Shown piece after piece: positions 1 through 20,706 of a stretch of DNA of 20,706 nt. Numbering within the stretch: the first letter of the stretch is position 1; each line of letters begins with the position of its first letter. A model generated the notes under the pieces. The model had not been told where the DNA came from. It saw only the letters and a program-made list of their open reading frames with translations, and did no database searches. Origin of the DNA: Hormoscilla sp. (GTDB lineage Bacteria; Cyanobacteriota; Cyanobacteriia; Cyanobacteriales; Desertifilaceae); assembly GCA_051439505.1 (NCBI GenBank), contig JBFRWI010000128.1:1-20706 (forward strand), read 5' to 3'. The position numbers and the translations under genes are program-made.

Positions 1-106
1 GCGATCGCCCCCTCCTCAAGCCCGATCGCCCGCCAGGGAATAATTGTTGGCGAATAGCTTTGGTCTTACCAGGCATACACCTGTAATTATAACCTGTAGG
101 GGCGAA

Positions 107-209
107 TAAGCAATTCCAAATTCCAAATTCCAAATTCCAAATGGAGAAAGTCATTGATAGCAAGGGTTTCAGCATTTGGAACCATGCAATTTAAATGCGC
201 GACAGCTTA
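107..209. mobile_element. 103-bp MITE-like dispersed repeat, copy 1 (TA-bounded, internal AATTCCA heptamers)
   Basis: Aligns without gaps to 15419-15521 (88/103 identical by hand count; last 43 nt have one mismatch). Ends TAAGC...GCTTA form a short inverted repeat. No coding capacity. Confidence 0.7.
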
Positions 210-324
210 TCCGCAAGTGGTAGCTTAAAATTATATATTATATCATATTTTTAGCTATTGTCAAGATTACAGTTGGCCAATCTTCTATCTGATATTACCA
301 TAGATTTCTTGTGCGGACCTCGGA

Positions 325-424
325 AAAGACTAAAGTCTTTACTACAAACCTCGGCGGACCTGCCCGAAAGACTAAAGTCTTTACTACGAACCTGGGGAAA
401 GACTAAAGTCTTTACTACGAACCT
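325..424 (-). repeat. Three direct copies of a 27-bp REP-like palindrome AAAGACTAAAGTCTTTACTACGAACCT
   Basis: Copies at 325-351 (1 mismatch), 367-393 and 398-424. Each has the stem AAAGAC-TAAA-GTCTTT and reads GTAG-T-palindrome on the minus strand. Spacers are 15 and 4 nt. Confidence 0.85.
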
Positions 425-425
425 G

Positions 426-440
426 TATAATAGAGGAGAG
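426..440 (+). promoter_or_regulatory. Possible -10 box (TATAAT) and purine-rich AGGAGAG upstream of the 456 CDS
   Basis: TATAAT at 426-431, AGGAGAG at 434-440. No clear -35. Motif match only. Confidence 0.3.
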
Positions 441-455
441 TGACAAAGAAATGCT

Positions 456-1022
456 ATGACTCCAGAACAAATCGACGATACCCTCAAAGAACTCTTTGGT
501 GCCTCAGCCCAACTACGGGCCCCCGGTTCCTGGCAAGTAGATACCGAGAACCTACGCATCCTCGTGCTACTATCCAATGATACGTCTTGGCTGCGACTCC
601 TTGTCCCGATCGCGCCAGCCTCAGAAGCCCTCCCTTTTGCCCAACAGCTGCTAGAAGCTAATTTCGACGACACCCAAGAAACTCGCTATGCTATCCATCA
701 GGATGTCCTCTGGGGCGTTTACCACCATTCACGGGAACGCATTACTATCGCTGACTTTTCCGCAGCCTTAGCCCGACTCCTCTCATTACATGAAAAAGGA
801 ATATCAGAGTTTTTCAATTCACAGATCGAAGCTCGCATCCGTACTATAATTAAAGTTGCCAAGCAGCAAGGACAATCAATGTCGGGTACCCTCCAAACTC
901 TCGATCGCCTCTATGCAGAAGGCATTTTAGGCGAAATGAATGACGGACCGGAATCTCGCGAACAAGTCCTGGCAGCTTGGCGGCGGCAACTGGAACGCCT
1001 CTGGCCAGAAGTACAACCGTGA
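456..1022 (+). CDS. CesT/YbjN-like (type III secretion chaperone fold) conserved cyanobacterial protein
   Basis: 188 aa. Pattern WQV...LRILVLLS..SWLRLLVPI...LLEANFDDTQETRYAI is typical of CesT/YbjN-fold proteins, with a helical C-terminal extension. Convergent with tamB. Confidence 0.65.
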   Translation: MTPEQIDDTLKELFGASAQLRAPGSWQVDTENLRILVLLSNDTSWLRLLVPIAPASEALPFAQQLLEANFDDTQETRYAIHQDVLWGVYHHSRERITIADFSAALARLLSLHEKGISEFFNSQIEARIRTIIKVAKQQGQSMSGTLQTLDRLYAEGILGEMNDGPESREQVLAAWRRQLERLWPEVQP

Positions 1023-1028
1023 ACTATT

Positions 1029-4000
1029 TTAGAATTGAAGTTCGTACTCAATTTGGGCCCGATCGTCCCCAGAGAAATTCGTAGCCCCCCGCAAACGCAG
1101 CCCCTCGTCGATCCGATAGCGCAGACTGAACTGGGCTGGCCGATCGTCAGTGAGAATCTTTAAGATAGATGCAGAGAAACTCTCCGTGATTTTCGTGCTA
1201 GCTTCCGCACCTAACCCGAGAGGAAAAACACTAGCTTGTTGACTATTAGTCTGTTGATTTAAATTCAGGACGGGGAACAAACGTAGCGATGTTAATCCCA
1301 GTCCGTCCGCGATCGCATTTTCAATATTAGACAAAAGGGCCGTTCCTGCCAAATTAGCCAGGGCCAAGGTACCGCCCCCTGCACCCAAAGTATTCGCAAA
1401 GCCCCCGCCCAGCAGGGCGATAATTTCCGACTCGCTGCGACGGGGCGAACTGCTGAGTGTTAGGGCCTCGCCAGTTTGAATTCCAGAGGCCGGACCCTCC
1501 ACTCTCGCTTCAATTTCCACAGTTTGCGTTCCCAAACCACCCAGTACAGGGGTATCGCTAATCTCTGGAGTCTGAAAGAAGATTCCTTCGGAAGACGCGC
1601 TGGTCGCGTTAGCTTGTCTGGCCCCCGCTACTTCGGTCACGGCAGTTTCTAGGCGGATATCCAACATTGGTTCGAGTCCTTGACTGGGTCGAAACCGCGC
1701 CTTGTGTTCGTAGTTTTCCGTGAGGCGAAACTGGGTAGTATAGAGATTCACATTTCCTCGCGGTAAGAAAATGTCTCCCCCAGGACGCATGTCTTCCATT
1801 GTCCCATCGATAGTTAAATCCCCTCTGGCGCGAAAATTCATTAATCCCGGCCAGCGCAAAGACACCCGATCGCCTAAACTAATCTGCAAATTCTCCAATT
1901 CCGGCATTATGCCCACCTCTGCACTAGCAACAGGGCCGCTGGTAACTGCGGTGGTTTGTGTTTCCGCCGCCTCTGATAGGAAAATATTACCCGAAGGTAT
2001 GCTAATATTTCCCCCGATTTTCGGACTTATTGCTGTCCCACTCACCACAATCTTACCATTTACCTCCCCCGAAAAGATCTCCTGGAAGTTCAGGTCTAGG
2101 TTTTCTAGGTCGATCGTCAGGGGGTTATCCACGATGCTGAAGTTATCAATAATAGGAAGTGCGCCTGCTACCTGCAGCTGTCCGCCACTAAAGTTGCCCG
2201 ACAAGCTTTCCACCGAAATGCGATCGCCGTCAAACTTCACCCCTCCCTTCACATCCGTCACTGGTTCGGGAAACTGTTCCGTTGTTAAGATCCCATTATC
2301 GATCTCCCAACTGCCATCTATCACCGGGCGATCGACAGTTCCCCCGATCTTCACCAAGGCTAACCCATTCCCCCCTTCCCATTTTACCTGTTCCCTGCTG
2401 AGAATATTCAGCAAAGTCAGACCCTCATCGGCGACATACACCTTCAGATCCAGAACCGGACTAATAGGAGACACCGACCCCATGGGCAGTAAATTAGGAA
2501 TGCTACCCTCAATTTCCACCAATTCTGCCTCCTCTGAGCTTACCTGGGAGTTAAGCTTCAAGCTACCATTGGATAAAGAAAAACTTCCCTTTGCTTCCGA
2601 CAATGGCGTTTCATTCAGAGTCCCATCGGTCAGTCGCACTTCCCCGAATGCCCCGGGATTTTCTAAAGTCCCGGATCCCAGGGTTGCCGTCACATTTACT
2701 TTCCCTGTAATATCGACAGGCAACTTTTGGGGCACGAATCTTTCGATCAATTCTACAGGAATATTTACCAGGCGCAGTTGACCTGATTGTTGCCGATCGC
2801 CTAACAGTCCGTTAAATGCTAGCAAGGTTTCGTCTGAGGAAATTCTTACTGGCAGTATGGTCAGCAGATTATCTGCCCAATTACCTTTCAGAACAATTTT
2901 GTTTAAATCATATTCTCTCCATTTCCATGCTTCTGTACTCTCAAGATCGAAATTCACTACAATTCCCCTATCCCGTACAGATGCAATATCTACAACTCCT
3001 GTAAATATACCATCTAACTCCGCAAGTTCTGGAATCGGATTAGACTCTCGATCGGAAGTCCGCCGCCGGACTAAAGTAGTAATTTCTGAGAAGCGCCGCA
3101 GTTGGGACATGACATCTCTTTTGGCTTCGCCGACGGGGAATATTTCTAACTCTACTCCCCTGGCATAGGTAGGTGCTGCTAAACCTCTGGCAATATCTGC
3201 GAAATTAAACCAATGTAAAGTTTCTAGAATCTCCTGAATGTCTCCCCGCACGATCGTTACCTTCCCATCCCCTGTCTGCGTGAGGATGTTGTATTTCCCT
3301 GCCAACGTAAATTTACTCTCACCCAGATCCAAACTAGCACTTGACAGCATCCCCAAACCTGTCCCGTACCGAAAGGTCGCTTCGAGATTCTCACCTTGCA
3401 GGTGGCCCACCCCCGGAGACTCTATATTCACCGTTCCTCCCAGACAATTTCCCTGAACGGGAGTTCCACTAAACTCATTGATACAATTTTTCAGATTAAC
3501 ATTAAAATCTCCCCACAACTTCCCTGCAAGTCTTCCGGGTGCCAATTCTGGCTGAATATTCAGTCTTCCTAACTGGAAATTATCCACATATATTAGCAGT
3601 TTCTCTCCCACAGAAATGCCCGTGGCGATCGCCTCATCCACCTTGACCGTGAAAGACTCGGGATAATAGTCTGACTTCAGTACCAAAGCAATTCGATCTT
3701 CATTTCCTTTCAGGTCTATCCTGACTCCGGAACCTACTCCTGCTATAACGGGACCGGACAGCAATGGCTCGAAAGTTATATCCTGCGATCTCAAACCCCC
3801 CACCCACAAATTGCCATCTATCCTGGGAGCGATTATTTCTCCCCCGATCGCCCCTGCAAAATCCACATTTCCCCTCACTGTAACATTTTCCGCTATTGCT
3901 ACAGGTAACTCGGCCAGATTCACATCTAGCAGAGTCAAGTTTAAGTCTAATTCACTCAGAAGTGGCTCTTCTAAATTAGGTGTAATTGTACCATCGGCGC

Positions 4001-6467
4001 TCAGTCCCGGAGCCCATACCCGTTCAATTTCTATCCGATCGCCATTCCAGGCCCAGTTGGCGATCGTTGGACCTCTCTCTAACACCGGTATTGCTGCCAG
4101 CACCACCTCTCCTGAACCCTCGATATCGGCTAGAGTTTTGGCATAAACATCTCCTGCCAATGTTAACCTAGTCGATCCATAAATTCCCTGTAACTGTGAC
4201 GGTATTTCTAGCCCCAACTCAGTCAGGCGATCGACCTCCACCGCCGGGGCCTCTATCAATGCTTGCCATTGGCCATCCTTTAGTCCCCCTTGCGCCTGCA
4301 CTAAGCTATCAGCAACCCGAAGGCTACCCTCTACTGTAGCTTCAATAGTCTCGGGCCCGATCGCATCCGTTACAGACCCTGCCAACCGCACAGATCCTGT
4401 CATCCGACTCAACAGATCCGGCGGTACTTCTGGAGAAAGTTTTTCTAGATCCAGATCCTGAGTTTCCACCTTAGCTTGCCATTTTCCCGACTGCAACTGA
4501 CCCGATAAATCTACTCTTTCACCAGCAAGGAAAATGCTGCCCTTTCCCGCACCCTGGATAGTTTCCAGATCCCCAGATGCTAAAGAACCCCACGTACTCA
4601 GCGACCCCGTCACGGGAACTTGGAAATTCCCCAGCATTGGTGATATTTCTGACAAATTCCGCAAGTCTATCTGAAACAGAGATTGCCAATTATTTTGCTC
4701 CCAACTGCCCTCTAGCTTAACTATACCGCTAGCCAAACTCATTTCCGCTGTTGCTGCCGCCTTCAGAGTTTCCAGACTCATATCGTCCAGGGGACTATTG
4801 AGTTCGATCTTCGCCTTGACTGGTCCATCTAATTCCGGCGGCACTTGGGGATAAATTTTGCCAGGTTCGACTGCTGTTGCTTGGATATTTGCCTGCAAGA
4901 AACCATCTGTCATGCGGGCATTACCCTGCACCCTTCCGCCTGCTAGATTAGCAGATAAATTACCCTGAATGTCGGTGGGGGGACCAAAGATTTCCCCTGA
5001 AGCAGAAATTTCTCCGAGAGTGATGTCAGTAGAACTGATACCATAAAGTTGAGCGATCGCATCTCCTGGGAGTCTATCTAGCATAAAATCCAGGGCTATC
5101 CCCGCCAAATCTCCCAGCTTCACCTCCCCTTTAGCAGTCAGCAGGCCCCCCACCTCTGGCTGCACCTCTACTGAATCTACTAGCAGAGTATCATTAATGA
5201 ATCGTGCCCGAGCGTTAATCTCCTGAAAATTTATCTTATCGATGCGGGTTGCTTTCGTAGTTGTCAAGTTTGCCTGCACCAAGGGCGCGTCAAACCGTCC
5301 CTCGATCTTTGCCCCAATTTTCACCTCTCCTGTCGTTTCCACAGAAGAAGATACTCCCAGGGTGGATAGCATCTGTTCTAGATTTACAGGTCCTACCTGG
5401 GCTAAGACATCCAGACCCTTCTCAATATCAATTTCCCCCTGGGCGGTGACGGGAATTTTGCCCCCGTAGAGACATTTTACCTCCTCCAAAGATATCATTT
5501 TTTCCTGGAAGCGCAGCCTGCCTTGGGTCTCAGTGACATATAAAGGTGGCATTTGATTTGCCTCGGTTGATGCGTAGGTCGCTGCTATGTCCTTAAAACT
5601 GACAGTGCCATCTAGGGACGGTTGGTCATTCCGATATCTAACAGAGATGTTGCTATCTAAAATACCAGATTGGACGGTAACTGGCAAAAAATCAGAGATT
5701 AAACTGCTGAGGGGGGCGAGGGCGATCGCTTGGGTCCGCAACTGCACGTTAGCTTGCTCTTGAGTAAGCTGCACCTCTCCTTCGGCATGAAAATCACCAC
5801 CAGAGTTAAATTTACCATTGCTATCGAACCGAAAGTGTTGGTTGTTACCGAAAATGTTCAGTTGACCATTGATACTGGACAAGGTAATGGGCGATTTTTG
5901 CGAGAAGGGCACCAGAACGATTTGAGCATCTTGAATGGCTACCCGATCGGTGGTAATCTTCAGCCAAGTTTCTGCTTGTGGTTGGACGGTCAGCTTGAAC
6001 CAATTCCCCTGTTCGTCCTCCTGGAGATAAACCTCTGGTCGAATTAACTCGATCTCTAAATTGATACCGAGCGATCGCTCGGATAACATGGGTCTGAGAG
6101 CAGCATTAACTTCCACGGCCTCGGTAGCAGCAAAGGAAGCATCGGTTTCGTTCGGCGGTAAATCAGAACTGCCAAACCGCAGGCGGAAATTTCCCAGCGG
6201 TAGTTGAGGAACGATGCTTTCCAGTTGGCCCATGCGGAAGTCGCGATCGATCATGCCATCGATCGCGTCTTCGACCATCGGTGCCAACTCTTGGTGCAGC
6301 CATCTCCAGCCATACCAAGCGCCAGCACCAGCACTCGCCAGCAACAGGCATCCGAGGGTAACGGGTAGAGGACGACGCCACCACAGGAGTCTATTACCGC
6401 GACGCCCTGGCTCATCGGGCTGGGACTTGGGGTCAGGTTGGTGATTAGAGTTGGGAGAATTAGTCAT
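1029..6467 (-). CDS. tamB: Translocation and assembly module protein TamB (AsmA-like N-terminus, C-terminal DUF490)
   Basis: 1812 aa with a single N-terminal TM segment, a long Gly-rich beta-strand body, and C-terminal LTLSSSPRRSESEIIALLGG ... FSLRYRIDEGLRLRGATNFSGDDRAQIEYELQF typical of cyanobacterial TamB. Confidence 0.9.
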   Translation of the reverse strand: MTNSPNSNHQPDPKSQPDEPGRRGNRLLWWRRPLPVTLGCLLLASAGAGAWYGWRWLHQELAPMVEDAIDGMIDRDFRMGQLESIVPQLPLGNFRLRFGSSDLPPNETDASFAATEAVEVNAALRPMLSERSLGINLEIELIRPEVYLQEDEQGNWFKLTVQPQAETWLKITTDRVAIQDAQIVLVPFSQKSPITLSSINGQLNIFGNNQHFRFDSNGKFNSGGDFHAEGEVQLTQEQANVQLRTQAIALAPLSSLISDFLPVTVQSGILDSNISVRYRNDQPSLDGTVSFKDIAATYASTEANQMPPLYVTETQGRLRFQEKMISLEEVKCLYGGKIPVTAQGEIDIEKGLDVLAQVGPVNLEQMLSTLGVSSSVETTGEVKIGAKIEGRFDAPLVQANLTTTKATRIDKINFQEINARARFINDTLLVDSVEVQPEVGGLLTAKGEVKLGDLAGIALDFMLDRLPGDAIAQLYGISSTDITLGEISASGEIFGPPTDIQGNLSANLAGGRVQGNARMTDGFLQANIQATAVEPGKIYPQVPPELDGPVKAKIELNSPLDDMSLETLKAAATAEMSLASGIVKLEGSWEQNNWQSLFQIDLRNLSEISPMLGNFQVPVTGSLSTWGSLASGDLETIQGAGKGSIFLAGERVDLSGQLQSGKWQAKVETQDLDLEKLSPEVPPDLLSRMTGSVRLAGSVTDAIGPETIEATVEGSLRVADSLVQAQGGLKDGQWQALIEAPAVEVDRLTELGLEIPSQLQGIYGSTRLTLAGDVYAKTLADIEGSGEVVLAAIPVLERGPTIANWAWNGDRIEIERVWAPGLSADGTITPNLEEPLLSELDLNLTLLDVNLAELPVAIAENVTVRGNVDFAGAIGGEIIAPRIDGNLWVGGLRSQDITFEPLLSGPVIAGVGSGVRIDLKGNEDRIALVLKSDYYPESFTVKVDEAIATGISVGEKLLIYVDNFQLGRLNIQPELAPGRLAGKLWGDFNVNLKNCINEFSGTPVQGNCLGGTVNIESPGVGHLQGENLEATFRYGTGLGMLSSASLDLGESKFTLAGKYNILTQTGDGKVTIVRGDIQEILETLHWFNFADIARGLAAPTYARGVELEIFPVGEAKRDVMSQLRRFSEITTLVRRRTSDRESNPIPELAELDGIFTGVVDIASVRDRGIVVNFDLESTEAWKWREYDLNKIVLKGNWADNLLTILPVRISSDETLLAFNGLLGDRQQSGQLRLVNIPVELIERFVPQKLPVDITGKVNVTATLGSGTLENPGAFGEVRLTDGTLNETPLSEAKGSFSLSNGSLKLNSQVSSEEAELVEIEGSIPNLLPMGSVSPISPVLDLKVYVADEGLTLLNILSREQVKWEGGNGLALVKIGGTVDRPVIDGSWEIDNGILTTEQFPEPVTDVKGGVKFDGDRISVESLSGNFSGGQLQVAGALPIIDNFSIVDNPLTIDLENLDLNFQEIFSGEVNGKIVVSGTAISPKIGGNISIPSGNIFLSEAAETQTTAVTSGPVASAEVGIMPELENLQISLGDRVSLRWPGLMNFRARGDLTIDGTMEDMRPGGDIFLPRGNVNLYTTQFRLTENYEHKARFRPSQGLEPMLDIRLETAVTEVAGARQANATSASSEGIFFQTPEISDTPVLGGLGTQTVEIEARVEGPASGIQTGEALTLSSSPRRSESEIIALLGGGFANTLGAGGGTLALANLAGTALLSNIENAIADGLGLTSLRLFPVLNLNQQTNSQQASVFPLGLGAEASTKITESFSASILKILTDDRPAQFSLRYRIDEGLRLRGATNFSGDDRAQIEYELQF

Positions 6468-6656
6468 GCCATCATTATCTATAGATAGGCGAACGGAAAC
6501 GGATAGCCGTAATTGATTCGGTGGCAGAGCGACCGATGGGTCTAGATTGTTAGATTAACGCATGTGCAGTATATTGTGTGAAGAGCGGATGTCTTCGGTA
6601 GCGGCGATCGCTGTTGCCAGCATGCTCCGTAACGGTTCCATCAGCCCAGAACGCCT

Positions 6657-7097
6657 ATGCGAGTACATGTCTTACTTTTTAATGCCCGCACGGAAAATGA
6701 GGGAATTTACACAATTCAGATCCGGGGTCGCAATTATGTTCTCATGTTTGAAGATGAAGACGACGCTACCCGCTATGCCATGTTACTAGAAGCTCAAGAT
6801 TTTGGCTCTCCTACGGTAGAGGCCCTCCCGGACGACGAAGTTAAAGATTTTTGCGCCCAAGCAGGTTACGACTGGAAGTTGGTGCCCAAAAACTTTAGAC
6901 CTAGCACCCCGGAAGAACGCCTGTTGTTGGCCCCCCCAGAGACGAACCTGGAAAAAACTGACTGGGATCCTACTGCGCCCCCCGAGAGGACCGAACGCCA
7001 ACAAGCGCCTCGTTCTGGAACAGGCGGGGACGCCCGTCCGACGATGGCAGATTCAGAACTAGACCGAATTCGCCGCCAATTGGAAAAACTGCTATGA
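6657..7097 (+). CDS. DUF3110 family protein
   Basis: 146 aa. VHVLLFNARTENEGIYTI...VLMFEDEDDATRYAMLLEAQDF..P.VE and C-terminal LDRIRRQLEKLL match cyanobacterial DUF3110. ATGA overlap with murQ. Confidence 0.88.
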   Translation: MRVHVLLFNARTENEGIYTIQIRGRNYVLMFEDEDDATRYAMLLEAQDFGSPTVEALPDDEVKDFCAQAGYDWKLVPKNFRPSTPEERLLLAPPETNLEKTDWDPTAPPERTERQQAPRSGTGGDARPTMADSELDRIRRQLEKLL

Positions 7098-8008
7098 AGA
7101 ATATCCAGGACAGGGGGCATCTGTTGACCGAACAGGTCAATCCCGATAGCATTAACCTGGACCAGTTGAGTTCACTGGAATTGGTGGAACTCTTCAATCG
7201 AGAGGACGCCCGGGTGCTAACCGCGATCGCGGCAGCCTCTACCCAGTTGGCCCAAGCAATTGACCGCACGGCGGCAGCTTTGCGTCAGGGGGGGCGTCTG
7301 TTTTATGCTGGGGCCGGGACTAGCGGACGTCTGGGAGTCTTGGATGCAGCAGAATGTCCTCCCACTTTTTGCACTCACCCAGATTTGGTCCAGGGGATAA
7401 TTGCTGGCGGTGCCGGGGCCTTGGTGCGCAGTTCGGAAGCTTTGGAGGACCGGTTGGAAGATGGTATGGAGGCGATCGCCCAGCGCCATCTCACGGCCTT
7501 GGATGTGGCGATCGGGATTACTGCAGGGGGAACAACCCCTTATGTCCACGGAATTTTGCAGGGGGCCCGACAGCGAGGTGCCACCACCATCTTTATGGCC
7601 TGCGTTCCCCCAGAACAAGTTAAAATTGATGCAGACATAGATATTCGCCTCCTGGTCGGTCCCGAACTGCTGGCCGGTTCTACCAGACTCAAGGCGGGCA
7701 CGGCGACCAAAATGGCCCTGAATATCATCTCCACTGGGGTGATGGTGCAGCTGGGAAAAGTCTACGGCAATCGCATGGTGGATGTGGCCGTGACCAATCA
7801 TAAGTTACACGATCGCGCCCTCCGCATGGTTCAAGACATCACCGGTCTGGAACGGAGGGACTCGGCGGTGTTGCTGGAAAAGAGTGGACGCAATGTCAAG
7901 CTAGCTTTACTCATGCATTGGACCGGTTTAGACAAAGAAGGGGCTGCAAATCTCCTCGATCGACATGATGGTAATCTCAGAGTAGCCAAGCACAGCTTCG
8001 ATCGATAA
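7094..8008 (+). CDS. murQ: N-acetylmuramic acid 6-phosphate etherase
   Basis: 304 aa SIS-domain protein: LLTEQVNP, YAGAGTSGRLGVLDAAECPPTF, GPELLAGSTRLKAGTATKMALNIIST, GKVYGNRMVDV. Confidence 0.97.
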   Translation: MKNIQDRGHLLTEQVNPDSINLDQLSSLELVELFNREDARVLTAIAAASTQLAQAIDRTAAALRQGGRLFYAGAGTSGRLGVLDAAECPPTFCTHPDLVQGIIAGGAGALVRSSEALEDRLEDGMEAIAQRHLTALDVAIGITAGGTTPYVHGILQGARQRGATTIFMACVPPEQVKIDADIDIRLLVGPELLAGSTRLKAGTATKMALNIISTGVMVQLGKVYGNRMVDVAVTNHKLHDRALRMVQDITGLERRDSAVLLEKSGRNVKLALLMHWTGLDKEGAANLLDRHDGNLRVAKHSFDR

Positions 8009-8015
8009 AAAGTGC

Positions 8016-8044
8016 GTAGGTTGGGTGGAGATACCTTACCCAAT
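8016..8044 (+). repeat. GTAG-type REP-like palindrome downstream of murQ
   Basis: GTAG followed by GTTGGGT-(11 nt)-ACCCAAT imperfect stem, 8 nt after the murQ stop. Confidence 0.5.
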
Positions 8045-8106
8045 TGATATCGTCTTAACAAACCATTGTATAGAGAAAGGGCTCAAATAAGTCGGACGAA
8101 TTAAAA

Positions 8107-9642
8107 ATGTTTACTAATTCAGAAAATACGATAACTGGTTTAATAGTGCTAGCGGCGGCGGCAGTGTTAGTGTGGGGATTATATCGGGCGAGAAATTACG
8201 GCAAATTAGGAATATTCGCCTGGTTGCAGTCGGTGGTGCTGATGGCTCCATGGTTGCTGTTTTTTGGTCTGTTCGGACTGGGAATTTACATTAATATGGC
8301 TACAGTTCTATTCCTAATTGTAGTCTCAGCAGGATTGTACATTTATTTAGGCAATAAACTGCGAGCGGCAGGTGCGGAAACGTTACTGCAACAGCAATTG
8401 TCAGAGAAGATGTCATCCATAGAGGAGACATCAAAAGAGTCAGAAAAAGAGTTGGAAAAAACAGAGGCAGAAGCAAAAGCATCTCAGATCCAAAAAATTA
8501 TCCAGATACCCATACCGGCGGCGGATATCAAAATAATTCAGGAAATATTTGGCATTGATACATTTTTTGCCACAGAAACTATTCCCTATCAGGAAGGGGC
8601 AATCTTTAAGGGAAATCTGCGGGGAGAACCAGCGGCAGTTCACAAACGCCTCTCGGCGAAGTTGTCGGCAAAATTGGGCGATCGCTACCGTTTGTTTTTA
8701 GTGGAAAACCCCGAAGACCGTCCAGTGGCGATCGTCTTACCGAGTCGCAATGACCCCCAAACAACCACAGTCGGTCAAAAAATTCTGGCAGTTATCCTAG
8801 CATTGGCGACTATTTTTACTAGCTTGGCAGCGGGCGGTTTGCTGCAAGGGTTCGATATCTTTAGCGATTTTGGTCGTAGTGCCGAGGCCCTCCCGATCGC
8901 GATCGGCATTTGGGCAGTTTTACTAGCTCACGAAATCGGTCACAGGTACATCGCCAAGCGTTACGAAGTGCGGATCGGTTGGCCATTCTTCCTACCGATC
9001 TGGCAAATTGGCTCTTTGGGCAGCTTAAATCGTTTTGAGTCCCTGTTGCCCAATCGTCAGGCGCTGTTCGATATCGCGATCGCGGGGCCAGCAGCAGGGG
9101 GCATTCTCTCCCTCGGAATGCTAATAACGGGTTTGCTGCTTTCCCATCCGGGCAGTTTTACGTTTGGGTTTGGGTTTGAGTTCGCTCAAGTACCCTCTCA
9201 GTTCTTTCAAGGGTCGATTTTAGTAGGAACATTGGCCCGAGTGGTACTGGGTTCGGCCCTGGGGCAACAGTTGGTTGACGTGCATCTTCTGGTGATAATT
9301 GGTTGGATAGGGTTGGTGATTACGGCCCTCAACCTGATGCCAGCAGGTCAACTGGATGGAGGTCGGATCGTCCAGGCCATCTACGGACGGAAAATTGCCG
9401 GTCGCACTACCATTGCTACCCTGATTGTATTGGCGATCGCCTCTTTAGCGAACTCCTTAGCGCTCTACTGGGCCGTCTTGATAGTATTTTTGCAACGAGA
9501 TTTAGAACGTCCCAGCTTGAATGAAATTACCGAACCAGATGACCAAAGGGCAGCGTTAGCTCTGTTGGCTCTATTCTTGATGTTAGCAACTCTCATTCCC
9601 TTGTCATCAACTCTAGCTGGACGCTTAGGTATTGGCGGTTAG
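8107..9642 (+). CDS. Site-2 protease, peptidase M50 family (EGY-like membrane zinc metalloprotease)
   Basis: 511 aa, multiple TM helices, HEIGH (HExxH), IAIAGPAAG, NLMPAGQLDGG (NxxPxxxLDG). Confidence 0.93.
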   Translation: MFTNSENTITGLIVLAAAAVLVWGLYRARNYGKLGIFAWLQSVVLMAPWLLFFGLFGLGIYINMATVLFLIVVSAGLYIYLGNKLRAAGAETLLQQQLSEKMSSIEETSKESEKELEKTEAEAKASQIQKIIQIPIPAADIKIIQEIFGIDTFFATETIPYQEGAIFKGNLRGEPAAVHKRLSAKLSAKLGDRYRLFLVENPEDRPVAIVLPSRNDPQTTTVGQKILAVILALATIFTSLAAGGLLQGFDIFSDFGRSAEALPIAIGIWAVLLAHEIGHRYIAKRYEVRIGWPFFLPIWQIGSLGSLNRFESLLPNRQALFDIAIAGPAAGGILSLGMLITGLLLSHPGSFTFGFGFEFAQVPSQFFQGSILVGTLARVVLGSALGQQLVDVHLLVIIGWIGLVITALNLMPAGQLDGGRIVQAIYGRKIAGRTTIATLIVLAIASLANSLALYWAVLIVFLQRDLERPSLNEITEPDDQRAALALLALFLMLATLIPLSSTLAGRLGIGG

Positions 9643-9645
9643 TCA

Positions 9646-9743
9646 GTGGTTAGTTGTCAGTGGTTAGTGGTTAGTGGTTAGTTGTCAGTGGTTAGTTGTC
9701 AGTGGTTAGTGGTCAGTGGTTAGTGGTTAGTTGTCAGTTGTCA
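9646..9743 (+). repeat. Heptamer tandem array (STRR-like), 14 units of GTGGTTA/GTTGTCA/GTGGTCA
   Basis: Read directly. With A=GTGGTTA, B=GTTGTCA and C=GTGGTCA the order is ABAAABABACAABB. Confidence 0.97.
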
Positions 9744-9766
9744 ATCGTAATTATGGCGTGTTCTCA

Positions 9767-10129
9767 ATGGATAAAACAAATTTTGAAAAATTGGATGTTT
9801 ACAAACTATCTGAAAAGTTAGCTGATGAAATTTGGAATATTGTCGGAGGATGGGATCAATTCACTAAAGATACAATTGGGAAGCAAATTGTTCGTTCAGC
9901 AGATAGTGTAGGTGCTAATATTGCGGAAGGTAGTGGTCGGTGGAACTATCAGGATAATCGGCGTTTTGTCAAGATTGCTATAGGTTCCTTATATGAGACA
10001 AAGCACTGGCTCAGACGGGCTTATACTAGACAACTGCTGACGACTACACAAGTAGACAAGCTCAAGCCAATAATGGATGAACTAGCACCTCGGCTCAATG
10101 TTTACCTAAAATCTATAGGTAAGGGTTAG
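9767..10129 (+). CDS. Four helix bundle protein (23S rRNA IVP / Avd-like family)
   Basis: 120 aa from ATG 9767 (the track's TTG 9731 start lies within the repeat). Motifs FEKLDVYKLS, QIVRSADSVGANIAEGSGR, RFVKIAIGSLYETKHWL. Confidence 0.93.
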   Translation: MDKTNFEKLDVYKLSEKLADEIWNIVGGWDQFTKDTIGKQIVRSADSVGANIAEGSGRWNYQDNRRFVKIAIGSLYETKHWLRRAYTRQLLTTTQVDKLKPIMDELAPRLNVYLKSIGKG

Positions 10130-10214
10130 TGGTTAGTGGTTAGTGGTTAGTGGTTAGTGGTTAGTGGTTAGTGGTTAGTGGTCAGTGGTTAGTGGTCAGT
10201 GGTTAGTGGTCAGT
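10129..10214 (+). repeat. Heptamer tandem array, 12 units (A7-C-A-C-A-C)
   Basis: GTGGTTA x7, then alternating GTGGTCA/GTGGTTA. Overlaps the TAG stop of the four-helix-bundle gene. Confidence 0.97.
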
Positions 10215-10222
10215 AAAAAAAT

Positions 10223-10266
10223 AACTGACAACTGACAACTGACAACTGACAACTGACAACTGACAA
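10223..10266 (-). repeat. Inverted heptamer array (AACTGAC)6, reverse complement of unit B (GTTGTCA)
   Basis: Six perfect AACTGAC units after an AAAAAAAT spacer, ending 13 nt before the ATPase ATG. Confidence 0.97.
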
Positions 10267-10279
10267 TGGAGCAAGAAAA

Positions 10280-11620
10280 ATGATTACTAAGATTCAAGTA
10301 AAAAACTTTAAAAGCTATCGATGGGGAGATTTGCCCTTTGCTTCCTTAACTGTTTTGATTGGAGCAAATGCGTCAGGTAAAAGTAACATTGTTGAAGCCC
10401 TCAGATTATTGGCAAGAATTGCTGAAGGCGAGCGATTGAGCTTTCTTGGCAACAGTCATCAACAGAGGGAAAGTCCGTTTAGAGGTAACGTTAATAATCT
10501 TGGATACAGAGGATCGGAATCATTTCAAATTTCCTGTGACGTGCAAACTCTTGAGTTTGCAGAATGGAATCACTTTGAGATTGATATAAAGCTTGGCAAT
10601 GATGGAGATATCCATGTTACCCAAGAAAAAATTACAGCCCTAACCTCAAGCGTTCCTCTATACCAAATTACTAGCGAACCTCAAGGGGCAGGTAGTGATG
10701 TTTTTGTAGAATATAATAATTTTGCCCGTGGTGGGAAAAAACCCAAAATTGTATGCAGTAGTCATATGGGAATATTTACACAGTTATTGAGTGAAATTCG
10801 TTTTCGTCCTGAAAATCAAGAGAGCCGAGAAAAAATTCCTATAATTACTAATAATTACGTTGGTTGGCTGAGTGGTATTGTTTTTCTGGAGCCAGAACCT
10901 AATGCAATGCGCTCCTATGGCCATAAAATAGATAAATTGCTCGATCGACAAGGAGCGAAGATATCCGGTGTCCTCTACAATCTCTGCCAAAACTCTAAGA
11001 TTAAGGCGGAGATATTAGAATTTGTGAGAAGTCTTCCCGAACAAGATCTTGAAGATATTGGTTTTATTGAAACTGCTCGTGGGGATGTGATGTTGGCGCT
11101 CACTGAAACATTTGGTGGGATCTCAACTACCTATGATGCAACAACCCTCTCAGATGGCACATTGCGAGTTCTGTCAATTGCAGCAGTTATGTTTTCGGCT
11201 CCAGAACAAAGCATTGTCGTCATTGAAGAAATTGATAATGGGGTACATCCCAGTAGAGCAGAAAGTTTACTGAGACGGATTGATAATCTTGCCCGATCGC
11301 GTGATTTGCGAGTTCTGATTAGCAGCCATAACCCGGCACTGCTTGATGCCCTACCTGATGAAGCCGTACCAGAAACAGTCTTTTGCTATCGCAGTCCTGA
11401 TGATGGTTCGAGTCAACTGGTACGATTGCGAGATCTTCCAGACTATCCCGAACTGATTGCCCAAGGTCCTGTTGGACAACTTATGACACGAGGTTTACTA
11501 GAACGGTTTGTGAAACACCATCCCGGAAGCGAAGAGAAGAAACAAAAAGCAATGGAATGGCTGGATAATATCCTGGATATTGCCAAGATGAATAGTTACA
11601 GAGAGAAAGTAATTAAATAA
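10280..11620 (+). CDS. ABC-type (AAA_21/AbiEii-like, RecF/SMC-like) ATPase
   Basis: 446 aa. N-terminal NFKS, Walker A GANASGKS, signature LSDGT, Walker B/D-loop IEEIDNGVHP, H-loop SSHNP. Confidence 0.9.
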   Translation: MITKIQVKNFKSYRWGDLPFASLTVLIGANASGKSNIVEALRLLARIAEGERLSFLGNSHQQRESPFRGNVNNLGYRGSESFQISCDVQTLEFAEWNHFEIDIKLGNDGDIHVTQEKITALTSSVPLYQITSEPQGAGSDVFVEYNNFARGGKKPKIVCSSHMGIFTQLLSEIRFRPENQESREKIPIITNNYVGWLSGIVFLEPEPNAMRSYGHKIDKLLDRQGAKISGVLYNLCQNSKIKAEILEFVRSLPEQDLEDIGFIETARGDVMLALTETFGGISTTYDATTLSDGTLRVLSIAAVMFSAPEQSIVVIEEIDNGVHPSRAESLLRRIDNLARSRDLRVLISSHNPALLDALPDEAVPETVFCYRSPDDGSSQLVRLRDLPDYPELIAQGPVGQLMTRGLLERFVKHHPGSEEKKQKAMEWLDNILDIAKMNSYREKVIK

Positions 11621-11668
11621 TTCCCCAAGCTGATTGCAAACGATACTACGTGAAAATTAACAATTACT

Positions 11669-12469
11669 ATGAACCAAACTGCATTACCTGATATTATCCT
11701 GCTGTTTGATGTTAATGGCATTCTCGACAAAACTACCCGGGAATGGTCCGAATATTCTCGGGTGGGGACTTGCTATCTGCCCCAAGTGGTGTATGATGAA
11801 ATTAGGTTTTTGTGCGATCGGGCCTCAGAACCAGAACTGGAGAAACCCGCCAGAGAATTCATCCGCTTTCACCCTGAAAGCAACTGGCAACTAACTGATG
11901 CTCGCGCTACCCATCCTAGCCTGACTGATGCCCCAGGTCAAGCTCAAAGTAAAAAGGCGCGACTTAACTTGGCAGTTGCCGAATGTGCCTGCGGTTTGGC
12001 TCAGGAGATGACAGACAAGCTAATAGTCCTGGTTTCTAATACTCAACCTTTGTTGCAGCAAATGCAAGCATTGACAATTAATAATCTTTGTGGCATTACT
12101 ACAACTGCTCTCTTACAATGGAGTCGCACTTCTGCACGACCGCCAGCAGTTACTCAACAGCTACAAGCGATCGGGCGATCGGGTGTTTCGACGTCCGGCG
12201 CAGGCCCATCAGCAGCAGCAGCGCCCAGAAGCACCCAACCTGCCAGAAAACCAGCATTGCAACAGACTGGTGGCCCAGCAAGTGCTCGGAAAATACCCAA
12301 AACCAAAAAGTCATCCAGTTTGTTGGTACAACTAATTAGCAGTAGCATAGGATTGGTTATATTATTAAGTGCTAGCTTCATGCTGTGGCGTCTAATTCAG
12401 CCCCAGAGTTTCGATCGCTTTTGGCAGCAGCAAGTCGTTCCTCTACTCCCTGCTAACCAAAATGAATAG
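11669..12469 (+). CDS. PIN-like domain protein with low-complexity linker and C-terminal TM helix
   Basis: 266 aa. IILLFDVNGIL and LPQVVYDEI resemble the first two PIN acidic motifs. Ala/Pro/Lys-rich linker, then hydrophobic LLVQLISSSIGLVILLSASFMLW. Confidence 0.7.
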   Translation: MNQTALPDIILLFDVNGILDKTTREWSEYSRVGTCYLPQVVYDEIRFLCDRASEPELEKPAREFIRFHPESNWQLTDARATHPSLTDAPGQAQSKKARLNLAVAECACGLAQEMTDKLIVLVSNTQPLLQQMQALTINNLCGITTTALLQWSRTSARPPAVTQQLQAIGRSGVSTSGAGPSAAAAPRSTQPARKPALQQTGGPASARKIPKTKKSSSLLVQLISSSIGLVILLSASFMLWRLIQPQSFDRFWQQQVVPLLPANQNE

Positions 12470-12486
12470 CAGGTAAATGCGGGTGC

Positions 12487-12511
12487 GTAGGGTGGGCACC
12501 GCCTGCCCACC
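12487..12511 (+). repeat. GTAG-type REP-like palindrome
   Basis: GTAG-GGTGGGCA-CCGCC-TGCCCACC: perfect 8-bp stem just downstream of the PIN gene stop. Confidence 0.7.
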
Positions 12512-12779
12512 AGAATGGGTGTGGTATTTTTACCAAATGGTGCAAGACCCGGTAAATACTCAAATCTAGTTGTGAGCGGTCAGGGATTGAAGAGCGAGCA
12601 AGTGAATCTTTAGACAGCGATGCAGAACTGTCAAAGGCTTCCAGATAGAGGATGGGTTTGTGGTAAACTCACAACTGGATAGAACGAAGGCTATAATGGT
12701 AAGGAGAGAAAAGCTGACCTGCCAGCTTTGACGGGGTGCGATCGGAGAAAAGCAAAGGACGCAGATCGAGCCAGAGAAA

Positions 12780-15182
12780 ATGAAATTAAAATATATCATC
12801 CCAGCCACGACTATACTACTCGCTGCCACGACGAACCTCTATGGCGCGAGGGCCCAAGGACCAACACCGTCTTCACCACGCCTGACCGCAGAGATCCCGA
12901 AAACGCCCTGGAATGCAGAACGGCCAGTGGGTGGGTTGTCGATCTCATCACCAGAGAAAAATCAACAGGTATTTCCCTTGAAACATACTGAGGTAAAGGC
13001 CAAGGTAGCTGGAAATGTCGGACAGGTGGAGGTGACGCAGCGGTTTGCCAATCCCTATACTACGGCCTTAGAGGCGGTTTATGTCTTCCCGTTGCCCGAT
13101 AATGCAGGGGTGCATGATATGGAGATTAAAATAGGCGATCGCCGAATTTCGGGGGACATAAAGAAACGGGACGAGGCCCGGGAAATATACGAACGCGCCC
13201 GGGAAGAAGGACGGACAGCGGGACTTTTAGAACAAGAACGGGATAATATTTTCACCCAATCTCTGGCGAACATTAAGCCCGGGGAGGAAATAGAAGTAAC
13301 AATTCGTTACACGGAAAATCTCGAATTTGCTGCGGGGGATTACGAGTTCGTGTTTCCAATGGTAGTCGGTCCCCGCTATATTCCCGGCGATCGAATTTCC
13401 GGCAGTGGAGGCGATAGCAGTCGAGTCCCGGATGGTTCTCGGATTAATCCGCCGGTGCTTCCGCCAGGCATGCGATCGGGCCATGATATAAATGTAACGG
13501 TAGAGATAGATGCCGGGGTGCCGATAACGGGTGTCCGTTCTCCCTCCCACAAGATCGTCACTCAGGGCCAGGGGGAAACTCTGCGGGTGCAACTGGCAAA
13601 AACAGACAGAATTCCCAATAAGGATTTGATCCTGCGCTATCGGGTAGCAGGGGAAAATACGCAAGGGACAGTTTTAACTCAAGCAGATCGACAAGGGGGT
13701 CACTTTGCAGCTTACCTGATTCCGGCGATCTCCTATGGCCGCAAGGAAATTGTCCCCAAAGATGTGGTGTTCCTGATCGATACATCGGGTTCCCAACGGG
13801 GGGATCCCTTAGCAAAATGCCAGGAACTGATGCGCCAGTTGATTAATGATTTACATGAAAATGATACTTTCACCATTATCGATTTTGCCAATGCGACTAC
13901 GGCATTATCTACTGTCCCCTTGGCGAATACACGAGCAAATCGCGCCCAGGCCCTGGAATATATTAATCAACTGAAGGCCAAGGGGGGCACGGAGTTAATG
14001 AATGGCATTAATACAGTGCTGAATTTACCAGCGGCGCCAGGGGGAAGGTTGCGGAGTATCGTGTTGCTGACGGATGGTTATATTGGCAATGAAAATGAGA
14101 TAATTGCCCAGGTGCAGCAGGGACTGCAACCGGGAAATCGCCTTTATAGCTTTGGGGTGGGGAGTTCGGTGAATCGCTTTTTATTAAATCGCCTGGCGGA
14201 AGTGGGCAGGGGAACATCCCAAGTGATTCGTCAAGACGAACCGACTCGGGAAGTAGCAGAAGAGTTTGCTCGCAAAATTAATAATCCCGTGTTGACGAAT
14301 ATTCAAATTAGTTGGGAAGGAAGCGGGGTGCAACCGGAAATATATCCAACTGCGGCACCGGATTTATTTGCGGAACAGCCTTTGGTAATATTGGGCCGAA
14401 AAGGCGATCGGGCGAGTGGCAATCTGCGAATTACGGGAGTGACAGCAGGGGGCAGAAGATACAATCAGGTTTTGGCTGTGAATTTTAATGGGGACAACCA
14501 GGCGATCGCTCAGCTGTGGGGTCGGGCGAGAATTAAGGAATTGATGAATCAGATGTTTGGTGGCGAGACCAAAACAGGCGTGGAGGCGGTGACGAAAACG
14601 GCTTTAGCTTATCAGCTATTGTCACCTTACACGGCTTTTGTAGCAGTCAGCGAGGAAGTGCGAGTTAATCCCGATGGCACCAGACAGCGGGTACAAGTGC
14701 CCGTAGAGTTACCTGAAGGTGTCAGTTATGAAGGAATTTATGGCACGGAGGCAAGAGGAAATCAGGTTGGCGGACAGTTTTCTCCTCCTAGCGCGCCCAG
14801 TAGTGCCATAACAGTGGGCGGCGGCAGTAGAGGTGCTGCACCAGGGCCTTTAGCGCAATCTTCTATATTTGAGTCTGAAGATGAGTTGGCGCCAGAAAAT
14901 CATCGTATAGAAGTGATTAGTGCGTTGGGATTGGATGCTGGGGCACTTGCCTCTCTCACCCGGGAATTAGCATGGGTGGATTTGCCATCTGGGGTGAGTG
15001 GGGAAATTGTCTTTGAGTTTCGCGTGAGTAACGGGCAAGTGGGGCGAATAATCTTAGATGATACGGTCTCGACGCTGCAAGCAAAAGCGGTGCTGGATGA
15101 GATTCGGCAAACGTTAGCTATCTGGAATGCGCCTCGGTCTGTCAGTGGAAATGTGCGTCTGCAGTTGCGAATTAAACCTTGA
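12780..15182 (+). CDS. Secreted VIT + von Willebrand factor A domain protein with C-terminal extension
   Basis: 800 aa. Signal-peptide-like N-terminus, VIT domain (VEVTQRFANPY..ALEAVYVFPLP, AGLLEQERDNIFTQSLANI), vWA MIDAS DTSGS, LLTDGYIGNE, FGVGSSVNRFLL. Confidence 0.9.
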   Translation: MKLKYIIPATTILLAATTNLYGARAQGPTPSSPRLTAEIPKTPWNAERPVGGLSISSPEKNQQVFPLKHTEVKAKVAGNVGQVEVTQRFANPYTTALEAVYVFPLPDNAGVHDMEIKIGDRRISGDIKKRDEAREIYERAREEGRTAGLLEQERDNIFTQSLANIKPGEEIEVTIRYTENLEFAAGDYEFVFPMVVGPRYIPGDRISGSGGDSSRVPDGSRINPPVLPPGMRSGHDINVTVEIDAGVPITGVRSPSHKIVTQGQGETLRVQLAKTDRIPNKDLILRYRVAGENTQGTVLTQADRQGGHFAAYLIPAISYGRKEIVPKDVVFLIDTSGSQRGDPLAKCQELMRQLINDLHENDTFTIIDFANATTALSTVPLANTRANRAQALEYINQLKAKGGTELMNGINTVLNLPAAPGGRLRSIVLLTDGYIGNENEIIAQVQQGLQPGNRLYSFGVGSSVNRFLLNRLAEVGRGTSQVIRQDEPTREVAEEFARKINNPVLTNIQISWEGSGVQPEIYPTAAPDLFAEQPLVILGRKGDRASGNLRITGVTAGGRRYNQVLAVNFNGDNQAIAQLWGRARIKELMNQMFGGETKTGVEAVTKTALAYQLLSPYTAFVAVSEEVRVNPDGTRQRVQVPVELPEGVSYEGIYGTEARGNQVGGQFSPPSAPSSAITVGGGSRGAAPGPLAQSSIFESEDELAPENHRIEVISALGLDAGALASLTRELAWVDLPSGVSGEIVFEFRVSNGQVGRIILDDTVSTLQAKAVLDEIRQTLAIWNAPRSVSGNVRLQLRIKP

Positions 15183-15207
15183 CTTTGAGAATGTCTCACT
15201 TTGGCGC

Positions 15208-15279
15208 GGGCGAAGCATAAAGAATAGCAAATCTGTTAACTTCTGATACAAATTGTCGCGCCCCATGCTTCGCCCCTAC
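15208..15279 (-). repeat. GTAG-type REP-like long-loop palindrome
   Basis: GGGCGAAGCAT (15208-15218) and ATGCTTCGCCC (15265-15275) form a perfect 11-bp IR followed by CTAC. The same end CTGTAGGGGCGAA occurs at 94-106. Confidence 0.7.
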
Positions 15280-15418
15280 AGATATATTTGCTTGCTATGA
15301 GATGCACCCCTGTCTCACCACGTTCCTTGACTCTGACAGGGAACCTGCCTTGAGAACGTCGGTCCGGTAGTCGGGGGCGATCGGGGCTATAATCAGATTA
15401 AAGTATATTGGGGAGGGT

Positions 15419-15521
15419 TAAACAATTCAAAATTCAGAATTCAAAATTCAAAATTGGGAAAATATTTGAGGGCAAGGCTTTCAGCATTTGGAGCCATGCA
15501 ATTTAAATGCGCGACAGCTTA
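15419..15521. mobile_element. 103-bp MITE-like dispersed repeat, copy 2
   Basis: Same length and orientation as 107-209, 85% identical, TA at both ends. Heptamer units here are AATTCAA-type. Confidence 0.7.
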
Positions 15522-15557
15522 GCTATGACTCAACTGGTAACGAGCCATTTAGAGTCC

Positions 15558-15914
15558 CTAGGTCGTGGATGGATTGGTTAGCAGCACTTCTTCTTCAATG
15601 TTATCCCTGAAAGCCTCCGCTAGTTCGGGACTTTCAATTGCGATCGCACTTTCGCGCCACTCATAGATGACGGCGTCCAACTCATCCACATCCGCTTCCG
15701 CGATCGCCTCTTTGGTCTCTGCGATCAGTTCGGCTAATTCTTCAGAATCAAATACTCTCAGCCATCCAAAGGCATGGTCGGAACCGATCTCCTCTCCTAA
15801 ACGCAATTTCTCGGCAATGCCGATCAGTTCCTTCCCTGTCTCTTCGTCTTTGACTGCACTCGTTTCCCGATCGCGAAGCTGCAAAGTTGGGCTGTTATAA
15901 GGGGACATCACCAT
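15558..15914 (-). CDS. Small acidic hypothetical protein, possibly antitoxin-like
   Basis: 118 aa, very acidic and helical (AFGWLRVFDSEELAELIAE...EWRESAIAIESPELAEAF). Two HIP1 sites within it, GAGAG upstream of ATG. The antitoxin resemblance is from recall only. Confidence 0.55.
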   Translation of the reverse strand: MVMSPYNSPTLQLRDRETSAVKDEETGKELIGIAEKLRLGEEIGSDHAFGWLRVFDSEELAELIAETKEAIAEADVDELDAVIYEWRESAIAIESPELAEAFRDNIEEEVLLTNPSTT

Positions 15915-15965
15915 AATTTCACTCTCTCAAATTGTGCGCAAGTTTTCTCGCTTCGCTGTCAGCCC

Positions 15966-16016
15966 GCCGTGGGTTCAAACCCACGGCTAATAGCTAAAGT
16001 CGGTTGAAAACCGACT
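15966..16016. repeat. Double-hairpin palindromic repeat
   Basis: GCCGTGGGTT-CA-AACCCACGGC (15966-15987) and AGTCGGTT-GAA-AACCGACT (15998-16016), both perfect IRs. Confidence 0.7.
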
Positions 16017-16448
16017 AAAAATCTAATGTTAAATTAATTGTAGCCTTGTTTTTTCCAAATGGGATCACACCTCACATTGGTAAAGGAACAGCTTTGCAGT
16101 TAGCCTCAAACTCTGCTAGTTCGCGTCGCGAACTCATAGCAATACACATCAATCATATCAGCGGGGCACACCTTCGGAATGAAACCCGTCTCATAATTGT
16201 AATCTGTGATTTTGGGGGCTTTACAATAAATTCCTTTTGCAATATTTTGCTTTTGTTTTATGTCCTGCATATGTGGGTTGCTCCAGGTAAATCATGTATA
16301 ACAAATTATCAGTCATTTTTTTAACTGCTTCAGATGAAATTAAAATATATGAAACATTTTTATTCTGTGGGTATAACGAAATCTGCTCGATCATTTTTGG
16401 TAATCTTTCTAGCCATCAGAATAGGGCAATACTTCTCGGTTAATAACC

Positions 16449-16638
16449 TGTCATTGCGAGGGGGGCTGCCAAATTAACAGCTGTTTTTACCCCTGAACCA
16501 ATCCCCCCCGAAGCAATCTCACAGACTTATACTGCGCCAGGGGATTGCTAGCTGCTGCGCAGCCGCTGCGCTAACGGGGGGGGGTTATCTAAATTGAGCA
16601 GGCCGTTGATCGCGGAGTACCCCCCCCTCGCAATGACA
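16449..16638. repeat. 190-bp multibranched palindromic element (GTCATTGCGAG...CTCGCAATGAC type)
   Basis: Perfect 17-bp terminal IR TGTCATTGCGAGGGGGG / CCCCCCTCGCAATGACA. Inner stem AGCAATCTC / GGGATTGCT, a GCGCAG/CTGCGC hairpin, and two G-run/C-run arms. Confidence 0.8.
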
Positions 16639-16715
16639 AATATATAAATCCTTAACCGAGAAGTATTGTCAGAATAGGGTGCATCTCAATGCAAGTAATA
16701 TAGCCCGCGCTTTGT

Positions 16716-16776
16716 ATTGTAGCCGGACCCCTCGTTCCCACGGCGAAGCCTGGGAACGGGTTCGGGCGGCTACAAT
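16716..16776 (-). terminator. Long hairpin immediately 3' of the lipoxygenase stop (REP-like; possible terminator or stabiliser)
   Basis: Outer perfect 10-bp IR ATTGTAGCCG / CGGCTACAAT enclosing CTCGTTCCCA-CGGCGAAGCC-TGGGAACGGG. No clear poly-U tail. Confidence 0.45.
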
Positions 16777-18704
16777 TAGATATTAATGCTGTTAGGGATT
16801 TGGGAAGGAAGCAGATAGGGATAGTCGAGACCAATTTCTTGGCTGCGTTGCTGATTGCGAGTTTGAATTTGGCTTTCAATTTCCTGGAGGTCGGCCTGAA
16901 ACTGTGCTAGAATCTGCCTGTCGCCCGCATCTACAAACTTAATGAGATCGGAACTCCCCAAACGACCCCAGCGAGTTGCACTGAGAAAAAAAGTTAATCT
17001 CATCTGCTCTAAATCATAATCTGGCGGGGGCAGCATCTCGTCCAGAGATCCCGCGACATCAGGTCTGGCGTAGGTAGCTGGCATATTTGGGACATAACCC
17101 ATGTAGTCAAACTGACTGAAATTGAGAGCAGCGTGCTGGGGACCACAGGTAAAGATAATCTGAGTGGCAATGTCAATTAATTCTTGCAACCTGGTGATTT
17201 TCTCTGGGAAATCTGGCACCCGGGAATAATGTGGTAGTGATTCGATCGACAGTCCCACTTCGGCAGCTATTTCTGAAGGGACCCAAGAGGGTGCTTGGGC
17301 AAATTCTGTCAGGGGTCGAGAATCTAGGGGTGCGCCTAATTCTGCTGCCCAAGCTTGTAGGTAAGGGTCTTGCCGCACTGCCTGGTCGTCCCGGTAGTAG
17401 CGTTGCAGGTAAGCCTCCGCATAGCGGGCGATCGCCTCCCACAGCAATTGGGCATCATCCCGATAGGGAAATTGGGGTAGAAATTCTGGTTCTATGCCCC
17501 GTCGTTTAATATTGTTAGGCAAAGAATAGTCTTCAAAGGGTCGTTTGCGGTAGGCCCGGTTGACAATATCCAGAGAAGTTTCTCTCGTCTGAGCCATTAG
17601 CTTGCCAATAGCGGCGTCTTCCCCCAAGAGAACTGGCTCCACGCGGCCATTAATTGCTAGCAGAAACTGGAAGTGAGGATGCAGTAACCGATAGAGGGGA
17701 TGATTGTCTGGCAACTGTCGGGGAGTGGCGATCGCAAATGCTTCCATAATCAGATGGGTGTAGCAGAGATGATCGATCAGTTCGTGGTGGATGATATCTG
17801 CTACCTGGACATATAGTTTAGCTCGCATCCAGTCATCTGCCGCACCCGACGGTGTAAACAGTTTCCCGGACGATTCTAACTGGATCGAAACCGGTTCCAG
17901 TCCGCTTTCTGAGCGGTAGAACAAAGCTTTGGGACTGCCTACGTATCGACCCGCCTGCAACTCCGTCGTTGTTATATTTTTCAATAGCGGGTATTCGACA
18001 ATAAAGAGGCGATCGCCTGCCGCTGCCTCCAATAGATCGATCCGCGCTCCTGTTGCCAGGGGATAGAGACCGTCAGACCAGCTCTGGAGCATAGTTTTAT
18101 CTGATTTTAACAGCTGGCGCAGCATCATCGGATTTGCTCCTGCGAGGCGCTGATTGGCAAATGCCCGATCGGTCAAACTCCCCTCCCTTTCATAAATCAA
18201 ACTTACTCGCGGTCGCTGTTTTCCTTTATCTTCAATTTCCTGGAAAAACCGCTGACGTTGGCGATCGGACTGTTCCGTTTGAGAGCACCCCTCTGCTGCC
18301 GCCATGGATGCCGCCTCACTACCTGCCTCCATTGCCGCTACCATTATTTGCCCTATTTTCCGACGCTCTACAGCATAGCTAGTATTGAACTGTTCTCCCG
18401 GAGGCAGGTCAAAGTTCAGCCACCCGGAATTGATGAATTCCCAATCTGCCAGCAATGTCGTTATTTTTACCCACCCCTGCTTGATACTTTTACGGATTTC
18501 CTCTAGTCCTGACAGCATCTGAATTAAAGGTTCTGAAACTTGACCTTTGTCTACCAAGTTATCCCGCATTTTGCTCGCAATATAGCGCAGGATACCATCT
18601 TCTCCCACCTGGGAAAATATCCGCGCCGGTCCCCCGGTTTTTATCCTGCTTGGATCGTAACGATAAATACCTTGTTGCTCTGTTGGCGGGTTATGGAAAG
18701 TCAT
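16776..18704 (-). CDS. lox: Lipoxygenase (non-heme iron)
   Basis: 642 aa. FANQRLAGANP, WMRAKLYVQVAD, HHELIDHLCYTHLIME, YRLLHPHF, FPYRDDA..LWEAI, QHAALNFSQ and C-terminal IPNSINI provide the full set of Fe ligands. Confidence 0.96.
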   Translation of the reverse strand: MTFHNPPTEQQGIYRYDPSRIKTGGPARIFSQVGEDGILRYIASKMRDNLVDKGQVSEPLIQMLSGLEEIRKSIKQGWVKITTLLADWEFINSGWLNFDLPPGEQFNTSYAVERRKIGQIMVAAMEAGSEAASMAAAEGCSQTEQSDRQRQRFFQEIEDKGKQRPRVSLIYEREGSLTDRAFANQRLAGANPMMLRQLLKSDKTMLQSWSDGLYPLATGARIDLLEAAAGDRLFIVEYPLLKNITTTELQAGRYVGSPKALFYRSESGLEPVSIQLESSGKLFTPSGAADDWMRAKLYVQVADIIHHELIDHLCYTHLIMEAFAIATPRQLPDNHPLYRLLHPHFQFLLAINGRVEPVLLGEDAAIGKLMAQTRETSLDIVNRAYRKRPFEDYSLPNNIKRRGIEPEFLPQFPYRDDAQLLWEAIARYAEAYLQRYYRDDQAVRQDPYLQAWAAELGAPLDSRPLTEFAQAPSWVPSEIAAEVGLSIESLPHYSRVPDFPEKITRLQELIDIATQIIFTCGPQHAALNFSQFDYMGYVPNMPATYARPDVAGSLDEMLPPPDYDLEQMRLTFFLSATRWGRLGSSDLIKFVDAGDRQILAQFQADLQEIESQIQTRNQQRSQEIGLDYPYLLPSQIPNSINI

Positions 18705-20500
18705 TATTTACTCCTACTTGACAAATTCAGAAATTCATGCAATGATACGCGCAGGAGTTCATAAGCTCCTGCTTTACCTAAATCCTCATACTGGCGATCG
18801 CTAAATCCAATTTTAGCAACTTCTTTGGAGTATCCCAAAACCAAGACTGTCTCCGGTGTGGGTTCTCTAACAGCCAATTGCTTCATTCGTCTGACCGCTT
18901 TTCTGGCTCGCAGATAGTATTTTACCCGCTGTTGGGTGTAAAATACCAAACTGGGTTTTTCAAAGCCAATCATAATCAACCTTTCTGCTGGCCGTCTCAC
19001 CTCGACTACTGTCTGGGCTAATTGGCGCAATGGCAGCTGACGCTGGCCGTCGATCAGGGAAAATATTGGTGTTACCACAAATATTATCATAGCAATAAAT
19101 GCCAACAGGTTTACTCCCCAAAGCCAAGTTATTCTGCGTGCCAATATAAATATTGTAGCAGCAGTTGCGGCTGAGGTCAAGAGCAAGACGGCCCTGATAA
19201 TTAACCCCGACTCCAGCAATGCTTGGGGAAAGTTGGGCATGGCCGGATCCTCTCCTAACCAGCGGGGACTATAGAGAAGCACCCCAGCAACAGCACAGGC
19301 AAACAAGACATTGGCGATCGCGCTCCACAACATGAGGGAGTTTTTCCCAGAATTATTATCACCATCTGGGTGACGAACTAGCTGCGATACTAGGATAGCA
19401 GCAGCAGGAATTAAGGGCAATACATAACTGGGAAGTTTGGTGACGGCGATGGTGAAGAAGCTAAAGATCGAGGCAAACCAGAACAGGGCAAACAGACTCA
19501 GCTGCTGGCAGCGGGGTTGATGACGCCACCACCGACGCTGCCAAAATCTCGTTTGCCCGATCGCCACTGGCAAGTAAAGGGACCAGGGGGCAAAACCGAC
19601 GAGTACCACTAGGAAGTAAAAGTACCAGGGGGCTGAATGCTTATTCACGACTGTGGTAAAGCGTTCTAGGTTATGATAGCCAAAGAAAGATTCCAGATAA
19701 TCCCCACCATGCACCCATGTTACCATCACATACCAAGGTAGGGCGATCGCCAGAAAGATCAATATCCCCCGCCGCAGCTGCATTTCCCCCAAGACTTCTC
19801 TTGCCTTACCCAGGTAAAGTAGAAAGCTAGCGATAACTAGCACTGGCAGCACAATTCCTACCGGTCCCTTGGCCAGTACGGCCAGGGCCGTCAGGAGGTA
19901 AAAAGTCAAATACCAACGTGCTTTTACCTGGGGTTTGCCCGCAGCATAGCCGAGAAAAAATGCTAGCAGCGCCGTTCCCATGCAGCTACTGAGTAGCATA
20001 TCAGAAACGCCACTCCTTCCCCATGCTATAGTATGGATATTAAAAGCAGTCATGGTGGCAGCAAACCCCGCCCATAACCAGACTTTCTGGGGCAGTAACC
20101 GGTCCTGGCTTTGCCATTGACTGATGACAATTAAGCTGTAGAAGCAAAAGCCCGTGAGGGCGATCGCCGCCAGGGCCGAGGGCAAGCGCACTGCCCATTC
20201 ATTGACACCGATTAATTTGTAAGCTATAGCTATTAGCCAGTAGATCAAGGGGGGCTTATCAAAGCGAGTTTTACCATTATAATAGGGAGTGATCCAATCA
20301 TCTGTCACTGTCATCTGGCGGGCAGCTTCGGCAAATAGGGGTTCGGTCTCGTCAACCAGACCGATACTGCCCAAATTCCGCAAGAATGCCAGCCAAGTTA
20401 CTAGAGATAAGCATAAAATAGACAGGGTCCAAGCAACTAGGGGATGCTTTGACCAATGCTGTAACCAGTACCTATAGTTCATCCAGTTTCTACTAATCAT
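18704..20500 (-). CDS. ArnT/PMT-like (GT83/GT39) integral-membrane glycosyltransferase
   Basis: 598 aa, many TM helices. LVDETEPLFAEAARQM..DDWITP, RFDKPPLIYWL, NEWAVRLPSA, LAVLAKGPVG, TKLPSYVLP. Confidence 0.92.
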   Translation of the reverse strand: MISRNWMNYRYWLQHWSKHPLVAWTLSILCLSLVTWLAFLRNLGSIGLVDETEPLFAEAARQMTVTDDWITPYYNGKTRFDKPPLIYWLIAIAYKLIGVNEWAVRLPSALAAIALTGFCFYSLIVISQWQSQDRLLPQKVWLWAGFAATMTAFNIHTIAWGRSGVSDMLLSSCMGTALLAFFLGYAAGKPQVKARWYLTFYLLTALAVLAKGPVGIVLPVLVIASFLLYLGKAREVLGEMQLRRGILIFLAIALPWYVMVTWVHGGDYLESFFGYHNLERFTTVVNKHSAPWYFYFLVVLVGFAPWSLYLPVAIGQTRFWQRRWWRHQPRCQQLSLFALFWFASIFSFFTIAVTKLPSYVLPLIPAAAILVSQLVRHPDGDNNSGKNSLMLWSAIANVLFACAVAGVLLYSPRWLGEDPAMPNFPQALLESGLIIRAVLLLTSAATAATIFILARRITWLWGVNLLAFIAMIIFVVTPIFSLIDGQRQLPLRQLAQTVVEVRRPAERLIMIGFEKPSLVFYTQQRVKYYLRARKAVRRMKQLAVREPTPETVLVLGYSKEVAKIGFSDRQYEDLGKAGAYELLRVSLHEFLNLSSRSK

Positions 20501-20527
20501 CAGTTCCTCATTTTACCCGCAATTAGC

Positions 20528-20706
20528 ATGACACAGAATACCCGCCTCAACATAATTATAGATGACGCTGGCCAGCAGTTGAACCGAGGATTGCGCAATC
20601 CCTGGCGGCGCTTATCCTTGCTGGTAATTAGTTTGCTGTTCGGTTTCCTACTGGCATCGGTGGTGTCTAGTTTCTCGGGACAGAGGTCTGAGCAGGATAT
20701 GGTGGT
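20528..20706 (+). CDS. ycf20: Ycf20 / DUF565 family membrane protein, 5' part (runs off the window)
   Basis: Translated by hand (not in the ORF track): MTQNTRLNIII...LRNPWRRLSLLVISLLFGFLLASVVSSFSGQRSEQD. QNTRL and NPWRRLS are characteristic of DUF565. Confidence 0.85.
   Translation, partial: MTQNTRLNIIIDDAGQQLNRGLRNPWRRLSLLVISLLFGFLLASVVSSFSGQRSEQDMV

Follow-up and report, generated by a model that had tools for sequence, protein, structure and literature searches.

A four-helix-bundle gene between inverted heptamer arrays as a candidate transposase-less mobile cassette

In the cyanobacterium Hormoscilla sp., a short gene for a four-helix-bundle protein lies between long arrays of heptamer repeats, which raises the question of whether gene and repeats belong together and, if so, what the repeats are for. 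The window analyzed here is the whole stretch of 20,706 nt of contig JBFRWI010000128.1 (assembly GCA_051439505.1). An earlier note had described the gene as bracketed by 14 upstream units, 12 downstream units without unit B, a spacer, and about six inverted anti-B units, and had suggested that it may be a transposase-free mobile or excisable unit or an intervening sequence of an mRNA. The description of arrays and gene was confirmed, and the locus comprises the following parts:

8107..9642, plus strand: M50 peptidase gene (PF02163), the upstream host gene, whose stop codon adjoins the left arm
9643..9743, plus strand: left arm of 14 G/T-rich heptamers, with units from 9646, 3 nt past the M50 stop
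9767..10129, plus strand: ORF of the four-helix-bundle protein, 120 aa (PF05635/TIGR02436)
10124..10214, plus strand: additional array of 12 direct units that extends over the stop codon of the ORF
10215..10222, no strand: A-rich 8-nt spacer, AAAAAAAT
10223..10266, minus strand: right arm of about six inverted units, AACTGAC on the plus strand
10280..11620, plus strand: AAA ATPase gene, a neighbor outside the cassette (PADLOC candidate PDC-M07A, E 4e-183)

The left arm consists of units A (GTGGTTA), B (GTTGTCA), and C (GTGGTCA), which can be parsed between 9646 and 9743 as ABAAABABACAABB (14 units), and its start is common to all four congeners (4/4). The 12 direct units downstream of the gene, parsed at 10129-10212 as AAAAAAACACAC, do not include unit B. 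The right arm contains five full anti-B units at 10226-10260 (Tandem Repeats Finder counts 6.3 AACTGAC copies over 10223-10266), and its end coincides with the ATG where the leader of the following gene begins. A longer reading of the ORF from a TTG at 9731 was rejected, because this codon lies inside the array and the ATG at 9767 agrees with the homologs. No intrinsic terminator was found around the cassette and no terminator-like site in the 8-nt spacer; Rfam yielded no match at gathering level between 9500 and 10400, with mostly miRNA hairpins among the sub-threshold matches, and no target-site duplication is apparent by eye in the window. Of six promoter-like hits, the three that overlap the inverted array were not trusted.

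The M50 peptidase gene is present in 41/41 genomes searched. The AAA ATPase gene was rejected as cargo of the cassette, because it keeps its place in a cassette-less allele and is found at another locus in four congeners. There, a tRNA-like gene precedes a close copy and a small partner gene follows it; the latter, with 155 aa in one congener, is absent at the window locus. In the window, the leader of the AAA ATPase gene (ATGGAGC...) begins exactly where the inverted arm ends, as if relocated to that point.

The ORF at 9767-10129 scores well above the cut-offs of PF05635 (98 bits, cut-off 33.8) and TIGR02436 (92 bits, cut-off 24); PF05635 is the only domain matched in the protein, and the predicted fold is all-helical. 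The structure model (pLDDT 94) aligns with Xcc0516 (PDB 2GSC; TM 0.89, rmsd 1.0) and BT_0352 (PDB 2RLD; TM 0.76-0.78), which share family and fold with the window protein and whose entries comprise five chains each; Avd (PDB 4DWL; TM 0.77) is more distant than 2GSC. By analogy with 2GSC (PMC4990558), the protein may be a homopentamer. A homo-oligomer prediction with four copies scored 0.25 against a mark of 0.42 and was not used either way. The protein is basic (pI 9.5) and contains the family-invariant residues Q40, R43, S47, N51, E54, and E77, of which all but E77 are conserved polar residues spaced along helix 2. It is not known to have a catalytic role. The dN/dS of the ORF is 0.07-0.11 against three homologs (a fourth pair is saturated); across 14 pairs, values are 0.07-0.15 in 11 and 0.24 and 0.46 in two, with one saturated. 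Judged from these ratios, the protein is under purifying selection.

Arrays around the gene are by no means restricted to the window. Among the best 80 of 123 close homologs, which represent many phyla, 77 were kept (three were dropped for short flanks), and 64/77 carry period-7 arrays on both sides, compared with 48/4742 control ORFs of the window genome, a set that includes the genome's own family genes. The enrichment of flanking arrays over the genomic background of heptamer repeats, which the earlier note had proposed to look for, is therefore large. Pairing of the flanks exceeds the 99th percentile of the controls in inverted orientation in 66/77 homologs and in direct orientation in 8/77. 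The extra direct array, which comprises about two units in congener G002 and is short also in sequencing run X17, is an uncommon, lineage-specific, recent expansion.

In a wider set, to which loci were added from the best-scoring matches of searches at the level of phylum and family (199 distinct genes, 195 with flanks), inverted arms occur at 162/195 and direct arms at 20/195 of the genes; all further arm statistics refer to these 162 loci, which were thus selected for having arms. The repeat period is 7 in 126 cassettes, 8 in 29, 9 in six, and 6 in one. The upstream arm is G-rich in 149/162 cassettes, so that the G-rich arm follows the upstream stop and the C-rich arm precedes the downstream start. 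In 99/138 loci, no more than 15 nt separate an upstream stop codon from the arm start, and in 65/120, no more than 15 nt separate the arm end from a downstream ATG, counts for which no null was computed. All four family genes (4/4) of the window genome are flanked by arrays on both sides, and the unit differs from gene to gene; the paralogs themselves are all different and include no recent identical copies, which counts against the reading preferred below.

Some loci are of unusual structure. At L048 (G001:C2:505294-505681), the four-helix-bundle gene is interrupted by an array of its own flanking heptamer, and at nine loci (L273, L288, L300-L303, L310, L312, and L315), arms of one repeat family surround arrays of another. 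Such nested arms suggest successive insertions into the center of older elements. Small-genome relatives in the phylum (family f43, L146-L198) carry this cassette too, with arms that are short and in many cases consist of 8-mers (AAG....T) or 9-mers. A viral scan returned 16 loci, with heptamer arms in five of the six inspected. Genome G211 has 18 PF05635 matches, many of which cover only positions 1-87 with near-equal scores, possibly reflecting a recent expansion or a family of the DGR type.

The sequence of the repeat unit follows the protein phylogeny. Across the 162 loci, arm similarity drops with distance in the protein tree (Mantel r -0.41; 0/500 permutations as extreme); the trees are FastTree reconstructions, from which we derive neither a donor nor a sequence of events. 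The similarity of the window arms is 0.29 (median) to those of 26 non-cyanobacterial members of the same clade from five other phyla and 0.018 to those of 83 genes from other clades in the same phylum. Both arms of the window clade share one logo, approximately A-K-T-D-G-T-Y, with G at position 5 in 98-99% of cases in both arms; other clades have other logos, some with periods of 8-9. An ABC-ATPase/mlaD junction in 30 genomes of one genus is occupied in 10 genomes by a subtype with ATTAGTC-type arms and in another 10 by a second gene subtype with AGTTGGC/AGTTGTC arms; of the remaining genomes, eight are gene-less with remnant arms and two are unresolved. The link between a particular protein and its repeat that the earlier note had suspected is thus borne out, because the unit tracks the tree and differs between paralogs and between subtypes at one site. 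Two points speak against a tight link: the paralog at C48, a close neighbor in the tree, has hardly any 5-mers in common with the window arms (0.012), and arms merely travelling with the gene would also follow the gene tree. At the level of residues, T or S at residue 4 goes with G at unit position 2 in 79/82 loci, a combination that was chosen post hoc and represents one independent pair on supported branches (not significant); a residue-base code is a lead only.

The cassettes are also embedded in a genome that is rich in heptamer repeats, a kind of repeat named STRR in cyanobacteria. As many as 386 of the 617 heptamer arrays use units of the four cassettes. The G-rich strand is the sense strand in 171/224 arrays after stops vs 34/116 before starts, and among 50 close array pairs, the order is G-rich-then-C-rich in 27 and the reverse in only one. 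Facing pairs of the window repeat family number 16 in the genome, and almost none of them encloses the gene. In a comparison of 72 genomes of the same order, in which kin are not independent and at most 22 candidates per genome were scored, all of those with the window clade (19/19) have at least 179 matches to the repeat pattern of the clade, and 10/53 of those without it reach 150; within families, the co-occurrence held in one (p 8e-5) but not in three small ones. In the other 15 close facing pairs, agreement between arrays at the variable position is 0.089 vs 0.385 when shuffled (p 0.0014), which suggests selection against perfect DNA palindromes. These pairs (G000 C2, C47, C59, C84, C86, C148, C151, C167, C206, C208, and C231) are systematically mismatched at one position, with zero agreement in 13/15.

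The genomic neighborhood of the gene differs strongly between homologs. Upstream neighbors fall into 42 clusters among 78 homologs, contrary to the conserved synteny expected of a vertically inherited gene, and both neighbors are co-directional in 52/80 loci. They are mostly housekeeping or transport operon genes, with pairs that, going by their Pfam families, are presumably manC-manB, purB and a gene of the AIR-synthase family, paired secretion ATPases, and HlyD-AcrB. Domains of reverse transcriptases or transposases are absent from the 72 of 153 homolog-neighbor fragments that were scanned, and neither type of gene lies beside the four-helix-bundle gene in the window; together with the protein having no known catalytic role, the result for the scanned fragments speaks against the reading preferred below. 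In an rnc-gfo spacer, the gene is present in 2/30 genomes, and most of the others have gene-less, sometimes nested arms.

The same variability exists at the window site. Congener G002 has retained the cassette with a frameshifted ORF, and G001, G003, and G004 have kept the left arm and lost the rest, a pattern that looks like deletion rather than precise excision and counts against the preferred reading. In G005 and G007, the M50 gene adjoins a gene of 266 aa across a plain 30-nt spacer. A single DNA contig of run X5 (depth 4.7), from a close relative, joins 9636 to 10260 via 41 other letters; with flanks of 232 and 341 nt, it retains both neighbors and has 9637-10259 replaced. Hence, the empty alleles after the M50 gene for which the earlier note had proposed to search do exist, and its idea of a transposase-free mobile unit agrees with a cassette that is gained and lost, is bounded by inverted arms, and has no transposase. 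Gain and loss are indistinguishable in the X5 allele and the congeners, and the direction of change is not given by these data. Depending on the genome, a stop-to-start junction of operon genes either has the cassette or lacks it. Joints in runs X1-X4 that seemingly skip the ORF (e.g., 9733 to 10221) were rejected as evidence of excision, because their sides comprise at most 36 nt within repeats and may be accounted for by gene-less facing pairs, of which the genome has 15 at other positions.

The reading that we prefer, although with the scales about evenly balanced, is that of a widespread, small, transposase-less cassette that relocates, with a protein that likely binds its cognate repeats and thereby aids the spread of both cassettes and gene-less arm pairs. 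We infer the binding, which is likely, and the movement of the cassette from comparisons of sequences. The protein would form a pentamer like Xcc0516 and Avd, with each subunit accommodating one repeat and reading a few of its bases. The ring would bring together or anneal the two arms, or one arm and a resident array, and recombination or repair enzymes of the host would then insert or swap the unit, with slippage changing the length of the arrays. Such an action could be likened to that of RAYT on REPIN. The arms appear to behave more as oriented binding sites on DNA, be it double-stranded or one of the two single strands, than as an RNA helix under selection.

An RNA helix is the basis of one alternative. 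The region 9640-10270 folds with -182.5 kcal/mol (z -3.6), and in the partition function, the inverted array has 40 expected pairs with the upstream array and 0.1 with the adjacent one; the corresponding duplexes have energies of -59.7 and -50.5 kcal/mol, respectively. The long-range pairing that the earlier note had anticipated is therefore favored, although a local hairpin of -48.9 kcal/mol competes with it. If the cassette were an intervening sequence of an mRNA, the arms would be selected to pair in the transcript and to loop out the gene, and RNase III would cut the stem as in the 23S elements, separating or destabilizing the insert and bringing the upstream stop near the downstream start. 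Such a role, which we consider unlikely, would be in line with the predicted stem, the proximity of stop and start codons to the arms (99/138 and 65/120 loci, no null), and the Coxiella element, which is reported to have heptamers at its 5' stem and to be cut by RNase III (PMC4990558). However, the arms of the 162 cassettes show no excess of G-U pairs (378 G-U vs 398 A-C; more in 61 loci, fewer in 71), the sense duplex is more stable than the antisense duplex in only 83/162, and the median arm identity is 0.83. Because G-U pairs are about as frequent as A-C and sense and antisense duplexes are similarly stable, selection for an RNA helix is not apparent. The stem had originally been deduced from the match between B and anti-B; adjacent facing arrays avoid complementarity, which is enough to account for the lack of B next to the inverted array without any long-range partner, and the exact match is not kept in congener G002. 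One of the 20 sequencing runs was RNA, with reads on the flanks of relatives and not over the gene. A long RNA stem may form at the window locus, as predicted by the fold, and might be incidental or a means by which operons tolerate the insert. Overall, the transposase-free unit, the layout resembling an intervening sequence, and the tie between gene and repeat held up, but the RNA stem deduced from B and anti-B did not.

Two further explanations were considered. The protein might be a host regulator that binds one strand of the repeat in mRNA (or DNA) near stops and starts throughout the genome and autoregulates through its own arms, with relocation being a passive result of recombination between arrays. 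The polarity of the arrays relative to transcription (171/224 vs 34/116) agrees with such a regulator, as do the polarity reported elsewhere (PMC4692102), the proposal that TAACTGA arrays before start codons are regulator sites (PMC4679880), and the effect of heptamer arrays on recF/recO expression through a partner (10.1101/2022.06.06.494920), and also the purifying selection on the protein. By contrast, congeners that still have the arrays have often lost the gene or carry a broken copy, 10/53 genomes without the window clade have many arrays, and a regulator acting on RNA would need only one arm, yet both arms keep the same logo, which makes this explanation rather improbable. Still less probable is passive hitchhiking, in which slippage and palindrome dynamics generate the arrays, recombination between arrays carries the gene along, and the job of the protein is unrelated to the repeats. 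The abundance of arrays (617) and of facing pairs of the window family (16), nearly all without gene, would be expected in this case, and the avoidance of perfect palindromes points to mutational forces at the DNA level. However, only about 1% of the other ORFs are bracketed by arrays, the unit is shared with the protein clade across cyanobacteria and five other phyla, and it differs between paralogs of one genome and between subtypes at one site.

The preferred reading of a relocating cassette gains context from systems that have already been described. In the 23S rRNA intervening sequences of Coxiella and Leptospira (S23p), a protein of the same family is likewise looped between inverted terminal repeats without a transposase, and the Coxiella element has GACAGAT heptamer repeats at its 5' stem (PMC4990558). 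The kinship with these ORF-bearing elements that the earlier note had suggested is supported by the layout, because the complementary termini of the window cassette also enclose the ORF in a predicted long stem. Unlike them, it lies between protein-coding genes and not inside an rRNA gene, has longer and more degenerate arms with no sign of selection for RNA pairing, and encodes an ORF under purifying selection. In CPR bacteria, members of PF05635 are reported to occur as well, at insertion sites scattered over the rRNA (10.1101/2024.02.27.582315).

With RAYT-REPIN, the cassettes share small single-copy genes with cognate repeats, the tie between protein type and repeat type, and gene-less inverted doublets scattered in intergenic DNA (PMC3337134). 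RAYTs are HUH/tyrosine transposases, whereas the window protein forms a helical bundle and is not known to catalyze a reaction; REPIN repeats are palindromes of about 20 nt, whereas those of the window are tandem 7-9-mers, and here the gene itself appears at many unrelated sites. The cassette would work like RAYT-REPIN but is not a member, because the HUH transposase is absent. Avd of the diversity-generating retroelements (PDB 4DWL, 8UB7) shares the fold (TM 0.77) and is described as inserting flipped-out RNA bases between its protomers (10.1101/2023.10.23.563531), but its identity with the window protein is 11-13%, and the window gene has no adjacent reverse transcriptase gene. Insertion sequences and MITEs differ by a transposase in cis, which is lacking in the window and the scanned neighbor fragments.

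The arrays themselves belong to a kind of intergenic heptamer repeat that has been described in cyanobacteria, Xanthomonas, and Beggiatoaceae (PMC4692102; PMC4679880). For Xanthomonas and Nostoc, convergent inverted pairs are reported together with a strand polarity around stops and starts that equals the one found here (PMC4692102), and TAACTGA arrays before start codons are reported in PMC4679880; the articles propose roles as G-quadruplexes or regulator sites, and neither mentions a four-helix-bundle gene. A literature search that included few subscription journals and no supplements found no paper linking the PF05635 family to heptamer arms outside rRNA.

A more far-reaching interpretation can be offered only tentatively. 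Four-helix-bundle proteins might act in trans on a class of transposase-free mobile DNA that has not been described so far, in which each clade reads its own repeat of 7-9 bases by a simple residue-base code and seeds both gene-bearing cassettes and the gene-less heptamer arrays that occur by the hundreds in cyanobacteria and other bacteria; the ORF-bearing rRNA intervening sequences would be copies that landed in rRNA genes, and Avd a domesticated relative. With a protein clade tied to a repeat unit, a single binding assay can address where bacterial heptamer repeats come from, how rRNA intervening sequences arose, and what PF05635 proteins do, and the cassette may help to explain the heptamer repeats of cyanobacteria. 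A specificity swap is readily available in the two natural subtypes, whose units differ although they occupy the same site. If a residue-base code were true, the protein would be a very small programmable nucleic-acid-binding ring.

The window contains two more heptamer arrays, at 112-142 (AATTCCA) and 15424-15455 (AATTCAA), the latter resembling the arms of the paralog at C71. A perfect 31-bp repeat (1.9 copies, 366-425) lies upstream of an ORF without Pfam match (456-1022), and other genes of the window encode a VIT-vWA protein (12780-15182, plus strand) and a lipoxygenase (16776-18704, minus strand; PF00305).
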